Shown piece by piece: positions 1 through 64,000 of a DNA stretch of 64,000 nucleotides. Positions within the stretch are counted from its first letter, which is position 1, and every line of letters begins with the position of its first letter. The notes under the pieces were generated by a model. That model ran no database searches and was not told the DNA's origin. It saw only the letters and a list, made by a program, of their open reading frames with translations. A program made the position numbers and the translations under genes. Where the stretch lies: the NCBI RefSeq assembly GCF_053078305.1, contig NZ_CP166879.1; one strand, written 5' to 3'.

Positions 1-1
1 C

Positions 2-313
2 ACTTACGGTGTGCTGCCGCGCCACCCATCACAGCTTTACGAGCTGCTGCTGGAAGGTGTGGTGCTGTTTATTATCCTCAACCTGTATATTCGTAAACCG
101 CGCCCAATGGGAGCTGTCTCAGGCTTGTTCCTGATTGGCTACGGCGCGTTTCGCATCATTGTTGAGTTTTTCCGCCAGCCCGACGCGCAGTTTACCGGTG
201 CCTGGGTGCAGTACATCAGCATGGGGCAAATTCTTTCCATCCCGATGATTGTCGCGGGTGTGATCATGATGGTCTGGGCATATCGTCGCAGCCCACAGCA
301 ACACGTTTCCTGA
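2..313 (+). CDS. lgt: Prolipoprotein diacylglyceryl transferase, C-terminal part (5' end lies outside the window)
   Basis: Open frame runs from the window edge to a stop at 311-313; translation ends ...[15 protein letters not shown], recognised as the Lgt C-terminus; thyA follows 6 nt downstream. Confidence 0.85.
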
Positions 314-319
314 GGAACC

Positions 320-1114
320 ATGAAACAGTATTTAGAACTGATGCAAAAAGTGCTCGACGAAGGCACACAGAAAAACGACCGTACCGGAACCGGAACGCTT
401 TCCATTTTTGGTCATCAGATGCGTTTTAACCTGCAGGATGGATTCCCGCTGGTGACAACTAAACGTTGCCACCTGCGTTCCATCATCCATGAACTGCTGT
501 GGTTTCTGCAGGGCGACACTAACATTGCTTATCTACACGAAAACAATGTCACCATCTGGGACGAATGGGCCGATGAAAACGGTGACCTCGGGCCAGTGTA
601 TGGTAAACAGTGGCGCGCCTGGCCAACGCCAGATGGTCGTCATATTGACCAGATCACTACGGTACTGAACCAGCTGAAAAACGACCCGGATTCGCGCCGC
701 ATTATTGTTTCAGCGTGGAACGTAGGCGAACTGGATAAAATGGCGCTGGCACCGTGCCATGCATTCTTCCAGTTCTATGTGGCAGACGGCAAACTCTCTT
801 GCCAGCTTTATCAGCGCTCCTGTGACGTCTTCCTCGGCCTGCCGTTTAACATTGCCAGCTACGCGTTACTGGTGCATATGATGGCGCAGCAGTGCGATCT
901 GGAAGTGGGTGATTTTGTCTGGACCGGTGGCGATACGCACCTGTACAGCAATCATATGGATCAAACTCATCTGCAATTAAGCCGCGAACCGCGTCCGCTG
1001 CCGAAGTTGATTATCAAACGTAAACCCGAATCCATCTTCGACTACCGTTTCGAAGATTTTGAGATTGAAGGCTACGATCCGCATCCGGGCATTAAAGCGC
1101 CGGTGGCTATCTAA
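320..1114 (+). CDS. thyA: Thymidylate synthase
   Basis: 264-aa ORF, translation recognised as ThyA (…[37 protein letters not shown]…). Confidence 0.95.
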
Positions 1115-1135
1115 TTACGAAACATCGTGCCAGAG

Positions 1136-1162
1136 CCGACGCTAGTGTGCGTCGGTTTTTTT
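1136..1162 (+). terminator. Rho-independent terminator after thyA
   Basis: Stem CCGACGC / GCGTCGG with loop TAGTGT, followed by a run of seven T. Confidence 0.7.
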
Positions 1163-1297
1163 ACCCTCCGTTAAATTCTTCGAGACATCTTCCCGAAATT
1201 TTGCAACGTCCTGCAACGGCGTAAATAGTCCGGAAGATGCGCCGAAGAAATAGAAACTGGCCCTCGTCTTTTTTTCTCCTTGCTCCATACTGCCGGC

Positions 1298-1768
1298 ATG
1301 AAAACACAACGTGGTTATACGCTGATTGAAACGCTGGTCGCGATGCTGATTTTGGTCATGCTAAGTGCAAGTGGACTCTATGGCTGGCAATACTGGCAGC
1401 AGTCGCAACGGCTATGGCAAACCGCCAGCCAGGCGCGAGACTATTTGCTCTATTTACGTGAAGATGCCAACTGGCATAACCGCGACCACAGTATCAGCGT
1501 TATCAGGGAGGGGACGTTATGGTGCCTTGTGAGTTCCGCTGCTGGGGCCAATACCTGTCATGGCAGTTCACCATTGGTCTTTGTGCCACGCTGGCCCGAA
1601 GTCGAAATGAGCGACCTGACACCTTCGCTTGCCTTCTTTGGCCTGCGCAATACCGCATGGGCCGGGCATATTCGCTTCAAAAACACAACGGGCGAGTGGT
1701 GGCTGGTGGTTTCGCCGTGGGGAAGACTCCGGCTTTGTCAGCAAGGAGAAACAGAAGGATGCCTGTAA
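1298..1768 (+). CDS. ppdA: Prepilin peptidase-dependent protein A (type IV pilin-like)
   Basis: ORF in frame of 1280..1768; N-terminus [22 protein letters not shown] is a prepilin-type N-terminal methylation motif; 156 aa from the ATG at 1298. Confidence 0.85.
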
Positions 1769-2322
1769 AAGAGCAAGGTTTTTCTCTGCTGGAAGTGTTG
1801 ATTGCTATGGCGATCAGTAGCGTATTGTTGTTGGGGGCTGCACGCTTTCTGCCTGCGTTACAGCGTGAAAGTTTAACGAGCACCCGTAAGCTGGCACTGG
1901 AAGATGAAATCTGGCTGCGGGTATTTACCGTCGCGAAGCATCTCCAGAGGGCGGGTTATTGTCATGGCATCTGTACCGGCGAAGGGCTGGAAATTGTCGG
2001 ACAGGGTGACTGTGTCATTGTGCAGTGGGATGCGAACAGTAACGGTATCTGGGATCGCGAACCGGTAAAAGAGTCCGACCAGATTGGATTTCGTCTGAAG
2101 GAGCATGTGCTGGAAACGCTACGCGGTGCGACATCCTGTGAAGGTAAGGGCTGGGATAAAGTCACTAATCCGGATGCCATCATTATCGACACTTTTCAGG
2201 TCGTACGTCAGGATGTCAGCGGCTTCTCGCCGGTGTTGACGGTTAATATGCGTGCTGCCAGTAAGTCTGAACCGCAAACCGTGGTGAATGCCAGCTATAG
2301 CGTGACAGGATTCAACCTGTGA
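1759..2322 (+). CDS. ppdB: Prepilin peptidase-dependent protein B
   Basis: ATG at 1759 gives 187 aa starting [27 protein letters not shown] (prepilin-like); the upstream part of ORF 1519..2322 is treated as a spurious extension. Confidence 0.85.
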
Positions 2323-2726
2323 ACCGCGAAAAGGGTGTTTCGTCACTGGCTCTGGTCCTGATGCTGCTAGTTTTGGGTAGCTTGCTATTACAAGGAATGA
2401 GCCAACAGGATCGCAGTTTTGCCTCTCGCGTGAGCATGGAAAGTCAGTCATTGCGCCGCCAGGCCATCGTTCAGTCGGCGCTGGCGTGGGGAAAAATGCA
2501 CTCCTGGCAGACGCAGCCAGCAGTTCAGTGCTTGCAGTACGCTGGAACCGATGCCCGGGTTTGTTTGCGTTTATTGGCAGATAATGAAGCCTTATTGATT
2601 GCCGGTTATGAAGGCGTTTCGTTGTGGCGAGCAGGTGAAGTCATCGATGGAAAAATTGTTTTTTCGCCACGCGGCTGGAGCGATTTTTGTCCGCTGAAAG
2701 AGGGGGCGTTATGTCAGCTTCCCTGA
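2319..2726 (+). CDS. ygdB: Pilin-like protein in the ppd operon
   Basis: 135-aa ORF with GTG start at 2319, hydrophobic N-terminus, and 4-nt overlap with the ppdB stop. Confidence 0.8.
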
Positions 2727-3034
2727 AGAATCAACAAGGCTTTAGCCTGCCGGAGGTAATGTTGGCGATGGTGTTGATGGTGATGATTGTCACTGCGTTA
2801 TCGGGTTTCCAGCGAACATTAATGAACAGTCTTGCCAGCAGAAACCAGTACCAACAGCTCTGGCGGCATGGTTGGCAGCAAACGCAACTGCGCGCGATTT
2901 CGCCACCTACCAACTGGCAGGTCAACCGAATGCAGACATCGCAGGCGGGATGTGTCAGCATCAGCGTTACGCTAGTTTCACCCGGGGGCAGAGCAGGCGA
3001 GATGACCCGCCTGCATTGCCCGAATCGTCAGTAG
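2711..3034 (+). CDS. ppdC: Prepilin peptidase-dependent protein C
   Basis: ATG at 2711 gives 107 aa starting [27 protein letters not shown] (prepilin-like N-terminus). Confidence 0.85.
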
Positions 3035-3046
3035 TCAGGAGCCGCT

Positions 3047-6000
3047 ATGTTAAGGGTCTACCATTCCAATCGTCTGGACGTGCTGGAAGCGTTGATGGAG
3101 TTTATTGTCGAACGCGAACGGCTGGACGATCCTTTCGAACCAGAGATGATTCTGGTGCAAAGTACCGGTATGGCACAGTGGCTGCAAATGACCCTGTCGC
3201 AAAAGTTTGGTATTGCGGCAAACATTGATTTTCCGCTGCCTGCGAGCTTTATCTGGGATATGTTCGTCCGGGTGTTACCGGAGATCCCCAAAGAGAGCGC
3301 CTTTAACAAACAGAGCATGAGCTGGAAACTGATGACTCTGCTGCCGCAATTGCTGGAGCGCGAAGACTTTACCCTGTTGCGGCATTATCTGACTGACGAT
3401 AGCGACAAGCGAAAACTGTTCCAGCTTTCCTCAAAAGCGGCGGACCTGTTTGACCAGTATCTGGTCTATCGCCCGGAGTGGCTGGCACAATGGGAAACAG
3501 GACATTTGGTTGAAGGGCTGGGAGAAGCACAGGCCTGGCAAGCGCCGTTGTGGAAGGCTCTGGTGGAATATACCCATGAACTCGGGCAACCGCGCTGGCA
3601 CCGCGCGAATCTCTATCAGCGCTTTATCGAAACGCTGGAGTCCGCGACGACCTGCCCGCCGGGGTTACCTTCGCGCGTCTTTATATGCGGTATTTCCGCG
3701 TTACCGCCTGTTTATCTCCAGGCGCTCCAGGCGCTGGGTAAACATATTGAAATCCATCTCCTGTTTACCAACCCCTGCCGTTATTACTGGGGCGACATTA
3801 AAGATCCTGCTTATCTGGCGAAACTACTGACTCGCCAGCGCCGACACAGTTTTGAAGATCGCGAATTACCGCTATTTCGCGACAGCGAAAATGCCGGGCA
3901 GCTCTTTAACAGCGATGGTGAACAGGATGTCGGCAACCCGCTGCTGGCCTCATGGGGCAAGCTTGGGCGCGACTACATTTATCTCCTTTCTGACCTGGAG
4001 AGCAGCCAGGAGCTGGACGCCTTTGTCGATGTCACGCCAGATAACCTGCTGCATAACATTCAGTCTGACATTCTGGAACTGGAAAACCGCGCTGTTGCTG
4101 GTGTGAACATCGAAGAGTTTTCCCGTAGCGATAACAAACGCCCGCTTGATCCACTGGATAGCAGTATCACCTTCCACGTTTGCCATAGCCCGCAGCGTGA
4201 AGTTGAAGTTTTGCACGATCGCCTGCTGGCGATGCTGGAGGAAGACCCGACACTTACTCCGCGCGACATCATCGTGATGGTGGCCGACATCGACAGCTAC
4301 AGTCCGTTTATTCAGGCAGTGTTTGGTAGCGCACCTGCGGATCGTTACCTGCCTTACGCCATTTCCGACCGTCGTGCGCGGCAGTCACATCCGGTACTGG
4401 AAGCGTTTATCAGCCTGTTATCACTGCCTGACAGTCGCTTTGTGTCAGAGGATGTGCTGGCGCTGCTGGATGTGCCGGTGCTGGCGGCGCGGTTTGACAT
4501 CACCGAAGAAGGGCTGCGTTATTTACGCCAGTGGGTCAACGAGTCCGGCATTCGTTGGGGCATAGATGACGACAACGTTCGCGAGCTGGAACTCCCCGCC
4601 ACCGGACAACACACCTGGCGATTTGGCCTGACGCGTATGTTGTTGGGCTACGCGATGGAGAGCGCGCAGGGCGAGTGGCAATCGGTTCTACCTTATGATG
4701 AATCGAGCGGCTTAATTGCAGAACTGGTGGGGCATCTGGCTTCACTGCTAATGCAGCTAAACATCTGGCGTCGCGGGCTTGCACAGGAGCGTCCGCTGGA
4801 AGAGTGGTTGCCGGTTTGTCGCGATATGCTCAACGCCTTCTTCCTGCCGGATGCGGAAACCGAAGCGGCGATGACGCTGATCGAACAACAATGGCAGGCG
4901 ATTATCGCCGAAGGTTTAGGTGCGCAGTATGGCGACGCGGTGCCGCTGTCACTATTGCGTGATGAACTGGCACAGCGCCTGGATCAAGAACGTATCAGCC
5001 AGCGTTTTCTCGCCGGACCGGTTAACATTTGTACTCTGATGCCAATGCGTTCAATTCCGTTCAAAGTGGTTTGCCTGCTGGGAATGAACGACGGCGTTTA
5101 TCCACGTCAGCTTGCGCCATTGGGCTTTGACCTGATGAGCCAGAAACCGAAGCGTGGCGACCGTAGCCGTCGCGATGACGACCGCTATCTGTTCCTGGAA
5201 GCGTTAATTTCAGCGCAGCAAAAACTCTATATCAGCTATATCGGGCGTTCCATTCAGGATAACAGTGAACGTTTCCCGTCGGTACTGGTGCAGGAACTGA
5301 TCGACTACATCGGGCAAAGTCATTATCTACCGGGCGATGAAGCGCTCAACTGTGATGAAAGCGAGGCAAGGGTAAAAGCGCATCTTACTTGCCTCCATAC
5401 CCGAATGCCGTTTGATCCACAAAACTATCAGCCAGGCGAACGACAAAGCTATGCTCGTGAATGGCTACCTGCGGCCAGCCAGGCTGGTAAAGCACATTCT
5501 GAATTTGTTCAGCCGCTGCCGTTTACCTTACCGGAAACCGTGCCGCTGGAAACGCTACAACGATTCTGGGCACATCCGGTGCGGGCGTTCTTCCAGATGC
5601 GTTTGCAGGTGAACTTCCGTACTGAAGACAGCGAAATCCCCGACACCGAGCCATTTATTCTGGAAGGACTTAGCCGTTATCAAATCAATCAGCAGTTATT
5701 GAATGCACTGGTTGAGCAGGATGATGCCGAACGCTTGTTCCGCCGCTTCCGGGCGGCAGGGGATTTACCGTATGGCGCTTTTGGTGAAATTTTCTGGGAA
5801 ACACAGTGCCAGGAGATGCAGCAGCTTGCCGACAGAGTCATTGCCTGTCGCCAGCCGGGGCAGAGTATGGAAATTGATCTCGCTTGCAACGGTGTGCAGA
5901 TAACTGGTTGGTTGCCGCAGGTGCAGCCGGATGGCTTGTTGCGCTGGCGTCCCTCTTTATTAAGTGTGGCGCAGGGAATGCAACTTTGGCTGGAACACCT

Positions 6001-6415
6001 TGTCTACTGTGCCAGCGGTGGTAATGGTGAAAGTCGCCTTTTTCTACGCAAAGACGGCGAGTGGCGTTTTCCGCCGCTTGCAGCCGAACAGGCTTTGCAT
6101 TACCTCTCACAACTGATTGAGGGGTATCGTGAAGGGATGTCCGCGCCATTGCTGGTGTTACCTGAAAGTGGCGGCGCGTGGCTAAAAACCTGTTATGACG
6201 CGCAAAACGATGCCATGCTGGATGACGATTCCACGTTGCAAAAAGCCCGTACGAAATTCCTTCAGGCTTACGAAGGCAACATGATGGTGCGTGGCGAAGG
6301 TGATGATATCTGGTATCAAAGGCTCTGGCGGCAATTAACACCAGAGACAATGGAGGCAATCGTTGAACAGTCGCAACGTTTCCTGTTACCGCTGTTTCGC
6401 TTTAATCAGTCATGA
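3047..6415 (+). CDS. recC: Exodeoxyribonuclease V gamma subunit
   Basis: 1122-aa ORF starting MLRVYHSNRLDVLEALMEFIVERE…, recognised as RecC. Confidence 0.95.
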   Translation: MLRVYHSNRLDVLEALMEFIVERERLDDPFEPEMILVQSTGMAQWLQMTLSQKFGIAANIDFPLPASFIWDMFVRVLPEIPKESAFNKQSMSWKLMTLLPQLLEREDFTLLRHYLTDDSDKRKLFQLSSKAADLFDQYLVYRPEWLAQWETGHLVEGLGEAQAWQAPLWKALVEYTHELGQPRWHRANLYQRFIETLESATTCPPGLPSRVFICGISALPPVYLQALQALGKHIEIHLLFTNPCRYYWGDIKDPAYLAKLLTRQRRHSFEDRELPLFRDSENAGQLFNSDGEQDVGNPLLASWGKLGRDYIYLLSDLESSQELDAFVDVTPDNLLHNIQSDILELENRAVAGVNIEEFSRSDNKRPLDPLDSSITFHVCHSPQREVEVLHDRLLAMLEEDPTLTPRDIIVMVADIDSYSPFIQAVFGSAPADRYLPYAISDRRARQSHPVLEAFISLLSLPDSRFVSEDVLALLDVPVLAARFDITEEGLRYLRQWVNESGIRWGIDDDNVRELELPATGQHTWRFGLTRMLLGYAMESAQGEWQSVLPYDESSGLIAELVGHLASLLMQLNIWRRGLAQERPLEEWLPVCRDMLNAFFLPDAETEAAMTLIEQQWQAIIAEGLGAQYGDAVPLSLLRDELAQRLDQERISQRFLAGPVNICTLMPMRSIPFKVVCLLGMNDGVYPRQLAPLGFDLMSQKPKRGDRSRRDDDRYLFLEALISAQQKLYISYIGRSIQDNSERFPSVLVQELIDYIGQSHYLPGDEALNCDESEARVKAHLTCLHTRMPFDPQNYQPGERQSYAREWLPAASQAGKAHSEFVQPLPFTLPETVPLETLQRFWAHPVRAFFQMRLQVNFRTEDSEIPDTEPFILEGLSRYQINQQLLNALVEQDDAERLFRRFRAAGDLPYGAFGEIFWETQCQEMQQLADRVIACRQPGQSMEIDLACNGVQITGWLPQVQPDGLLRWRPSLLSVAQGMQLWLEHLVYCASGGNGESRLFLRKDGEWRFPPLAAEQALHYLSQLIEGYREGMSAPLLVLPESGGAWLKTCYDAQNDAMLDDDSTLQKARTKFLQAYEGNMMVRGEGDDIWYQRLWRQLTPETMEAIVEQSQRFLLPLFRFNQS

Positions 6416-6590
6416 GCGCTGTATAAAAATTGCGCAATCTATCCGCTTACTTTATGATGCGCACCAGTCACGGACTGATGGTTATATAAACATAGGCTGA
6501 CTCGTGCAGCACAAGATTAAATTCTGGCAGATGATTTGCGTTAACCTGTTGAATCTGGCCAGAAAATAAAGTTGATTATGAGGTCCGTGA

Positions 6591-9479
6591 ATGCCCCGCA
6601 GCACCTGGTTCAAAGCATTATTGTTGTTAGTTGCCCTTTGGGCACCATTAAGTCAGGCAGAAACGGGATGGCAGCCGATTCAGGAAACCATCCGTAAAAG
6701 TGATAAAGATAACCGCCAGTATCAGGCTATACGTCTGGATAACGGTATGGTGGTCTTGCTGGTTTCTGATCCGCAGGCAGTTAAATCGCTCTCGGCGCTG
6801 GTGGTGCCCGTTGGGTCGCTGGAAGATCCCGAGGCGTACCAGGGGCTGGCACATTACCTTGAACATATGAGTCTGATGGGGTCGAAAAAGTACCCGCAGG
6901 CTGACAGTCTGGCCGAATATCTCAAAATGCACGGCGGTAGTCACAATGCCAGCACGGCACCGTATCGCACGGCTTTCTATCTGGAAGTTGAGAACGACGC
7001 CTTGCCCGGTGCGGTAGACCGCCTGGCCGATGCTATTGCAGAACCCTTGCTCGACAAGAAATACGCCGAACGTGAGCGTAATGCAGTGAACGCTGAATTA
7101 ACCATGGCGCGTACGCGTGACGGGATGCGCATGGCACAGGTCAGCGCAGAAACCATTAACCCGGCACACCCCGGTTCAAAGTTTTCTGGTGGTAACCTCG
7201 AAACTTTAAGCGACAAACCTGGTAATCCGGTGCAGCAGGCGCTGAAAGATTTCCACGAGAAGTACTATTCCGCCAATTTGATGAAGGCGGTTATTTACAG
7301 TAATAAACCGCTGCCGGAGTTGGCAAAAATGGCGGCGGACACCTTTGGTCGCGTGCCGAACAAAGAGAGCAAAAAACCGGAAATCACCGTGCCGGTAGTC
7401 ACCGACGCGCAAAAGGGCATTATCATTCATTACGTCCCAGCGCTGCCGCGTAAAGTTCTGCGCGTTGAGTTTCGCATCGATAACAACTCAGCGAAGTTCC
7501 GCAGTAAAACGGATGAATTGATTACCTATCTGATTGGTAATCGCAGCCCAGGTACACTGTCTGACTGGCTGCAAAAGCAGGGGTTAGTTGAGGGCATTAG
7601 CGCCAACTCCGATCCTATCGTCAACGGCAACAGCGGCGTATTAGCGATCTCTGCGTCTTTAACCGATAAAGGTCTGGCGAATCGCGATCAGGTTGTGGCG
7701 GCTATTTTTAGCTACCTCAATTTGTTACGTGAAAAAGGGATCGATAAACAATACTTCGATGAACTGGCGAATGTGCTGGATATCGACTTCCGTTATCCGT
7801 CAATCACCCGTGATATGGATTACGTCGAATGGCTGGCAGATACCATGATTCGCGTTCCGGTTGAGCATACGCTGGATGCAGTCAATATTGCCGATCGGTA
7901 CGATGCTAAAGCAGTAAAAGAACGTCTGGCGATGATGACGCCGCAGAATGCGCGTATCTGGTATATCAGCCCGAAAGAGCCGCACAATAAAACGGCTTAT
8001 TTTGTCGATGCGCCGTATCAGGTCGATAAAATCAGCGAACAAACTTTCGCTGACTGGCAGCAAAAAGCTGCCAGTATTGCGCTCTCCTTACCGGAGCTTA
8101 ACCCCTATATTCCTGACGATTTCTCGCTGATTAAGTCAGAGAAGAAATATGACCATCCAGAGCTGATTGTTGATGAGTCGAATCTGCGCGTGGTGTATGC
8201 GCCAAGCCGTTATTTTGCCAGCGAACCCAAAGCTGATGTCAGCCTGATTTTGCGTAATCCGAAAGCCATGGACAGCGCCCGCAATCAGGTGATGTTTGCG
8301 CTCAATGATTATCTCGCAGGGCTGGCGCTTGATCAGTTAAGCAACCAGGCGTCGGTTGGTGGCATAAGTTTTTCCACCAACGCTAACAACGGCCTTATGG
8401 TTAATGCTAATGGTTACACCCAGCGTCTGCCGCAGCTGTTCCAGGCATTGCTCGAGGGATACTTTAGCTATACCGCTACGGAAGATCAGCTTGAGCAGGC
8501 GAAGTCCTGGTATAACCAGATGATGGATTCCGCAGAAAAGGGTAAAGCGTTTGAGCAGGCGATTATGCCCGCGCAGATGCTCTCGCAAGTGCCGTACTTC
8601 TCGCGAGATGAACGGCGTAAAATTTTGCCCTCCATTACGTTGAAAGAGGTGCTGGCCTATCGCGACGCCTTAAAATCAGGGGCTCGACCAGAGTTTATGG
8701 TTATCGGCAACATGACCGAGGCCCAGGCAACAACGCTGGCACGCGATGTGCAAAAACAGTTGGGCGCTGATGGTTCAGAGTGGTGTCGAAACAAAGATGT
8801 AGTGGTCGATAAAAAACAATCCGTCATCTTTGAAAAAGCCGGTAACAGCACCGACTCCGCACTGGCAGCGGTATTTGTACCGACTGGCTACGATGAATAC
8901 ACCAGCTCAGCCTATAGCTCTCTGTTGGGGCAGATCGTACAGCCGTGGTTCTACAATCAGTTGCGTACCGAAGAACAATTGGGCTATGCCGTGTTTGCGT
9001 TTCCAATGAGCGTGGGGCGTCAGTGGGGCATGGGCTTCCTTTTGCAAAGCAATGATAAACAGCCTTCATTCTTGTGGGAGCGTTACAAGGCGTTTTTCCC
9101 AACCGCAGAGGCAAAATTGCGAGCGATGAAGCCAGATGAGTTTGCGCAAATCCAGCAGGCGGTAATTACCCAGATGCTGCAGGCACCGCAAACGCTCGGC
9201 GAAGAAGCATCGAAGTTAAGTAAAGATTTCGATCGCGGCAATATGCGCTTCGATTCGCGTGATAAAATCGTGGCCCAGATAAAACTGCTGACGCCGCAAA
9301 AACTTGCTGATTTCTTCCATCAGGCGGTGGTCGAGCCGCAAGGCATGGCTATTCTGTCGCAGATTTCCGGCAGCCAGAACGGGAAAGCCGAATATGTGCA
9401 TCCTGAAGGCTGGAAAGTGTGGGAGAACGTCAGCGCGTTGCAGCAAACAATGCCCCTGATGAGTGAAAAGAATGAGTGA
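6591..9479 (+). CDS. ptrA: Protease III (pitrilysin), periplasmic zinc metalloprotease
   Basis: 962-aa ORF with signal peptide and the inverted zinc-binding motif HYLEH; lies between recC and recB as in E. coli. Confidence 0.95.
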   Translation: MPRSTWFKALLLLVALWAPLSQAETGWQPIQETIRKSDKDNRQYQAIRLDNGMVVLLVSDPQAVKSLSALVVPVGSLEDPEAYQGLAHYLEHMSLMGSKKYPQADSLAEYLKMHGGSHNASTAPYRTAFYLEVENDALPGAVDRLADAIAEPLLDKKYAERERNAVNAELTMARTRDGMRMAQVSAETINPAHPGSKFSGGNLETLSDKPGNPVQQALKDFHEKYYSANLMKAVIYSNKPLPELAKMAADTFGRVPNKESKKPEITVPVVTDAQKGIIIHYVPALPRKVLRVEFRIDNNSAKFRSKTDELITYLIGNRSPGTLSDWLQKQGLVEGISANSDPIVNGNSGVLAISASLTDKGLANRDQVVAAIFSYLNLLREKGIDKQYFDELANVLDIDFRYPSITRDMDYVEWLADTMIRVPVEHTLDAVNIADRYDAKAVKERLAMMTPQNARIWYISPKEPHNKTAYFVDAPYQVDKISEQTFADWQQKAASIALSLPELNPYIPDDFSLIKSEKKYDHPELIVDESNLRVVYAPSRYFASEPKADVSLILRNPKAMDSARNQVMFALNDYLAGLALDQLSNQASVGGISFSTNANNGLMVNANGYTQRLPQLFQALLEGYFSYTATEDQLEQAKSWYNQMMDSAEKGKAFEQAIMPAQMLSQVPYFSRDERRKILPSITLKEVLAYRDALKSGARPEFMVIGNMTEAQATTLARDVQKQLGADGSEWCRNKDVVVDKKQSVIFEKAGNSTDSALAAVFVPTGYDEYTSSAYSSLLGQIVQPWFYNQLRTEEQLGYAVFAFPMSVGRQWGMGFLLQSNDKQPSFLWERYKAFFPTAEAKLRAMKPDEFAQIQQAVITQMLQAPQTLGEEASKLSKDFDRGNMRFDSRDKIVAQIKLLTPQKLADFFHQAVVEPQGMAILSQISGSQNGKAEYVHPEGWKVWENVSALQQTMPLMSEKNE

Positions 9480-12400
9480 TGTCGCCGAGACACTAGATCC
9501 TTTGCGCTTGCCCTTACAGGGCGAGCGTCTGATTGAAGCCTCTGCCGGCACAGGCAAAACCTTTACGATTGCGGCGCTCTATTTGCGCCTGTTACTTGGA
9601 CTAGGCGGTTCCGCCGCCTTTCCCCGCCCGCTGACCGTTGAAGAACTGCTGGTGGTCACCTTTACCGAGGCTGCCACGGCAGAATTGCGCGGTCGTATCC
9701 GTAGCAATATCCACGAGTTGCGCATCGCCTGTCTGCGTGAAACCACCGACAATCCACTGTACGAACGTCTGCTGGAAGAGATCGACGATAAAGCGCAAGC
9801 CGCGCAGTGGTTGTTGTTAGCCGAACGGCAGATGGATGAAGCGGCAGTCTTTACTATTCACGGCTTTTGCCAGCGCATGCTCAACCTGAATGCCTTTGAA
9901 TCCGGCATGCTGTTTGAGCAGCAGCTGATTGAAGATGAGTCTCTGCTACGCTACCAGGCCTGCGCCGATTTCTGGCGTCGCCACTGCTACCCGCTGCCGC
10001 GTGAAATAGCCCAGGTCGTCTTTGAAACCTGGAAAGGGCCGCAGGCGTTGCTGAGCGATATTAATCGTTATCTGCAAGGCGAAGCGCCGGTTATCAAAGC
10101 ACCGCCGCCCGATGATGAAACGCTGGCTTCCCGTCACGCGCAAATTGTGGCGCGTATTGATACGGTAAAACAGCAGTGGCGCGACGCAGTGGGTGAACTG
10201 GATGCGCTGATCGAATCTTCTGGTATTGATCGACGCAAGTTTAACCGTAGCAATCAGGCTAAATGGATCGACAAGATCAGCGCCTGGGCAGAAGAAGAGA
10301 CAAACAGTTATCAGTTGCCGGAGTCGCTGGAAAAATTCTCCCAGCGTTTCTTAGAAGATCGCACGAAGGCCGGGGGGGAAACCCCGCGACATCCACTGTT
10401 TGAGGCGATCGATCAACTGCTTGCAGAACCATTGTCGATCCGCGATCTGGTGATCACCCGCGCATTGGCTGAGATCCGCGAAACAGTAGCGCGTGAAAAA
10501 CGCCGCCGTGGCGAATTGGGTTTTGATGACATGTTAAGTCGGCTCGATTCCGCGCTGCGTAGCGAAAGCGGTGAGGTGTTGGCAGCGGCGATCCGTACGC
10601 GATTCCCGGTGGCAATGATCGATGAATTTCAGGATACCGACCCCCAGCAGTACCGAATTTTTCGCCGTATCTGGCACCATCAGCCGGAAACCGCATTGTT
10701 GCTAATTGGCGACCCGAAGCAGGCCATATATGCATTCCGGGGTGCGGATATCTTCACTTATATGAAGGCGCGTAGCGAAGTTCACGCCCACTACACTTTA
10801 GACACCAACTGGCGTTCCGCACCAGGAATGGTGAACAGCGTGAACAAGCTTTTCAGCCAGACTGATGACGCGTTCATGTTTCGCGAAATACCGTTTATTC
10901 CAGTGAAATCAGCCGGGAAAAATCAGGCGTTACGTTTTGTATTTAAAGGTGAAACGCAGCCTGCGATGAAAATGTGGCTGATGGAAGGCGAAAGCTGCGG
11001 CGTTGGCGACTATCAAAGTACCATGGCGCAGGTATGTGCTGCGCAAATCCGCGACTGGCTACAAGCCGGACAGCGGGGCGAAGCGTTGCTGATGAACGGC
11101 GACGAAGCGCGTCCGGTGCGTGCTTCGGACATCAGTGTGCTGGTGCGCAGCCGCCAGGAGGCCGCCCAAGTGCGCGATGCCTTAACGTTGCTGGAAATCC
11201 CTTCCGTTTACCTTTCGAACCGCGACAGTGTTTTTGAAACTCTGGAAGCGCAGGAAATGCTTTGGTTGTTGCAGGCGGTGATGACGCCCGAACGTGAGAA
11301 CACCCTGCGTAGTGCGCTGGCAACGTCAATGATGGGGCTGAACGCGCTGGATATCGAAACGCTGAATAATGACGAACATGCGTGGGACGCGGTGGTCGAA
11401 GAGTTCGATGGTTATCGGCAAATCTGGCGCAAACGTGGCGTTATGCCGATGCTGCGGGCGCTGATGTCGGCGCGTAACATTGCAGAAAACTTGCTGGCAA
11501 CGGCAGGCGGTGAGCGGCGTCTTACCGATATCTTGCATATCAGCGAACTGCTACAAGAAGCCGGAACGCAGCTGGAAAGTGAACATGCGCTGGTACGCTG
11601 GTTATCGCAACATATCCTCGAGCCAGACAGTAATGCCTCCAGCCAACAAATGCGCCTCGAAAGTGATAAACATCTGGTGCAGATTGTCACGATCCATAAA
11701 TCGAAAGGGCTGGAATATCCGCTTGTCTGGTTGCCATTTATTACCAATTTCCGCGTCCAGGATCAGGCGTTTTATCACGATCGCCACTCGTTTGAGGCTG
11801 TTCTGGATCTTAACGCTGCGCCAGAAAGTGTCGATCTCGCGGAGGCCGAACGTCTGGCGGAAGATCTGCGTTTGCTTTACGTGGCGCTGACGCGTTCGGT
11901 TTGGCATTGTAGTCTCGGCGTTGCACCGCTGGTGCGCCGTCGTGGCGATAAAAAAGGTGACACCGACGTTCACCAAAGTGCGCTCGGGCGTTTGCTGCAA
12001 AAAGGGGAACCGCAAGATGCGGCAGGGCTTCGCACCTGTATTGAAGCGTTATGCGATGATGATATTGCCTGGCAAACGGCACAAACTGGTGATAACCAGC
12101 CATGGCAGGTTAATGATGCTTTAACTGCAGAATTGAATGCCAGGACATTACAACGATTGCCCGGCGATAACTGGCGCGTCACCAGCTACTCAGGTTTACA
12201 ACAGCGTGGTCACGGAATCGCTCAGGATCTGATGCCACGGCTGGATGTCGATGCCGCAGGCGTTGCCAGCATCGTTGAAGAACCGACGTTAACACCGCAT
12301 CAGTTCCCGCGCGGTGCGTCACCGGGGACGTTTTTGCACAGTTTGTTTGAAGACCTGGATTTTACCCAGCCGGTTGAACCGAACTGGGTGCGGGAAAAAC

Positions 12401-13014
12401 TGGAACTTGGCGGTTTTGAAGCGCACTGGGAACCTGTATTAACCGAATGGATCACCGCTATTCTTCAGGCGCCGCTCAATGAAACTGGTGTTAGCCTGAG
12501 TCAACTTTCCGCTCGTAATAAACAGGTGGAGATGGAGTTTTATCTGCCGATTAGTGAACCACTTGTCGCCAGTCAGCTTGATACGTTAATCCGCCAGTTT
12601 GACCCGCTATCAGCAGGCTGCCCGCCGCTGGAGTTCATGCAGGTGCGCGGCATGTTAAAAGGCTTTATCGACCTGGTGTTTCGCCACGAAGGGCGTTATT
12701 ACCTGCTTGACTATAAATCCAACTGGTTGGGTGAAGACAGTTCGGCTTACACCCAACAGGCTATGGCAGCGGCGATGCAGGCACACCGCTATGATCTGCA
12801 ATATCAGCTTTATACCCTGGCGCTGCACCGTTATCTGCGACATCGCATTGCTGATTACGACTATGAGCGCCACTTTGGCGGCGTTATCTATCTGTTCCTG
12901 CGTGGCGTTGATAAAGAACATCCGCAACAAGGGATCTACGCGACCCGACCCAACGCCGAGTTGATTGCCCTGATGGATGAGATGTTTGCCGGTATGACCC
13001 TGGAGGAGGCGTGA
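9472..13014 (+). CDS. recB: Exodeoxyribonuclease V beta subunit (helicase-nuclease)
   Basis: 1180 aa from the ATG at 9472 ([13 protein letters not shown]…), Walker A motif GTGKTFT; start overlaps the ptrA stop by 8 nt. Confidence 0.95.
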
Positions 13015-14840
13015 TGAAATTGCAAAAGCAATTACTGGAAGCTGTGGAGCACAAACAGCTACGCCCGCTGGATGTGCAATTTGCCCTGACCGTGGCGGGA
13101 GATGAACATCCTGCCGTCACCCTCGCGGCGGCACTGTTAAGTCATGATGCCGGAGAGGGACACGTTTGTTTGCCGCTTTCACGACTGGAAAATAACGAGG
13201 CGTCGCATCCGCTGTTGGCGACCTGTGTCAGTGAAATCGGTGAGCTACAAAATTGGGAAGAATGCTTGTTGGCTTCTCAAGCGGTCAGCAGGGGAGATGA
13301 ACCCACGCCGATGATCCTCTGTGGCGATCGTCTTTATTTGAATCGCATGTGGTGTAACGAGCGGACGGTAGCGCGCTTCTTCAATGAGGTGAATCATGCC
13401 ATCGAGGTTGATGAAGCTCTACTGGCGCAAACCCTGGACAAACTTTTTCCAGTAAGCGATGAAATTAACTGGCAAAAAGTTGCAGCGGCAGTGGCGCTGA
13501 CGCGGCGGATCTCGGTGATTTCCGGCGGCCCAGGCACCGGTAAAACGACCACCGTGGCGAAGTTGCTGGCAGCGTTAATTCAAATGGCCGACGGCGAACG
13601 CTGCCGTATCCGTCTGGCTGCACCAACGGGTAAAGCTGCCGCGCGCTTAACCGAATCTCTCGGCAAGGCTTTGCGACAGTTACCGCTGACCGATGAACAA
13701 AAGAAACGCATTCCGGAAGATGCCAGCACTTTGCACCGATTGCTGGGCGCGCAGCCGGGTAGCCAGCGTTTACGTCATCATGCCGGTAACCCGCTGCATC
13801 TTGATGTGCTGGTGGTAGATGAAGCGTCAATGATCGATCTGCCTATGATGTCGAGACTGATCGACGCCTTGCCAGATCATGCGCGAGTGATCTTTCTCGG
13901 CGATCGTGATCAACTGGCCTCGGTTGAGGCTGGGGCTGTGCTGGGCGATATCTGCGCTTATGCCAACGCGGGCTTTACCGCCGAGCGTGCCAGGCAGCTA
14001 AGCCGCCTGACGGGGACTCACGTTCCGGCAGGAACTGGCACAGAAGCGGCATCTTTGCGCGACAGTCTCTGCCTGCTGCAAAAAAGCTATCGTTTCGGCA
14101 GCGATTCTGGCATTGGTCAGTTAGCTGCGGCGATCAACCGTGGTGATAAAACGGCAGTGAAAACCGTTTTTCAGCAGGATTTTACTGATATCGAAAAACG
14201 ACTTTTACAGAGCGGCGAAGATTATATTGCGATGCTTGAGGAAGCTCTTGCGGGTTACGGACGTTATCTGGATCTGCTGCAAGCGCGTGCCGAGCCGGAT
14301 TTAATCATTCAGGCGTTCAATGAGTACCAGCTTTTGTGCGCCCTGCGGGAAGGGCCATTTGGCGTGGCTGGACTGAATGAGCGAATTGAGCAGTTTATGC
14401 AACAGAAGCGCAAAATTCATCGTAATCCGCACTCTCGTTGGTACGAAGGCCGACCGGTGATGATTGCCCGTAATGACAGCGCGCTTGGGTTGTTTAATGG
14501 CGATATCGGTATTGCGCTGGATCGCGGGCAGGGGACGCGCGTCTGGTTTGCGATGCCGGACGGCAATATTAAGTCTGTGCAACCGAGTCGCTTGCCAGAG
14601 CACGAAACTACGTGGGCGATGACGGTACATAAATCGCAGGGATCGGAGTTCGACCATGCGGCGTTGATTTTACCGAGCCAACGCACGCCGGTAGTAACGC
14701 GAGAGCTGGTATACACCGCGGTGACCCGCGCGCGTCGCCGTCTGTCGCTGTATGCCGATGAGCGTATATTAAGTGCGGCAATCGCCACTCGTACTGAGCG
14801 GCGCAGTGGTCTGGCGGCGTTGTTTAGTTCGCGGGAATAA
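13014..14840 (+). CDS. recD: Exodeoxyribonuclease V alpha subunit
   Basis: 608 aa with Walker A motif [10 protein letters not shown]; start overlaps the recB stop (ATGA). Confidence 0.95.
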
Positions 14841-14848
14841 ACGTAATT

Positions 14849-14889
14849 GCCGGATGCGACGCACGAGTGTTACGCCTGCCGCATCCGGC
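14849..14889. repeat. REP-like palindrome between the convergent recD and argA genes
   Basis: GCCGGATGCGACGC…GCCTGCCGCATCCGGC inverted repeat. Confidence 0.6.
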
Positions 14890-14901
14890 GATTTTCATCG
14901 C

Positions 14902-16233
14902 TTACCCTAAATCCGCCATCAACACTTTGGATTTACGCTGGTAGTTGTACAACTGCTTTTTGCTCTCGGGCAATAAATCAATATCCACCGGGGTAAATCC
15001 ACGTTCCTGGAACCAGTGAATACTGCGCGTGGTCAGCACAAACAATTTGCTTAAGCCGCTCTGCTTCGCCTGAGCGGCAATGCGTTCCAGCAGAACCTCG
15101 CCCCGTGATGAGCTGCGGTAATCCGGGTGAACAGCCACACAGGCCATTTCCCCAATCTTCTCTTCCGGGAACGGATAGAGCGCGGCGCAGGCAATAGTCG
15201 TGTTATCGCGCTGAATAATAGTGAATTTATCGATTTCCATCTCCAGCTGCTCGCGAGAACGGCGTACCAGAATACCTTGCTGCTCCAGTGGGCGAATCAA
15301 CTCCAGAATACCGCCAATATCGTTGATTGTTGCGCGACGAATCTGCTCGGCGCTTTCCATCACAATCTGCGTACCGATACCGTCGCGTGAGAACAACTCT
15401 TGCAACAGCGCGCCATCTTCCTGATAACTGATTAAATGACAGCGACGCACGCCGCTGCGGCAGGCTTTCACTGCGCCACGCAAAAAGCGCACCGTACCGG
15501 AGTTGTAATCGCCTTTCTCTTCCTGGGCTTCTACCCGCGATTGCGCTTCGTTAGGGAAAAGTTCGGAGACAATATCACCGTCGTCATTAGTGACGCCCTG
15601 GGAAGAGCAAAAACCAATCATCTTTTCAGCTTTCAGTTTGATGGCCAGTTGAGTAGCAATCTCTTCCGAGGTCAGATTAAAGCTCTCGCCAGTGACTGAA
15701 ACAGCGACCGGCCCCATTAGCACTATTGCACCGCTGTCCAGTTGACGATGGATCGCGTCTTCATCAATCCGCCGGATACGCCCGCTATGGCAGTAATCCA
15801 CGCCGTCATCGACGCCCAGCGGCTGGGCAATAATAAAATTGCCACTGACGACGTTGATATGCGCGCCCTGTAGCGGCGTGTTATTGAGACTCATCGACAG
15901 GCGAGCAGTAATATCCAGTTGCAATGTTCCCGCAGCCTGCTTCACCAGTTCCAGTGTTTTGGCGTCGGTCACACGTATATTCTTGTGATACAGCGGTTCG
16001 TGGTGATGCGCAGCCAGATTTGCGTCGATCTGCGGACGTGCGCCATAGACCACCACCAGACGGATGCCGAGGCTGTGCAGCAACCCGATATCATTAACGA
16101 TACTGGAGAAATTCTCATGCTCAATGGCTTCACCGCCGAGCATGATGACAAACGTTTTTCCCCGGTGGGTATTGATATAGGGAACCGAATGGCGGAATCC
16201 CTCGACCAGCTCGGTTTTACGTTCCTTTACCAC
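14902..16233 (-). CDS. argA: N-acetylglutamate synthase
   Basis: Translation recognised as ArgA; 443 aa if started at the GTG giving [27 protein letters not shown]…; the 22 codons further upstream in ORF 14902..16299 are treated as extension. Confidence 0.9.
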
Positions 16234-16464
16234 GGCACACCCCTTTGCATGATTATTCGAAATTATTGTATTTTTATTCTGTTTTTTCGCAGGGTGCAAG
16301 TGTAAATTTTATGCGAGAGCGACTTTTTTATCAGTAATGCCGTGAATATAAAAAGAATGTTTACCGTTTATTAGATGACAGATTATGCGTCTTTCGCTAA
16401 AGTTTCCGGTCAAATTAGTCGTTTACTTGTTACACAGCTTAGATTTCTTTTGCTCGGGAGAGGC

Positions 16465-17718
16465 ATGTCAGGATCCAACACTGCAATCAGCCGTCGTCGT
16501 TTACTGCAAGGCGCGGGTGCCATGTGGCTATTGAGCGTAAGTCAGGTCAGTCTGGCTGCGGTCAGCCAGGTCGTGGCGGTGCGCGTCTGGCCTGCGTCCA
16601 GCTACACCCGCGTGACGGTAGAATCAAATCGTCAGCTGAAATATAAGCAGTTCGCGTTGAGTAACCCGGAACGCGTGGTGGTGGATATCGAAGATGTAAA
16701 CCTGAACTCGGTACTCAAGGGGATGGCGGCACAAATTCGTGCAGACGACCCGTTCATCAAGTCGGCGCGCGTCGGGCAATTTGACCCGCAAACCGTACGG
16801 ATGGTTTTTGAATTAAAGCAAAACGTAAAACCGCAGATGTTTGCCCTCGCGCCGGTCGCCGGGTTTAAAGAACGTCTGGTGATGGACCTCTATCCGGCCA
16901 ATGCACAGGATATGCAGGACCCGCTGCTGGCGCTGCTGGAGGATTACAACAAAGGCGACCTCGAAAAGCAGGTGCCGCCAGCGCAAAGTGGTCCACAACC
17001 AGGTAAAGCAGGGCGCGATCGTCCGATTGTCATTATGCTTGACCCTGGTCACGGTGGCGAAGACTCCGGTGCGGTGGGGAAATACAAAACGCGCGAAAAA
17101 GACGTGGTATTGCAAATAGCTCGCCGTCTGCGCTCTCTGATCGAGAAAGAGGGCAATATGAAGGTGTACATGACGCGCAATGAAGACATCTTCATTCCGT
17201 TGCAAGTGCGCGTAGCAAAAGCCCAGAAACAGCGTGCTGACCTGTTTGTCTCTATCCATGCCGACGCCTTTACCAGTCGCCAGCCGAGCGGTTCCTCTGT
17301 GTTTGCGCTCTCAACCAAAGGTGCAACCAGTACTGCGGCAAAATATCTGGCGCAAACCCAGAACGCCTCGGACTTGATTGGTGGCGTGAGCAAAAGCGGT
17401 GACCGCTATGTCGACCACACCATGTTCGATATGGTGCAGTCGCTGACCATTGCTGACAGCCTTAAGTTTGGTAAAGCGGTGCTGAATAAGCTCGGTAAAA
17501 TCAACAAGCTGCATAAAAATCAAGTTGAACAGGCCGGGTTTGCCGTACTAAAGGCACCAGATATTCCCTCCATTCTGGTCGAAACGGCGTTTATCAGTAA
17601 CGTTGAGGAAGAGCGTAAACTGAAAACGGCGACCTTCCAGCAGGAAGTTGCGGAGTCTATTCTTGCAGGGATTAAAGCGTATTTTGCCGATGGAGCGACG
17701 CTGGCGAGAAGGGGATGA
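16465..17718 (+). CDS. amiC: N-acetylmuramoyl-L-alanine amidase (Tat-exported)
   Basis: 417 aa from [25 protein letters not shown] (twin-arginine signal); amidase_3 type sequence. Confidence 0.9.
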
Positions 17719-17720
17719 TA

Positions 17721-17746
17721 AAAAGGCGCTGAATGGCGCTTTTTTA
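17721..17746. terminator. Probable bidirectional terminator (amiC on +, tRNA operon on -)
   Basis: AAAAAGGCGC-TGAATG-GCGCTTTTTT: a short GC stem flanked by an A-run and a T-run. Confidence 0.55.
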
Positions 17747-17791
17747 TAGGAGACCAGAAACAAAAAAACACCCGTTAGGGTGTTCAATAAT

Positions 17792-17868
<77 letters not shown>

Positions 17869-17900
17869 TCACCGTACTGCTTTATTTCATCAAATTTGAT

Positions 17901-17977
<77 letters not shown>

Positions 17978-18010
17978 TCACCGTACTGCTTTACTTCATC
18001 AAATTTTAAT

Positions 18011-18087
<77 letters not shown>

Positions 18088-18100
18088 TCCGTGGATGCGC

Positions 18101-18128
18101 ACTATACTCCGCTCGCGTTTTCATGCAA
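18101..18128 (-). promoter_or_regulatory. Candidate sigma70 promoter of the tRNA-fMet operon
   Basis: Minus strand reads TTGCAT-16 nt-TATAGT followed by a GC-rich discriminator (GCGCATCC), just upstream of the first tRNA. Confidence 0.6.
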
Positions 18129-18295
18129 CCTTTTTTTTACCCCGATCACGGATTTGGCATGATTTTGAACAAAAACAAATCACTAAAGCCTATTTTTTGT
18201 GCAAAATTTGCGTCAGGGAGAGGCTGCTCATTTCATTAAACGCGGCGGTTTGTTATCTTCGTTGCGCCTTATTTTTTAACCTGAAGAAGAGAACA

Positions 18296-19393
18296 ATGAA
18301 AGGACGTTGGGTAAAGTACCTTCTTATGGGCACGGTTGTGGCAATGCTTGCCGCCTGCTCTTCCAAACCAACCGATCGCGGACAGCAATATAAAGACGGG
18401 AAATTTACCCAGCCTTTCTCTCTGGTGAACCAGCCAGATGCCGTTGGCGCGCCGATTAACGCCGGTGATTTTGCCGAGCAAATTAACCATATCCGTAATT
18501 CGTCACCGCGTCTGTATGGCAACCAGAGTAATGTTTATAACGCGGTGCAAGAGTGGCTGCGCGCAGGCGGTGATACCCGCAATATGCGCCAGTTCGGCAT
18601 TGATGCCTGGCAGATGGAAGGTGCCGACAACTATGGAAACGTGCAGTTTACAGGCTATTACACGCCGGTAATTCAGGCGCGCCATACCCGCCAGGGCGAG
18701 TTCCAGTATCCTATTTACCGTATGCCGCCAAAACGTGGTCGTCTGCCGTCTCGTGCGGAGATCTACGCGGGGGCATTGAGTGATAAATATATTCTCGCTT
18801 ACAGTAACTCCCTGATGGATAACTTCATTATGGATGTGCAGGGTAGTGGGTATATCGACTTTGGTGATGGCAGTCCGCTTAACTTTTTCAGCTATGCAGG
18901 GAAAAACGGTCATGCCTATCGCAGCATTGGTAAGGTGCTGATCGACCGTGGCGAAGTGAAAAAAGAAGATATGTCGATGCAGGCGATTCGTCACTGGGGC
19001 GAAACACACAGTGAAGCCGAGGTTCGCGAGCTGCTGGAACAGAACCCGTCTTTCGTCTTCTTTAAACCGCAATCTTTTGCACCGGTGAAAGGGGCAAGTG
19101 CGGTGCCGCTGGTTGGCCGTGCTTCTGTTGCCTCTGATCGTTCCATTATTCCGCCAGGTACAACCTTGCTGGCAGAAGTGCCGCTGCTGGATAATAACGG
19201 CAAATTTAATGGTCAGTACGAATTGCGTCTGATGGTGGCGCTGGATGTCGGTGGCGCAATCAAAGGCCAACACTTCGATATCTATCAAGGGATCGGGCCG
19301 GAAGCCGGGCACCGCGCAGGTTGGTACAACCACTATGGACGTGTCTGGGTGCTGAAAACCGCCCCGGGCGCAGGTAACGTCTTTAGCGGCTGA
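18296..19393 (+). CDS. mltA: Membrane-bound lytic murein transglycosylase A (lipoprotein)
   Basis: 365 aa from MKGRWVKYLLMGTVVAMLAACSS (lipobox); the upstream part of ORF 18014..19393 overlaps a tRNA gene and is rejected. Confidence 0.9.
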   Translation: MKGRWVKYLLMGTVVAMLAACSSKPTDRGQQYKDGKFTQPFSLVNQPDAVGAPINAGDFAEQINHIRNSSPRLYGNQSNVYNAVQEWLRAGGDTRNMRQFGIDAWQMEGADNYGNVQFTGYYTPVIQARHTRQGEFQYPIYRMPPKRGRLPSRAEIYAGALSDKYILAYSNSLMDNFIMDVQGSGYIDFGDGSPLNFFSYAGKNGHAYRSIGKVLIDRGEVKKEDMSMQAIRHWGETHSEAEVRELLEQNPSFVFFKPQSFAPVKGASAVPLVGRASVASDRSIIPPGTTLLAEVPLLDNNGKFNGQYELRLMVALDVGGAIKGQHFDIYQGIGPEAGHRAGWYNHYGRVWVLKTAPGAGNVFSG

Positions 19394-19481
19394 TGTGATA
19401 TTCTGTATGCCGTTTTTACGGATATGACAGGGTGAGGGATAACCTCACATCCTGATTATTGACTAAGTGCGCGTTGTTCAT

Positions 19482-19579
19482 GCCGGATGCGGCGTGAACG
19501 CCTTATCCGGCCTACAAATCATGCAAATCCAAAATATTGCAGGAGTTATGTAGGCCTGATAAGCGTAGCGCATCAGGCA
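19482..19579. repeat. BIME / REP pair in the mltA-tcdA intergenic region
   Basis: GCCGGATGCGGCGTGAACGCCTTATCCGGCCTACA … TGTAGGCCTGATAAGCGTAGCGCATCAGGC, typical REP units in inverted orientation. Confidence 0.85.
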
Positions 19580-19630
19580 TTTATGCGTTTAGGGTGAGGG
19601 ATAACCTCGCCCTTTTTATTCTGAGGTGCT

Positions 19631-20437
19631 ATGTCTGTGGTAATTAGTGATGCATGGCGTCAGCGTTTTGGTGGCACAGCGCGTCTGTATGGTGAAAAAG
19701 CGCTGCAACTGTTTGCTGACGCGCATATTTGTGTGGTCGGTATTGGCGGTGTCGGTTCCTGGGCGGCGGAAGCGCTGGCGCGCACGGGGATTGGCGCAAT
19801 CACGCTTATCGATATGGATGATGTGTGCGTCACCAATACCAATCGGCAAATTCATGCCCTGCGCGATAACGTTGGGCTGGCAAAAGCGGAAGTTATGGCG
19901 GAGCGTATTCGCCAGATTAACCCGGAGTGCCGTGTAACGGTGGTGGATGATTTCGTGACGCCGGATAACGTAGCGCAGTATATGAGCGTGGGTTATTCGT
20001 ACGTGATTGATGCCATTGATAGTGTACGGCCCAAAGCGGCGCTGATTGCTTATTGTCGGCGCAATAAAATCCCACTGGTCACAACCGGTGGCGCGGGTGG
20101 GCAGATTGACCCGACGCAGATTCAGGTTACCGATCTGGCGAAAACGATTCAGGACCCGCTGGCGGCGAAGTTGCGCGAGCGCCTGAAAAGCGATTTTGGC
20201 GTAGTGAAAAACAGTAAAGGTAAGCTCGGCGTGGATTGCGTGTTCTCTACCGAAGCATTGGTGTATCCGCAGTCAGACGGTACGGTGTGTGCGATGAAAG
20301 CCACGGCGGAAGGGCCAAAGCGGATGGATTGTGCATCTGGATTTGGCGCGGCAACGATGGTGACCGCCACCTTTGGGTTTGTTGCGGTTTCTCATGCGCT
20401 GAAGAAGATGATAGCGAAAGCGGCGCGTCAGGGTTAA
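19631..20437 (+). CDS. tcdA: tRNA threonylcarbamoyladenosine dehydratase (E1-like, ThiF/MoeB fold)
   Basis: 268-aa ORF with nucleotide-binding motif VVGIGGVGSWAAEALARTG. Confidence 0.9.
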   Translation: MSVVISDAWRQRFGGTARLYGEKALQLFADAHICVVGIGGVGSWAAEALARTGIGAITLIDMDDVCVTNTNRQIHALRDNVGLAKAEVMAERIRQINPECRVTVVDDFVTPDNVAQYMSVGYSYVIDAIDSVRPKAALIAYCRRNKIPLVTTGGAGGQIDPTQIQVTDLAKTIQDPLAAKLRERLKSDFGVVKNSKGKLGVDCVFSTEALVYPQSDGTVCAMKATAEGPKRMDCASGFGAATMVTATFGFVAVSHALKKMIAKAARQG

Positions 20438-20487
20438 ACAATCACGTCGGATGATACGCGAACGTCTTATCCGACCCGGTTCTGTGC

Positions 20488-20931
20488 TTAAACCTGCTTC
20501 GTCGCAGCGATAATCGCCTCGCTTAACGCATTTAACCCCTGGCTGCGTGAGGCGCTAAGTTGCGCACGCAATCCCAGCTCATCAAACAATGCCAGCGGCG
20601 ACTGTGCCTGCAATTCGGCGGCGGTTTTCCCCTCAACGGCAGTCAACAGCACCGCCAGCAGGCCGCGCACTATACGTCCTTCGCTGTCGCCAAAGAAGTG
20701 CATTTTACCGTTTTCAGCCACGGTATATCCCAGCCAGACGCGGTTTTCGCATCCGGCAATCTCTTTAGCCTGCGCTTTTAACTCGTCTGGCAAAGCCGGA
20801 AGCTGTTTCCCCAGCATGATCAACTGGCGATATTTATCTTCCCATTGCGTCAACGGTGCGAAGGTATTGCGTAACGTTTCTGCGGTTACGGTTGTGCCGA
20901 ACGGATGTCCGGCGAATTGCGGGTTCGTCAT
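20488..20931 (-). CDS. csdE: Cysteine desulfurase sulfur acceptor (SufE-like)
   Basis: 147-aa SufE-family ORF immediately downstream of csdA. Confidence 0.9.
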
Positions 20932-22136
20932 TAATCCACCAATAATTCCAGCGCGCGGTCAACGGCATTCACCAGCGCATCCACATCACTCTTTGTATTA
21001 TATGGCGCAAAAGAGGCGCGCAGTGTGCCGGTTACGCCTAATTCTGCCAGTAGCGGCTGAGCGCAATGTTGCCCGGCCCGCAAGGCAATACCGTACTCCG
21101 CCAGCAGCGTCACCATATCGCTGTGATGAACGCCAGCAAAATCAAAGGCCAGCAGGCTGGAATCCTGGCAGCGGAATGAACGGAAGCCTGGACGTTTCGC
21201 CAGCGCATCTTCCGCCAGTGTTGCTAAACTACGGCTCCAGCTTTCGGCCTGGTTGATATCGTAATCTGCCAGCCATTCCAGCGCCGCGCTTAATCCTATG
21301 ACACCAGCCACATTTGGCGTTCCTGCTTCCAGTTTCCACGGCGCAGATTGAGTCGTGAAGCCGTCAAAACTCACTTCGTGAACCATTTTGCCGCCGCCCA
21401 GCCAGGGCGACATCGCTTCTAGCAGTTCTGATTTGCCATACAGCACGCCGATACCTGTCGGGCCATACAGTTTGTGACCTGAAAAAGCATAGAAATCAAT
21501 ATTCAGTTGCTGAACATCCGCGGGGAAATGCACCGCCCCCTGAGCACCATCAACCATCACCACCATCCCGGCGGAATGAGCAAAGGTAATCGCTCGCGCC
21601 AGATCCGGGCAACCGCCAGTAACGTTCGACATCTGACCCAACGCCAGAATCCGACTACGGGGAGTAATCAGTTCTGGCAACAAATCGACATCCGGCAGTC
21701 GCTGCGCATTAAGCGGCAATTTCACCACTTTGGCTCCAGTTTGTTGGGCAACCATCAGCCAGGGGACGAGGTTAGCGTGGTGTTCTGCCACGCTGACAAT
21801 AATCTCATCGCCCGGTTGCAGACGCGGACGCGCATAGCATTGTGCCACCATGTTGATGGATTCAGTGGTGCCGCGCGTCCAGACGATAGTTTTATCATCC
21901 GGTGCATTCAGTAATTGCGCCACTTTCTCTCGTGCAGCTTCATAACGCGCGGTCAGGCGTTGGGCTTCGGCAAACTGGCTGCGATGGACGTTTCCGGCGC
22001 TCAGACTGTAAAACTGTCGGGTGGCTTCAACCACGGCTTCAGGTTTAAGCGCGGTCGCGGCGCTGTCGAGATAGACGCCCGCATCCTGTAGAGCGGGAAA
22101 CTGGGCGCGAAACTGCGCGGGATTAAAAACGTTCAT
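20931..22136 (-). CDS. csdA: Cysteine desulfurase CsdA (PLP-dependent)
   Basis: 401 aa from [16 protein letters not shown]; class V aminotransferase-like sequence. Confidence 0.9.
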
Positions 22137-22327
22137 GGTACTCCTCGGCTTGATGCACCGATCGTGACGCAAAATTCACTTTGATACAAGGAGAGTGCTA
22201 ACCATCAGAATTATCTGGATATCCTGGCGAAGCCGCGTCAGTAACATATGCTGAATAGTGTTAGGCGTTAATTTTAGCCTGTTAATCAATACTATTAAGA
22301 TTTATTAATCGCTTTAAGGAGAAGATG

Positions 22328-22555
22328 ATGAAAAAGACTGCCGCAATTATTTCTGCCTGTATGCTGACTTTTGCCCTGAGCGCCTGTTCCGGTTCGAACT
22401 ATGTGATGCACACCAATGACGGACGTACCATCGTCTCTGACGGCAAACCACAGACTGATAACGATACCGGTATGATTTCGTATAAAGACGCTAATGGCAA
22501 CAAACAGCAGATCAACCGTACTGACGTGAAAGAGATGGTCGAACTGGATCAGTAA
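22328..22555 (+). CDS. ygdI: Small lipoprotein (DUF903 family)
   Basis: 75 aa, [22 protein letters not shown] lipobox. Confidence 0.85.
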
Positions 22556-22571
22556 TTCGCGATCGCAAGGT

Positions 22572-22776
22572 AAAAAAAAGCACCGCAATTAGGCGGTGCT
22601 ACATTAATCACTATGGACAGACAGGGTAAATGTACAGGAAGTGAAAAAAGGTAGCTTTGCTACCATGGTCTGAATCGCAGACCAATTGCAAACACAACAA
22701 CACAACATCACAACCGTAAGCCAAAAGTTCACCAGAACACGCATTCCGATAAAACTTTTCGTTCCGGCTCAGGAAG
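22572..22776 (-). ncRNA. gcvB: GcvB small regulatory RNA
   Basis: Minus strand reads ACTTCCTGAGCCGGAACGAAAAGTTTTATCGGAATGCGTGTTCTGGTGAAC…GTTGTGATGTTGTGTTGTTGTGTTTGCAATTGG… (GU-rich R1 region) and ends in a hairpin plus T-run; divergent from gcvA. Confidence 0.9.
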
Positions 22777-22905
22777 TGCCGCCACTATAGGTATTTGCTG
22801 GTAGAAGCTCAACGGACAATTTATAATGGCTCAGATTAAAAAAACTAATAGGTTACACACTGTGATCTAATTGTTAAATTCATTTAACATCAAAGTTTAA
22901 AAGCC

Positions 22906-23823
22906 ATGTCTAAACGATTACCACCGCTAAATGCCTTACGAGTTTTTGATGCCGCAGCACGCCATTTAAGTTTCACTCGCGCAGCAGAAGAGCTTTTTGT
23001 GACCCAGGCCGCAGTAAGTCATCAAATCAAGTCTCTTGAGGATTTTTTGGGGCTAAAACTGTTCCGCCGCCGTAATCGTTCACTCCTGCTGACCGAGGAA
23101 GGGCAAAGCTATTTCCTCGATATCAAAGAGATATTTTCGCAATTAACCGAAGCGACGCGTAAACTCCAGGCCCGTAGCGCCAAGGGGGCGTTGACGGTCA
23201 GTTTACTCCCCAGTTTCGCCATTCATTGGTTGGTTCCGCGACTTTCCAGCTTTAATTCAGCTTATCCGGGAATTGACGTTCGAATCCAGGCGGTTGATCG
23301 TCAGGAAGATAAGCTGGCGGATGATGTTGATGTGGCGATATTTTATGGTCGGGGCAACTGGCCGGGGCTACGGGTGGAAAAACTGTACGCCGAATATTTA
23401 TTGCCGGTGTGTTCGCCGCTACTGCTGACTGGCGAAAAACCCTTGAAGACCCCGGAAGATCTGGCTAAACATACGCTATTACATGATGCGTCACGCCGTG
23501 ACTGGCAGACATATACTCGTCAATTGGGGTTAAATCATATCAACGTTCAGCAAGGGCCAATTTTTAGCCATAGCGCCATGGTGCTGCAAGCGGCTATCCA
23601 CGGGCAGGGAGTGGCGCTGGCAAATAACGTGATGGCGCAATCTGAAATTGAAGCCGGACGTCTTGTTTGCCCGTTTAATGATGTTCTGGTCAGTAAAAAC
23701 GCTTTTTATCTGGTTTGTCATGACAGCCAGGCAGAACTGGGTAAAATAGCCGCCTTTCGCCAATGGATCCTGGCGAAAGCCGCTGCTGAACAAGAAAAAT
23801 TCCGCTTTCGTTATGAACAATAA
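22906..23823 (+). CDS. gcvA: Glycine cleavage system transcriptional regulator (LysR family)
   Basis: 305-aa ORF with a LysR-type N-terminal HTH. Confidence 0.95.
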   Translation: MSKRLPPLNALRVFDAAARHLSFTRAAEELFVTQAAVSHQIKSLEDFLGLKLFRRRNRSLLLTEEGQSYFLDIKEIFSQLTEATRKLQARSAKGALTVSLLPSFAIHWLVPRLSSFNSAYPGIDVRIQAVDRQEDKLADDVDVAIFYGRGNWPGLRVEKLYAEYLLPVCSPLLLTGEKPLKTPEDLAKHTLLHDASRRDWQTYTRQLGLNHINVQQGPIFSHSAMVLQAAIHGQGVALANNVMAQSEIEAGRLVCPFNDVLVSKNAFYLVCHDSQAELGKIAAFRQWILAKAAAEQEKFRFRYEQ

Positions 23824-23841
23824 TTTACGTAGGGTACGACC

Positions 23842-24237
23842 ATGACCAGCCGTTTTATGCTGATTTTCGCCGCCATTAGCGGCTTCATTTTTGTGGCTCT
23901 GGGTGCTTTTGGCGCGCATGTGTTAAGTAAAACCATGGGGGCCGTTGAGATGGGCTGGATCCAGACCGGCCTCGAATACCAGGCGTTTCATACTCTGGCG
24001 ATCTTAGGTCTGGCGGTGGCAATGCAGCGTCGCATCAGTATCTGGTTTTACTGGAGTAGCGTTTTCCTCGCGTTAGGCACGGTGCTGTTCAGCGGCAGCC
24101 TTTATTGCCTGGCACTGTCCCATCTGCGTTTGTGGGCGTTTGTCACTCCGGTTGGCGGCGTGAGCTTCCTTGCGGGCTGGGCGTTAATGTTAGTTGGTGC
24201 TATCCGTTTAAAGCGCAAGGGCGTAAGTCATGAATAA
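23842..24237 (+). CDS. ygdD: Inner membrane protein, DUF423 family
   Basis: 131-aa hydrophobic ORF downstream of gcvA. Confidence 0.85.
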
Positions 24238-25330
24238 GGTTGTATTGCTGTGCCGTCCGGGCTTTGAAAAAGAGTGCGCCGCAGAAATTACCGATAAAGC
24301 CGGCCAGCGGGAAATTTTCGGTTTTGCCCGCGTGAAAGAGAATACGGGTTATGTCATTTATGAATGTTATCAACCTGATGATGGCGATAAGTTAATCCGT
24401 GAGCTGCCGTTCAGTTCATTAATTTTTGCCCGCCAGTGGTTTGTGGTGGGGGAACTCTTGCAGCATTTGCCGCCAGAAGATCGTATTACCCCCATTGTCG
24501 GCATGTTACAGGGCGTAGTAGAGAAGGGCGGTGAACTGCGTGTTGAAGTTGCCGATACCAACGAAAGCAAAGAGTTGCTGAAATTCTGCCGTAAATTTAC
24601 TGTTCCGCTACGCGCTGCCTTGCGCGATGCGGGGGTGCTGGCGAACTATGAAACGCCGAAGCGTCCGGTAGTGCATGTATTCTTCATTGCACCAGGCTGC
24701 TGTTATACCGGTTACTCATACAGCAACAATAATTCGCCGTTCTATATGGGCATTCCGCGCCTGAAATTTCCGGCAGATGCGCCGAGTCGTTCCACGCTCA
24801 AACTGGAAGAGGCATTTCATGTGTTTATTCCTGCGGATGAGTGGGATGAACGCCTGGCTAACGGGATGTGGGCGGTGGATTTGGGCGCTTGCCCAGGCGG
24901 CTGGACCTACCAACTGGTGAAGCGCAACATGTGGGTTTATTCCGTCGACAACGGCCCGATGGCGCAAAGTCTGATGGATACCGGACAGGTGACGTGGCTG
25001 CGGGAAGACGGTTTCAAATTCCGTCCGACGCGCAGCAATATCTCCTGGATGGTATGCGATATGGTTGAAAAACCGGCGAAAGTTGCGGCATTGATGGCGC
25101 AGTGGCTGGTTAATGGCTGGTGTCGTGAAACCATTTTCAACCTCAAACTGCCGATGAAAAAACGCTACGAAGAAGTGTCACACAATCTGGCGTATATTCA
25201 GGCACAGCTTGATGAACATGGCATAAATGCTCAGATTCAGGCGCGGCAGTTGTATCACGATCGCGAAGAAGTGACGGTGCACGTCCGCCGCATCTGGGCT
25301 GCGGTGGGTGGTCGTCGCGACGAGCGATAA
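24230..25330 (+). CDS. rlmM: 23S rRNA 2'-O-ribose C2498 methyltransferase
   Basis: 366-aa ORF overlapping the ygdD stop, recognised as RlmM/YgdE. Confidence 0.9.
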
Positions 25331-25336
25331 CAGGCA

Positions 25337-25360
25337 AGGCCGGGGCGTCGTCTCCGGCCT
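25337..25360. terminator. Hairpin between the convergent rlmM and fucR genes
   Basis: AGGCCGG-10 nt-CCGGCCT inverted repeat; no strong T-run, so weak. Confidence 0.4.
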
Positions 25361-25373
25361 GCTACCCTTTCTG

Positions 25374-26105
25374 TCAGGCTGTTACCAAAGAAGTTGCAAC
25401 CTGGCGCTCATCAGAAATAATGTGCGTTACCTCATCCAGATGCCCGATGCGGGCTTCCCCTGAACGATTAAATTTACTTTTATCAATCAATAACAACGAT
25501 TGCGCGGCACGTTTTAATAGCATCGATTTGTAATCAGCGTTGATGGCATTGGAGTCCCACAGTGCGCCGCTGCTATCGATCCCTTCACAAGAAAAAATAA
25601 ACAGATCGATTTCCAGCGATTTAAGTTGGGAAATCAGCGAGGGATTGACGTAACAGCCATATTTGCGCTCAAGTGTGCCGCCGGAACTGATCAGTTGAAT
25701 GCGTTCGCGTTTACCGAGTTCATGGCAAATCGGATGGCTATTGGTGAAGACCTGAATGTTGATGTCAGGCAACTGGCGTGCCAGATACCAGCAAGTTGAA
25801 CTGGCGTCTAAGGCTATCACCATCCCTTCTTCAATCCACGCGAGCGCCTCGCGCGCGATATCTGCTTTATGCGCATAATGGCTTTTCAGCCTGATGTGAA
25901 AGGGATCGCCACTGTCTTGATTTTGACGGTGGATATATTTAGCGCGTCCATGATTGCGCAGAATTTTACCCTGCGTCTGTAATTCATTGAGATCGCGACG
26001 AATGGTTTCTTTACTGACCTTTAGCTGTTCAGAGAGAGCTTCCGTGGTCAGGCTGGTATGGTTCAGCAGCAGGTCGACTATCGCTTGCTGGCGTGCCGCT
26101 TTCAT
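25374..26105 (-). CDS. fucR: L-fucose operon activator (DeoR family)
   Basis: 243 aa from MKAARQQAIVDLLLNHTSLTTEALSEQL. Confidence 0.9.
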   Translation of the reverse strand: MKAARQQAIVDLLLNHTSLTTEALSEQLKVSKETIRRDLNELQTQGKILRNHGRAKYIHRQNQDSGDPFHIRLKSHYAHKADIAREALAWIEEGMVIALDASSTCWYLARQLPDINIQVFTNSHPICHELGKRERIQLISSGGTLERKYGCYVNPSLISQLKSLEIDLFIFSCEGIDSSGALWDSNAINADYKSMLLKRAAQSLLLIDKSKFNRSGEARIGHLDEVTHIISDERQVATSLVTA

Positions 26106-26162
26106 ATTTTTCACCCCATCATTCGATAACCGCCCGCGTCATGCGGGCGTACCGGTATGAGA

Positions 26163-26585
26163 TTACGGTGTTACCCCTTTTTTTAAAAGAATATTCCCGT
26201 ACTTCGCTCGTTCGCCTGTGATAACGATCGCAAAGGCTTTTTGCGCCCGTTCATAAAACGCAAAACGATTGATGCGGATGATGTCAGGACAGGGGGCTTG
26301 TAGTGAAAGCGCATTACGGTAACGTCGTTCTACTTCAGGATCGAGAGTGTCACCTTCTACCGCTGCCATCATCACCAGCGGCGGTGCATAACTGTCCAGC
26401 TCAAATAACGGGATAATCGCCTGGAGCAAGTCGCTCACCAACAGGCCATCAGCGCGGATCACCTGCGGTCCCATCGAATGGGCGGGAAAGTGAGCATCGG
26501 AAAAAATAATTTCATCTCCATGTCCCATCTCTGCCAGCACTTTCAATAGTTCGGGAGAAATTAACGGCGAAATTGTTTTCAGCAT
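26163..26585 (-). CDS. fucU: L-fucose mutarotase
   Basis: 140-aa ORF, RbsD/FucU family, in the fuc operon. Confidence 0.9.
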
Positions 26586-26586
26586 T

Positions 26587-28005
26587 TCACACTTCCTCTA
26601 TAAATTCAGGTTCAGTTTGCGGGTAGAAATAACGGTACTGATAATGAATCTGCGCGCGGGCTTCTTCCGGGCTGTTAAATTCCCCTACGCCATACCAACC
26701 GAACAGCGCAGCTCCTGCGACGGTCGTTTCGGCGTCGTCGAGAACTTTTACCGGAATATCAAGCATATTGGCTTTAATCTGATTCCACAATGTGTTGCGA
26801 CTTCCTCCTCCGACTAACAATAATTCAGAGGCTTTAAAGTGCCCGATTTTTTCCAGCATCTGTAGATTGCGCTGTAATTGCGCAGTTAACCCTTCCAGCG
26901 CCGCGCGATAGAAATGCCCCCGCGTGGTATTAAGCGTCACTCCTTGCCAGCCAGCGTTCTGACACGACAATAAATCACACTGCATTTTCACGCCATCCGC
27001 GCCAGGCGCGATCAGACGAGCCTCTTCAATCAACATTTGCCAGGGTGTTTCAGCCGTCCAGAACAGTTTTCTCACCCATTCCAGCACGCCGGATGCCAGC
27101 CATTGCATACCTGGGTTATACAACCCTGCCTGGCTATCCAGTTCGCAGGTGGAACCGGCGTACTGACTTAACAGCGAAGTATCAACCTGGGCGCTGCGAA
27201 CCATTAAAATTTCCCATGTACCGGAAGAGAGCACGGGTTCATTTTGTTCAGCACCAGCGCCAAAAAGGGCGAACTGGGTATCGTGACCTGCGGAAATCAC
27301 CGGTATGCCAACGGGTAAGCCGAGCATTGCTGCGGCGCTGTTCTGTAGCGTACCAATCTGTTCACCCGCTTCCACCAGACGAGGGAAGAGTCGGCGTGGA
27401 ATACCGGTGGCTTGTAAAATTTGCGGACTGAAATCGCGTTGCTGGATATCCAGCATCTGGCTGGTTCCGGCCATCGTGATATCAGTAGTGAATTCGCCGG
27501 TTAAACGGTGGTTAATCAGCGACGAAATAAAGAGCCAGGCGTGCGCGCGTTCCAGCAGTTGTGGATGATTTTCTTTCAACCACACCAACTTATATAACGT
27601 ATTGAAACTAAAGGCTCCGACGCCAGAAATAGCCTGCAACCGCTGTGCGGAGATTAACCGTTCAATATTGTCCATAACCGCTGCTGTTCGCGGACATTTC
27701 CAGCTAATGATCGGATAGAGCAGATTGCCTTGCTTATCTACCAGAGCGCCATCCACACCAAAGGTGGTGACGGCGATACCGCGGATGTGGCATTCAGTCA
27801 GTTCACTATTGATTTGCCGACAGCAATCAGCAAAGCGTTGCAAAATGGCGTCTAAAGACCACTGGTGCCAGGTGTTGTTTTCCATCGCGATATCGCTGGC
27901 ATTAGGCGTTGAGGCGCGGGCAACAATTTTTCCCTGCCGATTAACCGCGATGGCCCTGACATTGGTCGCGCCACAGTCGAGTACCAGGATAACTTCTTGT
28001 TTCAT
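26587..28005 (-). CDS. fucK: L-fuculokinase
   Basis: FGGY-kinase sequence; 472 aa from [21 protein letters not shown] (a start 10 codons upstream is also possible). Confidence 0.9.
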
Positions 28006-28023
28006 GATCGCTCCTGCAATATA

Positions 28024-28047
28024 GCCGGATAACATTGCTTATCCGGC
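28024..28047. repeat. REP-like palindrome in the fucI-fucK spacer
   Basis: GCCGGATAACATTGCTTATCCGGC, a perfect hairpin-forming palindrome. Confidence 0.6.
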
Positions 28048-28113
28048 TAACCACTCTTGCTTGTTCAGGCCCGGCAGCCGGAGCGACCGGGCATCACATC
28101 AGGGAGTAATGTA

Positions 28114-29889
28114 TTAACGCTTGTACAACGGACCGTAGTTCTGGCAAGCGCGGTAATCCTGGCCTTCAATATCCATGCCGTGCGCAGCCCAGGCAGAAGG
28201 ACGATACACTTTGGTCTCTTCAACGTTGTGCATACATACCGGGATACGCAGCATGGAGGCGAGAGTGATAAAGTCTGCGCCAACGTGGCCGATGGTCAGA
28301 ACCCCATGGTTAGCGCCCCAGTTCGCCATTACCGAGTACACATCCGTAAACGGCCCTTTACCGGTGAGGCGCGGTGCAAACCAGGTGGTTGGCCAGGTTG
28401 AGTTGGTGCGTTTGTTGAGGATGTCATGCACATCCTTCGGCAATTCCACGCTCCAGCCTTCCGCGATTTGCAGTACCGGTCCCAGGCCTTTGATGATGTT
28501 GACACGAGTCATGGTGAACGGGACGCCGCCTTCGGTAAGGAAGCGGGAAGAGTAACCGCCGCCACGGAAGTATTCGTGGATCGCCGGGCACCATTCGGTA
28601 GCGGCGAGGCAAGCGTCAGCCTCTTGCTGAGAGATTTCCCAGTGCGGCTTCATCGTCGGGTTACCTTCGCTGTCGCGTTGTTTACAGGAACCGTCCAGCG
28701 CAGCAGAACCGGAGTTGATCAAATGGATGATGCCGTGTTCTGCCAGTCCATCCAGTTTATGCCCCGTTACACGCTCAATTGCTTTTGGTGACCAGTAGGT
28801 ACGCACATCGGCAAATACCTGAGCGGTGCCGGTGAGCTGGTGACCCATTAGCATTGCCACGCCGTTAAGACTGTCGTTTTCGGTCGCCACGACAAAGGGT
28901 TCGCGCACGCCATTCCAGTCAAATGAACTGTTGAGGATCGCTTCGGCGGTGTCACCATTGGGATATTGATCGGTCCAGTGGCGTTGTCCCTGGAAGCCCG
29001 CAGCGATGGCGTTGTAGCCAAGTGATTCTTCCACGCGACCAATATCGGCCAGTTTGCTGTTGCCTTGCATCATGTCGCGGATACACATCGCCATCAGTAA
29101 ACTTTCGCGCAGAACTGCGCGGCTTTGCTCGGCATTGCGTTGATACTGTTTGTTATTTTCATCTTCGCCATAGCGGAAGTTTTTATCAGCCCAGGTCAGT
29201 GCCATTTCCAGTTCGGCTTCGTCGTAAATCTTCTGATCGATACGGCGACGCAGTTCGGTCATATCCACCGCCTGGACTTTCATTCCCAGCCAGGATTCAA
29301 AGAAGTTGTGATCAACAATAGAACCGGCGATACCCATCGAAACGCCGCCCAGCGACAGATAGCTTTTACCTTTCATGCTGGCGACGGCCAAACCGGCGCG
29401 GGCAAAGCGCAGCAGTTTTTCTTCAACATCGGCAGGAATCGATGTGTCATCGGCATCCTGAACGTCATGACCGTAAATGGAGAATGCCGGGATGCCTTTC
29501 TGGCTGTGAGCTGCCAGAGCCGCTGCCAGGTAAACAGCGCCGGGACGTTCAGTGCCGTTAAAGCCCCAAATGGCTTTCGGGCGGGTTGGATCCATGTCGA
29601 TGGTTTCACTGCCATAGCACCAGCAAGGCGTTACCGTAATGGTGAGGCCTACATTCTGACTGCTGAATTTTTCTTCGCAAGCAGCGGCTTCAGCCATACC
29701 CGCGATACAGGTATCGGAAATGACACACTCGACGGCAGCTCCGCAGGCATGGCGCAGTTTCTCGGTCAGCAGTGCGGCCGTAGCTTTCGCCATATTCATT
29801 GTTTGTTCTTCAAGCGACTCACGAACACCCATGCGACGACCGTCAATAACCGGGCGGATACCAATTTTCGGTAAGCTGATTTTTTTCAT
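28114..29889 (-). CDS. fucI: L-fucose isomerase
   Basis: 591-aa ORF starting [36 protein letters not shown]. Confidence 0.95.
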
Positions 29890-29921
29890 TACAGATTCCT
29901 CACTTTATTCGGAAAATATGT

Positions 29922-31238
29922 TCAGTTAGTTGCCGTTTGAGAACGGAAACGGGCAAAGATAAAGATGACCGCGAAGCAGAGTGCGGGGATCAGTTCAGCA
30001 GTGGGGATGTTGCCCGCCGCGTCACTGACAAAACCCATGACCGGAGTGACAATACCGCCGCCAATGATGGTCATAACGATGAAGGACGAACCGTATTTGG
30101 TGTCCTGGCCGAGATTCTTAATGCCCAGCGAGAAGATTGTTGGGTACTGAATCGACATAAAGGCGCTGCATAAAGTCAGGGCTATTAAGCCCACATGACC
30201 GCCAGCGAAGGCTGAGATCAGGCACAGTGCCATAGCGATTAATGCGTAGGCGGCCAGGACTTTGTGTGGTGCGAAGCGACTGATGAGCCAGGTACCGGTG
30301 AAACGACCAATAAAGAAGCACACCATGGTTCCGGTTAAATAGTTAGCGGCAAAGCCTGCAGTCATACCTGGAATTTCTTCTACAGCGTAGCGAATCAAAT
30401 AGCTCCAGCAGGCCGTTTGTGCGCCAACGTAGCAGAATTGCGCTAATACTGCCCAGCGCCAGTGGCGAATACGCGCCAGGCGAGAAAGCGATGCGGAGAA
30501 CGATCCTTGTTTGGCGTCACTGTGATTATCACTCTGCAATGCCGGGAATTTCGTCAGCATGATCAGCAGGGCGACCAGTAACACGATAGCCACGATGATC
30601 ATATAAGGTGTCTGTACCGATAATACCAGGCTGTGTTTATACGCACTCAATTGCTCTGGAGACATTTTATCGAGAACGTCTTGCGATTGATGTGGCACGT
30701 TAGACAAAATAAGACTTTGCCCAAAGACAACCGCGATAATTGCGCCAAATGAGTTAAATGTTTGCGCAAGATTTAAGCGGAAGTGACCACTGCTTTCCGG
30801 CCCTAATACCGTAACAAAAGGGTTTGCGGCAGTTTCCAGACAACCTAATCCGGCTGCAATAATAAATAGGCCAACTAAAAATAAGGTGTAGTTCATTATT
30901 TCTGCCGCGGGCCAGAATAATGCAGCACCCAAGGCATATAAAAATAACCCGGTAATAATTCCTGCTTTATAACTGAGTTTTTTCATCAATATCCCAGCAG
31001 GAATTGGGATAATGAAATAACCAAAGTAAAAGGCCGATTGGATCAGGCCAGCCTGGAAATTTGTCAGCGTAAAAGCCTGCTGGAATTGAGGTAATAAAAT
31101 GTCGTTAAGGTTATTGGCTACCGCCCAAAGAAAAAACAGTGAGCACAGCAGCGCGAATGGAATAATGTAACTTCTGCTTTGCCCTGCATCTTTATCTACC
31201 GCACGGTAACTCTGCGTTTGTATTGATGTGTTTCCCAT
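29922..31238 (-). CDS. fucP: L-fucose:H+ symporter (MFS)
   Basis: 438-aa polytopic membrane ORF at the head of fucPIKUR. Confidence 0.95.
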   Translation of the reverse strand: MGNTSIQTQSYRAVDKDAGQSRSYIIPFALLCSLFFLWAVANNLNDILLPQFQQAFTLTNFQAGLIQSAFYFGYFIIPIPAGILMKKLSYKAGIITGLFLYALGAALFWPAAEIMNYTLFLVGLFIIAAGLGCLETAANPFVTVLGPESSGHFRLNLAQTFNSFGAIIAVVFGQSLILSNVPHQSQDVLDKMSPEQLSAYKHSLVLSVQTPYMIIVAIVLLVALLIMLTKFPALQSDNHSDAKQGSFSASLSRLARIRHWRWAVLAQFCYVGAQTACWSYLIRYAVEEIPGMTAGFAANYLTGTMVCFFIGRFTGTWLISRFAPHKVLAAYALIAMALCLISAFAGGHVGLIALTLCSAFMSIQYPTIFSLGIKNLGQDTKYGSSFIVMTIIGGGIVTPVMGFVSDAAGNIPTAELIPALCFAVIFIFARFRSQTATN

Positions 31239-31500
31239 AGCATCCTCTTAGGTTCAGAAGCTTAAGCACGTAATCGGTTATGTTTTCAAAAGTGCAAAAC
31301 CAGCGAGTTCGGGCTTCATATCAGTGAATATTTGCCTGTCTGAAATGAACTCATGGATTCATTTTCAAATAAAAAACGCTCTGTAATATGACGGCGGTCA
31401 CACTTATTAGCTGGAAGGTGACTTTATGTGACTACCATCACTTTAATAATCGAAATTTCATGCCCGTTTCAGAAAATAAATCATAAAAAACACAAATCAG

Positions 31501-31595
31501 ATGACCGTATTAATTGTTTGTGCCGAAAACGGTCATTCCGGGCTTGGAGGAATAGAAAAATGACCGTTTTGATAAATATTTTTAAGAGCGGTCAT
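31501..31595. promoter_or_regulatory. Paired inverted repeats in the divergent fucPIKUR / fucAO control region (candidate operator sites)
   Basis: ATGACCGT-20 nt-ACGGTCAT (31501..31536) and ATGACCG-22 nt-CGGTCAT (31560..31595) within the 546-bp intergenic region. Confidence 0.5.
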
Positions 31596-31784
31596 TTTTA
31601 ATGGGGTTATAAAAAGAGAACTTGCAGTTATTTACTGTGATTAGTTGAACCAGGTCACAAAATATAAGCTTGTGAATTTCTTTCTGGTTAATCAGGAAGA
31701 AGATGGTGGGTAATTAAACGGCTAATTCAATAGTGTGAAAGGAACAACATTATTGCCCTGTTTTGAATCAGAGAGAGGTAGCTA

Positions 31785-32432
31785 ATGGAACGAAATAAAC
31801 TTGCTCGTCAGATTATTGACACATGCCTGGAAATGACCCGCCTGGGACTGAACCAGGGGACCGCGGGGAACGTCAGTGTACGTTATCAGGATGGGATGCT
31901 GATTACGCCTACAGGTATTCCATATGAAAAACTGACGGAGTCGCATATTGTCTTTATTGATGGCAACGGTAAACATGAGGAAGGAAAGCTACCCTCAAGC
32001 GAATGGCGTTTCCATATGGCGGCCTATCAAAGCAGACCGGATGCCAACGCGGTTGTTCACAATCATGCCGTTCATTGCACAGCAGTTTCCATTCTTAACC
32101 GACCGATCCCCGCTATTCACTACATGATTGCGGCGGCTGGCGGTAATTCTATTCCTTGCGCGCCTTATGCGACCTTTGGAACACGCGAACTTTCTGAACA
32201 TGTTGCGCTGGCTCTCAAAAATCGTAAGGCAACTTTGTTACAACATCATGGGCTTATCGCTTGTGAGGTGAATCTGGAAAAAGCGTTATGGCTGGCGCAT
32301 GAAGTTGAAGTGCTGGCGCAACTTTACCTGACGACCCTGGCGATTACGGACCCGGTGCCAGTGCTGAGCGATGAAGAAATTGCCGTAGTGCTGGAGAAAT
32401 TCAAAACCTATGGGTTACGGATTGAAGAGTAA
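31785..32432 (+). CDS. fucA: L-fuculose-1-phosphate aldolase
   Basis: 215-aa ORF, class II aldolase. Confidence 0.95.
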   Translation: MERNKLARQIIDTCLEMTRLGLNQGTAGNVSVRYQDGMLITPTGIPYEKLTESHIVFIDGNGKHEEGKLPSSEWRFHMAAYQSRPDANAVVHNHAVHCTAVSILNRPIPAIHYMIAAAGGNSIPCAPYATFGTRELSEHVALALKNRKATLLQHHGLIACEVNLEKALWLAHEVEVLAQLYLTTLAITDPVPVLSDEEIAVVLEKFKTYGLRIEE

Positions 32433-32459
32433 TTTCGTAAAGCAACAAGGAGAAGGATG

Positions 32460-33608
32460 ATGGCTAACAGAATGATTCTGAACGAAACGGCATGGTTTGG
32501 TCGGGGCGCTGTTGGGGCTTTAACCGATGAGGTGAAACGCCGTGGTTATCAGAAGGCGCTGATCGTCACCGATAAAACGCTGGTGCAATGCGGCGTGGTG
32601 GCGAAAGTGACCCATAAGATGGATGCTGCAGGGCTGGCATGGGCGATTTACGACGGCGTAGTACCCAACCCAACAATTACTATCGTCAAAGAAGGGCTCG
32701 GTGTATTCCAGAATAGCGGCGCGGATTACCTGATCGCTATTGGTGGTGGTTCTCCACAGGATACTTGTAAAGCGATTGGCATTATCAGCAACAACCCGGA
32801 GTTTGCCGATGTGCGTAGCCTGGAAGGACTTTCCCCGACCAATAAACCCAGTGTACCGATTCTGGCAATCCCCACCACAGCAGGCACTGCGGCAGAAGTG
32901 ACCATTAACTACGTGATCACTGACGAAGAAAAACGGCGCAAGTTTGTTTGCGTTGATCCGCATGATATCCCGCAGGTGGCGTTTATTGACGCTGACATGA
33001 TGGATGGTATGCCTCCAGCGCTGAAAGCTGCGACGGGTGTCGATGCGCTCACTCATGCTATTGAGGGGTATATTACCCGTGGCGCGTGGGCGCTAACCGA
33101 TGCACTGCACATTAAAGCGATTGAAATCATTGCTGGGGCGCTGCGAGGATCGGTTGCTGGTGATAAGGATGCCGGAGAAGAAATGGCGCTCGGGCAGTAT
33201 GTTGCGGGTATGGGCTTCTCGAATGTTGGGTTAGGGTTGGTGCATGGTATGGCGCATCCACTGGGCGCGTTTTACAACACTCCACACGGTGTTGCGAACG
33301 CCATCCTGTTACCGCATGTCATGCGCTATAACGCTGACTTTACCGGTGAGAAGTACCGCGATATCGCGCGCGTTATGGGCGTGAAAGTGGAAGGTATGAG
33401 TCTGGAAGAGGCGCGTAATGCCGCTGTTGAAGCGGTGTTTGCTCTCAACCGTGATGTCGGTATTCCGCCACATTTGCGTGATGTTGGTGTACGCAAGGAA
33501 GACATTCCGGCACTGGCTCAGGCGGCACTGGATGATGTTTGTACCGGTGGCAACCCGCGTGAAGCAACGCTTGAGGATATTGTAGAGCTTTACCATACCG
33601 CCTGGTAA
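32460..33608 (+). CDS. fucO: Lactaldehyde reductase (L-1,2-propanediol oxidoreductase)
   Basis: 382 aa from MANRMILNETAWFGRGAVGAL; iron-containing alcohol dehydrogenase family. Confidence 0.95.
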   Translation: MANRMILNETAWFGRGAVGALTDEVKRRGYQKALIVTDKTLVQCGVVAKVTHKMDAAGLAWAIYDGVVPNPTITIVKEGLGVFQNSGADYLIAIGGGSPQDTCKAIGIISNNPEFADVRSLEGLSPTNKPSVPILAIPTTAGTAAEVTINYVITDEEKRRKFVCVDPHDIPQVAFIDADMMDGMPPALKAATGVDALTHAIEGYITRGAWALTDALHIKAIEIIAGALRGSVAGDKDAGEEMALGQYVAGMGFSNVGLGLVHGMAHPLGAFYNTPHGVANAILLPHVMRYNADFTGEKYRDIARVMGVKVEGMSLEEARNAAVEAVFALNRDVGIPPHLRDVGVRKEDIPALAQAALDDVCTGGNPREATLEDIVELYHTAW

Positions 33609-33662
33609 ATGCGCTGATGTGATAATGCCGGATACGACGTTTGCGGCGTATCCGGCTCGCCG

Positions 33663-34529
<867 letters not shown>

Positions 34530-35897
34530 TTAATCGCAGGCAACGATCTTCATTGCCAGGCCGCCGCGAGAGGTTTCGCGGTACTTGGCGTTCATATCTT
34601 TACCTGTTTCGTACATGGTTTCGATAACTTTATCGAGGCAGACGCGCGGCTCGCTGGTACGGCGCAGCGCCATACGTGCGGCGTTCACCGCTTTTACTGC
34701 CGCAATGGCGTTACGCTCGATGCATGGCACCTGTACCTGTCCGGCGACCGGGTCACACGTCAGACCGAGGTTGTGCTCCATGGCGATTTCCGCCGCGATG
34801 CACACCTGCGCCGGGCTTGCACCTAACAGTTCTGCCAGACCAGCCGCCGCCATTGAGCACGCCACACCAACTTCACCCTGGCAACCCACTTCGGCACCAG
34901 AAATCGACGCGTTCATCTTATAAAGAGAACCAATGGCGCTGGCTACCAGCAGGTAACGAGCCAGTGAGTTAGCGTTCACTTCGCGGATAAACTTATCGTA
35001 GTACGCCAGCACTGCCGGGATAATCCCGCACGCACCGTTAGTCGGCGCAGTCACCACGCGACCGCCAGCAGCGTTCTCTTCGTTCACTGCCAGTGCAAAC
35101 ATGTTGATCCAGTCAACAACCGCCATCGGGTCAGTGGTGGTTTTATCCTGGCTGACCAGCATCCGGCGTAGTGCCGCAGCACGGCGTGGAACGCGCAGTT
35201 TGCCAGGCAACACGCCTTCGGTGGAAATACCGCGCTCAATACCGCCGCGCATGACTTCCCAGACGTTCGCCAGGTGCTGTTCCAGCTCTTCTTTGCTGTG
35301 CAGCGCCAGCTCGTTTTTCATCATCAGGCCAGAGAGTGACAGCCCGGTTTCCTGACAATGTTTTTGCAGATCGGCTGCTGAACTGTACGGATAAGGAACT
35401 TCAACCGGTGCGCTATCCTGCTGGCCAAAATGCTCTTCATCAACGATAAAGCCACCGCCAATAGAGTAGTAAGTCTGACTGTAAACGACTTTATCACCCG
35501 CCAGCGCGGTAATGCGCATACCGTTTTCATGCAGAGAAAGGTTGTCGGCATGGAAGTTCATGCACTGATCAACCGGGAACTCCACTTCATGCTGACCGTT
35601 TGCCAGCATCAGGCGACCATGAGTATTCACATCCTGAATAAAACCAGGGATGGAATCGATATCCACGGTATCCGGCAGGTTACCCGCCAGGCCCATAATA
35701 ATGGCGATATCAGTGTGGTGGCCTTTACCAGTCAGAGAGAGCGAGCCGTACACGTCAACCACCACGCGGGTCACGTCTTTAAGCTGGTTACGGGCAATCA
35801 GATCGTCGGTAAATTGTTTACCCGCTTTCATTGGTCCAACGGTATGAGAACTGGAAGGGCCAATGCCGATTTTGAAAATATCGAATACGCTAATCAT
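34530..35897 (-). CDS. sdaB: L-serine dehydratase 2
   Basis: 455-aa ORF starting MISVFDIFKIGIGPSSSHTVGPM. Confidence 0.95.
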   Translation of the reverse strand: MISVFDIFKIGIGPSSSHTVGPMKAGKQFTDDLIARNQLKDVTRVVVDVYGSLSLTGKGHHTDIAIIMGLAGNLPDTVDIDSIPGFIQDVNTHGRLMLANGQHEVEFPVDQCMNFHADNLSLHENGMRITALAGDKVVYSQTYYSIGGGFIVDEEHFGQQDSAPVEVPYPYSSAADLQKHCQETGLSLSGLMMKNELALHSKEELEQHLANVWEVMRGGIERGISTEGVLPGKLRVPRRAAALRRMLVSQDKTTTDPMAVVDWINMFALAVNEENAAGGRVVTAPTNGACGIIPAVLAYYDKFIREVNANSLARYLLVASAIGSLYKMNASISGAEVGCQGEVGVACSMAAAGLAELLGASPAQVCIAAEIAMEHNLGLTCDPVAGQVQVPCIERNAIAAVKAVNAARMALRRTSEPRVCLDKVIETMYETGKDMNAKYRETSRGGLAMKIVACD

Positions 35898-35954
35898 AGG
35901 AAATACATCGCGTTAAAACGGAGGAAGCGCCGCCCGAAAGCGGCGCGAAAGGAC

Positions 35955-37244
35955 TTAGCTGAACAGAGAGTAGAAGATTGCGGAGATTGCAATCAGACCC
36001 ATCACGACAACGAATACGTTGCTGATGTGACCGCTGTACTTACGCATTGCCGGTACTTTCTGAATTGCGTACATCGGCATCAGGAACAGGATCATCGCGA
36101 TGATTGGGCCGCCCAGGGTTTCAATCATACCCAGGATGCTCGGGTTCAGGGTGGCAACAATCCAGGTCGTTACCAGCATGAACAGCGCAGTGATACGGTT
36201 CAGCTTGTTGATTTCGATAGACTTACCTTTACCACGCAGAGATTTAATCACCATACCGTTGAAGCCTTCACGTGCGCCCAGGTAGTGGCCGAGGAAGGAT
36301 TTGGTGATAGCGATAATCGCGATAATCGGAGCCATCCACGCGATAACCGGTGCGTTAAAGTGGTTAGCCAGGTAAGACAGAATCGAGATGTTCTGCTCTT
36401 TAGCCGCAGCCAGGTCTGCCGGAGTCAGGCTCAGTACACAGCTGAAGACGAAGAACATTACGGTCAGCACCATCATGATGTGTGCGAATGCCAGGATCTT
36501 CGAGCATTTCTGTTCTGCCATATCGCCGTACTCTTCACGCTTCGCAACGGCGAAAGAAGAGATGATCGGAGAGTGGTTGAACGAGAACACCATTACCGGA
36601 ATTGCCAGCCACAGGGTCATCCACAGACCGTTTCCGGTTGCAGATGCAGTGTCCAGAGACAGCGTTTCCAGTGCTGCGCCGTTCCACTGCGGGATCAGGT
36701 ACAGAGCCAGCAGCATCAATACGCCAACAAACGGGAACACCAGAATACTCATCGCTTTAACGATCATCTGCTCACCGAAGCGAACGATGGTCATCATACC
36801 CACGATCAGGATCAGCGACAGAATCGCACGCGGCGGTGGCGTCATACCCAGCTGGTGAGACATGAAGCTTTCAACTGTATTGGTGATTGCCACGCTATAA
36901 ACCAGCAGGATCGGGTAGATAGCGAAGAAGTAGAGCAGGGTAATCAGTTTACCTGCGCCAATACCAAAGTGTTCTTCTACAACCTCGGTGATGTCTTCGC
37001 CCGGGTTTTTACCAGACAGTACGAAGCGAGTCAGGCCGCGGTGAGCAAAAAACGTCATCGGGAACGCAAGGATAGCCATGATGATCAGCGGGATCATACC
37101 GCCAACACCGGCGTTGATTGGCAGGAACAGCACGCCCGCGCCGATTGCCGTGCCGTAAAGGCCCAGCATCCACATGGTGTCTGTCTTGCGCCAGGCACTA
37201 CGAGAGTCTTTCGACGCAATCGTGCTGGTTTGAGTCGTTTCCAT
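35955..37244 (-). CDS. sdaC: Serine:H+ symporter
   Basis: 429-aa polytopic membrane ORF upstream of sdaB (HAAAP family). Confidence 0.95.
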
Positions 37245-37800
37245 CTATTTCTCCTGGAGGAATGCAAATAATTCAGCTTTTAGCCAGTTCAGCCCGGGAA
37301 GGTGCCTGACCGTAAAAATGAAATCTGTCTATCGGCGATGGCTTAATCATTTACCGCCGTAATAATTTGAGGGCGGAAAGATACACACAAGTTATGTATC
37401 TATCAGTGATCTTGATCCCAAATACAATAATCTACTTGGAAGATAGATTATCCCAACGCTTTACTCTGTAAATCAAAAGTAAAAGAGAATTTAAGGGCAA
37501 TATTTGCCCATTAAACGACATCTGACTTCTTCCGGGGCGCGCAATATATGTAGGTTGAACTGAAAAAATCAATACTTTTAGTTAATCATGGCGATAATTT
37601 CTTTTTCATAGCGATAAAATACGGTTTATGAAAATAGGGAAACGTTTGCGTTGCAACATAAATTGTATGACATATTAACTGTGATGATATTTGTCGCGTG
37701 AGGGTGGTAAGAAACATTCATATAACAAATGAAATGAGTTGATGAGTAAGTGACCAAAAACGAGAAAACCCGGCAACAAACGTCACCGGGGGAGCGGAGA

Positions 37801-39165
37801 TTACGTGCAGATTTCGTAGCAAGGGATGTAGGCTGAGCCTGGCAACTTCATACGATGCTGGGCAACAAAACCCTGTAGCAGGTCGTCCATACGACGCATA
37901 ATCTCTTTATCGCCGTTGATTTTGTAAGGACCAAACTCTTCAATGGCGCGAATACCGACTTCTTTTACGTTACCCGCCACAATACCGGAGAACGCACGGC
38001 GCAGGTCGGCAGCCAGCACTTCAACGGGTTGATCCGGGTAAAGCTTCAGATTAGCCATATTCTCGTGAGACGGCTCAAACGGCATTTGCAAATCTGGCGC
38101 AATGCGCATTGACCAGTTAAAGCTGTAAGCGTCACCAGTGTCGCGGCGATTTTCTTTCACCAGCGGCATCGATTTTTTCATCTGACGAGCGACTTCAGCG
38201 GCGTCATCAATGATGATGCGGTAATGGCGGCGCGCGTTTTCACCCAGCGTATGCACGACAAACTCGTCCAGTACGCGGAAGTAGTCGGCGCTCTCTTTCG
38301 GGCCGGTGAGGATCAATGGTAAAACCTGATCTTTGTTGGCCGGGTTCATTAAAATTCCCAGCAAATACAGCAACTCTTCTGCCGTACCCACACCGCCAGG
38401 GAAGATAATGATACCGTGAGCGATACGGACAAACGCTTCCAGACGTTTTTCGATATCCGGCATGATGATCAATTCGTTGACCAGCGGGTTAGGCGGTTCA
38501 GCGGCGATAATCGACGGCTCTGTCATACCAATAAAACGACTGTCTTTGTAACGCTGCTGCGCGTGTCCGACCGCAGCGCCTTTCATCGGCGCTTCCATCG
38601 CTCCTGGACCACAGCCGGTGCAGATATTCAGCTCGCGCAGCCCCAGCTGGTTTCCGACGCGACGGGCATACAAATACTCGTTTTCGTTAATTGAGTGACC
38701 GCCCCAGCAGACCACCATATTTGGCGCTTCACCCACATGCAGTGCGCGAGCGTTACGCAAGATGGAAAAGACCAGGTTAGTGATGTGGACGGAGTTGTCG
38801 AGATTCAGGTTGGGAAAACGAACGGTGTTATGGATTTGCCCGTAAACGAAGAGAATGTCTCGCAGAACCGCGAACAAGTTGGCCTGCAAAGCGCGAATAA
38901 TTCGCCCATCGACAAAAGCCTCTTCCGGGGGATTAATCAGTTCCAGCTTTACGCCGCGTTCACGGCGCAGGACGTTAATATCGAAATTTTCAAAACGAGA
39001 CAGCAATTCTTTGCTGTTATCGGTCAAACTACCGGAGTTCAGTACGGCAAGTGAACAGTTGCGAAACAGTTGATAGAGGTCGCTGCTGGCGGTGCGTTTA
39101 AGCATATCCACTTCCAGCTGCGACAACATATCCATGGAGCCAAGCGGGCTAATATGTGTAATCAA
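37801..39165 (-). CDS. ppnN: Nucleotide 5'-monophosphate nucleosidase (LOG family)
   Basis: 454-aa ORF recognised as YgdH/PpnN. Confidence 0.9.
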
Positions 39166-39276
39166 GAAAAACTCCTTATGGGACGAATATCGTCATTCCC
39201 TTTGATTACAATAGCCCTGCCTGATGACCTTTCACAACCTTCTGCGTGAATCCAGCACGCAAAATTGAGAAAAAAT

Positions 39277-40125
39277 TTATTGCCGAACCAGTCTTGTGGT
39301 CGATGGGACAAAATCGCTATTACTGCGCCACGGGTTAATGTCCAGACCGCCACGACGGGTATAACGTGCGTAAACGCTCAATTTCTCTGGCTGGCAGAAG
39401 CGTAACAGGTCATTAAAGATGCGTTCCACGCACTGTTCGTGGAACTCGTTGTGATGACGGAATGAGACCAGGTAACGCAGCAGTTTTTCTCTGTCAATTT
39501 GGCGTCCACGATACTGAATTTGGATCGAACCCCAATCTGGTTGATGGGTGATCAGGCAGTTTGATTTCAGCAGGTGGCTGACGAGCGTCTCTTCCACTAC
39601 TTTTTCACCACTGGTGGCATTCTCCAGATAGTCAGTAGTGAATTCATAGTTATCGATAGTGATATCCTGGTCATCAATGCAAGTGCCATTGAAATGACCT
39701 ATCGGCTGGCCTTCCAGTTCATCAAGACGATATAACGCCACGCTAACCTCACCCTGAGCGCAAGTGCTTAAGTCGCGCTCCAGCGTCTGGCGCACATCAT
39801 CCCAGTTATTAAAACGCGTCTGGTTAAAACTGTTGAGATAGAGCTTAAAACTCTTCGACTCAATCAGATTTACGCTGGTGTAATCAAGTTCAACATGACC
39901 GACAGCGACCTGCGGCAAACCTTTCGCATTCAGCCAGGAAAGTTCATACAGCGTCCAGATATCCGTACCGTGAAAAGGCAGGTTATCCGCTTTCAGACCC
40001 AGCGGGTCGCGATTCAGGCTGCGTGGAACGCCTTGCAGTAGGCTGGCGTCATAGGTATCCCGGTAATCGGTTGATTTTCCAAGAGTCAGGCCCGCAAGAG
40101 CCTGATGGTTTGCATAAGAAGACAT
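39277..40125 (-). CDS. queF: NADPH-dependent 7-cyano-7-deazaguanine reductase
   Basis: 282-aa ORF, two-domain QueF type. Confidence 0.9.
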
Positions 40126-40192
40126 GTTTCACCGTCATAAACCAGATAAACTAAACGACAAGTGTATCTGGTTTAAGTGAAGAGAGAAATTA

Positions 40193-40738
40193 GTGGACGA
40201 TTTGACCGCACAAGCCCTGAAAGATTTTACTGCACGCTACTGCGATGCGTGGCATGAAGAGCATAAAAGCTGGCCGTTAAGTGAGGAACTGTACGGCGTT
40301 CCTTCACCGTGCATTATTTCAACTACTGAAGATGCCGTATACTGGCAACCCCAGCCGTTTACCGGGGAACAAAATGTAAACGCGGTTGAACGCGCTTTTG
40401 ATATTGTGATACAACCCACAATTCATACCTTTTATACGACTCAGTTTGCCGGGGATATGCACGCGCAGTTTGGCGATATCAAACTGACATTGCTGCAAAC
40501 CTGGAGTGAAGACGACTTCCGTCGGGTGCAGGAAAATCTGATTGGTCATCTGGTGACTCAGAAAAGGCTAAAACTGCCACCCACGCTATTTATCGCGACG
40601 CTGGAAGAAGAGTTAGAGGTCATCTCGGTGTGTAATCTCTCCGGTGAAGTGTGTAAAGAGACGCTGGGAACACGTAAACGGACGCATTTAGCCTCAAATC
40701 TTGCGGAATTCCTTAATCAACTTAAGCCTCTTCTGTAA
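40193..40738 (+). CDS. syd: SecY-interacting protein Syd
   Basis: 181-aa ORF with GTG start, recognised as Syd. Confidence 0.85.
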
Positions 40739-40757
40739 TCCAAATACCCCATCTGGT

Positions 40758-40775
40758 TGTGAGAGATCTCTTACA
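40758..40775. promoter_or_regulatory. Candidate UvrY (BarA/UvrY response regulator) binding palindrome upstream of csrB
   Basis: TGTGAGAGATCTCTTACA, an 18-bp near-perfect inverted repeat about 180 bp upstream of the csrB 5' end. Confidence 0.65.
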
Positions 40776-40948
40776 GACTCTGTAGGAGATCGCCAGGAAA
40801 TAAGCGAATACTTAAAAAGATAAGAATCGTTATTTTCATTTAAAATCAATATGTTGCTTGTTAATTCCTAACTTTCATATGAAATTTTCCTTAAGGCATT
40901 GTCTGTAAGCGCCTTGTAAGACTTCGCGAAAAAGACGATTCTATCTTC

Positions 40949-41317
40949 GTCGACAGGGAGTCAGACAACGAAGTGAACATCAGGATGATGACACTTCTGA
41001 AGGACACACCAGGATGGTGTTTCAGGGAAAGGCTTCTGGATGAAGCGAAGAGGATGACGCAGGACGCGTTAAAGGACACCTCCAGGATGGAGAATGAGAA
41101 CCGGTCAGGATGATCCGGTGGGTCAGGAAGGCCAGGGACACTTCAGGATGAAGTATCACATCGGGGTGGTGTGAGCAGGAAGCAATAGTTCAGGATGAAC
41201 GATTGGCCGCAAGGCCAGAGGAAAAGTTGTCAAGGATGAGCAGGGAGCAACAAAAGTAGCTGGAATGCTGCGAAACGAACCGGGAGCACTGTGAATACAG
41301 TGCTCCCTTTTTTTATT
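40949..41317 (+). ncRNA. csrB: CsrB regulatory RNA (CsrA-sequestering)
   Basis: Starts GTCGACAGGGAGTCAGACAACGAAGTGAACATCAGGATGATGACAC…; carries many CAGGATG / AGGA repeats and ends in a strong hairpin (GGGAGCACTGTGAATACAGTGCTCCC) plus T-run. Confidence 0.92.
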
Positions 41318-41359
41318 CCTGCTATCCTTCGCGGCAGTTTTTCTTATTGAGGTTGCTTT

Positions 41360-41689
41360 ATGACCACTCATGACCGCGTTCGTCTCCAGTTGCAGGCGCT
41401 TGAAGCGTTACTGCGTGAACATCAGCACTGGCGAAACGATGAACCCCAGCCACATCAATTTAACAGTACCCAACCGTTCTTTATGGACACCATGGAACCA
41501 CTGGAGTGGTTGCAGTGGGTGCTGATCCCGCGAATGCACGATTTGTTAAATAACAACCAGCCGTTACCGGGCGCTTTTGCCGTTGCTCCCTATTATGAAA
41601 TGGCGCTGGCGACGGACCATCCGCAACGCGCGCTTATTCTGGCTGAGTTGGAAAAACTGGATGCTCTTTTTGCGGATGATGCGAGCTAA
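41360..41689 (+). CDS. yqcC: DUF446-family protein
   Basis: 109-aa ORF whose stop overlaps the truC start. Confidence 0.85.
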   Translation: MTTHDRVRLQLQALEALLREHQHWRNDEPQPHQFNSTQPFFMDTMEPLEWLQWVLIPRMHDLLNNNQPLPGAFAVAPYYEMALATDHPQRALILAELEKLDALFADDAS

Positions 41690-42471
41690 TGCTGGAAATA
41701 CTCTATCAGGATGAATGGCTGGTTGCGGTAAATAAACCCTCCGGCTGGCTGGTTCACCGCAGCTGGCTGGATCGCGACGAGAAAGTAGTGGTCATGCAAA
41801 CCGTGCGTGACCAGATAGGACAGCATGTTTTTACTGCTCATCGTCTGGACCGACCAACTTCTGGTGTGTTGTTGATGGGATTATCCAGCGAGGCCGGACG
41901 GCTGCTGGCACAACAGTTTGAACAGCACCAAATCCAGAAACGTTACCATGCGATTGTGCGCGGCTGGTTGATGGAAGAAGCGGTGCTGGATTATCCACTG
42001 GTGGAAGAACTGGACAAAATCGCTGATAAATTTGCCCGCGAAGATAAAGGCCCGCAGCCAGCAGTGACGCATTATCGCGGTCTGGCGACCGTAGAAATGC
42101 CGGTAGCGACCGGACGTTACCCGACCACGCGCTACGGCCTAGTGGAACTGGAGCCGAAAACCGGACGCAAACATCAGCTTCGCCGACATCTTGCCCATTT
42201 GCGTCATCCGATTATTGGCGATAGCAAACATGGCGATTTACGCCAGAATCGCAGCGGTGCTGAGCATTTTGGTCTTCAGCGGTTAATGCTGCATGCCAGT
42301 CAGTTGTCATTGACGCATCCTTTTACTGGCGAGCCGCTGACTATTCACGCGGGCCTGGACGACACCTGGATGCAGGCGTTATCACAATTTGGCTGGCGCG
42401 GTCTGCTTCCTGAAAATGAAAGGGTTGAGTTCAGTGCGCCATCAGGTCAGGATGGAGAGATAAGTTCCTAA
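41689..42471 (+). CDS. truC: tRNA pseudouridine(65) synthase
   Basis: 260-aa ORF, RluA-family pseudouridine synthase. Confidence 0.9.
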
Positions 42472-42488
42472 TCCAGGGAGAAAACGGT

Positions 42489-42938
42489 ATGGCGGAAATT
42501 GGTATTTTTGTCGGCACCATGTACGGAAATTCGCTGTTAGTGGCGGAAGAAGCAGAAGCAATTCTGACCGCACAGGGCCACAAAGCAACGGTATTTGAAG
42601 ATCCTGAATTAAGCGACTGGCTGCCCTATCAGGATAAGTATGTTCTGGTGGTTACGTCCACGACCGGGCAGGGCGACCTTCCTGATAGCATTGTGCCGCT
42701 CTTTCAGGGAATCAAAGATAGTCTGGGCTTCCAGCCGAATCTGCGTTATGGCGTGATTGCGCTCGGCGACAGCAGTTATGTAAATTTCTGCAATGGCGGC
42801 AAACAGTTCGATGCCTTGTTGCAGGAACAGAGCGCTCAGCGGGTTGGCGAAATGCTGTTGATTGACGCCAGTGAGAACCCGGAACCGGAAACGGAATCAA
42901 ATCCGTGGGTCGAACAGTGGGGCACGCTGTTGTCCTGA
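42489..42938 (+). CDS. yqcA: Flavodoxin-like protein
   Basis: 149-aa ORF with flavodoxin-type FMN-binding N-terminus (…[10 protein letters not shown]…). Confidence 0.85.
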
Positions 42939-43372
42939 TATGTTCAGCGAGCGGTAAATGTCGTTTTAGCGGTGCTGAATCGAATCTTTTCAGGCAAATG
43001 CCAGTAAAAACTGCTTCATAGCGCGGATTTTTACTGGCGTTTGCCTGGAGTCAAGCGATCCATTTCATACTCTTCTTTATTTCTTCGTTTTAACCCTTCC
43101 TTTCTTGTTCTTGTTTTCATTTCCGTGAAGTGGATTCCACCGTCCAGGGCTAATGCCAAAATCGGGCCTCATTGAACGCATTAATGTTGTGTTGTTGCAC
43201 GGTGAGCCGCTATGGCGCGCTTTTTATACTGCTATTGCCAGATATAAACACGCGCCGTATTCGGCGAACGACCTATAAAAACGGCAAAAAACACCCTACG
43301 TCACCTCTGATTTCCTGGCGATGTCGCAGTCCAGAGTGAGCGTGGCTAACGCGAATTTTCAGGAGTGCAACA

Positions 43373-44725
43373 ATGAGTTCTTTAAGTCAGGCTGCGAGCA
43401 GTGTGGAAAAACGCACGAATGCTCGTTACTGGATAGTGGTGATGTTGTTTATCGTCACATCCTTCAACTACGGCGACCGCGCTACGCTTTCTATTGCCGG
43501 TTCGGAAATGGCCAAAGATATCGGCCTTGATCCCGTGGGAATGGGCTATGTGTTCTCTGCCTTCTCATGGGCTTATGTTATCGGGCAGATCCCTGGTGGT
43601 TGGTTGCTGGATCGTTTTGGTTCAAAACGCGTCTACTTCTGGTCGATCTTTATCTGGTCGATGTTTACCTTGCTGCAAGGCTTCGTCGATATCTTTAGTG
43701 GATTCGGCATTATCGTTGCCCTGTTTACTCTGCGCTTCCTGGTCGGGCTTGCTGAAGCGCCATCTTTCCCCGGCAACAGTCGCATTGTTGCGGCCTGGTT
43801 TCCGGCGCAGGAAAGGGGAACGGCGGTGTCGATTTTTAACTCCGCTCAATACTTCGCAACGGTGATCTTCGCGCCGATTATGGGCTGGCTGACGCATGAA
43901 GTGGGCTGGTCACACGTCTTCTTCTTTATGGGCGGTCTGGGGATTGTCATCAGCTTTATCTGGTTGAAAGTCATCCACGAGCCAAATCAACATCCGGGGG
44001 TAAATCAGAAAGAGCTGGAGTACATCGCCGCGGGTGGCGCGCTGATCAATATGGATCAGCAAAACACCAAAGTTAAAGTGCCGTTCAGCGTGAAGTGGGG
44101 GCAGATCAAACAACTGCTCGGGTCACGGATGATGATCGGCGTTTATATCGGTCAGTACTGTATTAACGCCCTGACTTACTTTTTCATTACCTGGTTTCCG
44201 GTTTATCTGGTGCAGGCGCGTGGGATGTCGATTCTGAAAGCGGGCTTTGTGGCTTCCGTTCCGGCGGTTTGTGGTTTTATCGGTGGTGTGCTGGGTGGGA
44301 TTATTTCCGACTGGCTGATGCGCCGCACGGGATCGCTGAACATTGCGCGTAAAACACCGATCGTAATGGGCATGTTGCTGTCGATGGTGATGGTGTTCTG
44401 CAACTACGTCAACGTTGAGTGGATGATCATCGGCTTTATGGCGCTGGCCTTCTTCGGTAAGGGCATCGGGGCGCTGGGTTGGGCAGTAATGGCAGATACC
44501 GCGCCAAAAGAGATCAGCGGTCTTTCCGGTGGCCTGTTCAACATGTTCGGTAACATTTCTGGCATCGTCACGCCAATCGCAATTGGTTATATCGTTGGCA
44601 CGACTGGCTCGTTTAATGGGGCGCTGATTTATGTTGGTGTTCATGCCTTAATCGCGGTACTGAGCTACCTGGTGCTGGTGGGCGATATCAAGCGTATCGA
44701 GCTGAAACCTGTCGCGGGGCAATAA
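43373..44725 (+). CDS. gudP: D-glucarate/galactarate transporter (MFS)
   Basis: 450-aa polytopic membrane ORF upstream of gudX/gudD. Confidence 0.9.
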
Positions 44726-44726
44726 G

Positions 44727-46067
44727 ATGACGACACAATCCAGTCCTGTTATTACTGATATGAAAGTCATTCCGGTCGCCGGGCACGATAGCATGTTGCT
44801 TAATATTGGTGGGGCACATAACGCATATTTCACCCGCAATATTGTGGTACTCACCGATAACGCCGGGCATACCGGCATTGGTGAAGCGCCGGGCGGAGAG
44901 GTGATTTATCAGACGCTTGTCGAAGCTATTCCGATGGTGCTGGGCCAGGAAGTTGCGCGCCTGAATAAAGTGGTTCAGCAGGTGCATAAAGGTAATCAGG
45001 CCGCCGATTTTGATACCTTCGGTAAAGGGGCCTGGACCTTTGAATTGCGCGTTAACGCCGTGGCGGCGCTGGAAGCCGCCTTGCTTGACCTGCTAGGTAA
45101 GGCGCTGAATGTTCCGGTCTGCGAACTGTTAGGGCCAGGCAAGCAACGCGATGCTATCACCGTCCTCGGTTATCTGTTTTATATCGGTGATCGGACTAAA
45201 ACCGATCTTCCTTATCTGGAAAATACGCCGGGCAATCATGAGTGGTATCAGTTGCGACATCAGAAAGCGATGAACAGCGAAGCCGTTGTGCGTCTGGCGG
45301 AAGCCTCACAGGATCGCTATGGCTTTAAAGATTTCAAACTTAAGGGCGGGGTGTTACCTGGCGAGCAAGAAATCGACACTGTTCGTGCATTGAAGAAAAG
45401 CTTCCCGGATGCGCGGATTACCGTTGATCCCAACGGTGCCTGGCTGCTTGATGAAGCCATTTCTTTGTGCAAAGGGCTGAATGATGTTCTTACCTATGCC
45501 GAAGATCCATGCGGCGCAGAACAGGGCTTCTCCGGACGTGAAGTGATGGCGGAGTTTCGGCGGGCGACCGGCTTGCCCGTCGCGACTAATATGATCGCCA
45601 CCAACTGGCGCGAAATGGGCCATGCGGTAATGCTCAATGCGGTGGATATTCCACTTGCCGATCCGCATTTCTGGACGCTTTCCGGTGCAGTCCGAGTGGC
45701 GCAGCTTTGCGACGACTGGGGGCTGACCTGGGGCTGCCATTCTAATAACCATTTCGATATCTCTCTGGCGATGTTTACCCATGTGGGCGCGGCGGCACCG
45801 GGTAATCCTACCGCTATCGATACCCACTGGATTTGGCAGGAGGGCGATTGTCGCCTGACCCAAAATCCGCTGGAGATTAAAAACGGAAAAATTGCCGTTC
45901 CTGATGCGCCCGGTCTGGGCGTGGAACTGGACTGGGAACAGGTACAAAAGGCACATGAGGCCTATAAACGTCTGCCTGGCGGTGCGCGTAACGACGCAGG
46001 CCCGATGCAGTACCTGATCCCCGGCTGGACCTTTGACCGTAAACGTCCCGTTTTCGGCCGTCATTGA
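44727..46067 (+). CDS. gudX: Glucarate dehydratase-related protein (enolase superfamily)
   Basis: 446-aa paralogue of the following gudD; the two translations are closely similar. Confidence 0.9.
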
Positions 46068-46087
46068 TTCTGAAAAAGGACATAAAT

Positions 46088-47428
46088 ATGAGTTCTCAAT
46101 TTACGACGCCTGTTGTTACTGAAATGCAGGTCATCCCGGTGGCGGGCCATGACAGTATGCTGATGAATCTGAGTGGTGCACACGCACCGTTCTTCACGCG
46201 TAATATTGTGATTATCAAAGATAATTCTGGTCACACTGGCGTAGGGGAAATTCCCGGCGGCGAGAAAATCCGTAAAACGCTGGAAGATGCGATTCCGCTG
46301 GTAGTGGGTAAAACGCTGGGTGAATACAAAAACGTTCTGACGCTGGTGCGTAATACTTTTGCCGATCGTGATGCCGGCGGGCGCGGTTTGCAGACATTTG
46401 ATTTGCGTACCACTATTCATGTAGTTACCGGGATAGAAGCGGCAATGCTGGATCTGCTGGGGCAGCATCTGGGGGTTAACGTGGCATCCCTGCTGGGCGA
46501 TGGTCAACAGCGTAGCGAAGTCGAAATGCTCGGTTATCTGTTCTTCGTCGGTAATCGCAAAGCCACACCGCTGCCGTATCAAAGCCAGCCGGATGACTCA
46601 TGCGACTGGTATCGCCTGCGTCATGAAGAAGCGATGACGCCGGATGCGGTGGTGCGCCTGGCGGAAGCGGCGTATGAAAAATATGGCTTCAACGATTTCA
46701 AACTGAAAGGCGGTGTACTGGCCGGGGAAGAAGAGGCCGAGTCTATTGTGGCACTGGCGCAACGCTTCCCGCAGGCGCGTATTACGCTCGATCCTAACGG
46801 TGCCTGGTCGCTGAACGAAGCGATTAAAATTGGTAAATACCTGAAAGGTTCGCTGGCTTATGCAGAAGATCCGTGTGGTGCGGAGCAAGGTTTCTCCGGG
46901 CGTGAAGTGATGGCAGAGTTCCGTCGCGCGACTGGCCTGCCGACTGCAACCAATATGATCGCCACCGACTGGCGGCAGATGGGCCATACGCTCTCGTTAC
47001 AATCCGTTGATATCCCGCTGGCGGATCCGCATTTCTGGACGATGCAAGGTTCGGTACGTGTGGCGCAAATGTGCCATGAATTTGGCCTGACCTGGGGTTC
47101 ACACTCTAACAACCACTTCGATATTTCCCTGGCGATGTTTACCCATGTTGCCGCCGCTGCACCGGGTAAAATTACTGCTATTGATACGCACTGGATTTGG
47201 CAGGAAGGCAATCAGCGCCTGACCAAAGAACCGTTTGAGATCAAAGGCGGGCTGGTACAGGTGCCAGAAAAACCGGGGCTGGGTGTAGAAATCGATATGG
47301 ATCAAGTGATGAAAGCCCATGAGCTGTATCAGAAACACGGGCTTGGCGCGCGTGACGATGCGATGGGAATGCAGTATCTGATTCCTGGCTGGACGTTCGA
47401 TAACAAGCGCCCGTGCATGGTGCGTTAA
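46088..47428 (+). CDS. gudD: D-glucarate dehydratase
   Basis: 446 aa from [23 protein letters not shown]. Confidence 0.9.
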
Positions 47429-47440
47429 GACAAAAAACCA

Positions 47441-47466
47441 AAACCGGCTCTATCTGGAGCCGGTTT
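47441..47466 (+). terminator. Hairpin after gudD
   Basis: AAACCGGCTC-TATCTG-GAGCCGGTTT. Confidence 0.55.
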
Positions 47467-47490
47467 GAGACTGATGCCAAACACAAAATT

Positions 47491-47587
47491 GCCTGATGCG
47501 CTACGCTTATCAGGCCTACATGCTTTTTAATTTATTGAATTTAATTGGTTTTGTAGGCCGGATAAGGCGTTAACGCCGCATCCGGCA
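47491..47587. repeat. BIME / REP pair in the gudD-barA intergenic region
   Basis: GCCTGATGCGCTACGCTTATCAGGCCTACA … TGTAGGCCGGATAAGGCGTTAACGCCGCATCCGGC. Confidence 0.85.
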
Positions 47588-47660
47588 TAAACACAGGCAC
47601 TTTGTCACCAATCTGAAACCAGCGTCATAAAAAGCCGATTGCTACTCGACAAGACGTCCG

Positions 47661-50417
47661 TTACCCGAGAATTTTGCTGGCTTCGCGCGCGACATTATCC
47701 ATCTCGTCCAACAGTTCCAGCAGCTCCGGCTCCAAATCTTCTTCTTTAGTACCGCTACGTAGCTGTTGTTCGATCAGTTGGCAGAGATTCTTCATACGCG
47801 GCACACCGCTATAGCCGCAACTGCCATGCAGTTTATGAATCAAATCAACCAGGCCTTCCGGGTTTTCTCCAACCAGCTGTTCCTCAACTTTGTTGCGAAC
47901 TTCAGGCAGGAAATCGAGTAACATTTGCAGCATATCGCGCGCTAAATCGGTTTTTCCTGCTGCCTGGCGTAGTGCCAGTTGCCAGTCGAGGGTCGCATTC
48001 GGGTTCACCACAATTTCGTTGACTTCGGGCGTCACGACGCGAGACGAAATACCGCTGCCAGGCTTGTAGCGCAACAACAAATTATGCAATCGCTCTTCTT
48101 CAATCGGTTTCGCCAGATAATCGCTCATCCCTGCGCCAAGCAGCTTCTCTTTTTGCCCGGCCATTGCATGCGCCGTTACCGCGATAACCGGCGTTTGTTG
48201 CTGATGGGGGAGCTGGTGGATGAGCTCGCAGGCCCGAATGCCATCCATGTCCGGCATTTGAATATCCATTAAGATCAAATCGAACGGCATCTGTTTCGCC
48301 CGTTCAACCGCCTGATGCCCGCTATCGCAAAGTTCCACATGTTGCACCATATCTTCCAGCAATGCGCCGATAAGTTTCAGGTTAGCGGGGTTGTCATCAA
48401 CCGCCATGACTGTCATTGCCAGCTTACTTTCATCGGTTACAGGCAAAAGCGTGTTTTGTTTGTGATGACAAAATTCCGTCAGGGCAGGCAGCAGGCGCGT
48501 AGGTGTTAATGGTTTCAGCAGACACGCGCCGATACCATCTTGCTTGAGTTTTTCAGCATTGACTTGTGCATGGCAAGGAAGTGCCAGCATCAGGAAATCG
48601 GTCATCGATACCGCTTTCGCTAATCGCTCATGTTGCATTGTTAGCGGCTCGCGGAAGGTCACCGCGATGCCTAACAACATCATGTCGTAATGCGCGGGAG
48701 GCAGCGCGGAGAACGTTGGGCTATAAACCACTTCCAGCGGCGTTTCACTTAAAATATCCAGCGTGCATTGCGCTGCTGCGGAGTTTGGTTCGACATAGGC
48801 CAGGCGTTTACCGGCGAGGCACTGGGTGGATGGCCCTTCAATAATAATGTTCGGGTTCAGATCGAGATTAATGTGGAACCAGAAAGTTGAACCGCGATTC
48901 GGCTGGCTATGGAACGAAATATCGCCGCCCATTTCATTAACCAGTTTTTGTGTAATCACCAGCCCCAGCCCGGTGCCACCATGACGGCGGGAAATACTGG
49001 CATCAGCCTGTCGGAAGGCCTGGAATAAGCGCGATTGATCACGTTCAGGAATACCAATGCCGGTATCCCGAATCTGCACTTCAATCTGCACTTTGGTATT
49101 ACTCAGCGCACGTTTTTCTACCAGAATATCAATGTTGCCATTCTCGGTGAATTTAATTGCATTCCCCACCAGGTTAGTGATGATTTGCTGTAATCGCAGT
49201 GGGTCGCCGATCACGTTATCAGGCACGTCGCTTTTAATATTGAGCGTCAGTTCCAACCCTTTATCGTGAGAAGAATGTGCCAGCAGAGTAACGACTTCAT
49301 CCAGCGTGCTGCGTAGTGGGAATGGAATACTTTCCAGAATCAGCTTACCTGCTTCCAGTTTCGAGAAGTCGAGAACATCATTAATAATTGCCAGCAAATT
49401 ATTTGCCGAACGTTCAATCGTATTCAGGTGATCGCGCTGCGTTGGTGTTAATTCTGTTTTCAGCGTCAGGCGGGTAAAGCCAATAACACCATTCAGTGGT
49501 GTACGCAGCTCGTGTGACATATTTGCCAGAAACTCGGATTTAATACGTGCCGCTTCCTGGGCGCGCTTTTTCGCCAGATCCAACTCAACGTTCTGAATTT
49601 CCATCTGCTCCAGCGTTTCACGCAGATCGGACGTCGCCTGGTCGATATTGTGCTGCATCTCTTCGTGATAAGCAGCCAGCGACATTGCCATCGAGTTGAT
49701 ACCGTTTTTCAGCATATCCAGCTCGCCGAGCATAAATCCTTCCACCCGGCTGTCGAGTTGCCCGCGACGGATGCGGTCGACGGTATTCACCATGTTGCGA
49801 ATCGGACCGGTTACATCGCGCATTAAGCGCCAGCCAAAAATAAGCGCAATACCGATACAAAACAGCATCATCACGCTGGAAATAAAGATCTCTTTATATT
49901 GCTGCAAGCGAACCGATTTAAGATCCAGCTCAAGCGCAATATATCCCAACATATTTTGACTATTTTTGGCATCGCTACTGGGCGATTCGTCGGGGGAGTA
50001 ACTCTCAGAAATAATCGGCGTGCGCAGGATCATAATATCGCCGTCACGAGTGACAGTGAGCTGGCGAGGAAACGGCACGTTGCTGCCGAGCTGCATTGAT
50101 GAGGGATCAAGATGAAAATTGGAGGTGACAAAGAGTCGGTTATTTTCATCATAAACCGAAATCGCGCGAACAATATCGGAATGGCGACGATGCAGTACGC
50201 TTATTAACTGACCGATAGATTCGCGATTTTGCAGGCTCATGCCATATTCAGTAGAAACTGCAAGCGGCTCAATAATGCTGGCACCGGCATCTTCCAGTTG
50301 ACGCTGCAAGTCGTTATAGCGATGCACGACGAAAAAGATACTCAGCAATAAACCAATAAGGACGGTCGGTGCCAGGATCAGAATCATCATGCGTGCGCGC
50401 AGGCTGTAGTTGGTCAT
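47661..50417 (-). CDS. barA: Hybrid sensor histidine kinase BarA
   Basis: 918-aa ORF with HAMP, HisKA/HATPase, receiver and HPt regions. Confidence 0.95.
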
Positions 50418-50473
50418 GGAGTTCCGTTATGGGACAATTAAGGTCACACTGTTAAATTGAGAAAGTCTCGCCA

Positions 50474-51775
50474 ATGGCGCAATTCTACTCTGCAAAACGA
50501 CGCACGACGACGCGTCAGATCATAACCGTTTCAGTCAACGACCTCGACTCTTTTGGTCAGGGCGTGGCGCGACATAACGGCAAAACGCTATTTATCCCCG
50601 GATTATTGCCGCAGGAAAACGCGGAAGTTACTGTTACTGAAGATAAAAAACAGTATGCCCGCGCTAAAGTCGTACGCCGGTTAAGCGATAGCCCGGAACG
50701 CGAAACGCCACGCTGTCCTCATTTTGGCGTATGCGGCGGCTGTCAGCAACAACACGCCAGCGTGGATTTACAGCAGCGAAGCAAAAGTGCGGCACTCGCC
50801 CGATTAATGAAACACGAAGTCTCTGAAGTGATCGCCGATGTTCCCTGGGGCTATCGCCGTCGCGCGCGTTTAAGTCTGAACTACTTACCGAAAACACAGC
50901 AACTTCAGATGGGGTTTCGCAAAGCGGGCTCCAGTGACATTGTCGACGTTAAACAATGCCCCATTTTAGTGCCCCAACTTGAAGCATTGCTGCCCAAAGT
51001 CAGGGCATGCCTGGGCAGCTTACAAGCTATGCGCCATCTTGGTCATGTTGAACTGGTACAGGCAACCAGCGGCACGCTGATGATTTTGCGCCATACCGCA
51101 CCGCTAAGTTCGGCAGATCGCGAAAAACTGGAACGCTTTTCGCATTCTGAAGGCCTGGATCTGTATCTCGCCCCCGATAGTGAGATACTCGAAACCGTCT
51201 CTGGTGAGATGCCCTGGTATGACTCAAATGGGTTGCGCTTAACTTTTAGCCCGCGCGATTTTATTCAGGTCAATGCGGGTGTGAACCAAAAAATGGTAGC
51301 GCGTGCGTTGGAATGGCTGGATGTGCAACCTGAAGATCGCGTACTGGATCTGTTCTGCGGTATGGGCAACTTTACACTGCCATTGGCGACACAAGCTGCC
51401 AGTGTGGTCGGTGTAGAAGGTGTTCCGGCGCTGGTGGAAAAAGGCCAGCAGAATGCGCGTCTTAATGGCTTACAGAATGTGACGTTTTATCACGAAAATC
51501 TTGAAGAAGATGTCACAAAGCAGCCGTGGGCGAAAAACGGCTTCGATAAAGTGTTGCTGGACCCTGCGCGAGCAGGTGCCGCAGGTGTTATGCAGCAAAT
51601 TATAAAACTGGAACCTATTCGTATAGTTTATGTATCCTGTAACCCTGCAACGCTGGCTCGGGATAGCGAAGCGTTATTAAAAGCAGGATATACCATTGCG
51701 CGACTGGCGATGCTGGATATGTTCCCACACACGGGACATCTGGAATCGATGGTACTTTTCTCGCGCGTTAAATAG
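50474..51775 (+). CDS. rlmD: 23S rRNA (uracil1939-C5)-methyltransferase
   Basis: 433-aa ORF, recognised as RumA/RlmD. Confidence 0.9.
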
Positions 51776-51822
51776 TTGCGATTTGCCGATTTCGGCAGGT
51801 CTGGTCCCTAAAGGAGAGGACG

Positions 51823-54057
51823 ATGGTTGCGGTAAGAAGTGCACATATCAATAAGGCTGGTGAATTTGATCCGGAAAAATGGATCGCAAGTCTGGGTATT
51901 ACCAGCCAGAAGTCGTGTGAGTGCTTAGCCGAAACCTGGGCGTATTGTCTGCAACAGACGCAGGGGCATCCGGATGCCAGTCTGTTATTGTGGCGTGGTG
52001 TTGAGATGGTGGAGATCCTCTCGACATTAAGTATGGACATTGACACGCTGCGGGCGGCGCTGCTTTTCCCTCTGGCGGATGCCAACGTAGTCAGCGAAGA
52101 TGTGCTGCGTGAGAGCGTCGGTAAGTCGGTCGTTAACCTTATTCACGGCGTGCGTGATATGGCGGCGATCCGCCAGCTGAAAGCGACGCACACTGATTCT
52201 GTTTCCTCCGAACAGGTCGATAACGTTCGCCGGATGTTATTGGCGATGGTCGATGATTTTCGCTGCGTGGTCATCAAACTGGCGGAGCGTATTGCTCATC
52301 TGCGTGAAGTAAAAGATGCGCCGGAAGATGAACGCGTACTGGCGGCAAAAGAGTGCACCAATATCTACGCGCCGTTGGCAAACCGTCTTGGGATTGGGCA
52401 ACTGAAATGGGAGCTGGAAGATTACTGCTTCCGTTATCTCCACCCGACCGAATACAAACGCATCGCAAAACTGTTGCATGAACGCCGTCTCGACCGCGAA
52501 CACTATATCGAAGAGTTTGTCGGTCATCTGCGCGCTGAGATGAAAGCTGAAGGCGTTAAAGCTGAAGTGTATGGTCGTCCGAAACACATCTACAGCATCT
52601 GGCGCAAAATGCAGAAAAAGAACCTCGCCTTCGATGAGCTGTTTGATGTGCGTGCGGTACGTATTGTCGCCGAGCGTTTACAGGATTGTTATGCCGCACT
52701 GGGGATAGTGCACACTCACTATCGCCACCTGCCGGATGAGTTTGACGATTACGTCGCTAACCCGAAACCAAACGGTTATCAGTCTATTCATACCGTGGTT
52801 CTGGGGCCGGGTGGAAAAACCGTTGAGATCCAAATCCGCACCAAACAGATGCATGAAGATGCAGAGTTGGGTGTTGCTGCGCACTGGAAATATAAAGAGG
52901 GCGCGGCTGCTGGCGGCGCACGTTCGGGACATGAAGACCGGATTGCCTGGCTGCGCAAACTGATTGCGTGGCAGGAAGAGATGGCTGATTCCGGCGAAAT
53001 GCTCGACGAAGTACGCAGCCAGGTGTTTGACGACCGGGTGTATGTCTTTACGCCGAAAGGTGATGTCGTTGATTTACCTGCGGGATCAACGCCGCTGGAC
53101 TTCGCTTACCACATCCACAGTGATGTCGGACACCGCTGTATCGGGGCAAAAATTGGCGGGCGCATTGTGCCGTTCACCTACCAGCTGCAAATGGGCGACC
53201 AGATTGAAATTATCACCCAGAAACAGCCGAACCCCAGCCGTGACTGGTTAAACCCAAACCTCGGTTACGTCACAACCAGCCGTGGGCGTTCGAAAATTCA
53301 CGCCTGGTTCCGTAAACAGGACCGTGACAAAAACATTCTGGCTGGGCGGCAAATCCTTGACGACGAGCTGGAACATCTGGGGATCAGCCTGAAAGAAGCA
53401 GAAAAACATCTGCTGCCGCGTTACAACTTCAATGATGTCGACGAGTTGCTGGCGGCGATTGGTGGAGGGGATATCCGTCTCAATCAGATGGTGAACTTCC
53501 TGCAATCGCAATTTAATAAGCCGAGTGCCGAAGAGCAGGACGCCGCCGCGCTGAAGCAACTTCAGCAAAAAAGCTACACGCCGCAAAACCGCAGTAAAGA
53601 TAACGGTCGTGTGGTGGTTGAAGGTGTCGGTAACCTGATGCACCACATCGCGCGCTGCTGCCAGCCGATTCCTGGAGATGAGATTGTCGGCTTCATTACC
53701 CAGGGACGCGGTATTTCAGTACACCGCGCCGATTGCGAACAACTGGCGGAACTGCGCTCCCATGCGCCAGAACGCATTGTTGACGCGGTATGGGGCGAGA
53801 GCTACTCCGCCGGATATTCGCTGGTGGTCCGCGTGGTGGCTAATGATCGTAGTGGGTTGTTACGTGATATCACGACCATTCTCGCCAACGAAAAGGTGAA
53901 CGTACTTGGCGTTGCCAGCCGTAGCGACACCAAACAGCAACTGGCGACCATCGACATGACCATTGAGATTTACAACCTGCAGGTGCTGGGTCGCGTGCTG
54001 GGTAAACTCAACCAGGTGCCGGATGTTATCGACGCGCGTCGGTTGCACGGGAGTTAG
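51823..54057 (+). CDS. relA: GTP pyrophosphokinase ((p)ppGpp synthetase I)
   Basis: 744-aa ORF recognised as RelA. Confidence 0.95.
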   Translation: MVAVRSAHINKAGEFDPEKWIASLGITSQKSCECLAETWAYCLQQTQGHPDASLLLWRGVEMVEILSTLSMDIDTLRAALLFPLADANVVSEDVLRESVGKSVVNLIHGVRDMAAIRQLKATHTDSVSSEQVDNVRRMLLAMVDDFRCVVIKLAERIAHLREVKDAPEDERVLAAKECTNIYAPLANRLGIGQLKWELEDYCFRYLHPTEYKRIAKLLHERRLDREHYIEEFVGHLRAEMKAEGVKAEVYGRPKHIYSIWRKMQKKNLAFDELFDVRAVRIVAERLQDCYAALGIVHTHYRHLPDEFDDYVANPKPNGYQSIHTVVLGPGGKTVEIQIRTKQMHEDAELGVAAHWKYKEGAAAGGARSGHEDRIAWLRKLIAWQEEMADSGEMLDEVRSQVFDDRVYVFTPKGDVVDLPAGSTPLDFAYHIHSDVGHRCIGAKIGGRIVPFTYQLQMGDQIEIITQKQPNPSRDWLNPNLGYVTTSRGRSKIHAWFRKQDRDKNILAGRQILDDELEHLGISLKEAEKHLLPRYNFNDVDELLAAIGGGDIRLNQMVNFLQSQFNKPSAEEQDAAALKQLQQKSYTPQNRSKDNGRVVVEGVGNLMHHIARCCQPIPGDEIVGFITQGRGISVHRADCEQLAELRSHAPERIVDAVWGESYSAGYSLVVRVVANDRSGLLRDITTILANEKVNVLGVASRSDTKQQLATIDMTIEIYNLQVLGRVLGKLNQVPDVIDARRLHGS

Positions 54058-54073
54058 GCAGAAATTTGCTCGT

Positions 54074-54108
54074 ATCTACAATGTAGATTGATATATACTG
54101 TATCTACA
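54074..54108 (+). promoter_or_regulatory. mazEF promoter region with alternating palindrome
   Basis: ATCTACAATGTAGATTGATATATACTGTATCTACA: overlapping palindromic arms ATCTACA/TGTAGAT just upstream of mazE. Confidence 0.7.
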
Positions 54109-54134
54109 TATGATAGCGGTTTGAGGAAAGGGTT

Positions 54135-54383
54135 ATGATCCACAGTAGCGTAAAGCGTTGGGGAAATTCACCGGCGGTGCGGATCCCGGCTACGTTAATG
54201 CAGGCGCTCAATCTGAATATTGATGATGAAGTGAAGATTGACCTGGTGGATGGCAAATTAATTATTGAGCCAGTGCGTAAAGAGCCCGTATTTACGCTTG
54301 CTGAACTGGTCAACGACATCACGCCGGAAAACCTCCACGAGAATATCGACTGGGGAGAGCCGAAAGATAAGGAAGTCTGGTAA
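54135..54383 (+). CDS. mazE: Antitoxin MazE
   Basis: 82-aa [30 protein letters not shown]…. Confidence 0.95.
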
Positions 54384-54718
54384 TGGTAAGCCGATACGTA
54401 CCCGATATGGGCGATCTGATTTGGGTTGATTTTGACCCGACAAAAGGTAGCGAGCAAGCCGGACATCGTCCGGCTGTTGTCCTGAGTCCGTTCATGTACA
54501 ACAACAAAACAGGTATGTGTCTGTGTGTTCCTTGTACAACGCAATCAAAAGGATATCCGTTCGAAGTTGTTTTATCCGGTCAGGAACGTGATGGCGTAGC
54601 GTTAGCTGATCAGGTAAAAAGTATCGCCTGGCGGGCAAGAGGAGCAACGAAGAAAGGAACGGTTGCCCCAGAGGAATTACAACTCATTAAAGCCAAAATT
54701 AACGTACTGATTGGGTAG
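54383..54718 (+). CDS. mazF: Toxin MazF (ACA-specific endoribonuclease)
   Basis: 111-aa ORF overlapping the mazE stop, [53 protein letters not shown]…. Confidence 0.95.
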   Translation: MVSRYVPDMGDLIWVDFDPTKGSEQAGHRPAVVLSPFMYNNKTGMCLCVPCTTQSKGYPFEVVLSGQERDGVALADQVKSIAWRARGATKKGTVAPEELQLIKAKINVLIG

Positions 54719-54789
54719 GTGTTACTAACTCACTTCTATTCTGGTCACAGGTTTCCACCTGACAGACCCGCAATTTTCAGGACATTCTA

Positions 54790-55581
54790 ATGAATCAAAT
54801 CGACCGTTTGCTCACTATTATGCAGCGCCTGCGCGACCCGGAAAACGGCTGCCCGTGGGATAAAGAGCAGACATTTTCTTCTATTGCGCCTTACACCCTT
54901 GAAGAAACCTACGAGGTGCTGGACGCTATTGCCCGCGAAGACTTTGACGATCTGCGCGGTGAACTCGGCGATCTGCTGTTCCAGGTGGTGTTTTACGCAC
55001 AAATGGCTCAGGAAGAAGGGCGCTTTGACTTTAATGATATTTGCGCTGCGATTAGCGATAAATTAGAGCGTCGCCATCCGCATGTTTTTGCTGACAGTTC
55101 TGCCGAAAACAGTAGTGAAGTGCTTGCCCGTTGGGAGCAAATCAAAACCGAAGAGCGCGCGCAGAAAGCGCAGCATTCGGCGCTGGACGATATTCCTCGT
55201 AGTTTACCGGCTTTAATGCGTGCGCAAAAAATCCAGAAACGTTGCGCCAACGTTGGCTTCGATTGGACGACGCTTGGTCCGGTAGTCGATAAAGTCTACG
55301 AAGAGATCGACGAGGTGATGTACGAGGCACGGCAGGCTGTTATCGACCAGGCTAAACTGGAGGAGGAAATGGGTGACCTGCTGTTTGCCACGGTCAATCT
55401 GGCTCGTCATTTAGGGACAAAAGCGGAAATCGCATTGCAAAAAGCGAACGAAAAATTCGAGCGTCGTTTTCGCGAAGTGGAGCGTATTGTTGCCGCGCGT
55501 GGATTGGAAATGACAGGTGTTGACCTCGAAACAATGGAAGAAGTCTGGCAACAGGTAAAACGGCAGGAAATTGATCTCTAA
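54790..55581 (+). CDS. mazG: Nucleoside triphosphate pyrophosphohydrolase MazG
   Basis: 263-aa ORF downstream of mazF. Confidence 0.9.
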   Translation: MNQIDRLLTIMQRLRDPENGCPWDKEQTFSSIAPYTLEETYEVLDAIAREDFDDLRGELGDLLFQVVFYAQMAQEEGRFDFNDICAAISDKLERRHPHVFADSSAENSSEVLARWEQIKTEERAQKAQHSALDDIPRSLPALMRAQKIQKRCANVGFDWTTLGPVVDKVYEEIDEVMYEARQAVIDQAKLEEEMGDLLFATVNLARHLGTKAEIALQKANEKFERRFREVERIVAARGLEMTGVDLETMEEVWQQVKRQEIDL

Positions 55582-55594
55582 GGGAATTACGCGG

Positions 55595-55635
55595 TCAAGC
55601 GCCATTTGTGTCATTTTTTAAATGACAAGCGCTTG
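55595..55635 (+). terminator. Imperfect long hairpin downstream of mazG (possible operon terminator)
   Basis: TCAAGCGC…TGTCATTTTTTAAATGACA…AGCGCTTGA nested inverted repeats; no clean T-run. Confidence 0.35.
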
Positions 55636-55793
55636 ATTTGCGTCAAAAACATTTACCCCAAAGGGGCTATTTTCTCACTCCTGATTTCAATAGTGCGCTG
55701 GCGAAGAGGAGGGATAATGAAAGTTTGTGGCACAGGTCATGTTCGGGTATACTGCTTTCCCGTCCTGGTTATTCCATCGTCTTTTCAACCTAA

Positions 55794-57446
<1,653 letters not shown>

Positions 57447-57518
57447 GTAAAAAAGTTAGAACGGCAACGCGTACCCAGGGTACGCGTTGTTTGTCTGGAG
57501 TTTCAGTTTAACTAGTGA

Positions 57519-58832
<1,314 letters not shown>

Positions 58833-58857
58833 GTCTGACTTTATCTGATTTAAAAAT

Positions 58858-58883
58858 GCCAGCCTTCGGGCTGGCGTTTTTTA
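58858..58883. terminator. Bidirectional terminator between eno (+) and the convergent TPM gene (-)
   Basis: GCCAGCC-TTCG-GGCTGGC followed by GTTTTTT and preceded by an A-run. Confidence 0.8.
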
Positions 58884-58891
58884 TGGTTGAG

Positions 58892-59785
58892 TTACCAGCG
58901 ACCGGACGCGCCGCCACCGCCAGAAGAACCGCCCCCGCCGCTAAATCCGCCGCCACTTGAGCCTCCACCGGAAGAGGATGAAGAAGAACTTTTTCTTGAA
59001 GCTCTTTCTTTACTGAGTTTTTTGTATTTGGCGCGTAGCTTTTTATTGACGATAAGCCAAAAAATAACCAGTGGTACGCTCGCAAAAGGCGTTAACATAC
59101 CGCAGGCAACGATTAAATTGGTCCATGGTCCTGGCTCGGCAACATAGAGGAATACCATCCCGTAAATGGCGCCAGTGAGAGTGATCCAGGGTAAATTCGA
59201 CGGATCGGTAAAAACAATAAAATATGAAAGTACCGCCAGCAATATAATTACAGCAAGCGATAATGGAATAGGGGGATTGATACTGTAATAATCCCCCTTG
59301 TCTTCCGATAATTCACCATTCAACAGAAGCGCGCCGATATTTTCGCTTGCCAGTGTTAATCCACCCATCAGGTCATCACTTTTGAAGGCAGGGATCAATA
59401 TATCCCTGATAATCTTCGCCGCTTGCAGGTCGGTAACCACCCCTTCCAGCCCGTAGCCAACCTCAATACGAACAGCATGATCCTCCCAGGCAACCAGAAG
59501 TAAAATACCATCGTTTCTCTGCTTATCTCCCAGTTTCCAGCTATCAAAAACGCGTGTTGCATATTGTTCAATGGAATCGTCTCCGGTGGACGGCACTACT
59601 AATACAGCGACCTGCGCCCGTGTTTTATGTGTAATATCCTGCAGTTGCTGTGTCAGTGATTGTTGTTCAGAAGTGCTTAACGTACCAGTAATATCGGTCA
59701 CCTGTTGGCGCAGCTCCGGCACAGCAATTTGCTGGGCAAGCCCAGGAAGGCACCACAAAGTGAATAGAATAAAGATTAAGCGCAT
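58892..59785 (-). CDS. TPM-domain membrane protein (YgcG-like), eno-proximal paralogue
   Basis: Signal peptide MRLIFILFTLWCLPGLAQQ, then TPM-like region (…ITGTLSTSEQQSLTQQLQ…AQVAVLVVPSTG…), hydrophobic segments, and C-terminal Gly/Ser tail ending SGRW; ATG at 59785 preferred over the TTG at 59797. Confidence 0.8.
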   Translation of the reverse strand: MRLIFILFTLWCLPGLAQQIAVPELRQQVTDITGTLSTSEQQSLTQQLQDITHKTRAQVAVLVVPSTGDDSIEQYATRVFDSWKLGDKQRNDGILLLVAWEDHAVRIEVGYGLEGVVTDLQAAKIIRDILIPAFKSDDLMGGLTLASENIGALLLNGELSEDKGDYYSINPPIPLSLAVIILLAVLSYFIVFTDPSNLPWITLTGAIYGMVFLYVAEPGPWTNLIVACGMLTPFASVPLVIFWLIVNKKLRAKYKKLSKERASRKSSSSSSSGGGSSGGGFSGGGGSSGGGGASGRW

Positions 59786-59790
59786 TACGA

Positions 59791-60939
59791 TCACCAACGG
59801 CCGGATGAACCGCCGCCTCCTGAAGAACCGCCACCACCGCGGAAAGAATTTCTCGACGAAGAGCGAGAATGAGCATTACGATTCCCCGTTTTCCTGTTGC
59901 TTTTTTCTCCTGACCCCAGCTTAAGATTGCCAGTAAATTTGGCCACAATGATCAGCAGAACGATGCCAGCAATGGTTATTGGGCCGATAAAATGATCAAT
60001 TAACCCAATAATTGTTGAGATGAATGCAATATCTTTATTACTGGCGAACACCAGGCACCATCCCACAATAATTATCAGCATCACGACAAACAATGAATTT
60101 CGTCCTGATTCACGAACCTGCGGAGTCTTCTTTTGTTTTTTCACTTTAGCGTTTTTATTTTTTGGGGCCAGCATCATAGGAAATACGCGGCACAAATTAA
60201 AAACTACCGCGAGACGCTGCTTGCAGGTTGTTGCTAACAATAAACTAAAACAAACGACCGATACCCGCCGAATGATGACATCGTCCTGAAAGGAGAAAAA
60301 CCAGACCATAGGGGTAATCATCGATATCATCCATATGCCACGCCGTGGGCGGCTGGCAAATCGCCAGAGGACAACGATGGCAACGATCATCAGCAGTGTC
60401 CAGGCAAGACATGGCAGCGAACGTTGCGGATTAGCAAACAGATGATTGGCTAAAGCATCCAAAGGGCTAAGGTTCGCTTTGATATGGGTAAACTGTGCGA
60501 TGCTTTCAATTCCGCCCGTTAATCCAGCAAAGAGATTGTTTTTTTCGAATTCTGGCTGCATATGGTAACGAACAATTTGCGCAGCTTGTTCCGGCGGCAA
60601 CATCTCTTCCAGTCCATGTCCAATCTTCATTGACGCCAGCCCTTCCGGCCATACGACGAGAATTAAGATACCTTCGCCATATCGCTTCTCTCCAACGGGT
60701 TTCCAGTGATATACCCCGTATCTCTGCGAGGCTGCAAGTTTAATGTTTTTGCCCCCTGTGGTCGGCGTAACCAACACGGCCACCTGGAAGTGGTTTTGCT
60801 GCTCGAGAGTCTGTAATTGTTGAGTTAAAGCAGTTTGTTCTTCTGTCGTTAATGTCCCGGTTAAGTCATTCACTGAAGGCAATCGTTCAGCGAATACCTG
60901 AAAACTGCATAGCATCAGAAGTAAGAGAAAAATACGCAT
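59791..60939 (-). CDS. TPM-domain membrane protein, divergent and longer middle paralogue
   Basis: Signal peptide, TPM-like N-terminal region (SVNDLTGTLTTEEQTALTQQLQ…), several hydrophobic helices, a Lys-rich segment (KNKNAKVKKQKK) and a Gly/Ser tail ending SGRW. Confidence 0.75.
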   Translation of the reverse strand: MRIFLLLLMLCSFQVFAERLPSVNDLTGTLTTEEQTALTQQLQTLEQQNHFQVAVLVTPTTGGKNIKLAASQRYGVYHWKPVGEKRYGEGILILVVWPEGLASMKIGHGLEEMLPPEQAAQIVRYHMQPEFEKNNLFAGLTGGIESIAQFTHIKANLSPLDALANHLFANPQRSLPCLAWTLLMIVAIVVLWRFASRPRRGIWMISMITPMVWFFSFQDDVIIRRVSVVCFSLLLATTCKQRLAVVFNLCRVFPMMLAPKNKNAKVKKQKKTPQVRESGRNSLFVVMLIIIVGWCLVFASNKDIAFISTIIGLIDHFIGPITIAGIVLLIIVAKFTGNLKLGSGEKSNRKTGNRNAHSRSSSRNSFRGGGGSSGGGGSSGRW

Positions 60940-60956
60940 ATCAATTCCTTTTGTTA

Positions 60957-61847
60957 CTAGCGCCCGGAAGCGCCACCGCCACCAGATGAACCGCCACCAC
61001 CGCTGAAATTGTCATTGTTGAATGAAGAGGATGACGATGATGAATAGTGGGAGGAAGAATTGCTTCTTGTATGGCGTGATGGCTGGTTGACATCACGCAT
61101 CAAATCCCGAACTTTTTTGCCGAAGGGAGTAACAGCGATGGCGACAGCCAGGAACGGTGTGGCGAAGCAGAGTAATGTTGCGAGTACTCCCCAGCTTCCG
61201 CTGAAGCCTGCTATAGGTAAAACAAAGGCCAGTACAATAGCTGCGAAGCAAATTACTCCCAGCGTTTTGATATATCCTCTGGCAGAAATAAACGTCAGTA
61301 CTATCGCCCAGACTAACAATGCCCACCAACCGCTAAAGGGCAAAGGGTGATCGGTCGGTGTAATCGTTGCTAAATTATTCCCCGTCAGACGACTTTCAAG
61401 ATCGCTGATCCCCTTTTGTAAACCGACAGCAAGGTCGCCTTTTTTAAATGCAGGAATAATATTGTTGCGAATAATTTTCCCGGACTGCGCATCCGTAATA
61501 ATACCTTCCAGTCCGTAACCGATTTCAATACGCACGGTATGATCCTGCCAGGCGACTAACAGTAGAACGCCATTATCGCGGTCTTTATCACCCGGTTTCC
61601 AGCTATCGAATACCCGCGTTGCGTACTGCTCGATGGTTTCATCGCCTGTTGTATCAACCACTAACACGACCAACTGTGCGTGGTTTTTTTGCGTCAGGGC
61701 TTTAATCTGGTTGGTCAGGGTGTTTACTTCGCTGTTTGTTAATGTGCCGGTTAAGTCATTCACATACTTGGGGGATTCAGGTACTGGAATTTGTGTGGCA
61801 AACACAGATGAACAGAAGAAAGCCATAAGGAAGATAAAATTTCGCAT
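60957..61847 (-). CDS. TPM-domain membrane protein (YgcG-like), LemA-proximal paralogue
   Basis: From the ATG at 61847 (MRNFIFLMAFFCSSVFA signal peptide), TPM-like region closely similar to the eno-proximal paralogue, hydrophobic segments and a Ser-rich/Gly-rich tail. Confidence 0.8.
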   Translation of the reverse strand: MRNFIFLMAFFCSSVFATQIPVPESPKYVNDLTGTLTNSEVNTLTNQIKALTQKNHAQLVVLVVDTTGDETIEQYATRVFDSWKPGDKDRDNGVLLLVAWQDHTVRIEIGYGLEGIITDAQSGKIIRNNIIPAFKKGDLAVGLQKGISDLESRLTGNNLATITPTDHPLPFSGWWALLVWAIVLTFISARGYIKTLGVICFAAIVLAFVLPIAGFSGSWGVLATLLCFATPFLAVAIAVTPFGKKVRDLMRDVNQPSRHTRSNSSSHYSSSSSSSFNNDNFSGGGGSSGGGGASGR

Positions 61848-61860
61848 AGAACTTCCCCGC

Positions 61861-62463
61861 TTAATGAGCATTAGCATTCTGGCTAAAATCTATTGTTGGG
61901 GCTTTACTTACTGCGGTGACATCATCCGGCAAATAATTTTTCTTTGGTGTGTAATCCATGACCTTTGCGGTTAATACAGCGGGGAATTTGCGGATAGTGA
62001 CATTATATTGTTCAATGGCTTTAATATATCTTCCTCGCGCAACGGCAATTCTATTTTCACTTCCTTCGAGCTGTACCATTAAGTTTTGATAGAGCTCTTG
62101 AGCCTTTAACTCAGGGTAACGCTCACTAATTATCGTTAACTGACCGAGAGTGCGAGTCACCTGCGCCTGGGCCTGTTGCCAGGCTTGTAATTTTTGTGCA
62201 TCTCCCGGAGCTTGCTGAAGATCGCTGCTGGCGCGATTAGCCTGGCTACGAGCCAATGTTACGGCTTCCAAAACGTCTTTTTCATGGCTGGAATAACCTT
62301 TAATACTGGCGACAAGATTAGGAATAAGATCGGCGCGACGTTGATATTGATTCAATACCTCAGACCAGGAGGCGTTAACCTGCTCATCATAGGTTTGAAT
62401 ATCGTTATATCCACAGCCTGATAAATTGAAAATAAATATAATTACGATGAATATTCTGAGCAT
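61861..62463 (-). CDS. LemA-family lipoprotein
   Basis: 200-aa ORF with lipobox (…IFNLSGC) and LemA-like sequence (…WSEVLNQYQRRADLIPNLV…); first gene of a four-gene minus-strand cluster. Confidence 0.8.
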   Translation of the reverse strand: MLRIFIVIIFIFNLSGCGYNDIQTYDEQVNASWSEVLNQYQRRADLIPNLVASIKGYSSHEKDVLEAVTLARSQANRASSDLQQAPGDAQKLQAWQQAQAQVTRTLGQLTIISERYPELKAQELYQNLMVQLEGSENRIAVARGRYIKAIEQYNVTIRKFPAVLTAKVMDYTPKKNYLPDDVTAVSKAPTIDFSQNANAH

Positions 62464-62635
62464 GTTTAAATCCCTTTTAATTAATTCCTTAAAACATAAT
62501 ACTCTGCTTCATTTTATTCTTTATGATCTAATCCACTTTTTGCCATAAACCTGCCTGTAACAGAATGTTAATAAGACATGATTGTTGTGGCAGGATCTGC
62601 AATAATTAACAATTATCCACTTCACAGAGAATGCT

Positions 62636-63307
62636 ATGCAGTACCCGATTAACGAGATGTTCCAGACCCTGCAAGGTGAGGGTTACTTTACCGGCGTCCC
62701 CGCCATTTTTATTCGTTTACAGGGATGCCCGGTTGGCTGTGCCTGGTGCGACACCAAACACACCTGGGAAAAGCTTGAGGATCGGGAAGTCTCCCTTTTC
62801 AGCATTCTGGCGAAGACCAAAGAGAGTGATAAGTGGGGGGCGGCGAGCAGTGAAGACTTGCTGGCTGTCATTGGTCGCCAGGGATATACCGCGCGGCATG
62901 TGGTGATTACGGGTGGTGAGCCTTGCATTCATGATTTGCTGCCACTGACTGACCTGCTCGAAAAGAACGGTTTTAGCTGCCAGATCGAAACCAGTGGTAC
63001 TCATGAGGTACGCTGCACACCGAATACCTGGGTTACCGTATCGCCAAAGCTGAACATGCGCGGCGGCTATGAAGTGTTGTCACAGGCACTGGAGCGAGCC
63101 AACGAAATCAAGCATCCAGTGGGGCGCGTACGTGATATTGAAGCACTGGATGAACTTTTGGCGACGCTGACCGATGATAAACCGCGAGTCATTGCTCTGC
63201 AGCCGATTAGCCAAAAGGATGATGCCACACGTTTGTGCATTGAAACCTGCATTGCGCGTAATTGGCGTTTGTCGATGCAAACCCATAAATATTTAAATAT
63301 TGCCTGA
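62636..63307 (+). CDS. queE: 7-carboxy-7-deazaguanine synthase (radical SAM)
   Basis: 223-aa ORF starting MQYPINEMFQTLQGEGYFTGVPAIFIRLQGCPVGCAWCDTKH, recognised as QueE/YgcF. Confidence 0.9.
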   Translation: MQYPINEMFQTLQGEGYFTGVPAIFIRLQGCPVGCAWCDTKHTWEKLEDREVSLFSILAKTKESDKWGAASSEDLLAVIGRQGYTARHVVITGGEPCIHDLLPLTDLLEKNGFSCQIETSGTHEVRCTPNTWVTVSPKLNMRGGYEVLSQALERANEIKHPVGRVRDIEALDELLATLTDDKPRVIALQPISQKDDATRLCIETCIARNWRLSMQTHKYLNIA

Positions 63308-63645
63308 TTAAACATTTATAAGCGTTATAAATGGGTGGAACCTGTAAAGACTTCTACTCATTTATATTCTTTGTCGTCTCTGAAAAACCTCCATTTTGCC
63401 CATCCTGAACTAATCATTATCATTCTCTACAAATTCTGTGGCGTTAATTTTTCACTGGAGTGAAAATTATTGCGGTAAAGTTTGGTAGATTTTAGTTTGT
63501 ATAGAGTTATTTTAAATATTTACCTTTTTAATCAATGGGTTAAGTGCTCTTTAACATAATGGATGTGTTGTTTGTGTGATACTGTAAAGTTGGTAGATTG
63601 TGACTGGCTTAAAAAATCATTAATTAATAATAGGTTATGTTTAGA
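63308..63645 (+). promoter_or_regulatory. AT-rich CRISPR leader
   Basis: About 340 bp of AT-rich non-coding sequence immediately upstream of the first repeat; orientation matches the crRNA-sense repeat. Confidence 0.7.
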
Positions 63646-64000
63646 GAGTTCCCCGCGCTAGCGGGGATAAACCGTAATGAGTCAGGGGAATACCGAATAT
63701 TTTATAGAGTTCCCCGCGCTAGCGGGGATAAACCGAAATTTATCGAGATCGGCAGGGGTTACTGACAGAGTTCCCCGCGCTAGCGGGGATAAACCGGCCG
63801 TTAATCCGGACTGCCAGCGAATAACGCTGAGTTCCCCGCGCTAGCGGGGATAAACCGCAACATATTTAAACGATTTAAGCCAGGCATATGAGTTCCCCGC
63901 GCTAGCGGGGATAAACCGGGATTCATCACGCGGTTATCCGGGGGCCGTTAGAGTTCCCCGCGCTAGCGGGGATAAACCGGTGGTTGCGGGGTTATCGGTG
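63646..64000 (+). CRISPR. Type I-E-like CRISPR array; 6 repeats and 5 complete spacers in the window, array continues beyond the window end
   Basis: 29-nt repeat GAGTTCCCCGCGCTAGCGGGGATAAACCG at 63646, 63707, 63768, 63829, 63890 and 63951, with 32-nt spacers: TAATGAGTCAGGGGAATACCGAATATTTTATA / AAATTTATCGAGATCGGCAGGGGTTACTGACA / GCCGTTAATCCGGACTGCCAGCGAATAACGCT / CAACATATTTAAACGATTTAAGCCAGGCATAT / GGATTCATCACGCGGTTATCCGGGGGCCGTTA; a sixth spacer is cut by the window end. Confidence 0.95.

Follow-up and report, generated by a model that had tools for sequence, protein, structure and literature searches.

A stem-loop without a U-tract probably defines the 3′ end of the yqcA message and is a remodelled terminator between the yqcA operon and the glucarate genes

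Rho-dependent transcripts have been described that end just past stable stem-loops lacking U-tracts, with rut sites located downstream, and in the accompanying model PNPase and RNase II trim the transcripts back to the protective stem-loop (Dar & Sorek 2018, NAR 46:6797). A canonical intrinsic terminator, by comparison, consists of a GC-rich stem of roughly 5-14 bp with a loop of 3-8 nt, and a U-tract of roughly 7-9 nt lies directly 3′ of the stem. Here we characterize a long inverted repeat between yqcA and gudP in Escherichia coli. We consider it probable that this element is an exonuclease-blocking, 3′-end-defining stem-loop of a Rho-terminated yqcA transcript, and that it was derived from an intrinsic terminator.

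The stretch of DNA that we analysed (64 kb, hereafter the window) carries the E. coli genes queF, syd, csrB, yqcC, truC, yqcA, gudP, gudX and gudD on its plus strand. From open reading frames and RefSeq annotation, the flavodoxin gene yqcA occupies 42489-42938 (plus strand) and closes the co-directional yqcC-truC-yqcA cluster, while gudP occupies 43373-44725 (plus strand) and opens the gudPXD operon. The gap between them measures 434 bp (42939-43372), the last base of the yqcA stop codon being 42938. Its sequence is identical in K-12 MG1655, which carries these genes on the minus strand, and a window position is obtained by subtracting the MG1655 coordinate from 2965473. RefSeq leaves the gap unannotated, except that a few genomes list a "hypothetical protein" of 42 aa on the minus strand. 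This ORF, with a TTG start, runs over 43031-43159, overlaps the 3′ arm of the repeat and corresponds to WP_001296328.1 in a minority of RefSeq E. coli genomes. In alignments read by eye, the frames at these positions differ among Salmonella, Citrobacter and E. coli; we rejected a minus-strand small protein as an account of the site, and the ORF is probably spurious. Elsewhere in the window, a full-length CsrB sRNA was found at 40958-41317 upstream of yqcC, as expected at this locus (Rfam RF00018, 384 bits). Downstream of gudD, the segment 47512-47592 gave sub-threshold Rfam matches to naRNA4 and ES036 and contains a 22-nt palindrome at 47554-47589; this element is probably a REP/BIME. A further inverted repeat, of 22 nt with no spacer and 82% complementarity, lies at 31556-31599 (AAAAATGACCGTTTTGATAAAT / ATTTTTAAGAGCGGTCATTTTT).

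The preliminary description of this DNA, made from the sequence alone, had reported an 18-bp inverted repeat with one mismatch and an 18-nt loop, starting 55 bp past the yqcA stop within the 434-bp gap. The coordinates agree, and the 18-bp arms are found at 42993-43010 and 43028-43045, with complementarity that in reality spans 20 bp: the 5′ arm CAGGCAAATGCCAGTAAAAA (42991-43010, plus strand) pairs with the 3′ arm TTTTTACTGGCGTTTGCCTG (43028-43047, plus strand). The loop, on the other hand, was overstated by one nucleotide, since the spacer measures 17 nt (43011-43027, plus strand). Within the spacer, CTGC (43011-43014) pairs with GCGG (43023-43026), and only if this weak 4-bp inner stem forms does the loop shrink to 8 nt. 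The full hairpin predicted by RNAfold for the plus-strand RNA extends from 42988 to 43050, with 27 pairs, one bulged A and an 8-nt apical loop. Symmetry reaches, weakly, to arms of 35 nt, and all other local inverted repeats of the window are shorter. The arm pattern, allowing up to 3 mismatches, occurs twice compared to an expectation of 0.00 from 100 shuffles.

Folding of the region, a check that the preliminary description had proposed, gave −43.3 kcal/mol for the plus-strand RNA in RNAfold, in comparison to −17.8 ± 3.1 kcal/mol for shuffled sequences (z = −8.1; none of 200 shuffles was equal). The minus-strand RNA folds more weakly by 11.5 kcal/mol, because the sole mismatched arm position is a T:G, which forms a G-U wobble in the plus-strand RNA and becomes A-C in the minus-strand RNA. 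The stem is indeed, as had been claimed, far longer than that of a typical intrinsic terminator, and it bears no terminator hallmarks. At 20-27 bp, with an AT-rich inner half and a 17-nt spacer, it does not conform to the canonical stem, and we rejected a canonical terminator on this ground. The canonical U-tract is likewise not there: the stem is followed by GAGTCAAGCGATCC, no T-run follows the hairpin on either strand, and the longest U-run in the published data is 3. A terminator scan of the sequence did not flag the hairpin.

Published transcript ends locate the terminus of the yqcA message relative to this structure. In the TRS data (Nat Commun 2023, PMC10687069), peaks assigned to yqcA fall at MG1655 2922415-2922428 on the minus strand, which is 43045-43058 on the plus strand of the window, and the dominant positions 2922417, 2922418 and 2922420 convert to 43056, 43055 and 43053. 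The supplementary sheets that list this terminus combine re-analysed published RNAtag-seq/Term-seq libraries with the TRS authors' own data. They give a 3′ UTR of 118 nt and no transcription start site within 150 nt, and class the terminus as "distant primary", meaning that none was placed within 100 nt of the yqcA stop. The mapped ends are 6-9 nt beyond the last pair of the 20-bp arms (43047) and 3-6 nt beyond the extended helix (43050). Since they lie 3-9 nt past the stem, the yqcA message carries the hairpin as its 3′-terminal structure. We conclude that the hairpin probably defines the 3′ end of this message and is a remodelled terminator between the yqcA operon and the glucarate genes. 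A 3′ end a few nucleotides past a stem is a property of canonical terminators; a stable stem-loop directly before the steady-state 3′ end, without a U-tract, is the property expected of a protective stem-loop, and both are found here. The curated Term-seq tables of Adams et al. (2021) contain no 3′ end at the hairpin, which fits low coverage there and is probably due to low expression. TERMITe 2025 has no entry for the site, and searches of the literature on yqcA with RNase III, terminator or sRNA, and on gudT with sRNA, returned nothing specific.

The gap also lies in a region where transcription responds to Rho. Supplementary file 2 of Adams et al. (2021, eLife, PMC7815308) lists a Rho termination region in the yqcA-gudP gap, with a Rho score of 3.98 (p = 9e-8); in that study, a score exceeding 2 is read as Rho read-through. 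For the 800 nt on the upstream side and the 800 nt on the downstream side, DirectRNA-seq coverage amounted to 114 and 23 in the absence of bicyclomycin, and to 112 and 90 in its presence. Inhibition of Rho thus leads to read-through in the gap, at regional rather than nucleotide resolution. The highest Rho score is at 43355 on the plus strand (MG1655 2922118, minus strand), a position with a resolution of hundreds of nucleotides that was computed from 800-nt windows and sits about 300 nt downstream of the hairpin, in the gudP leader. This maximum could derive in part from attenuation of transcripts from the gudP promoter. Immediately downstream of the hairpin lies a C-rich, G-poor, rut-like sequence, as is found in Rho-terminated transcripts: a pyrimidine-rich tract at 43060-43124 (plus strand; A7 C18 G3 T37), which is a candidate rut site. 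The 78-nt segment 43048-43125 has a C/G ratio of 2.5 and ranks 23rd among 10,654 such segments on the strand (top 0.2%). Across the 38 species tabulated, C exceeds G in the spacer after the stem in every one (C/G 1.2-5.3), and Escherichia is among the most extreme.

The mechanism that we consider probable would operate as follows. The inverted repeat would be transcribed in the 3′ UTR of yqcC-truC-yqcA, fold into a very stable hairpin and set the steady-state 3′ end. RNA polymerase would pass the hairpin without a classical intrinsic stop, because no U-tract follows. Rho would load on the C-rich, G-poor tract just downstream and terminate transcription before gudP or within its start, and the 3′-to-5′ exonucleases PNPase and RNase II would trim the tail as far as the hairpin and come to a halt a few nucleotides short of its base, so that the 118-nt 3′ UTR remains. 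We infer here that the 3′ end is created by trimming, and that Rho acts specifically on read-through from yqcA as opposed to transcripts from the gudP promoter. The yqcA mRNA would be stabilised by the hairpin. The element would insulate gudPXD from the genes upstream, and hairpin and Rho would jointly bar constitutive upstream transcription from this regulated operon. A stem of 20-27 bp far exceeds what is needed to block an exonuclease, and a plain 3′ hairpin role does not account for the conserved sequence and constant spacing of the boxes on either side, described below.

We compared 80 yqcA loci from named genomes, 3 from protein look-ups and 8 from metagenomes. The yqcA-gudP junction is widely syntenic across the Enterobacteriaceae, and we found the hairpin in Escherichia, Salmonella, the Citrobacter koseri/amalonaticus/sedlakii group and Superficieibacter. 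Across a set of 15 orthologues, pairing in the 20-pair helix amounts to 86%, a share that falls to 35-53% upon shifting the 3′ partner by 1-3 columns. Two-sided changes occur at two pairs (A-U in 8, C-G in 4 and U-A in 2 at one; G-C in 9, G-U in 3 and C-G in 2 at the other), and the covariation score of these 15 orthologues was equalled by 1 of 500 shuffles. In quasi-palindromes, template-switch mutation can produce such "compensatory" changes without selection. One-sided changes are mostly to G-U in the plus-strand sense, including independent polymorphisms within E. coli, and the plus-strand RNA is more stable than the minus-strand RNA in every one of the six Escherichia lineages, as well as in most Salmonella and Citrobacter. 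This wobble bias and strand-biased folding point to selection on the plus-strand RNA.

The sister genera reveal what the element was built from. In Citrobacter, Raoultella, Superficieibacter and a related Enterobacter isolate, its centre has the layout of a classical terminator, with an A-tract, a GC stem and a U-tract; one example of such a core is AAAACCCTTTC-ATAC-GAAAGGGTTTT. A second short U-run, GTTTTCA or ATTTTCA, follows the outer stem in Citrobacter, Salmonella and Superficieibacter electus, and most sister genera have an extra canonical terminator (CCCTCCC...GGGAGGG) directly past the yqcA stop. In Escherichia, this yqcA-proximal terminator is missing, the inner GC stem is reduced to CUGC/GCGG, and the 3′ flank has changed from GTTTTCAT to GTTTGCCTG, which pairs with CAGGCAAAT, so that about five pairs were gained and the distal U-run is gone. 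As a result of these changes the E. coli hairpin is far more stable, at −26 to −39 kcal/mol over 64 nt in comparison to −14 to −28 kcal/mol for the orthologues. The CUGC/GCGG pairing is the putative degenerate inner stem of the ancestral terminator, and the 3′ arm contains the former inner U-tract (43028-43032) together with a mutated outer U-tract (GTTTG, once GTTTT). The history would then be one of an intrinsic terminator remodelled in Escherichia by decay of the inner stem, growth of the outer stem over the distal U-run and loss of the proximal terminator. Escherichia may offer a traceable conversion from an intrinsic to a Rho-dependent terminator through palindrome-extending mutations.

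Where the module is missing, as in the C. freundii group, Enterobacter and Leclercia, another hairpin sits past yqcA. The hairpin in the equivalent place in the C. freundii group and Enterobacter is one that we take to be REP-like. Where yqcA has another downstream neighbour, the replacement hairpins are of the GC-rich terminator type, and in E. fergusonii and E. albertii, which have such a neighbour, a different hairpin follows yqcA. The niche after yqcA is therefore constant and its occupant variable. In two Citrobacter isolates, sp. Awk 4 and R56, apparently independent deletions have removed gudP and part of gudX. The left endpoints of both fall within the orthologous hairpin, in the 5′ arm or the loop, which suggests that the palindrome is a deletion hotspot.

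Inspection of the alignments also revealed conserved boxes on either side of the hairpin. Box A, upstream, is the 16-nt sequence GCTGAATCGAATCTTT at 42974-42989 (ACTGAATCGAGTTAGC in other genera), and hardly varies from Salmonella to Kosakonia, Phytobacter and Silvania. It resembles the published Cra (FruR) consensus gcTGAAtCGaTTCAgc, matching 12 of 16 positions in E. coli and 13 of 16 in the other genera, a match quality that is at chance level within the window; Box A may be a candidate unmapped Cra site for gudPXD. Box B is GGGCAAATGCC. When metagenomes were scanned for the Box A-B pattern, only yqcA-gudP junctions were recovered, plus four unrelated chance matches. Box D, GTCAAGCGA-N6-TCATA at 43050-43069 (TCACA in place of TCATA in other genera), bounds the conserved gudP control region on its upstream side, and its GTCAAGCGA core is unchanged in all 25 aligned species, including those without the hairpin. 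Box D resembles a CRP-type half-site pair (xGxGA-N6-TCACA), and the mapped yqcA 3′ ends fall within it. The distance from Box A to the GTCAAGCGA core of Box D is 75-77 nt (67 in Salmonella), and that from Box D to a conserved TTTCATTTCCGTGAAG box upstream of gudP is 65-66 nt. On the minus strand, a promoter-like site occupies 43054-43027 (TTGACT, 16-nt spacer, AAAAAT). Its −35 falls within the invariant box and is conserved across genera, but its −10, which coincides with the A-run of the hairpin, is not.

We found no conserved promoter, ORF or multi-genus RNA fold that accounts for the boxes. There is no positionally conserved sigma-70 promoter on either strand, and comparison with the garP-garD control region yielded no common CdaR-type motif. 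RNAalifold, applied to the whole module across genera, gave support to no more than the yqcA-proximal terminator and a very small GGCA..TGCC hairpin. An independent sRNA gene between two terminators was considered and rejected, given no conserved sigma-70 promoter and no nearby transcription start site in the TRS lists (PMC10687069). A broader reading places the hairpin at the heart of a locus-specific module, about 120 nt long and with near-constant spacing, that is retained at the yqcA-gudP junction of at least 8 enterobacterial genera; the terminator would then be built into the control architecture of gudPXD, or be an undescribed cis-acting RNA. We regard this as doubtful. If it were true, upstream read-through, Rho and carbon-state regulators would be coupled at this site, and the element would be more than an insulator.

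Among the other explanations, the closest to our own is that of a non-canonical intrinsic terminator acting without Rho, in which either the full hairpin or the inner CUGC/GCGG stem with its AUUUUU dislodges the polymerase and the mapped end is the true termination point. The ends 3-9 nt past the stem are as found for intrinsic terminators, the Citrobacter, Raoultella and Superficieibacter orthologues have canonical terminator anatomy, and E. coli keeps an inner stem flanked by A5 and U5. That inner stem, however, has only 4 bp, one of them a G-U pair, and no 3′ end was reported at its U5 (43028-43032) in the TRS data (PMC10687069). The full stem lacks a U-tract, with the longest U-run near the end being 3 and the terminator scan negative, and the about four-fold rise in downstream coverage with bicyclomycin (Adams 2021) is left unaccounted for by a Rho-free terminator. 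We think this explanation possible but unlikely. A cleavage site for RNase III would instead separate or destabilise the yqcA message, or a yqcA-gudP read-through RNA, by cutting the 20-27 bp duplex. RNase III substrates are duplexes of two helical turns, about 20 bp or more; the stem is of this size, and RNase III sites are over-represented in the untranslated and intergenic segments of transcripts. However, the stable 3′ ends map outside the stem and not as staggered cuts inside it, which indicates that the hairpin is intact at steady state, and the helices are shorter and interrupted in most orthologues. We consider an RNase III processing site improbable.

Similarly, little probability attaches to a role at the level of DNA, whether as a binding site for a gudPXD regulator, as nucleoprotein architecture or as the minus-strand promoter (TTGACT, 16-nt spacer, AAAAAT). 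The cross-genus boxes at fixed spacing, the likeness of Box A to the Cra consensus and the overlap of the promoter-like site with the 3′ arm are in its favour, but matches as good as the Cra-like one arise by chance in the window, the −10-like hexamer is weak and unconserved, and no motif is shared with the garP-garD control region. Furthermore, pairing is kept while the arm sequence varies, and the G-U wobbles favour plus-strand RNA over DNA symmetry. The varying arm sequence also leaves protein binding by the arms, one of three roles that had been proposed for the repeat, without support. The last explanation, a remnant of a small mobile element (MITE-like) or a member of another repeat family, draws on the long symmetry, which resembles terminal inverted repeats and extends weakly to 35-nt arms. 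Against it, a single copy of the gap was found in each of 5,425 genomes among the 5,426 complete ones of E. coli, with at least 99% identity in 5,324. A sensitive search with the 68-nt hairpin hit two places per E. coli genome, which we interpreted as one locus whose palindrome matches itself on both strands; the genome-wide arm search that had been suggested thus yielded no further copies. Phages gave no match, and the only three matching plasmid records are chromosome-sized, at 4.8-4.9 Mb. The position is syntenic and unchanged across several genera, the Box A-B scan of metagenomes was confined to this junction apart from the four chance matches, and none of the multiple copies, presence/absence polymorphisms or non-orthologous sites that mark a MITE was seen. 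We consider this origin extremely improbable. A REP/BIME would require hundreds of copies sharing a consensus and was rejected on the single locus per genome, as the preliminary description had correctly held, and Rfam covariance models applied to the whole window and 12 orthologous loci gave no match at the site at E ≤ 1, with CsrB upstream as the only hit. In one E. coli genome, NZ_CP095856.1, the gap matches only over its first 157 bp, owing to an insertion or deletion downstream of the hairpin, near window position 43095. Of the three proposed roles, a processed RNA structure is the one that stands, in the mundane sense that the message has its 3′ termini just past the stem, as would be expected where a hairpin halts 3′ exonucleases following Rho-dependent termination. 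The preliminary description had named transcript ends at a plain yqcA terminator, with no other copies, as the outcome that would count against its reading, and this is essentially what emerged, with published 3′ ends at 43053-43056.

A Rho-terminated message capped by a stem-loop, our preferred reading, would add one more annotated case to the U-tract-less 3′ structures of this kind, and the hairpin accounts for an unannotated 118-nt 3′ UTR in a model genome. The contrast between an intrinsic terminator in the sister genera and a U-less hairpin in Escherichia provides a concrete case for the suggested switching of termination mode by small changes next to a stem. The flanking boxes may mark unmapped regulator sites of the glucarate operon.

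In comparison to known systems, the element shares with REP/BIME stabilisers of mRNA 3′ ends the niche after yqcA, but it has no REP sequence similarity and is single-copy and locus-specific. RNase III substrate hairpins, such as those in the rnc and pnp leaders, are also long, near-perfect RNA duplexes in untranslated regions, in contrast to which the mapped yqcA ends lie outside the duplex. Canonical intrinsic terminators, including bidirectional ones with an A-tract and a U-tract, are matched by the A-tract/GC stem/U-tract layout of the Citrobacter, Raoultella and Superficieibacter orthologues and by the E. coli end a few nucleotides past the stem; unlike them, the E. coli element has its U-run inside the stem and none after it, an AT-rich stem and an inner GC stem of 4 bp. 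The 3′ stem-loops of Rho-terminated mRNAs (Dar & Sorek 2018, NAR 46:6797) resemble it in having a stem-loop directly before a precise 3′ end with no U-tract, more C than G downstream and bicyclomycin-sensitive read-through in the region, and differ in that the yqcA stem, at 20-27 bp and −43 kcal/mol, is much longer than the terminator-like stems of that class. The yqcA hairpin thus belongs to a known class, its 3′ end already being present in published tables, and had not been individually described.

Follow-up and report, generated by a model that had tools for sequence, protein, structure and literature searches.

The gudX-gudD pair of the Escherichia coli hexarate operon: a divergent paralogue of D-glucarate dehydratase with an intact catalytic set and a clade-specific signature

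What does GudX do? In Escherichia coli, the gene of D-glucarate dehydratase, gudD, lies directly behind a paralogue, gudX, whose product keeps the full catalytic machinery without having an assigned role, and this in a model organism. Locus, proteins, structures, and the puzzle posed by GudX have all been described before, and the operon is relevant to how enteric bacteria grow on oxidised sugars during gut inflammation (PMC11077982). Here, we analyzed a window of 64,000 nucleotides that carries the locus. We add a clade signature of 13 sites concentrated in putative lid loops, the finding that selection on gudX equals that on gudD, solo gudX-type genes in a pathway context, and a natural hybrid gene. 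Together, these provide concrete targets for mutagenesis and assays.

The genes around the pair are arranged in the order queF (minus strand), syd, csrB, yqcC, truC, yqcA, gudP, gudX, gudD, barA (minus strand), rlmD, and relA. The gap of 434 nt between yqcA and gudP (42939-43372, plus strand) presumably holds the promoter and regulatory region of the operon. A simple scan of its plus strand for sigma-70 promoters returned zero matches; the homologous PgudTYD promoter of Salmonella is under CdaR-dependent control (PMC11077982). The first gene, gudP (43373-44725, plus strand), encodes an MFS galactarate/glucarate/glycerate transporter of 450 aa, as indicated by its open reading frame (ORF), its RefSeq name, Pfam (MFS_1), and NCBIfam (TIGR00893, 538.6 bits for a cut-off of 395). 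One nucleotide separates its TAA stop from the ATG of gudX. The latter (44727-46067, plus strand) encodes the glucarate dehydratase-related protein (GlucDRP), recognized from its ORF and its PDB matches, and gudD (46088-47428, plus strand) encodes D-glucarate dehydratase, recognized from its identity to PDB entries, its score against TIGR03247, and the ORF that starts at ATG 46088. Both proteins have 446 aa.

A preliminary description of the window had placed two same-strand ORFs of 446 aa in tandem at exactly these positions, and had named them gudX and gudD of the enolase superfamily. Positions and names are both right: the names are those of the RefSeq and K-12 annotations, and an enolase C-terminal domain is present in both proteins. 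Its statement that the stop of gudX and the gudD region overlap has to be dropped. The TGA of gudX occupies 46065-46067, the accepted ATG of gudD follows 20 nt past this stop, and only a mechanical ORF of 454 aa opening at TTG 46064 overlaps the TGA. RefSeq uses ATG 46088 for gudD, and the spacing between the two genes is identical there (gudX ends at 6568, gudD starts at 6589) and in K-12. The 20-nt spacer (46068-46087, plus strand), TTCTGAAAAAGGACATAAAT, holds an AAGGA Shine-Dalgarno-like site.

Our scan for terminator-like sites found none in the gudP-gudX or gudX-gudD junctions. A G+C-rich hairpin with a 10-bp stem (47441-47466, assigned to neither strand) lies 13 nt 3' of the gudD stop, with a T-run on the minus strand and an A-run upstream on the plus strand. 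It is likely to be a transcript end common to the convergent gudD and barA, a function that we infer from the sequence. Long antisense ORFs within gudX and gudD (e.g., 45354-46064 and 46061-46582, minus strand) were discarded as by-products, the sense frames being identical or nearly identical to crystallised proteins. When the 4.7 kb of gudP-gudX-gudD were used as a query, 5408 of the 5426 complete E. coli genomes matched, with at least 80% of the query covered. The top matches were 99.6% identical, and the matched region carries the annotation gudP / gudX / gudD / barA. The three genes are 97.5-98.4% identical to those of K-12 MG1655, so that the window comes from an E. coli other than K-12. 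It is essentially certain that the locus is the E. coli hexarate-catabolism operon gudP-gudX-gudD, that GudP imports glucarate and galactarate, that GudX is the GudD paralogue GlucDRP, and that GudD is the enolase-superfamily D-glucarate dehydratase whose product is 5-dehydro-4-deoxy-D-glucarate.

The similarity between gudX and gudD is far beyond chance. BLASTP aligns the two proteins with 281/448 identities (63%), 78% positives, and E = 0, and a direct DNA repeat of 300 nt (45240-45539 and 46604-46903, spacing 1364) is 69% identical. Over the whole genes, nucleotide identity is 65%, and just 43% at third codon positions. The GudD of the window matches the K-12 enzyme of the crystal structures (PDB 1EC7/1EC8/1EC9/1ECQ) with 100% identity and has 0 amino-acid differences from K-12, and E. 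coli GudD (GlucD, b2787; also in 4GYP) has the length and the fold family of GudX. The best PDB matches of GudX are 4IL0 and chain C of 4GYP, both entitled 'Glucarate dehydratase-related protein'. This K-12 GudX (b2788; 4IL0 and 4GYP chains C/D) comes from the same locus and shares 440 of 446 residues with ours. The six substitutions (T2A, E58D, E66D, D142E, L164V, and S225R) all fall outside the catalytic and signature positions discussed below, and the active-site and clade-signature residues are all shared. The entry 4GYP holds both K-12 sequences, GlucD and GlucDRP, which thus co-assembled in the crystal.

The two paralogues part ways in family assignment. The NCBIfam equivalog of glucarate dehydratase, TIGR03247, has a cut-off of 828.7 bits; GudD scores 898.7 and GudX 746.2. 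By these scores GudD is a member of TIGR03247, and GudX belongs to a sister clade outside the equivalog. The sub-threshold score is the reason why PGAP gives GudX the generic name 'enolase C-terminal domain-like protein', K-12 having 'glucarate dehydratase-related protein'. Both proteins match the Pfam enolase C-terminal domain MR_MLE_C (172 bits for GudX, 164 for GudD), and GudX matches MR_MLE_N with 35 bits. GudD has no match to MR_MLE_N at E <= 0.001, yet it is identical to the solved structure 1EC7. Hence, the pair shows the two-domain architecture of the enolase superfamily, an N-terminal capping domain and a C-terminal barrel domain. The L-talarate/galactarate, D-mannonate, and galactonate dehydratases share with GudX the fold and the partial-reaction chemistry, and match it weakly at the profile level, but GudX lies outside these acid-sugar dehydratase families, with scores far under their cut-offs (e.g., 66 bits for NF047820 against 500).

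Outside Escherichia, the best structure match to GudX is a protein of Actinobacillus succinogenes (PDB 3N6H/3N6J/3PFR; 791 bits, against 624 for GudD), deposited under the generic title 'Mandelate racemase/muconate lactonizing protein'. It shows the GudX signature in the alignment, except for V instead of I at position 27. Hence, the GudX type reaches the Pasteurellaceae, where it was solved alone. The entry 3PFR reportedly contains bound D-glucarate. The other sampled orthologue from the family, that of Cricetibacter, is 72% identical to GudX.

To the preliminary description, the two sequences were closely similar and gudX was the copy without a clearly assigned activity. The former calls for some qualification, with identities of 65% for the DNA and 43% at third positions; the latter is borne out by the generic names and by the 746 bits against a cut-off of 828.7. 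It had also considered that the two might keep identical catalytic residues and be simple recent duplicates. As detailed below, the residues are indeed identical at 20 of 20 positions, but the duplication is old, given the third-position identity of 43% and the separate clade formed by GudX.

We scanned one genome per species and obtained 80 loci. GudX-type loci number 44 (43 from the scan and one E. coli record) and GudD-only loci number 37. The former come from Enterobacterales, Orbales, and Pasteurellales, with one additional case each in Paludibacterium, in Halomonas, and in a proteobacterial metagenome-assembled genome. Every single-copy GlucD in the sample (Pseudomonas, Bacillus, Paenibacillus, Bradyrhizobium, Variovorax, Acinetobacter, and others) is of the GudD type. 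Most have 72-77% identity to E. coli GudD (69-70% in two cases), and all have 64-66% identity to GudX. At 73-77% identity, the Pseudomonas, Bacillus, and Paenibacillus enzymes are nearer to E. coli GudD than is the GudX encoded next to it (63%). In a midpoint-rooted NJ tree, GudX sequences form one clade apart from all GudD-type sequences, and the order of branching within this clade largely mirrors that among the partner GudDs. This leaves a very old split or a burst of change in GudX followed by a freeze; the midpoint-rooted tree fits both.

Purifying selection acts on gudX and gudD with equal strength. Relative to Citrobacter, dN is 0.019-0.022 and dS about 1 per gene, i.e., a dN/dS of about 0.02 for both gudX and gudD, and the median of dN(gudX)/dN(gudD) over 23 genera is 1.24. 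Hence, GudX is not a decaying copy.

We then compared 20 catalytic or ligand positions, in GudD numbering N27, H32, T103, Y150, F152, K205, K207, D235, N237, E260, D261, E266, N289, D313, H339, S340, N341, D366, H368, and R422. GudX and GudD are identical at every one of them, and all are 100% conserved among the 45 sequences of the GudX clade. The acid/base set of GudX consists of K204 and K206 (the KxK motif), the H338-D312 dyad, and N236, equivalent to K205, K207, H339-D313, and N237 in GudD. The residues D235, E260, and N289 of GlucD, reportedly the ligands of the essential Mg2+ (Gulick et al., 2000), correspond to D234, E259, and N288 of GudX and are invariant in the same 45 sequences. 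Given a doubt on numbering, both E260 and E266 were examined as second metal ligand, and both are conserved. A conserved Arg presumably reaches into the active site of the neighboring subunit. Four of the 20 positions (K205, K207, N237, and H339) are listed for 1ECQ in the Catalytic Site Atlas (PMC4922564). The other 16 positions follow from the structural work on GlucD, and are presumably involved in catalysis or ligand binding.

To find what separates the clades, we retained alignment columns in which each clade has its own state at a conservation of at least 90% (45 GudX-clade and 79 GudD-type sequences). There are 13 such columns: from GudD to GudX, L28I, S29G, R88H, an inserted G89, Q102W, D105E, I110V, H111N, and T114A in the N-terminal part, and D294N, S322A, S338C, and G418P in the rest. 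In GudX numbering, these are I27, G28, H87, G89, W103, E106, V109, N110, A113, N293, A321, C337, and P417. The GudX of the window carries every one of these residues, each of which is 93-100% conserved in its clade, and all sequences of the clade have in addition a deletion of two residues (T108-T109 of GudD).

Nine of the 13 columns, together with the deletion, fall in two N-terminal segments beside N27/H32 and T103. One is the '20s loop', where N26-I27-G28 of GudX (44802-44810, plus strand) stands for N-L-S in GudD; I27 occurs in 96% and G28 in 98% of the 45 GudX-clade sequences, L in 100% and S in 99% of the 79 GudD-type ones. The other is a remodelled '100s loop' from H87 to A113 (44985-45065, plus strand), with H87, the inserted G89, W103, E106, the T108-T109 deletion, V109, N110, and A113. 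The GudD-type residues L28, S29, Q102, D105, I110, H111, and T114 are 94-100% conserved in 79 sequences, and GudX departs from the GudD type at all seven, with I, G, W, E, V, N, and A. Capping-domain loops of this sort are mobile, close over the substrate, and set specificity in the enolase superfamily. We take the two segments to be active-site lid loops, on the basis of their place in the primary sequence and of the general features of the superfamily. Outside them, C337 (codon at 45735-45737, plus strand; S338 in GudD) adjoins the general-base histidine H338 (H339 in GudD); it is present in 93% of the GudX clade, and all GudD-type sequences (100%) have S. Of the 12 substituted positions, five are at most two residues away from an active-site residue, for 1.6 expected (p about 0.014, and about 0.05 for distances within 1 or 3), with proximity counted along the sequence. 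The enrichment near active-site residues is modest.

The neighborhoods of the GudX-type genes are very regular. In 39 of the 44 loci, gudD is found directly 3' of gudX on one strand, and gudP is upstream in most. In 39 other tandem loci, there are 18-90 nt between the last position of the gudX match and the first of the gudD match (tblastn coordinates, stop codon included). One locus (L036) has gudD near gudX in another arrangement and one (L006) is truncated. An adjacent gudD is absent from three loci. In Halomonas eurihalina the GudX-type gene comes after kdgD, which encodes 5-dehydro-4-deoxyglucarate dehydratase, in Paludibacterium the order is garK-gudP-gudX, and in Pantoea stewartii there is one hybrid gene, described below. 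In both Halomonas and Paludibacterium, the GudX-type gene is the sole member of the GlucD family within the sampled locus. Conversely, 0 of the 37 GudD-only loci have a GudX-type neighbor. In Dickeya solani, the genes form a co-oriented cluster gudP-gudX-gudD-garL-garR-garK, with garD adjoining (PMC10202176, supplement), and gudP, gudD, gudX, and garL were found by Tn-seq to be fitness genes on galactarate (PMC10202176). We did not retain this as evidence on GudX function: since the genes form one co-oriented cluster, gudX insertions are probably polar on garL.

In our favored reading, to which we give a probability of about 45%, GudX joins GudD in a mixed tetramer as a partner subunit equipped for catalysis. 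It would be translated from the same mRNA as GudD, just ahead of it, and the two would assemble into a GudD2-GudX2 tetramer. GudX would retain everything needed for metal binding and acid/base catalysis, namely the KxK motif, the His-Asp dyad, the Asp, Glu, and Asn that bind Mg2+, and the inter-subunit Arg. Its two capping-domain lid loops would have been remodelled and then frozen. Within the heterotetramer, it may take part in the dehydration or epimerisation of hexarates with an altered lid behavior or substrate preference. By itself, owing to these altered lids, it would be an inefficient glucarate dehydratase in E. coli, neither a decaying copy nor a bare scaffold. This reading is based on the 4GYP co-crystal, the near-obligate adjacency of gudD, the conserved inter-subunit Arg, and the sub-threshold score against TIGR03247.

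Activity and growth data bear on the same point. Hubbard et al. reportedly found in 1998 (Biochemistry) that GlucDRP is strongly impaired in the dehydration and epimerisation of glucarate and idarate. In Salmonella Typhi, where ygcY (the equivalent of gudX) is apparently intact, an extended lag on glucarate persists once the transporter is restored, and with the GudD of S. Typhimurium growth reaches S. Typhimurium levels, the lag being still apparent (PMC11077982). These growth data are consistent with GudX not replacing GudD. The 4GYP co-crystal alone is no proof of a physiological heteromer. Moreover, the solo genes of Halomonas and Paludibacterium suggest that proteins of the GudX type can function with no GudD encoded next to them, which counts against the partner-subunit reading. 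More broadly, and tentatively, GudX-type proteins may be genuine enzymes of the hexarate pathway, whose lids give them a distinct substrate preference or properties specific to the heterotetramer and absent from homomers. This is on balance rather doubtful; if true, the solo genes of Halomonas and Paludibacterium and the P. stewartii hybrid are natural test cases for GudX function.

The main rival holds that GudX acts as an independent dehydratase or epimerase of an acid sugar that is not D-glucarate, the heteromer being incidental. Candidate substrates are other stereoisomers of hexarate and related diacids that GudP imports, and the product would feed the same downstream pathway. The invariant catalytic residues suit such an enzyme equally well. 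The complete set kept across the clade at a dN/dS of about 0.02, the clade-fixed changes concentrated in loops that generally set specificity in the superfamily, the solo genes beside kdgD in Halomonas and garK-gudP in Paludibacterium, and the score of GudX under the GlucD equivalog cut-off all speak for it. However, the residues that we take to contact glucarate, including T103, H32, N27, and R422, are all unchanged, and the Actinobacillus GudX-type crystal 3PFR presumably contains D-glucarate. The adjacency of gudD in 39 of 44 loci would also be needless for an independent enzyme. Finally, and again to its disadvantage, we know of no report of an alternative substrate of GudX, despite the work of the Enzyme Function Initiative on this target. 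We hold this explanation to be unlikely.

It is more improbable still that GudX is a weak and largely redundant glucarate/idarate dehydratase, be it a backup or a case of 'enzyme evolution in progress'. Its catalytic residues are identical to those of GudD, its activity was reportedly low in the 1998 study, and the gudX allele of the window has 6 amino-acid differences from K-12 for 0 in gudD, all of which a redundant copy would explain. So would the occurrence of ygcY as a pseudogene in some host-adapted Salmonella serovars (PMC3282883; PMC11077982), but in these same serovars the remaining pathway also degrades (PMC11077982). Furthermore, a redundant copy would not be expected to match the main enzyme in strength of selection (dN ratio of 1.24, dN/dS of about 0.02), nor to have 13 clade-specific residues fixed over several bacterial orders.

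The 4GYP heteromer crystal, the low activity reported for GlucDRP, and the tight co-location with gudD would also fit a pseudoenzyme devoid of catalysis, with the stabilisation or regulation of GudD as its sole role. Pseudoenzymes normally lose catalytic and binding residues, whereas 0 of 45 sequences lost any catalytic, metal-binding, or substrate-binding residue although synonymous sites are saturated, and we see this as very improbable. A simple recent tandem duplication, which the equal length, orientation, adjacency, and identical catalytic residues might have suggested, is refuted by the low amino-acid and third-position identities, by the closeness of GudD to single-copy GlucDs rather than to GudX, and by the separate GudX clade that broadly parallels its partner GudDs.

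The scan also yielded a few unusual genes. The single gene of Pantoea stewartii is a hybrid gudX'-'gudD, of the GudX type up to about alignment column 320 and of the GudD type after it. Its identity is 0.75-0.98 to Pantoea GudX before the switch, and 0.96-0.99 to Pantoea GudD in columns 320-400. The switch point falls in a region that is nearly identical between the paralogues, and the hybrid is the expected product of unequal recombination between gudX and gudD. Some longer proteins of the protein database (P0001-P0005, 583-690 aa) are singletons and were set aside as probable frameshift or assembly fusions. Lastly, Lucifera butyrica has an independent tandem pair, in which the upstream copy no longer has T103 and its 100s loop is lengthened by an insertion of 17 residues.

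When positions 44727-47428 were compared with the corresponding locus of E. coli K-12 MG1655 (L082), gudX showed 6 residue differences, with a dN/dS of 0.065. In gudD, all 24 differences were silent, leaving the protein identical. The neighbouring transporter gene gudP showed 1 change.

Among the loci of the one-genome-per-species scan, Pantoea stewartii subsp. stewartii carries a gudX'-'gudD hybrid (L032:6001-7338) as the sole GlucD-family gene at its locus. The 5' part is of the GudX type up to approximately alignment column 320, including the signatures of both presumed lid loops. Past this point the gene is of the GudD type, with columns 320-400 being 96-99% identical to Pantoea GudD, and it carries the GudD-type residues D294, S322, S338, and G418 (GudD numbering). 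On the 3' side it is directly followed by garL, and then by two more ORFs on the same strand and a convergent ORF of 909 aa. From its sequence, the hybrid looks like the product of unequal recombination between the tandem gudX and gudD paralogues.

A tandem GlucD-family pair was also found in Lucifera butyrica (L061:4581-5951 and 6001-7323). Both copies fall in the GudD clade, and the pair is independent of gudX-gudD. In the upstream copy, 17 residues are inserted into the 100s loop, glutamate stands in place of T103, and the changes S29C and H111N occur, a pattern that parallels the route of divergence of GudX.

Two GudX-type genes lack a gudD at distances of up to 6 kb: one in Halomonas eurihalina (L041:4866-7338), where the gene immediately follows kdgD and precedes three unassigned ORFs, and one in Paludibacterium yongneupense (L030:3344-7335), where the order is garK-gudP-gudX. 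Five singleton database proteins of 583-690 aa (P0001-P0005) outscored full-length GudX. In these, a frameshift or the assembly has probably fused gudX to gudD or to an adjacent gene. One of them, from Salmonella, is named "glucarate dehydratase 2".

The interval between gudD and barA contains two inverted REP-type palindromic units, tgcctgatgcgctacgcttatcaggcctac and gtaggccggataaggcgttaacgccgcatccggca (47490-47589). The number of places matched by the 4.7-kb query spanning gudP, gudX, and gudD had a median of 20 across E. coli genomes, probably because of these units. Shortly past the yqcA stop, 5' of gudP, lies an inverted repeat with 35-nt arms (77% complementary) and a 17-nt loop (42976-43062), a possible terminator or regulatory element.

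A full-length CsrB sRNA gene (40958-41317, + strand; Rfam RF00018, 384 bits) lies between syd and yqcC. The barA gene adjoining gudD (47661-50417, - strand) encodes the sensor kinase that governs csrB transcription via UvrY. Elsewhere in the window, Rfam matches exceeding their respective gathering scores correspond to the GcvB sRNA (22572-22777, - strand), three tandem tRNA genes with identical scores (17795-18087, - strand), and the sRNA ES036 (CssrF; 19515-19557, + strand).

Follow-up and report, generated by a model that had tools for sequence, protein, structure and literature searches.

A K-12-like mazEF toxin-antitoxin module between relA and mazG on an Escherichia coli chromosome

Two modules of the MazF/PemK family are known from the chromosome of Escherichia coli, mazEF and chpBS, and these occupy different chromosomal loci. 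The former has been described as part of a relA-mazEFG operon (PMC7167474). Its toxin, MazF, cleaves RNA at ACA, its own message included, and in K-12 this message offers 2 ACA sites in mazE and 9 in mazF (PMC5888573). Transcription starts from promoters P2 and P3, which are situated 13 nt apart upstream of mazE with a palindrome inside them, and which are repressed by MazE, more strongly by the MazE-MazF complex, and activated through a FIS site further upstream (PMC4803016). Oligonucleotides representing the full operator, termed 'cab', and its site 'a' were published by Zorzini et al. 2015, who give the sequence and definition of that site (PMC4333400), and site 'a' has been ranked as the highest-affinity MazE site (PMC4803016). 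A further regulator is the antisense RNA aMEF, about 400 nt long and seen only in an RNase III mutant, which originates from a non-canonical promoter inside mazF and is needed for the monocistronic mazE transcript as well as for normal levels of MazE and MazF (PMC8749433). What the module does for its host is contested, with stress-induced stasis, programmed death and specialised ribosomes all having been put forward (PMC7167474).

Here we analyse a copy of this module in a window of 64,000 nt (the whole stretch of DNA under study, from contig NZ_CP166879.1). A first-pass annotation had listed the locus as known biology, and this assessment stands, with both proteins and the operator identical to those of K-12. 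We consider it about 97% probable that the locus is the chromosomal type II toxin-antitoxin (TA) module mazEF (chpA) of E. coli, intact and with a predicted protein pair that is the same as in K-12. It is thus the textbook module, already known, and nothing contradicts the identification.

Gene content and identity of the module

The module consists of two genes on the same strand, with the antitoxin gene mazE directly 5' of the toxin gene mazF and tightly coupled to it. Its features are as follows, the two ribosome-binding sites having been read from the sequence:

54123-54127, + strand: Shine-Dalgarno sequence of mazE, GAGGA, 7 nt before the ATG
54135-54383, + strand: mazE, an 82-aa ORF for the labile antitoxin and autorepressor, with an N-terminal AbrB-type DNA-binding domain and a disordered C-terminal MazF-binding tail
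54370-54373, + strand: ribosome-binding site of mazF, AGGA, within the 3' end of mazE and 9 nt before the ATG
54383-54718, + strand: mazF, a 111-aa ORF for a predicted ACA-specific endoribonuclease toxin
54460, 54472, 54490 and 54661: synonymous differences of mazF from K-12

The genes overlap by a single base, as the first-pass annotation had recorded: the mazE stop codon TAA (54381-54383) shares its last base with the mazF start codon ATG (54383-54385), giving TAATG at 54381-54385 within a junction that reads GTCTGGTAATGGTAAGCC. The position of the mazF ribosome-binding site inside the end of mazE suggests that translation of the two genes may be coupled.

Alignment to K-12 mazEF had been named as the way to check the assignment, and the MG1655 locus served as reference for a gene-by-gene comparison. 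At the DNA level, mazE is 100% identical to b2783 (0 of 249 nt differ), and no amino acid differs between MazE and its MG1655 counterpart. The mazF gene differs from b2782 at 4 nt, all synonymous, with none of the 111 residues of MazF changed, and the spacer upstream of mazE differs at 1 of its 77 positions. One of the mazF changes converts the T93 codon from ACA to ACG at 54661, and mazF therefore has 8 ACA sites rather than the 9 of K-12, the count in mazE being 2 in both.

Profile and structure comparisons agree with the alignment. Pfam assigns MazE to PF04014 (MazE_antitoxin; 52.9 bits against a cut-off of 24.7, E = 3.5e-14) and MazF to PF02452 (PemK_toxin; 84.8 bits against a cut-off of 23.1, E = 5.9e-24), and the NCBIfam equivalog models cover both proteins over their full lengths, NF007312 matching MazE residues 1-82 at 196.2 bits (cut-off 113) and NF007386 matching MazF residues 1-111 at 227.4 bits (cut-off 120). 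Divergence towards another TA family would have spoken against the assignment and was looked for, but none was seen: the paralogous models miss their cut-offs by a wide margin, ChpS at 35 bits and ChpB at 55, and the MazE and MazF equivalogs exceed theirs. Among solved structures, 1MVF, 1UB4 chain C and 2MRN/2MRU match MazE over its full length, as do 3NFC, 5CK9/5CR2 and 1UB4 for MazF, all with identical or almost identical sequences. The MazF translation has all three of the residues E24, R29 and T52, and from the structural literature on MazF we take R29 and T52 to be needed for RNA cleavage. Replacement of the first of these residues (E24A) yields an inactive MazF (PMC5888573).

Operator, promoters and antisense RNA

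The sequences that control mazEF in K-12 have counterparts between relA and mazF:

54055-54082, + strand: sigma-70-like promoter match TAGGCA-16-TACAAT from a consensus scan (9/12 positions), overlapping the operator
54069-54118, no strand: mazEF operator 'cab', 50 nt, with three MazE-dimer sites (c, a and b), predicted by sequence match
54088-54101, no strand: operator site 'a' (TTGATATATACTGT), with an ATATAT core
54024-54423, - strand: aMEF (ameF, b4844), an antisense RNA of about 400 nt, predicted by coordinate transfer from MG1655

The operator agrees at every position with the first 50 nt of the published oligonucleotide and is identical to that of K-12, and the sequence of site 'a' has its only exact match in the window here. 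The alternating palindrome that had been placed at 54074-54108 was located correctly to within 1 base, its right arm ending at 54109. The repeat finder returned two arm pairs, ATCTACA (54074-54080) with TGTAGAT (54082-54088), 1 nt apart, and ATGTAGAT (54081-54088) with ATCTACAT (54102-54109), 13 nt apart, along with a direct repeat, GTATCTACA, at 54072-54080 and 54100-54108. The middle arm can pair with either the upstream or the downstream arm, hence the term 'alternating palindrome'. When the 77-nt spacer was shuffled by mononucleotides, a two-sided 7-mer arrangement of this kind appeared in 5 of 20,000 shuffles, and only five other places elsewhere in the 64-kb window have one. Such geometries (a 7-mer with its reverse complement within 40 nt on both sides) lie at 28042, 31529-31560, 63115 and 63326-63327, and the one at 31529-31560 falls, by K-12 coordinates, in the divergent fucAO / fucPIK control region.

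The promoter match at 54055-54082 is a candidate for the published mazEF promoter P2 or P3; the hits of the promoter and terminator scans are weak consensus matches, too weak to position P2 and P3.

The first-pass annotation did not include aMEF, and a description of the locus should gain this annotated antisense RNA. Since there are no indels relative to MG1655 in this part of the window, the MG1655 annotation of aMEF (2911051-2911450) maps to 54024-54423, a span opposite the whole of mazE and of the operator that also reaches into mazF, over its 5' end, and into relA, over its final 34 nt. Three of the synonymous changes in mazF (54460, 54472 and 54490) precede the transferred start of aMEF by 37, 49 and 67 nt and are within the 75-bp aMEF promoter fragment of the published work (PMC8749433). 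Conceivably, the smaller number of ACA sites and the changes upstream of aMEF together give mazEF an autoregulatory set point different from that in K-12, and this could come about, for instance, through altered strength of the aMEF promoter or altered decay of the mazF mRNA. We regard such a shift as a long shot; if it were true, it would amount to lineage-specific tuning of a textbook TA module. A minus-strand ORF of 146 aa at 54104-54544, which starts upstream of the aMEF start, was discarded as a mechanical ORF antisense to mazEF.

Genomic setting and distribution

The module is flanked on both sides by genes of the same strand:

51823-54057, + strand: relA, GTP pyrophosphokinase, 744 aa, the upstream gene of the relA-mazEFG unit
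54790-55581, + strand: mazG, nucleoside triphosphate pyrophosphohydrolase, 263 aa, the downstream gene of the unit

On this one strand, the order is relA, operator/promoter, mazE, mazF and mazG, with spacers of 77 nt between relA and mazE and 71 nt between mazF and mazG, and a consensus scan of the + strand found no terminator-like site between relA and mazG. The module had been said to follow relA, which it does (relA ends at 54057 and mazE starts at 54135), and mazG starts at 54790; its placement inside the relA-mazG operon agrees with published work (PMC7167474) and with a + strand free of terminator-like sites. The Pfam domains of RelA are HD_4, RelA_SpoT, TGS and ACT, and its protein is identical to that of K-12 b2784 despite 49 synonymous nucleotide differences in the gene; MazG matches Pfam MazG at 134 bits, and mazG has 96.8% nucleotide identity to K-12 with 3 amino acid differences. 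The single difference in the relA-mazE spacer, at 54060, is just past the relA stop and outside the operator, and the mazF-mazG spacer is 1 nt longer than in K-12.

Divergence from K-12 is mosaic across this region, amounting to 3.4% in the first third of relA (51823-52567) and 6.7% in the first 210 nt of mazG (54790-54999), the latter including the MazG substitutions A30S and T31S, whereas barA, rlmD, pyrG and eno are low-divergence genes at 0.4-0.9%. The 5' allele of mazG shows 0% difference from strain 2018-05-2CC. This pattern across relA and mazG looks like ordinary recombination mosaicism. A recent sweep at mazEF, which would show as unusual conservation relative to its flanks, was considered and dropped because the signal was not convincing: mazE differs from K-12 at 0 of 249 positions, but mazF, at 1.2%, is close to the regional mean of about 1.4%, and the flanks are simply mosaic. 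The stretch 53900-54900 has an exact match in no complete RefSeq E. coli genome, the best reaching 99.8% (NZ_AP027877.1 and NZ_OZ197100.1). In the former of these, an insert of about 6 kb with sugar ABC-transporter and kinase genes replaces fucP, whereas the window aligns unbroken with K-12 across fucP.

That the module is chromosomal, as had been claimed, holds for each of the 5,428 places that matched in complete E. coli genomes, all of them annotated in RefSeq with the order relA, mazE, mazF, mazG. We searched 5,426 complete E. coli genomes with a cassette of 732 nt (54058-54789) and found it whole in 4,415 (about 81%), where RefSeq gives this same gene order, with 0 matches on plasmids, such that around 1,011 genomes (about 19%) are without it. 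These cassette-less genomes returned either about 41 nt adjoining mazG (hits of the H54/H55 kind) or, at megablast sensitivity, nothing. One example is TC_EC10 (NZ_CP144885.1; locus L002), in which a 95-nt spacer without the cassette separates relA from its direct neighbour mazG. The first 53 nt of this spacer (2448-2500 of L002) are unrelated to the mazEF region, as compared over 54058-54748 of the window, and contain predicted strong hairpins of the GCTGGATATGGCG/CGCCGTATCCAGC type, with a predicted energy of -33 kcal/mol for the whole spacer.

The absence of the cassette from about 19% of genomes argues against an essential link of mazEF to the function of relA or mazG. According to Fraikin et al. 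2020, UTI89-like strains keep an undisturbed bicistronic relA-mazG operon, and the insertion of mazEF between the two genes is probably independent of what its neighbours do (PMC7167474). The accessory status of mazEF in E. coli is therefore already in the literature, and the module is better seen as an accessory element inserted into the relA-mazG spacer than as a constant component of the operon.

The module had also been listed as the only TA system in the window, a claim that is borne out within the K-12 annotation, Rfam and Pfam checks. Positions 1-58973 form a single collinear alignment with MG1655 at 98.7% identity, whose content there runs from lgt/thyA through recBCD, the fuc and gud operons, barA, rlmD, relA, mazEFG and pyrG to eno, and the MG1655 annotation of this collinear stretch has no second TA system. 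The following segment, 58974-62428, is not K-12-like and encodes LemA and three TPM-domain proteins but no TA system; beyond it, similarity to K-12 resumes, at about 94%, over 62429 to about 63734, the queE region. At gathering thresholds, Rfam returned no type I antitoxin RNA in the window, its full list consisting of CsrB, GcvB, three tRNA-Met genes and ES036. As far as these checks reach, mazEF is the only TA system in the window, small unannotated type I loci being possible.

The Rfam hits are all expected in a K-12-like region: CsrB at 40958-41317 (+), GcvB at 22572-22777 (-), the tandem initiator tRNA-Met genes metZWV at 17795-18087 (-) and the ES036 (CssrF) sRNA at 19515-19557 (+). Downstream of eno, at 58892-62463 (-), the window leaves K-12 where ygcG/yqcG sit. 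A lemA gene at 61861-62463 (-) is followed there by three paralogous TPM-domain genes (60957-61877, 59791-60939 and 58892-59797), whose products have Gly/Ser-rich C-terminal tails ending in GGGSSGGGG(A/S)SGRW or GGGSSGGGGASGR. In AP027877, the closest complete genome, the LemA/TPM region is shorter and partly pseudogenised.

Proposed role and comparison with known systems

The mechanism outlined here follows published work on the identical K-12 sequences. In this scheme, mazE and mazF would be co-transcribed from P2/P3 in the relA-mazE spacer, with additional read-through from relA. With their N-terminal AbrB-type domains, MazE dimers would occupy sites c, a and b of the operator and repress transcription, an effect that MazF would strengthen at low toxin:antitoxin ratios and relieve at high ones, while in a MazF2-MazE2-MazF2 complex the disordered C-terminal tail of MazE would block the active site of the MazF dimer. 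Once MazE is degraded (by ClpAP and Lon) or is no longer synthesised, MazF would become free to cut single-stranded RNA at ACA, its own mRNA included, and translation and growth would stop, with aMEF presumably tuning the ratio of mazE to mazEF transcripts and the levels of both proteins. In particular, the ACA endoribonuclease activity of MazF, its neutralisation by MazE and the proteolysis of MazE would be shared with K-12, given 100% protein identity.

Other readings of the locus concern what it is and whether it works. It might be another member of the MazF/PemK superfamily (the chpBS/chpBIK paralogue or a plasmid pemIK/kis-kid system) mislabelled as mazEF: the NCBIfam models for ChpB and ChpS do match at 55.2 and 34.6 bits, and the PDB depositors named these same proteins 'PemK-like protein 1' and 'PemI-like protein 1'. 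The matches are weak and arise because the families are related: they compare with cut-offs of 129 and 101, whereas the equivalog models give 227 bits for MazF and 196 for MazE, and the proteins are those of K-12 MazE and MazF, encoded between relA and mazG at a place that is chromosomal in 5,428 of 5,428 matches. The NCBIfam scores and the K-12 identity rule out ChpBS or plasmid PemIK, and we consider mislabelling vanishingly improbable. The module might instead be decayed or silent in this strain, with an inactive toxin or a broken promoter or operator, as it is dispensable, missing from about 19% of complete E. coli genomes, and chromosomal TA modules often degenerate. Yet both full-length ORFs specify the K-12 proteins, and neither the operator nor the Shine-Dalgarno sequences nor the 1-nt overlap is disrupted. 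The sole differences are the 4 synonymous changes of mazF and the base at 54060, which is not part of the operator, and we consider decay extremely unlikely.

Views of the biological role are less settled, and stress-induced stasis, programmed death, abortive phage defence and a selfish cassette are all in dispute. One proposal makes mazEF a (p)ppGpp-controlled device for programmed cell death, integrated with the stringent response through relA and mazG, and not a selfish or defence cassette of independent origin. The module is co-oriented with both genes, separated from them by short spacers (77 nt and 71 nt) without a terminator-like site between, and the early literature proposed (p)ppGpp-dependent death through mazEF (summarised in PMC7167474 and PMC4803016). 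However, cassette-less genomes have relA directly beside mazG with a 95-nt spacer, and we consider this integrated role unlikely. Because about one-fifth of genomes do without mazEF, we favour an acquired addiction cassette over an integral part of the stringent response, i.e., a mobile cassette of the addiction type, integrated between relA and mazG, that would confer reversible growth arrest and possibly phage exclusion too. Beyond correct annotation, the importance of the locus is small, mazEF being among the best-characterised TA systems.

Of the described systems, mazE-mazF of K-12 MG1655 (b2783-b2782; chpAI-chpAK) is the closest, having the same mazE DNA, MazF protein and operator 'cab', the same 1-nt overlap, the same relA and mazG neighbours and the same 77-nt spacer length; it differs from the window at the 4 synonymous mazF sites and at base 54060, and its mazF-mazG spacer is 1 nt shorter. 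The second chromosomal MazF/PemK-family module of E. coli, chpBS (chpBI-chpBK), likewise pairs a PemK-type toxin with an AbrB-type antitoxin, but the proteins of the window score far below the equivalog cut-offs of ChpB (129) and ChpS (101). With pemIK of plasmid R100 and parD (kis-kid) of plasmid R1, the module shares the PF02452 toxin fold, a bicistronic layout in which the antitoxin gene comes first, and autoregulation through either the antitoxin or the complex (PMC7167474). These latter systems are plasmid-borne and act in post-segregational killing, whereas mazEF is chromosomal in every complete genome that has it.

Follow-up and report, generated by a model that had tools for sequence, protein, structure and literature searches.

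A LemA lipoprotein and three TPM-domain membrane proteins encoded between eno and queE: a variable Escherichia cluster with a proposed role in the stressed envelope

Genes for LemA and for a YgcG-type TPM protein form a pair that is conserved across Proteobacteria. In its canonical form, the module consists of a LemA lipoprotein, a long TPM protein of the membrane, commonly labelled "YgcG family", and a short TPM protein of about 167 aa, present at at least 53 other loci, which has no signal peptide or transmembrane helix and ends in NELPDxPVxL. TPM has been proposed to be a chaperone-like assembly domain, its role as a phosphatase being doubted (PMC11237479; bioRxiv 2025.01.14.632903). Psb32 binds a late photosystem II (PSII) assembly intermediate (bioRxiv 2025.05.08.652833), and the activity of cbb3 oxidase requires a TPM protein (PMC8267372). 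The LemA-like bundle has been described, for MamQ, as a membrane scaffold or remodeller (PMC4902198), and in Flavobacterium membrane perturbation induces lemA and a TPM gene (PMC13236525). Our literature search on ygcG, yqcG, and LemA together with TPM found no functional study, nor any paper mentioning the O157 locus tags of the cluster described here.

The 64,000-nucleotide stretch of DNA that we analysed (the window) carries lemA and three TPM-domain genes between eno and queE, all on the minus strand, as listed among its open reading frames and read from the sequence. The order is lemA (61861..62463, 200 aa), TPM1 (60957..61847, 296 aa), TPM2 (59791..60939, 382 aa) and TPM3 (58892..59785, 297 aa), with intergenic gaps of 13, 17 and 5 nt and a purine-rich ribosome-binding site before each of the four starts. 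This arrangement very probably represents a genuine four-gene operon. The starts are the ATG of MRNF... for TPM1 and the ATG of MRLIF... for TPM3; RefSeq begins TPM3 at a TTG 12 nt upstream, overlapping TPM2. A divergent control region of 172 nt (62464..62635), which holds no further open reading frame, separates lemA from queE, and position 63640 marks the start of a type I-E CRISPR array. At the other end, between TPM3 and eno, lies a G+C-rich hairpin, GCCAGCC-TTCG-GGCTGGC (58858..58875; like the control region, assigned to no strand), with T runs on both strands, which likely acts as a bidirectional terminator common to the operon and eno. The original prediction had described this gene content, spacing and placement, as well as a promoter region shared with queE and a terminator shared with eno, and we found each of them in the sequence.

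Its LemA and TPM family assignments also hold, every one being supported by Pfam at E values from 1e-21 to 1e-48 in profile searches. LemA matches PF04011 over the full length of the model (1.6e-48, 164.8 bits, positions 1-149 of 149), and its residues 23-177 are matched at 1.6e-32 by the "lemA protein" of Thermotoga maritima (PDB 2ETD), like it a family member with a four-helix-bundle domain. A lipobox, LSGC, spans residues 14-17 (LSG-C17) and predicts CGYND as the mature N-terminus; it is kept in 73 of 82 homologous LemA ORFs, and LemA is in all likelihood a periplasmic lipoprotein. MamQ belongs to the same family, but the window LemA falls outside the MamQ equivalog of NCBIfam (89.3 bits against a cut-off of 250), and whereas MamQ, a protein of magnetosome membrane biogenesis, is anchored by a transmembrane helix and works in a magnetosome island, the LemA described here is a lipoprotein accompanied by TPM proteins.

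The three TPM proteins match PF04536 at 6.4e-41 (TPM1), 2.6e-21 (TPM2) and 3.9e-38 (TPM3), and each has a signal-peptide-like N-terminus. In TPM1, the signal peptide and TPM domain are followed by three transmembrane helices and a Ser/Gly tail; TPM3 has the same order, with a Lys-rich loop before a tail ending GGGGASGRW. In TPM2, a divergent TPM domain precedes a longer membrane module of about five helices and a Gly tail. The types that we call A (TPM1) and C (TPM3) conform to the long YgcG-type membrane protein, and type B (TPM2) departs from it in its number of helices. The tails end in GGGGSSGGGG(A/S)SGR(W) and are encoded by three copies of a minus-strand repeat (TPM3, 58894-58946; TPM2, 59793-59845; TPM1, 60956-61008) that are 75-79% identical as DNA and nearly identical as peptide. 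A tail on every paralogue had been predicted and is present, with one correction: TPM1 ends ...ASGR*, since the terminal Trp codon, TGG in all compared alleles, is TAG in the window. The lipobox, signal peptides and transmembrane helices bear out the envelope location that had been proposed. From hydrophobicity and charge only, from which signal-peptide cleavage is likewise deduced, the TPM domain would be periplasmic, the inner membrane would be crossed an odd number of times, and the flexible Ser/Gly tail would lie in the cytoplasm.

Profile matches for all three proteins and a fold match for TPM1 place them in the TPM-domain family. The AlphaFold2 model of TPM1 has a pLDDT of 78.6 overall and above 90 in the TPM domain, and Foldseek aligned it to BA41 (5ANP) with a TM-score of 0.89-0.91 and a superposition of about 2 Å. 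The model also matches Psb32, TLP18.3 and the TPM-fold subunit of mycobacterial respiratory supercomplexes; each of these fold matches is either an extracytoplasmic partner of a membrane complex or a soluble TPM domain. Psb32/TLP18.3, which serve in the assembly and repair of photosystem II, and the mycobacterial CIII2CIV2 subunit share with the window proteins the TPM fold, an extracytoplasmic position at an energy-transducing membrane, and anchoring by a transmembrane helix. They differ in sequence (14-17% identity) and lack a LemA partner, the Gly tail and the three-helix module, and the TPM scores against the Psb32 equivalog of NCBIfam, 31.5-35.9 bits, lie far below the cut-off of 160. For TPM2, prediction from a 17-sequence alignment gave a pLDDT of 38.7. 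Its full-length relatives occur in E. coli and E. albertii only, and its transmembrane module used as the sole query returned 12 matches among 1.84 billion cluster representatives; the five-helix module of type B appears to be novel.

The cluster shares several features with the canonical proteobacterial module, namely a leading LemA gene with the same lipobox, a TPM gene on the same strand directly after it, and long TPM proteins with a signal peptide, three transmembrane helices and a GGGGASGxW C-terminus. Across many proteobacterial genera, a TPM ORF adjoins the LemA gene at 76 of 80 loci, which points to functional coupling of the two. Of 82 long TPM ORFs, 66 have the GGGGASGxW tail, and 49 of 54 long TPM proteins have three hydrophobic helices. 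The window departs from the canonical triad in carrying the long TPM form three times and no short cytoplasmic TPM ORF between lemA and eno. In E. albertii, LemA-A-B-C also stands between queE and eno. Klebsiella spallanzanii has a LemA cluster at the same queE-eno site, with a LemA 79% identical to that of the window and a TPM protein that shares 51% identity with type A; the product of its third gene has the signal peptide, membrane module and tail of type B. The Klebsiella cluster differs in having three genes rather than four, in that its B-type protein has no TPM domain, and in a 22-repeat CRISPR array directly after the cluster. At the level of sequence, the cluster is an Escherichia-specific expansion of the widespread LemA-TPM module.

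We distinguish four TPM paralogue types in Escherichia, A to D, of which the window has LemA-A-B-C. The types are only 36-43% identical to one another and must therefore have diverged long ago rather than through a recent change in copy number. The original prediction was right in counting three tandem paralogues here; it understated the picture, which comprises four old types. C/D mosaic TPM genes exist, and the types recombine at conserved motifs. The locus is indeed variable with respect to K-12, as had been proposed. When 5,426 complete genomes of E. coli were compared, 1,102 (20%), O157:H7 and LF82 among them, had the four-gene form and about 72% the K-12 form, yqcG plus ygcG. Of the same genomes, 1,454 contain lemA, 1,104 contain type B and 4,290 contain type D. 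A spread sample of 60 rows contained 9 A-B-C, 4 A-B-(C/D), 3 in which LemA-A is followed by an unrelated ORF, and 43 of the K-12 form, and a minority of strains have IS insertions at the locus. The cluster thus occupies a fixed chromosomal site and is one of several old haplotypes there. About 80% of E. coli lack the module or have it only in reduced form, and any role that it has must therefore be conditional.

The earlier statement that K-12 has a single ygcG at this site is correct, K-12-type genomes carrying in addition the 46-codon yqcG. This form shares with the window the site, the queE-proximal promoter DNA, the terminator, the end of the Gly tail and, in YgcG, a TPM protein of the same architecture. 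It differs in having no types A and B and no lemA beyond the first 35 nt: it aligns with the window only to 62429, 35 nt into lemA, and resumes at 58973. Because homology to the four-gene form stops at that point, the 5' end of yqcG is what remains of the leader and signal peptide of lemA, and K-12 has a reduced haplotype; in the alignment, ...KIIFIF... of YqcG lies in frame with ...VIIFIF... of LemA. The window has no yqcG ORF; there, a stop comes after the upstream ATG. The 3' half of yqcG showed no significant similarity to the 3' end of lemA (local alignment score 29, shuffles 25 ± 4). TPM3 stands where K-12 has ygcG, whose product, type D, is 42% identical to TPM3 and 36% to TPM1. An origin of the K-12 form by simple deletion, through unequal crossing-over that left a TPM1/TPM3 chimera, can be rejected, given that YgcG is just 36-42% identical to types A and C and that ygcG DNA matches the window only in its last ~80 nt and in the TPM core (68-69%).

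Three explanations compete with the role that we favour, a scaffold or assembly module of the stressed envelope. The neighbouring array had led to the suggestion of a phage-related module, and one could imagine an envelope function directed at phages or colicins, for instance the exclusion of DNA or toxins, with the variability of the locus and its CRISPR vicinity as traces of an arms race. The presence/absence polymorphism and the four divergent, recombining paralogue types would suit this idea, as would the type I-E array beside the Escherichia cluster, another at the opposite cluster end in K. spallanzanii, and LemA homologues in phages (PHROG 1383, 3e-22, and an Acinetobacter phage). We nevertheless find it highly improbable. 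None of the four proteins matched a PADLOC family at E <= 0.01 in the 2023 PADLOC-DB, phage-family and defence-system scans returned nothing backing a phage or defence role, and the proteins contain neither a nuclease or ATPase domain nor any other effector domain. Across all four genes, gene-wide dN/dS stays below 1, and positive selection at that level was not seen. The flanks, eno and queE, are housekeeping genes rather than a defence, mobile or accessory island, and searches of plasmids and phages recovered no mobile copies of the cluster; the one full-length "plasmid" match is a 4.9-Mb record. The array persists at the same place in K-12-form genomes without lemA, and outside Escherichia and Klebsiella a repeat array lies near at most 1 of ~78 LemA loci, a dubious one of 3 copies, so that the lemA family lacks the consistent linkage with arrays or cas genes expected of CRISPR-associated genes. 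The module is accessory and dispensable, and very probably stands outside CRISPR or phage immunity.

A different objection is that the TPM domains could be enzymes, either phosphatases or nucleotidases, whose substrate is a periplasmic or lipid-linked phosphate, with LemA as an accessory factor. Pfam calls the family TPM_phosphatase, BA41, as the closest solved structure, was ascribed ATPase/ADPase activity in a study cited by PMC11237479, and the acidic residues D31, E114 and D119 (TPM1 numbering), invariant across 54 long TPM proteins, fit a metal or ligand site. Against these stand type B, which has Glu for D119 and no IEQYATRVF motif, and the Klebsiella relative that has lost the whole TPM domain and still has the membrane module and tail; moreover, two comparative analyses judged the phosphatase assignment unlikely (PMC11237479; bioRxiv 2025.01.14.632903), and the characterised cellular roles are in non-enzymatic assembly (PMC8267372; bioRxiv 2025.05.08.652833). 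We therefore hold enzymatic activity to be unlikely. The cluster might instead be a decaying remnant that is being lost from Escherichia after its selected function has gone, as the prevalence of the reduced K-12 form and the IS insertions could indicate. TPM2 is under relaxed constraint (dN/dS 0.45-0.64 within E. coli, up to about 0.6-0.9), the O157 type A gene carries a nonsense mutation, and the terminal Trp of TPM1 is lost here; some parts of the cluster could thus be in decay. For the cluster as a whole this is a rather improbable account, since dN/dS is 0.02-0.10 for lemA, which amounts to strong purifying selection, and 0.1-0.3 for types A and C, in both cases with the E. albertii comparison included, from which we conclude that these genes are maintained. 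In addition, all four ORFs are intact in the window and in most carriers examined, and the tail peptide is kept despite synonymous divergence.

Weighing these data, we consider a stress-regulated envelope scaffold or assembly module, not phage defence, the most likely role of the cluster, and hold this view with about even confidence, its mechanism being drawn by analogy with distant TPM and LemA relatives, the scores against the NCBIfam models of Psb32 and MamQ falling far short of the cut-offs. The four proteins would assemble at the inner membrane into a scaffold induced by stress, in which the LemA bundle and the TPM ectodomains might bind and stabilise membrane-embedded complexes, or help to assemble or repair them, from the periplasmic side. 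The differing membrane modules of A, B and C could confer differing client or partner specificity, and the Ser/Gly tail could couple the complex to a cytoplasmic partner. It is tempting to go further and to view the locus as an old, perhaps balanced polymorphism of a trans-envelope LemA-TPM system, with interchangeable A-D cassettes and a docking-peptide tail, from which YqcG was born out of a lemA wreck; that all of these hold jointly seems unlikely to us. If they did, A-D would be reshuffled by recombination at the IEQYATRVFD motif and the Gly-tail repeats, each TPM cassette would bring its own membrane module and hence another client or target, and the near-invariant GGGGASGxW would be a cytoplasmic docking peptide reporting periplasmic events to a partner. 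The verified K-12 small protein YqcG would then be a new gene that arose out of the wrecked signal peptide of lemA, and O157:H7 and LF82 would become tractable models for a widespread bacterial envelope system.

Nothing in our findings overturns current knowledge, and their value is therefore incremental. They invite a rereading of the K-12 annotation, in which ygcG is all that survives of a larger set of genes and YqcG, a small protein of envelope stress, owes its 5' end to the lemA leader and signal peptide. Since E. coli has "with", "reduced" and "rearranged" versions at one site, in pathogens among others (O157:H7, LF82 and a CSF isolate), the function of the module is a question that can be approached genetically.

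By analogy with the K-12 promoter allele, expression of the cluster would be expected in stationary phase, through sigma-S, and under envelope or PhoPQ stress: the corresponding K-12 region is bound by PhoP-P (PMC4974570) and has a sigma-S ChIP peak (PMC4447067). In our alignment, the 115 nt on the queE side of the control region are identical to K-12 and the distal 55 nt only ~75% so, and regulation may therefore differ from that in K-12. No clear conserved motif emerged when the promoter was footprinted across Escherichia and Klebsiella phylogenetically, and an Rfam scan gave nothing in support of an RNA element. By pattern scan, a PhoP-box-like site with 2 mismatches lies at 62546-62562, sites of this quality being no more frequent across the window than expected by chance. 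The queE product links PhoPQ stress to cell division. Since the shared control region also drives queE, carriers and non-carriers of the cluster may differ in the PhoPQ-division circuit.

We found that four consecutive ORFs fill positions 58892-62463 of the window, all on the minus strand. Read directly from the strand, these are lemA (62463-61861) and three genes for TPM-domain proteins, TPM1 (61847-60957), TPM2 (60939-59791) and TPM3 (59785-58892), separated by gaps of 13, 17 and 5 nt and each preceded by a purine-rich ribosome-binding site. The lemA gene lies 172 nt from the divergent queE, and a G+C-rich hairpin with A/T runs on either side (58858-58875) stands between TPM3 and the convergent eno. 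Pfam profiles uphold the family assignments, with the whole LemA model covered (1.6e-48) and the TPM domain matched in TPM1 (6.4e-41), TPM2 (2.6e-21) and TPM3 (3.9e-38). LemA carries a lipobox (LSG-C17), and the three TPM proteins share a signal-peptide-like N-terminus, hydrophobic helices and a Ser/Gly tail. The original prediction of a four-gene lemA-TPM operon is thus real and correctly described overall. Since RefSeq already annotates such genes as 'LemA family protein' and 'TPM domain-containing protein', they are not new in themselves; the module is of a known, functionally uncharacterised kind, and the variant described here is new. Our analysis adds four recombining paralogue types, a lineage-restricted type, a missing short TPM partner and an origin for yqcG, and we regard the identity and evolutionary description of the cluster as close to certain.

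The prediction that this is a variable accessory locus also proved right: the eno and queE flanks match in 5,425 of 5,426 complete E. coli genomes, whereas at least 80% of the interval is present in 1,102 (20%), O157:H7 strains and LF82 among them. We distinguish four paralogue types, A (TPM1), B (TPM2), C (TPM3) and D (YgcG of K-12), with mutual identities of 36-43% in the locus comparison. With queries for single genes, 1,454 genomes proved to have lemA and 1,104 the type-B gene, and ygcG of the K-12 type was present in 4,290. Among 60 rows sampled at even steps down the ranking of a composite query, 43 had the K-12 form, 9 had LemA-A-B-C as in the window, 4 had LemA-A-B followed by a third gene with K-12-type sequence, 3 had LemA-A with an unrelated 120-aa ORF, and one was almost empty. 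This 120-aa ORF (3189-3551 of the E. coli 1912D004 locus, L002) encodes two hydrophobic helices, has its own terminator-like hairpin and replaces types B and C in about 5% of genomes; it has no match in Pfam-type, NCBIfam, PADLOC or PHROG collections. The sole full-length match in a plasmid search was a 4.9-Mb record, leaving the cluster chromosomal only. IS4, IS1A and ISEc45 recur at the eno-queE site of other E. coli (H8, H23, H25, H93, H123 and L004), and in L004 ISEc45 and unrelated gene fragments take the place of the lemA side.

Genomes of the K-12 type have two genes here: ygcG, for a TPM protein of 290 aa, and yqcG, which has 46 codons and whose annotated product is a cell envelope stress response protein. 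Homology between this form and the window runs from queE to 62429, 35 nt into lemA, and returns at 58973, over the last ~80 nt of TPM3, which encode the Gly tail, continuing through the terminator. The queE-proximal 115 nt are identical, and identity falls to about 75% over the ~155 nt that follow. In this second stretch, yqcG begins at an ATG upstream of the former lemA start and reads through that start; the window has a stop after the same ATG, and a 1-nt deletion in the K-12 form sets it in frame with the lemA signal peptide, so that YqcG ...FTKIIFIFSV aligns with LemA ...FIVIIFIFNL. Across Proteobacteria, 73 of 82 LemA ORFs keep the lipoprotein signal, and on this basis we take lemA to be the earlier state and the 5' end of yqcG to be what is left of its leader and signal peptide. 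Alignment of the 3' half of yqcG showed no significant similarity to lemA. YgcG shares only 42% identity with TPM3 and 36% with TPM1; the K-12 form is therefore an old haplotype of its own, not the product of a recent deletion.

The four types also recombine. In E. albertii, LemA-A-B-C occupies the interval between queE and eno; LemA-A-C-D is the arrangement in one E. coli genome, and another strain has an IS element, then B, then a C/D mosaic that is 95-100% identical to C in sliding windows over residues 1-80 and D-like beyond, with the switch falling inside IEQYATRVFD, a motif common to A, C and D. The three copies of the segment encoding the Gly tail have a DNA identity of 75-79% and an almost unchanged peptide, which points to selection acting at the peptide level and also leaves short repeats on which recombination can act.

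In a search with one genome per species, LemA proteins above 90% identity came only from E. coli and E. albertii, followed by an Enterobacteriaceae MAG (70%), Buttiauxella (55%) and Erwinia persicina (52%), and then by Pseudomonas, Burkholderiales and Xanthomonadales at about 50%. A TPM ORF adjoins LemA in 76 of 80 loci, and in at least 53 of the 80 a second, short TPM ORF (~167 aa) comes after. The long TPM proteins have three hydrophobic helices after the TPM domain in 49 of 54 cases and end in GGGG(S/F)xGGGGASGxW in 66 of 82 ORFs, most exceptions being ORFs cut off by contig ends. The short protein (L016-L084, the gene after the long TPM) has a C-terminal NELPDxPVxL and neither signal peptide nor hydrophobic helix, and is therefore presumably cytoplasmic. 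Enteric and Pseudomonas nitroreducens-group loci lack the short gene, and in Escherichia the long one is multiplied instead. Since the Gly tail is conserved in lineages that have no adjoining short TPM gene, its partner is probably something else.

Full-length relatives of type B were found only in E. coli and E. albertii. Its membrane module alone matched 12 proteins among 1.84 billion cluster representatives, and two of these, at 38-40% identity, fit Klebsiella spallanzanii-type proteins in their length and in the pattern of the match. At the same queE/eno site as in Escherichia, K. spallanzanii has LemA, TPM and then a 268-285-aa protein that lacks a TPM domain but keeps the signal peptide, membrane module and GGGGASGRW tail of type B (L090, 6001-6858; also on a Logan contig, L091, 5379-6191). 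The membrane module and tail can thus persist without the ectodomain, and the cluster either predates Escherichia or has passed from one genus to another.

Values of dN/dS against the window alleles were 0 for eno, 0.01-0.03 for queE, 0.02-0.10 for lemA, 0.14-0.31 for type A, 0.10-0.23 for type C where orthologous, and 0.13-0.96 for type B (0.45-0.64 in most E. coli pairs). These values indicate that lemA and the TPM genes are maintained under purifying selection. The TPM genes, B most of all, are much less constrained than their neighbours; no gene gave a signal of gene-wide positive selection. In the sole O157 locus aligned, that of strain Al Ain (L085), a TTA-to-TGA change at type-A codon 225 leaves 224 aa, with the third helix and tail lost. 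In the window, TPM1 ends in ...GGGGASGR followed by TAG (60957-60959), the terminal Trp being gone, while all other type-A alleles examined have TGG and then TAA. This Trp is near-invariant in the family, and its loss (...ASGR) is seen again in several E. albertii type-B proteins. RefSeq calls intact type-A genes in L086, L087, L089 and L002 'partial, missing C-terminus', although their ORFs are complete.

An AlphaFold2 model of TPM1, built with a 54-sequence alignment, has a mean pLDDT of 78.6, with the TPM domain above 90, helices 174-254 at 66-80 and a disordered tail; the TPM2 model reached a pLDDT of 38.7. The last four residues of TPM1 (292-295; window ~60960-60971) are predicted to form a β-strand (pLDDT about 73), which hints at a docking interaction. 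Foldseek matched the TPM1 domain to BA41 (TM-score 0.89-0.91), to a Rhodothermus TPM domain, PG_0361, Psb32 and TLP18.3, and to the TPM-fold subunit of mycobacterial respiratory supercomplexes. Residues invariant in long TPM proteins include D31, E114 and D119. The TPM domain would lie outside and an odd number of helices would cross the membrane; since basic residues also follow the last helix, the tail would be cytoplasmic.

The reading we favour, and to which we give an even chance, is that the operon encodes a scaffold or assembly module that is induced by stress and faces the periplasm, with paralogues distinguished by their membrane modules. It draws on the assembly roles proposed for TPM proteins, on LemA-like bundles described as membrane scaffolds or remodellers (MamQ, PMC4902198) and on the joint rise of lemA and a TPM gene when membranes are perturbed in Flavobacterium (PMC13236525). 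[quoted passage not shown] That the TPM proteins of this operon are periplasmic phosphatases we consider unlikely. That the operon is a decaying remnant, with the Al Ain lesion as one of its signs, seems quite unlikely given the dN/dS values. On regulation, K-12 offers an analogy: a sigma-S ChIP peak lies in its queE/yqcG intergenic region (PMC4447067), the DNA upstream of queE is a target of phosphorylated PhoP, and queE expression is higher after yqcG deletion (PMC4974570). A PhoP-box-like sequence with two mismatches (62546-62562) lies inside the 115 nt identical to K-12; such weak sites are not enriched window-wide, so this one is a lead only.

A link to phage, which the original prediction suggested partly from the neighbouring CRISPR array, is the part of that prediction left unsupported, and we consider a phage- or colicin-related function very improbable. 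The array, of type I-E and starting at 63640, occupies the same place beside queE in K-12-form genomes, PADLOC gives no match, and the LemA loci of other genera are not near CRISPR arrays. LemA does match PHROG 1383, annotated 'virion structural protein' (3e-22), and a 240-kb record of an Acinetobacter phage includes an annotated LemA gene, indicating that LemA homologues occur in some phage genomes; in a phage search, none carried the LemA-TPM genes. In K. spallanzanii, a 22-repeat type I-E array (CGGTTTATCCCCGCTGGCGCGGGGAACAC; L090, 6860-8174) begins 2 nt after the last cluster gene, and L091 has a 2-repeat remnant in the same position (6268-6357). This array is on the eno side of the cluster, whereas in Escherichia it is on the other side of queE. 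An adjoining array in just two lineages does not make a case for linkage and is more simply explained by synteny shared across the region. The six CRISPR repeats visible in the window (63648-63979) all read ...CCCCGCGCTAGCGGGG..., whereas the closest genome (L001) and the remaining E. coli loci have ...CGCCAGCG..., so that the window repeats differ uniformly by one base in the loop of their hairpin.

Follow-up and report, generated by a model that had tools for sequence, protein, structure and literature searches.

The interval between eno and queE in this Escherichia coli genome raises a simple question: Why do three neighbouring genes, all of them coding for proteins with a TPM domain, end in tails rich in glycine and serine? 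A preliminary description of the window (the whole stretch of 64,000 nucleotides that was analysed) saw near-identical GC-rich repeats in these tails. They might encode a sorting, processing or interaction signal, and their DNA might recombine and change the number of gene copies between strains. The overall explanation which we consider probable on balance is a conserved tail element specific to one family, the YgcG-type proteins, which would be kept by selection, lie in the cytoplasm and end in a tip used for docking.

Three tailed genes between eno and queE

The gene order is eno, three TPM-domain genes and lemA, all four on the minus strand, and queE. The features discussed below are the following:

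58853-58883, no strand assigned: G+C-rich hairpin GCCAGCC-TTCG-GGCTGGC, bordered by runs of A and of T, read from the sequence by eye
58892-59785, minus strand: TPM1, at the ygcG position, 297 amino acids from the ATG at 59785; Pfam PF04536, E = 2.9e-38
58895-58945, minus strand: tip of TPM1, last 17 codons, FSGGGGSSGGGGASGRW
58946-58996, minus strand: variable Ser/Gly spacer of TPM1, RKSSSSSSSGGGSSGGG, predicted to be disordered (pLDDT below 50 at residues 258-282)
59791-60939, minus strand: TPM2, 382 amino acids, with a divergent TPM domain and a larger polytopic membrane region; tail end FRGGGGSSGGGGSSGRW
59794-59844, minus strand: tip of TPM2, last 17 codons
60957-61847, minus strand: TPM3, 296 amino acids from the ATG at 61847; tail end FSGGGGSSGGGGASGR, then TAG
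60954-61007, minus strand: tip of TPM3, 16 codons, with the TAG at 60957-60959 and the ancestral TAA stop at 60954-60956
61861-62463, minus strand: lemA, 200 amino acids; PF04011, E = 1e-48; first gene of the operon, directly upstream of TPM3

The presence of three TPM genes with Gly/Ser-rich tails is confirmed, since each open reading frame matches Pfam TPM_phosphatase PF04536 and has its tail where the preliminary description placed it, at 58892-58990, 59791-59860 and 60957-61030. The E values for TPM1, TPM2 and TPM3 are 3e-38, 2e-21 and 5e-41, with scores of 131, 77 and 140 bits (the cut-off is 22.1). Two of these reading frames are longer than the genes given above. That of TPM1 extends to 59797 with a TTG or GTG start, which would overlap the TPM2 stop codon, and that of TPM3 spans 60957-61877, the ATG at 61847 being the start annotated in the closest genome. 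TPM1 consists of a signal peptide, a TPM domain, about three transmembrane helices, a basic stretch and a Gly/Ser tail ending in ASGRW. This is the YgcG-type layout (signal peptide, TPM domain, at least one transmembrane helix, Gly-rich tail); the signal peptide was recognised by eye and from hydropathy. The N-terminus of LemA, MLRIFIVIIFIFNLSGC, contains a lipobox, so LemA is probably a periplasmic lipoprotein. The hairpin, which separates the convergent eno and TPM1 genes, probably terminates transcription in both directions. In alignments it falls within a 92-95% conserved flank which is common to K-12-type alleles.

All three tails had been described as ending in SGRW. This holds for TPM1 (ASGRW) and TPM2 (SSGRW), but TPM3 ends in ASGR, with TAG (60957-60959) in place of a TGG (Trp) codon which is found in all seven of the other E. 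coli loci with TPM3 that we fetched. The tails are indeed GC-rich, 58-65% as compared with about 45% in the gene bodies. Spurious proline-rich reading frames on the opposite strand are limited to TPM1, where one is found on the plus strand at 58887-59147 (...DAPPPPEEPPPPLNPPPLEPPP...). The reading frames overlapping the TPM2 and TPM3 tails lie in other frames or on the other strand, and they are not proline-rich.

A known anti-phage defence system was considered, given the variability of the locus, and found no support: PADLOC models gave no match at E<=0.01 for the four operon proteins or for an alternative 120-amino acid reading frame. Matches of the tails to the Pfam YxzE 'bacteriocin' family are below threshold (23.8 bits, cut-off 40) and were treated as compositional. 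No curated YgcG model in NCBIfam was matched, only Psb32 and MamQ, both below threshold.

Conservation and specificity of the tip

The tails have two parts: A Gly/Ser(/Phe) spacer, variable in length and sequence, is followed by a nearly invariant tip of 17 residues at the extreme C-terminus. The consensus of the tip is [FYW]-S-G-G-G-G-x-[SF]-G-G-G-G-A-S-G-x-W (FSGGGGSFGGGGASGSW in the form of a synthetic peptide). TPM1 carries the exact family consensus. TPM2 deviates from it with R at -15 and S at -4, both of which occur in the family, and TPM3 only in the terminal W, changed to a stop codon. In shuffled versions of the window the expected number of matches to the strict motif pattern is 0.00.

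Homologues at E<=1e-3 comprise 22,467 cluster representatives. The terminal W and the tip consensus are present in 125 of the best 150 of them, so the motif is conserved in other genomes, as a meaningful terminus should be according to the preliminary description. Within the tip the spacing is fixed and most positions are 86-100% conserved, with 98-100% at positions -12, -11, -7, -6, -5 and -3. Most of the other 25 look like fragments or frameshifts; two of these 25 have one or two residues past the Trp, and two have the same tip ending in Phe or Tyr.

Since the tail is of low complexity, a homology search with the tail only is useless (it returned 16 short fragments, mostly from E. coli or Shigella). 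We replaced it by a scan with a degenerate DNA pattern, coding for GGGGA[ST]GxW followed by a stop codon. At least 120 loci were found, whose record titles name at least ten phyla. Among the matches listed, 114 reading frames end in the motif; 111 of them contain PF04536 and the other three run off the contig end. The search for this terminus in other protein families, which had been proposed, therefore gave none among these matches. Neither were other Gly-tailed families found near lemA in the neighbourhoods of the listed motif loci. Similar tails may be carried by DUF2207 proteins, and GGGGASG resembles the tubulin/FtsZ signature, GGGTG[ST]G, a likeness on which nothing here is built.

The gene context is also conserved. 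LemA is encoded at 90 of the 120 motif loci among the matches listed, mostly directly upstream. These neighbours have either a lipobox (46 of the 90) or an N-terminal MKK preceding a transmembrane anchor, and LemA would accordingly face outward. In addition, a TPM paralogue without a tail adjoins at least 60 of the 82 tailed genes with enough flanking sequence. Among 69 such adjacent tail-less reading frames, 68 contain PF04536, 67 lack an N-terminal hydrophobic segment and 45 have no hydrophobic segment at all.

Sequence comparison shows the three tails in the window to be copies of the C-terminal element which defines the YgcG-type (COG1512) family of TPM-domain membrane proteins; by the same comparison the tip is specific to TPM proteins and accompanies lemA. 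The tail is an ordinary feature of the family which has been noted before. The literature describes it as a low-complexity segment, and in our searches we found only two passing mentions, with no functional study of the tail and no experiment on it.

The closest known relative is YgcG of E. coli K-12 (COG1512), which also adjoins eno and has a signal peptide, a TPM domain, about three transmembrane helices and a tail. Its last 25 residues, GGGSSGGGFSGGGGSSGGGGASGRW, are identical to those of TPM1, and the DNA of its tail and terminator is 92-95% identical to the TPM1 region. On the other hand, the membrane regions of both proteins are unrelated in sequence (35-47% nucleotide identity in windows of 60 columns). 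The K-12 type has a single gene, and its lemA has decayed to a small reading frame, yqcG, whereas the window contains three tailed paralogues and an intact lemA.

The canonical operon of other bacteria consists of lemA, a tailed TPM gene and a TPM gene without signal peptide (for example the Bizionia BA41/BA42 type; PDB 5ANP, 4OA3). We take Bizionia BA41 and BA42 to be such a pair of tailed and signal-peptide-less genes. The E. coli locus agrees with this operon in the TPM fold, in the tip and in having lemA upstream, adjoining on the same strand. It differs in having three tailed polytopic copies instead of a single tailed TPM, usually with one helix, and no tail-less TPM paralogue without signal peptide is found among the reading frames between eno and queE. 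In the canonical operon this paralogue ends in ...HFP..NELPD.

Other proteins are more distant. Psb32/TLP18.3, involved in photosystem II assembly and repair, shares the TPM fold and a C-terminal membrane anchor but has no glycine-rich extension; according to a preprint, this extension is present in non-photosynthetic homologues of Psb32. The NCBIfam model of Psb32 (NF047379, cut-off 160 bits) gives 31.5 bits for TPM1, 35.8 for TPM3 and no match for TPM2. YdjH of B. subtilis, in the pspA-ydjGHI operon, has PspA, a band-7 protein and zinc ribbons as neighbours, not LemA.

Tail DNA and strain variation

The tail DNAs cannot be considered near-identical. Only their last 51 nt or so can be aligned, and when the 3' ends are compared the last 17 codons have pairwise identities of 76-80%, with a longest common exact run of 11-16 nt. 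The differences between paralogous tips are found at 8-10 of the 17 third codon positions and at only 1-3 of the 34 first and second positions; synonymous sites are close to saturated. Such a concentration at third positions points to selection on the peptide, not to gene conversion. Since glycine codons are GGN, selection on the tip peptide explains why the three DNA segments are alike. Judging from these substitutions, the likeness of the tails is not due to recent DNA exchange, and the tip is under strong purifying selection.

The locus varies considerably among strains. The three TPM genes and lemA are found in 1,102 of 5,426 complete E. coli genomes, another form is found in 340, and the K-12 form accounts for most of the remainder. 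The idea that gene conversion homogenises the repeated tail DNA, and that this DNA drives the recombination between paralogues behind these differences, has some observations in its favour. The gene number does differ, and some variants of the expected kind are found in the tails of other strains: The spacers have small in-frame slippage indels, +SGGG (12 nt) in TPM1 and +AH in TPM2, mosaic alleles exist, and a swapped allelic segment has one of its ends at the tail. The TPM2 tip also has strain variants, SSVRW and SSDRW. Nevertheless, we consider this idea very improbable. Near saturation of the synonymous sites argues against gene conversion, and the common exact runs are short beside the roughly 25 bp which RecA-dependent exchange requires in E. 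coli to be efficient. The endpoints of the K-12-type deletion lie inside lemA and upstream of ygcG, not in the tails, and in EcPF5 TPM3 and lemA have been lost at an IS element. No hybrid tail-to-tail junctions were seen in the nine E. coli loci examined. From the mapping of these junctions we reject a tail-to-tail crossover as the origin of the single-gene form of K-12.

The E. coli locus is a variable spot with decaying copies. TPM3 has lost its Trp codon here, and K-12 has lost lemA. A nonsense mutation at the locus is found in an O157 strain.

Position of the tail and possible partners of the tip

The AlphaFold2 model of TPM1 has helices at residues 175-193, 195-215 and 220-257. The spacer has a pLDDT below 50, and the tip, with a pLDDT of about 95, forms a beta strand at residues 288-296. 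When residues 1-159 are removed, the tip is modelled as coil with a pLDDT of 54-58. A Foldseek search with the TPM1 model matches 5ANP, 7TBR, 2KW7, 3PVH, 8C7I and 4OA3 with E values between 4e-10 and 2e-4. The best match, 5ANP (E = 4e-10), has a TM-score of 0.89 over the target, which confirms the TPM fold of TPM1.

The LemA/TPM module would be periplasmic except for the tail, which would form its end in the cytoplasm. This placement follows mainly from the N-terminal signal peptide. In tailed proteins with a single transmembrane helix, K+R counts are 2.86 before the helix and 2.55 after it, so a simple positive-inside count is not decisive; hydropathy and such counts are crude, and too noisy to settle the topology. 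In these single-helix proteins a median of about 60 residues follows the last helix.

That the tip is a functional signal in a general sense is supported by its conservation. Among the possibilities raised in the preliminary description, an interaction signal is the favoured reading: A disordered variable linker followed by a conserved terminal peptide is the layout of a tethered docking peptide, and this is what the tip looks like. The C-terminal tail of SSB offers a functional analogy, without any membership. It also has a variable, Gly-rich, disordered linker and a strictly conserved terminal tip which docks on partner proteins. The sequences are unrelated, acidic ...DDDIPF in SSB as compared with GGGGASGxW, and SSB is a soluble DNA-binding protein.

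Our best guess at a mechanism, which is tentative and falls well short of an even chance, is the following. The signal peptide would export the TPM domain, an odd number of transmembrane helices would follow, and the tail would end in the cytoplasm. The spacer would act as a flexible tether, and the tip would dock on a TPM-fold domain by adding a beta strand to it. The neighbouring TPM paralogue without signal peptide would be the natural target of the tip in most bacteria. The docking reading comes from a single AlphaFold2 model with one deletion control. In this model the tip docks on its own TPM domain, which is expected across the membrane, so a contact in cis is topologically impossible and the modelled contact can only be a stand-in for a contact in trans. 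AlphaFold2 may also be simply completing the edge of a sheet with the sole free C-terminal segment.

If the modelled docking is an artefact, the tip may still be a specific docking peptide that recognises something other than a TPM domain. It might bind a common cytoplasmic component, further copies of the tail, or the inner face of the membrane, where the terminal Trp would serve as an interfacial anchor. We regard this as unlikely but not negligible. K-12-type strains keep an intact tail despite the loss of lemA, and the tips of E. coli are under selection although no signal-peptide-less TPM partner is present in the operon, so a TPM partner cannot be the whole story. The membrane that the modelled contact would cross also favours a different target. 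On the other hand, the frequent tail-less TPM neighbours described above would be left aside, and a confident placement of the tip needs the N-terminal part which contains the TPM domain.

Explanations which dispense with docking fare worse. The tail might be no more than a disordered spacer without specificity, such as an entropic bristle or solubility tail, in which no motif is recognised. This would agree with the low complexity, variable length and predicted disorder of the spacer, and with the description of the tail in the literature. It is improbable, since an exact terminus would not be maintained in a generic spacer: The 17 residues have fixed spacing and high conservation, and the terminal Trp is found in all 125 tailed representatives. 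We would give just as little credit to a degradation handle, an unstructured cytoplasmic C-terminus from which turnover of the membrane protein by FtsH or a different AAA+ protease would begin. The degradation of membrane proteins by FtsH depends on a free cytosolic tail of about 20 residues; the tail here is predicted to be cytoplasmic and disordered, with the median of about 60 residues given above for the single-helix proteins. Unfoldases, however, grip glycine-rich tracts poorly, and a handle has no need for an invariant sequence of 17 residues in one family.

Least probable of all is that the tail serves for sorting or processing in the manner of GlyGly-CTERM, PEP-CTERM or LPXTG signals, even if envelope proteins which end in a conserved Gly-rich motif bring it to mind. 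In tripartite C-terminal signals the motif precedes a hydrophobic helix, and a basic tail comes last. In these proteins a helix is followed by basic residues, the Gly-rich stretch and W, no hydrophobic segment is found past the motif, and the tail is predicted to be cytoplasmic. Known signals are common to many unrelated cargo families and go with a cognate sorting enzyme, while this motif is confined to one family among the matches listed. The operon contains no sortase, rhombosortase or exosortase gene, and N-terminal signal peptides are already present. This part of the original proposal is not supported.

The outcome for the window is modest: Its repeats are features usual in the family, not a recombination device. 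For the family, what was called a low-complexity tail is now an exact terminal motif of 17 residues, specific to one family and found in a conserved three-gene context. TPM and LemA are among the most widespread bacterial envelope proteins without a known mechanism. Returning to the docking peptide, a rather doubtful extension of it is that the tip links a periplasmic LemA/TPM unit to the cytoplasmic TPM paralogue, in a three-protein module spanning the inner membrane, of which the E. coli locus would be a derived variant with three tailed copies and without the partner. If true, this would be a widespread and undescribed module for envelope-stress sensing or complex assembly.

Tails of the three TPM genes

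In the window, which is E. coli, TPM1, TPM2 and TPM3 are found between eno and queE, together with lemA.

Genes of the eno-queE locus in the window
57534-58832, plus strand: eno
58892-59785, minus strand: TPM1 (Pfam PF04536)
59791-60939, minus strand: TPM2 (Pfam PF04536)
60957-61847, minus strand: TPM3 (Pfam PF04536)
61861-62463, minus strand: lemA (Pfam PF04011)
from 62636 onward, plus strand: queE

The three TPM proteins share a layout: they begin with a hydrophobic leader and the TPM domain, continue with several hydrophobic helices and a basic stretch, and end in a Gly/Ser tail, in which a variable spacer precedes the last 17 residues (the tip). The N-terminus of E. coli LemA is MLRIFIVIIFIFNLSGC, with a lipobox (LSGC) within. 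Between the convergent eno and TPM1 there is a hairpin (GCCAGCC-TTCG-GGCTGGC, 58853-58883) with an A run and a T run on its flanks, which looks like a shared bidirectional terminator. The start region of TPM1 overlaps the stop codon of TPM2 (59785-59797). The GTG start of TPM1 in RefSeq gives a 4-nt overlap with TPM2, which suggests that translation is coupled in this operon.

The tails are found where the preliminary description had placed them, and they are GC-rich (58-65% G+C, about 45% in the gene bodies). They had also been described as near-identical DNA: in fact, only the last 51 nt or so can be aligned, with 76-80% identity. Between paralogous tips, differences are found at 8-10 of 17 third codon positions and at just 1-3 of 34 first and second positions; the longest exact run common to paralogous tails is 11-16 nt. 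This pattern points to long-separated paralogues kept alike by selection on the peptide, and not to recent gene conversion. A spurious proline-rich ORF on the reverse strand is present opposite TPM1 only. The original observation was real but over-described.

The ending SGRW, attributed to all three genes, does not hold for TPM3, which ends ASGR, TAG, TAA (60954-60959). At the same point TGG-TAA is found in all seven of the other E. coli loci compared that have TPM3 (L001, L003 and L124-L128), which indicates that the terminal Trp has been lost in the window by a single base change. Only this residue is removed; it is kept in 125 of 125 tailed representatives of the family, among the best 150 of 22,467. 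The TAG may have knocked out the tip naturally, or it may be an error of sequencing. RefSeq calls TPM3 a pseudogene ("incomplete, missing C-terminus") in three of these loci (L125 2589-3260, L127 2577-3248, L128 2562-3233). Its frame is open there across all 297 codons, including the GRW tail, and the call is probably an annotation artefact from a truncated reference protein. A real nonsense codon in TPM3 is only found in the O157 strain L124, at position 225.

A terminal motif of one protein family

A full-library search with TPM1 as query (E<=1e-3) gave 22,467 matching representatives. Among the best 150, 125 end in Trp and fit [FYW]-S-GGGG-x-[SF]-GGGG-A-S-G-x-W, conservation is 86-100% at most positions of the tip, and the 20-40 residues before the tip are Gly/Ser-rich, with nothing more specific. 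Most of the remaining 25 appear to be fragments or frameshifted calls.

A DNA pattern encoding GGGGA[ST]GxW plus a stop codon, with 0.00 expected occurrences in shuffles of the window, was also searched for in one genome of each species. At least 120 loci match. The record titles among the matches listed include Pseudomonadota, Bacteroidota, Verrucomicrobiota, Omnitrophota, Nitrospinota, Planctomycetota, Lentisphaerota, Ignavibacteriota, Negativicutes and Parcubacteria. PF04536 is found in 111 of the 114 motif-ending ORFs among these matches, the other three cross a contig end, and no second Gly-tailed family was found in the neighbourhoods of the matches listed. The motif thus marks a single family and is not a sorting tag shared between families, and the suggestion of a sorting signal is not supported. 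The tail ends in a conserved motif that is specific to the family and under purifying selection; this motif is borne on a variable, disordered spacer.

Variation and recombination in the eno-queE interval

The interval (58833-62635) is variable: E. coli has it in at least four structural forms, and insertions of IS4 and ISEc45 occur as well.

Forms of the eno-queE interval in E. coli
Three TPM genes and lemA: 1,102 of 5,426 genomes
lemA, a TPM3-like gene and an unrelated 120-aa ORF: 340 genomes
K-12 form, ygcG and the small ORF yqcG: most remaining genomes
IS-insertion forms: present in sampled rows

The 120-aa ORF is hydrophobic, has its own terminator (L001 489-851) and replaces TPM1 and TPM2 in the 340 genomes; PADLOC gives no match for it. 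The window locus has only 98.3% identity to that of O157 strains; the eno gene beside it has 100% to other O157:H7 strains. Length changes are limited to the spacer: SGGG is added in TPM1 (O157, RM14516) and AH in TPM2 (EC12, EcPF5). Tip substitutions among strains are found in TPM2 (G to V, G to D).

Gene 1 is a mosaic in EC12 and EcPF5 (L128 293-1165 and L129 3193-4065, compared with 58892-59785 in the window). About 80 residues at its N-terminus are identical to the window's TPM1; after a switch point inside the conserved IEQYATRVFD core, it follows the K-12 ygcG type. The two types have unrelated membrane regions (nt identity of 35-47% over windows of 60 columns). Identity is 92-95% in the last 57 nt or so, in the terminator and in eno, so the tail is one border of an allelic segment that has been swapped.

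The tails had also been proposed as repeats whose recombination would change copy number, which is not supported. The K-12 deletion extends from upstream of ygcG into lemA, and these endpoints do not fit a tail-to-tail crossover. Efficient RecA-dependent exchange needs roughly 25 bp, and the exact sequence common to paralogous tails is too short for it. K-12 yqcG (L002 1379-1519) is annotated as "cell envelope stress response protein". It can be aligned base for base with 62340-62540 of the window, a segment made up of the region upstream of lemA and its first 30 or so codons, with the signal-peptide region (IIFIF...YND) among them, so it looks like a lemA remnant from the deletion behind the single-gene locus.

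Gene context and possible role of the tail

A LemA gene is present in 90 of 120 pattern-scan loci among the matches listed (L004-L123), usually directly upstream of the tailed gene. Its product has a lipobox in 46 of the 90, the others start with MKK and a transmembrane anchor, so the LemA domain should be periplasmic in these lineages, like the exported TPM domain. The Pfam text for LemA gives an extracellular N-terminus instead.

A second TPM gene adjoins most tailed genes: it lies downstream in most lineages and, in Bacteroidota, separates lemA from the tailed gene. This paralogue is tail-less, usually ends ...HFP..NELPD.pvvl, and is found beside at least 60 of 82 tailed genes with enough flank. 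Such ORFs match PF04536 in 68 of 69 cases; 67 have no N-terminal hydrophobic segment, 45 are free of hydrophobic segments altogether, and in 19 the early part of the domain carries an inserted two-helix hairpin. These tail-less proteins without signal peptide form a distinct subfamily (for example, L074 9506-9997, L007 1024-1518 and L017 5613-6047). The orientation of LemA and the adjoining paralogue define a canonical unit: outward-facing LemA, a membrane-spanning tailed TPM protein and a cytoplasmic TPM paralogue. In contrast, E. coli has three tailed, polytopic copies, and the cytoplasmic paralogue is absent from its eno-queE locus.

We infer that the tail is cytoplasmic, mainly from the signal peptide and the odd number of helices after it; simple counting of charges around the membrane segment does not decide the side. 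It would be the main cytoplasmic part of the tailed protein in the canonical unit.

The full TPM1 model (93-sequence alignment, mean pLDDT 82.9) has the TPM fold followed by three helices, and matches 5ANP, 7TBR, 2KW7, 3PVH, 8C7I and 4OA3. Spacer residues 258-282 are below pLDDT 50, and the tip reaches about 95, with a DSSP strand at 288-296. In a truncation control (residues 160-297 alone, matching trimmed alignment), the spacer blocks have pLDDT of about 50-54 and the tip is coil (54-58). Confident placement of the tip needs the part bearing the TPM domain. The modelled contact would be in cis through the membrane, so it cannot be literal. One possibility is that the tip has an affinity for TPM folds and that its natural target is the cytoplasmic paralogue; alternatively, the predictor may simply have completed the fold.

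An interaction signal, as the preliminary description suggested for the shared terminus, is plausible. In its specific form the tail would be a tethered docking peptide binding a TPM fold, a layout that would be comparable to the SSB tail. We consider this possible but less likely than not. Against it, the tip is kept in E. coli, whose eno-queE locus lacks such a partner. The tip might instead bind a different cytoplasmic target, or the tail might be a plain spacer or a degradation handle.

The searched literature has only passing mentions of the tail, and a passage of one paper refers to a "low-complexity segment" after the YdjH TPM domain. The tail is already noted as a hallmark of a large, uncharacterised family. 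Our analysis adds its exact motif, its specificity for one family, its three-gene context and a docking hypothesis which may be tested.

Follow-up and report, generated by a model that had tools for sequence, protein, structure and literature searches.

The window analysed here, a stretch of 64,000 nucleotides, derives from the chromosome of Escherichia coli. Its plus strand carries mazG, pyrG and eno, after which come four minus-strand genes and then queE and a CRISPR array. The four genes between eno and queE stand in the order lemA–TPM1–mid–TPM3, the divergent paralogue mid being the third (Table 1). Since the intergenic gaps are short (13 nt between lemA and TPM1, 17 nt between TPM1 and mid), the stop of mid overlaps the GTG start of TPM3 (GTGA) or sits 5 nt before its family-typical ATG start (MRL), and a hairpin follows only TPM3, the packing of these genes is, by its sequence features, the layout of one operon. 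The adjoining CRISPR array had raised the idea of a link to a defence system; this was ruled out, since PADLOC returned 0 matches for the four operon proteins.

Table 1. Window positions of the four genes, their flanking elements and the segments of mid
Feature	Position	Strand	Description
lemA	61861-62463	-	200 aa; LemA-family, lipoprotein signal (lipobox LSGC); ORF and RefSeq name 'LemA family protein'
TPM1	60957-61847	-	ordinary YgcG-type: signal peptide, TPM domain, 3 membrane helices, Gly tail
mid	59791-60939	-	divergent paralogue, 382 aa
mid residues 1-17	60889-60939	-	predicted Sec-type signal peptide MRIFLLLLMLCSFQVFA, read from sequence; AAGGA ribosome-binding site upstream
mid residues 23-149	60493-60873	-	degenerate TPM domain, Pfam PF04536
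mid residues 156-340	59920-60474	-	lineage-restricted membrane module, about 5 predicted transmembrane helices; motifs ALA(N/D)HL, LPC, (D/E)DVII
mid residues 256-281	60097-60174	-	polybasic loop, predicted cytoplasmic; core KNKNAKVKKQKK at 60127-60162
mid residues 366-382	59794-59844	-	family-invariant C-terminus FRGGGGSSGGGGSSGRW; YgcG motif F(R/S)GGGGSSGGGG(A/S)SGRW
TPM3	58892-59794	-	ordinary YgcG-type; positional allele of K-12 ygcG
queE-lemA intergenic region	62464-62635		divergent; presumed operon promoter region; homologous to the region 5' of K-12 yqcG
Terminator-like hairpin	58858-58875	-	G+C-rich, then T run; directly 3' of TPM3; operon end

The lipobox of LemA, L(S/T)GC-GYN, is conserved in the window, in Klebsiella, in P. 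aeruginosa and in another Enterobacteriaceae genome, so that LemA is predicted to be periplasmic, on the same side as the TPM domains. LemA also matched the MamQ model (2.3e-25), below the cutoff of that model. In TPM1 of the window strain the codon of the invariant terminal Trp reads TAG. The RefSeq flags which mark TPM1 as a pseudogene in B2 strains could be dismissed, as the ORFs were read and found intact.

A sequence-only reading of this DNA had described the middle copy as about 80 residues longer than its neighbours and less similar to them in its TPM region, with extra hydrophobic helices, a strongly basic stretch and a Gly/Ser tail (SFRGGGGSSGGGGSSGRW) at its end, and the measurements bore out each of these points. 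The ORF of mid is intact and encodes 382 aa; the neighbours measure 306 and 301 aa as listed ORFs and 296-297 aa from the family-typical MRxF starts, thus mid is longer by 76-86 residues. When only the TPM domains were compared, TPM1 and TPM3 were 58% identical to each other and mid was 41% identical to each; the TPM domain of P. aeruginosa, with 50% identity to both TPM1 and TPM3, is closer to them than that of mid. In BLASTP the alignment of TPM1 with TPM3 (42% identity, 246 aa, 1e-60) extended into the membrane region, whereas the alignments of mid with TPM1 (36% identity, 198 aa, 6e-33) and with TPM3 (38% identity, 153 aa, 1e-29) covered the TPM domain only.

The N-terminus of mid, MRIFLLLLMLCSFQVFA ahead of a Glu (E), is hydrophobic and lines up with the MRxF N-termini of the paralogues. 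It was read from the sequence itself and is kept in all orthologues, including those which lack the TPM domain. As in the YgcG family, the predicted signal peptide places the TPM domain of mid outside the cytoplasm. This domain, Pfam TPM_phosphatase (PF04536), is the sole significant one in the protein (E 2.6e-21, model positions 1-124 of 125), and among PDB sequences mid matched 7TBR (1.7e-11), 5ANP (BA41; 9.8e-8) and 2KW7 (3.3e-7). In order to define the conserved positions of the domain, 96 ordinary YgcG-type homologues were aligned and the 56 columns with at least 80% conservation were taken. The mid protein is changed at 16 of these columns, while the ordinary members have a median of 3.5 changes and a 90th percentile of 8.5. 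The replacements include E67K, D99E, R103S, E105K, Y108H, G112E and D116P, the last one at a position where Asp is invariant (96/96 homologues). In its conserved TPM residues mid thus falls outside the YgcG family; the TPM fold is recognisable but the domain is degenerate, with several family-invariant polar residues lost.

The C-terminal part of the protein is set apart by its membrane helices and by the basic loop between them. A crude hydropathy count gave five membrane segments in mid and three in each neighbour. An AF2 run on a 9-sequence orthologue alignment had a mean pLDDT of 38.7 and only the helix boundaries were taken from the model, the low-confidence secondary structure having helices at residues 171-194, 198-216, 221-255, 280-300, 304-317 and 322-335. 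Since this model is poor, the helix count and the topology were derived from hydropathy together with the positive-inside rule. With the TPM domain outside, the proposed five helices (a 174-192, b 201-217, c 226-255, e 282-300, g 316-335) give 13-22 Lys+Arg in the cytoplasmic loops versus 3-4 in the short periplasmic loops of five orthologues. In this arrangement the loop 256-281 and the C-terminus would lie in the cytoplasm and residues 218-225 in the periplasm. A seven-helix reading was rejected, because it would set the polybasic loop in the periplasm, against the positive-inside rule; five helices are also favoured by the charged character of the Klebsiella stretch that matches mid residues 304-317.

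The basic stretch itself, KNKNAKVKKQKKTPQ, occupies residues 260-274 (window 60118-60162). Over 16 residues the net charge of the loop reaches +7; among 93 ordinary homologues no loop between helices goes above +5. It is basic in every mid orthologue and longer in Klebsiella; its charge is lower, at +5 or below, in two of the Escherichia groups, E. albertii and the cryptic lineage. A slippage-prone or phase-variation tract in the Lys loop was looked for and discarded, the longest A run being 6 with no strong tract. An internal duplication of the type '3 helices plus basic stretch' was likewise discarded, since the Smith-Waterman comparison of the two halves gave a z of 1.65 and 41 of 500 shuffles reached the score.

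Members of the YgcG family have an alignable membrane module (about 3 helices in the enterobacterial members), and that of mid could not be aligned with it. Homology of the two modules was not borne out by hhalign, which found no similarity between the mid-type (A5) and the ordinary (A7) module (probability 2.9% over 5 columns). A profile of the mid module searched against 1.84 billion representative proteins gave 11 matches, 10 of the mid family and one spurious repeat protein; the former comprise an Escherichia cluster, a Klebsiella-type cluster and frameshifted fragments of these. In a word-based search of 5.8 billion proteins, all full-length relatives of mid belonged to Escherichia (E. 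coli, E. albertii and others), and all remaining matches covered the TPM domain alone.

As to the origin of this protein, the sequence-only reading had left two ways open, sub-functionalisation within the tandem family or fusion with another membrane module. A fusion or replacement, in which a foreign membrane module was set between the TPM domain and the YgcG tail, would account for the failure of hhalign to relate the modules and for the BLASTP alignments of mid, which go no further than the TPM domain or the first helix. We hold it to be improbable, because the 1.84 billion representative proteins contain no free-standing or otherwise fused copy of the module, and because the segments flanking it (signal peptide and TPM domain on one side, basic/Ser-rich stretch and Gly tail on the other) are YgcG-like and follow the order usual in the family. 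The last helices and tail of mid also gave a Smith-Waterman z of 5.5 against the membrane part of TPM3, a value probably inflated by block composition (BLASTP for the same stretch, E 3.2). Furthermore, under this topology helices can be added only in pairs, as an expansion by two helices in place would do. Since the module is nowhere free-standing among these proteins and both ends of mid are of the YgcG type, divergence in place with expansion by two helices and a loop is the simpler explanation, and we favour it on these comparisons. Specialisation of one paralogue is supported in outline by its own orthologous group, its fixed position after lemA-TPM1, purifying selection and the degenerate TPM domain, most of which the Klebsiella orthologues have lost, as far as such a history can be read from sequence.

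At its C-terminus mid agrees with the family. The pattern GGGGSSGGGGxSGRW is retained, and the Gly columns of the tail, 100% conserved among the 96 homologues, are all kept by mid. The tail-coding DNA of the three paralogues differs at synonymous sites, which argues that the motif has been maintained by selection and not by recent gene conversion.

The whole block was present at no less than 80% coverage in 1102 of the 5426 complete E. coli genomes, including O157:H7, O145, UTI89 and ATCC 25922, while about 80% of the complete genomes are without mid. The same four genes are found in the cryptic Escherichia lineage. In E. albertii lemA-TPM1-mid is followed directly by eno, and Klebsiella spallanzanii and the Klebsiella-type contigs have lemA, TPM1 and a mid-like gene with TPM3 present or absent (absent in K. 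spallanzanii). E. coli strain C2 carries an allele with lemA-TPM1 and then a small, 120-aa membrane protein. It had been asked whether the divergent copy is always sandwiched between the two similar ones; this is not the case, as TPM3 is missing from E. albertii and from K. spallanzanii, and of the operon K-12 has only the relic yqcG–ygcG. What is constant is that mid comes after lemA-TPM1 in every locus examined, with TPM3 optional, so that each examined locus with mid, that of the window included, has it downstream of lemA on the same strand, as is the case for YgcG-family genes. The mid-like protein of Klebsiella has 265-285 aa. Its TPM core has been lost in frame, while the signal peptide, the juxtamembrane ALADHL helix, the five-helix module, the Lys-rich loop in its longer form and the tail are retained. 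By these comparisons mid is an orthologous group of its own, apparently confined to Escherichia and a small number of Klebsiella; the latter can evidently dispense with its TPM domain.

In order to see whether mid is a functional gene, eight loci were translated (window, ATCC 25922, EcPF40, Escherichia sp., E. albertii, K. spallanzanii and two Klebsiella-type contigs), and the ORF of mid or of its Klebsiella-type homologue was intact in 8/8. The Nei-Gojobori dN/dS values at informative divergence were 0.19-0.36 for mid, 0.13-0.28 for TPM1, 0.15 for TPM3 and 0.04-0.11 for lemA; the TPM-less Klebsiella form gave 0.33-0.35. Mid is constrained by purifying selection and is not a pseudogene, and the suspicion of a frameshifted ORF was accordingly dropped. 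In Escherichia the TPM domain of mid had a dN/dS of 0.10-0.22 in the more diverged pairs and 0.58 in the least diverged one; since it is under purifying selection there, this domain is not dispensable in Escherichia. Mid is the fastest-evolving protein of the operon, and its membrane module and loop change quickest. As a unit the module is conserved between Escherichia and Klebsiella (dS >1.6).

These rates could also be taken to mean that mid is decaying under relaxed selection, with the locus on its way out of E. coli, which we regard as very doubtful. The dN/dS of mid is the highest in the operon and rises to 0.64 in the least diverged pair, most complete E. coli genomes are without the gene, K-12 keeps a relic only, and frameshifted mid fragments occur in public assemblies. 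However, the value of 0.64 comes from only 21 non-synonymous and 10 synonymous differences and is replaced by 0.19-0.36 where the divergence is informative; none of the complete loci examined, which come from two genera, has a broken mid ORF, and both the membrane motifs and the invariant tail have been conserved.

A different objection is that mid may be an ordinary, redundant YgcG/TPM protein, in which the additional residues and the basic loop are neutral variation of a kind usual in the family, in a membrane region under little constraint, and carry no distinct role. We consider this rather unlikely, though it deserves more weight than either fusion or decay. An ordinary TPM protein with a family-typical extension had been named as the alternative to a divergent copy, and in size it has some ground: 12 of the 93 homologues have at least 370 aa and 15 of the 93 have 4-6 hydrophobic segments. 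Membrane regions also diverge fast, as K-12 YgcG and TPM3 of the window are only 45% identical within one species, and RefSeq calls mid and its orthologues merely a TPM-domain protein or 'YgcG family protein'. This account does not cover the conserved TPM columns, in which mid is an outlier (16 changes versus a median of 3.5), nor the charge of its loop, which is above that of all 93 homologues. Against it stand also the module, kept as a unit from Escherichia to Klebsiella and unalignable with the ordinary one, and the operon position, constant across genera.

The K-12 locus could be related to the operon through its upstream DNA and its gene order. Compared with K-12-type loci, the window is 100% identical over 62640-62546 (95 nt) and then 64.5% identical over 62545-62373, and K-12 YgcG is the positional allele of TPM3 and not of mid. 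This comparison shows the K-12 pair yqcG–ygcG as a deletion remnant of the four-gene operon. For K-12, ChIP-seq and SELEX data put sigma-S RNA polymerase on the DNA upstream of yqcG (PMC4447067, PMC5493296), and phosphorylated PhoP binds there too (PMC4974570). In the window a candidate PhoP box was located at 62546-62562; the 17 matches found versus 12.7 expected are not beyond chance. A scan for the consensus sigma-70 promoter gave fewer sites than in shuffled sequence and is therefore uninformative. RefSeq describes YqcG as a cell-envelope stress response protein.

The YgcG family (E. coli K-12 YgcG, b2778) is the known group nearest to mid. They have in common the signal peptide, the periplasmic TPM domain, helices, a basic/Ser-rich stretch, the C-terminal GGGGSSGGGG(A/S)SGRW and the position downstream of lemA. 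Mid differs by 16/56 changed columns, about 5 predicted helices instead of 3, the unalignable module and the polybasic loop, by its restriction to Escherichia and Klebsiella, and by a TPM domain that can be dispensed with in Klebsiella. By its domain, its tail and its linkage to lemA mid is a relative of the YgcG proteins, and it departs from that family in its conserved TPM residues and its module.

BA41 of Bizionia argentinensis (5ANP) resembles mid over residues 20-149 (TPM match E 9.8e-8) and likewise ends in a Gly-rich low-complexity C-terminus. BA41 is a single-pass protein, whereas mid has about five predicted helices and the polybasic loop and lacks several residues conserved in the proteobacterial family. 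According to Cerutti et al. 2017, BA41 reportedly has ATPase/ADPase activity, and its TPM domain is said to be extracytoplasmic and its tail cytoplasmic. A TPM fold like that of mid is found also in the lumenal proteins Psb32/TLP18.3/LMTP1, which act in photosystem II repair or maturation, and in B. subtilis YdjH, the TPM partner of PspA. These lie on the non-cytoplasmic face of an energy-transducing membrane and have a proposed accessory or assembly role, as is suggested for mid; they differ from it in having other partners, with neither a LemA partner nor a Gly tail. When the NCBIfam curated models were scanned, Psb32 matched TPM1 and TPM3 weakly (31-36 bits, far below the cutoff of 160) and did not match mid, which hit no family at E <= 0.01. 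As a general concept, catalytically dead scaffold paralogues offer a further parallel: mid too stands beside canonical copies, has lost polar residues and has been kept by purifying selection. The analogy covers the loss of the conserved site in mid, while the enzyme status of the canonical YgcG TPM domain is disputed.

Phosphatase or nucleotidase activity has been reported for some TPM_phosphatase members and is disputed even for canonical ones. Structural work on TPM domains has given no consensus active site, and the domains have been proposed to help membrane complexes assemble, in the manner of chaperones, and not to be phosphatases (PMC11237479; bioRxiv 10.1101/2025.01.14.632903). Our search of the literature on LemA together with TPM, on YgcG and on the genes of the O157 locus found no functional study. 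The locus has been little studied, which may be because the model strain K-12 has lost most of it.

Taken from the sequence features, the reading that we put forward, and to which we give an even chance, is that mid has specialised as a membrane subunit, probably a non-catalytic one, in an envelope complex of LemA and YgcG proteins. Non-catalytic is here our inference only, since the literature is unsettled on which TPM residues matter. In such a complex mid would serve as a membrane scaffold or adaptor, which assembles with LemA, a periplasmic lipoprotein, and with the ordinary paralogues of the YgcG type, and the complex may be active in the response to envelope stress or in stationary phase. 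The YgcG paralogues share the invariant C-terminus, which is predicted to be cytoplasmic. The function of mid would be carried by the membrane module, the basic loop and this shared C-terminal motif and not by the TPM domain; the basic loop may attach to the anionic inner leaflet or to a partner in the cytoplasm. Three observations were counted against the proposed mechanism: most E. coli strains do without mid, its TPM domain is still under purifying selection in Escherichia, and the charge of its loop is weaker in E. albertii and the cryptic Escherichia lineage. More speculatively, and with little confidence, one may suppose that module, loop and tail form the active core of an accessory envelope-stress system of LemA and YgcG paralogues, deleted in K-12 and carried by pathogenic lineages such as O157:H7 and B2 ExPEC, that the module senses or remodels the lipid leaflet of the inner membrane without TPM chemistry, and that YqcG, a stress-induced small protein of K-12, is an expressed relic of the LemA signal peptide.

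Since mid is accessory and taxonomically narrow, the impact of these findings is modest. LemA and the TPM/YgcG proteins themselves are widespread and have no settled function. The status of the K-12 genes as a remnant changes the view to be taken of the small 'stress protein' YqcG. That the membrane part and the tail are kept, while the TPM domain is degenerate or, in Klebsiella, deleted, may point to the seat of function, and mid would also offer a natural separation-of-function allele.

Homology was found between the 46-aa yqcG gene of K-12, annotated as a 'cell envelope stress response protein', and a stretch made up of the lemA 5' end and the region upstream of it (window 62373-62640 against 3440-3762 of L003, the K-12-type locus). 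Identity to K-12 was 100% from 62640 to 62546 and 64.5%, with a 1-nt indel, from 62545 to 62373. Beyond this homologous stretch the K-12 sequence passes directly into ygcG. Because of this arrangement, the K-12 yqcG-ygcG pair looks like the deletion remnant of a lemA-TPM1-mid-TPM3 operon, as judged from sequence comparison.

The point at which identity to K-12 falls from 100% to about 65% is marked by a PhoP-box-like direct repeat (see the table). Binding of PhoP-P to this upstream region has been reported in K-12 (PMC4974570). Since the 17 matches to the PhoP-box-like pattern in the window are no enrichment over the 12.7 expected, the repeat as a candidate PhoP site is only a lead.

Within E. 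coli, the alleles of TPM3 and ygcG fall into classes that differ very strongly from one another (window 58892-59794 compared with L003 2593-3465 and with 3123-3995 of L015, the ATCC 25922 locus). The TPM3 of the window shares 45% identity with K-12 YgcG and 61% with the TPM3 of ATCC 25922; between K-12 YgcG and the ATCC 25922 protein the figure is 77%. Sharing of 91-99% among the alleles is confined to the last 82 nt, which code for the Gly tail. The window-type TPM3 was present in 782 genomes, and the whole block in 1102 at a coverage of at least 80%.

Coordinates of features in the window and in related loci
Feature	Location	Coordinates	Remarks
C-terminal motif, TPM3	window	58892-58942	
C-terminal motif, mid	window	59794-59844	
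C-terminal motif, TPM1	window	60960-61007	
PhoP-box-like direct repeat	window	62546-62562	TGTTACAGGCAGGTTTA; minus strand; pattern match
CRISPR array, type I-E-like	window	63640-64000	repeat GAGTTCCCCGCGCTAGCGGGGATAAACCG; 61-nt period
Flagged TPM1	L015 (ATCC 25922)	5170-6093	
Flagged TPM1	L014 (EcPF40)	5164-6096	
Flagged TPM1	L002 (C2)	2987-3922	
Small predicted membrane protein	L002 (E. coli C2)	2589-2951	
Small predicted membrane protein	L017 (Klebsiella-type)	6738-7127	
Small predicted membrane protein	L018 (Klebsiella-type)	1756-2145	

In case of the TPM1 genes of ATCC 25922, EcPF40 and C2, RefSeq/PGAP gives the flag 'incomplete; missing C-terminus' (pseudogene). A pseudogene was ruled out in these strains, as the ORFs are full (307-311 aa) and their Gly tails intact; the flag looks like an annotation artefact, caused perhaps by the poly-Ser stretch. 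Short-read public assemblies also contain several mid copies that are truncated or frameshifted (proteins P0016, P0018, P0122, P0124 and P0125); in some of these copies the break lies inside or right after the A-rich DNA coding for the Lys loop. These broken versions could be either assembly errors or real inactivating variants.

The lemA-TPM locus occasionally has a further member, a small protein (120-129 aa) predicted to lie in the membrane. In E. coli C2 it replaces mid and TPM3 and adjoins eno; in the Klebsiella-type contigs it comes after TPM3. Identity between the E. coli C2 copy and those of the Klebsiella-type contigs is 43% (7e-31). The CRISPR array of the window has at least 6 repeats and continues past the window end; the leader in front of it is rich in A+T (G+C 0.35). 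In K. spallanzanii a CRISPR array is placed instead between the mid-like gene and eno.

In the window strain TPM1 ends in ...ASGR-TAG-TAA (60957-60962), a stop replacing the terminal Trp codon (TGG) that is otherwise invariant in the family; in PapRG-04-4, a 99.2% identical strain, the gene is 1 codon longer. The final Trp is also absent from some E. albertii mid proteins. YgcG-type proteins end in F(R/S)GGGGSSGGGG(A/S)SGRW-COOH, a motif that stays practically unchanged between E. coli and Pseudomonas, Bordetella and Burkholderia (compared beyond the window in P0033, P0039 and P0057), and the DNA coding for the motif in the window paralogues shows synonymous-site differences. Such a C-terminal Gly-rich motif is too conserved for a mere low-complexity linker.
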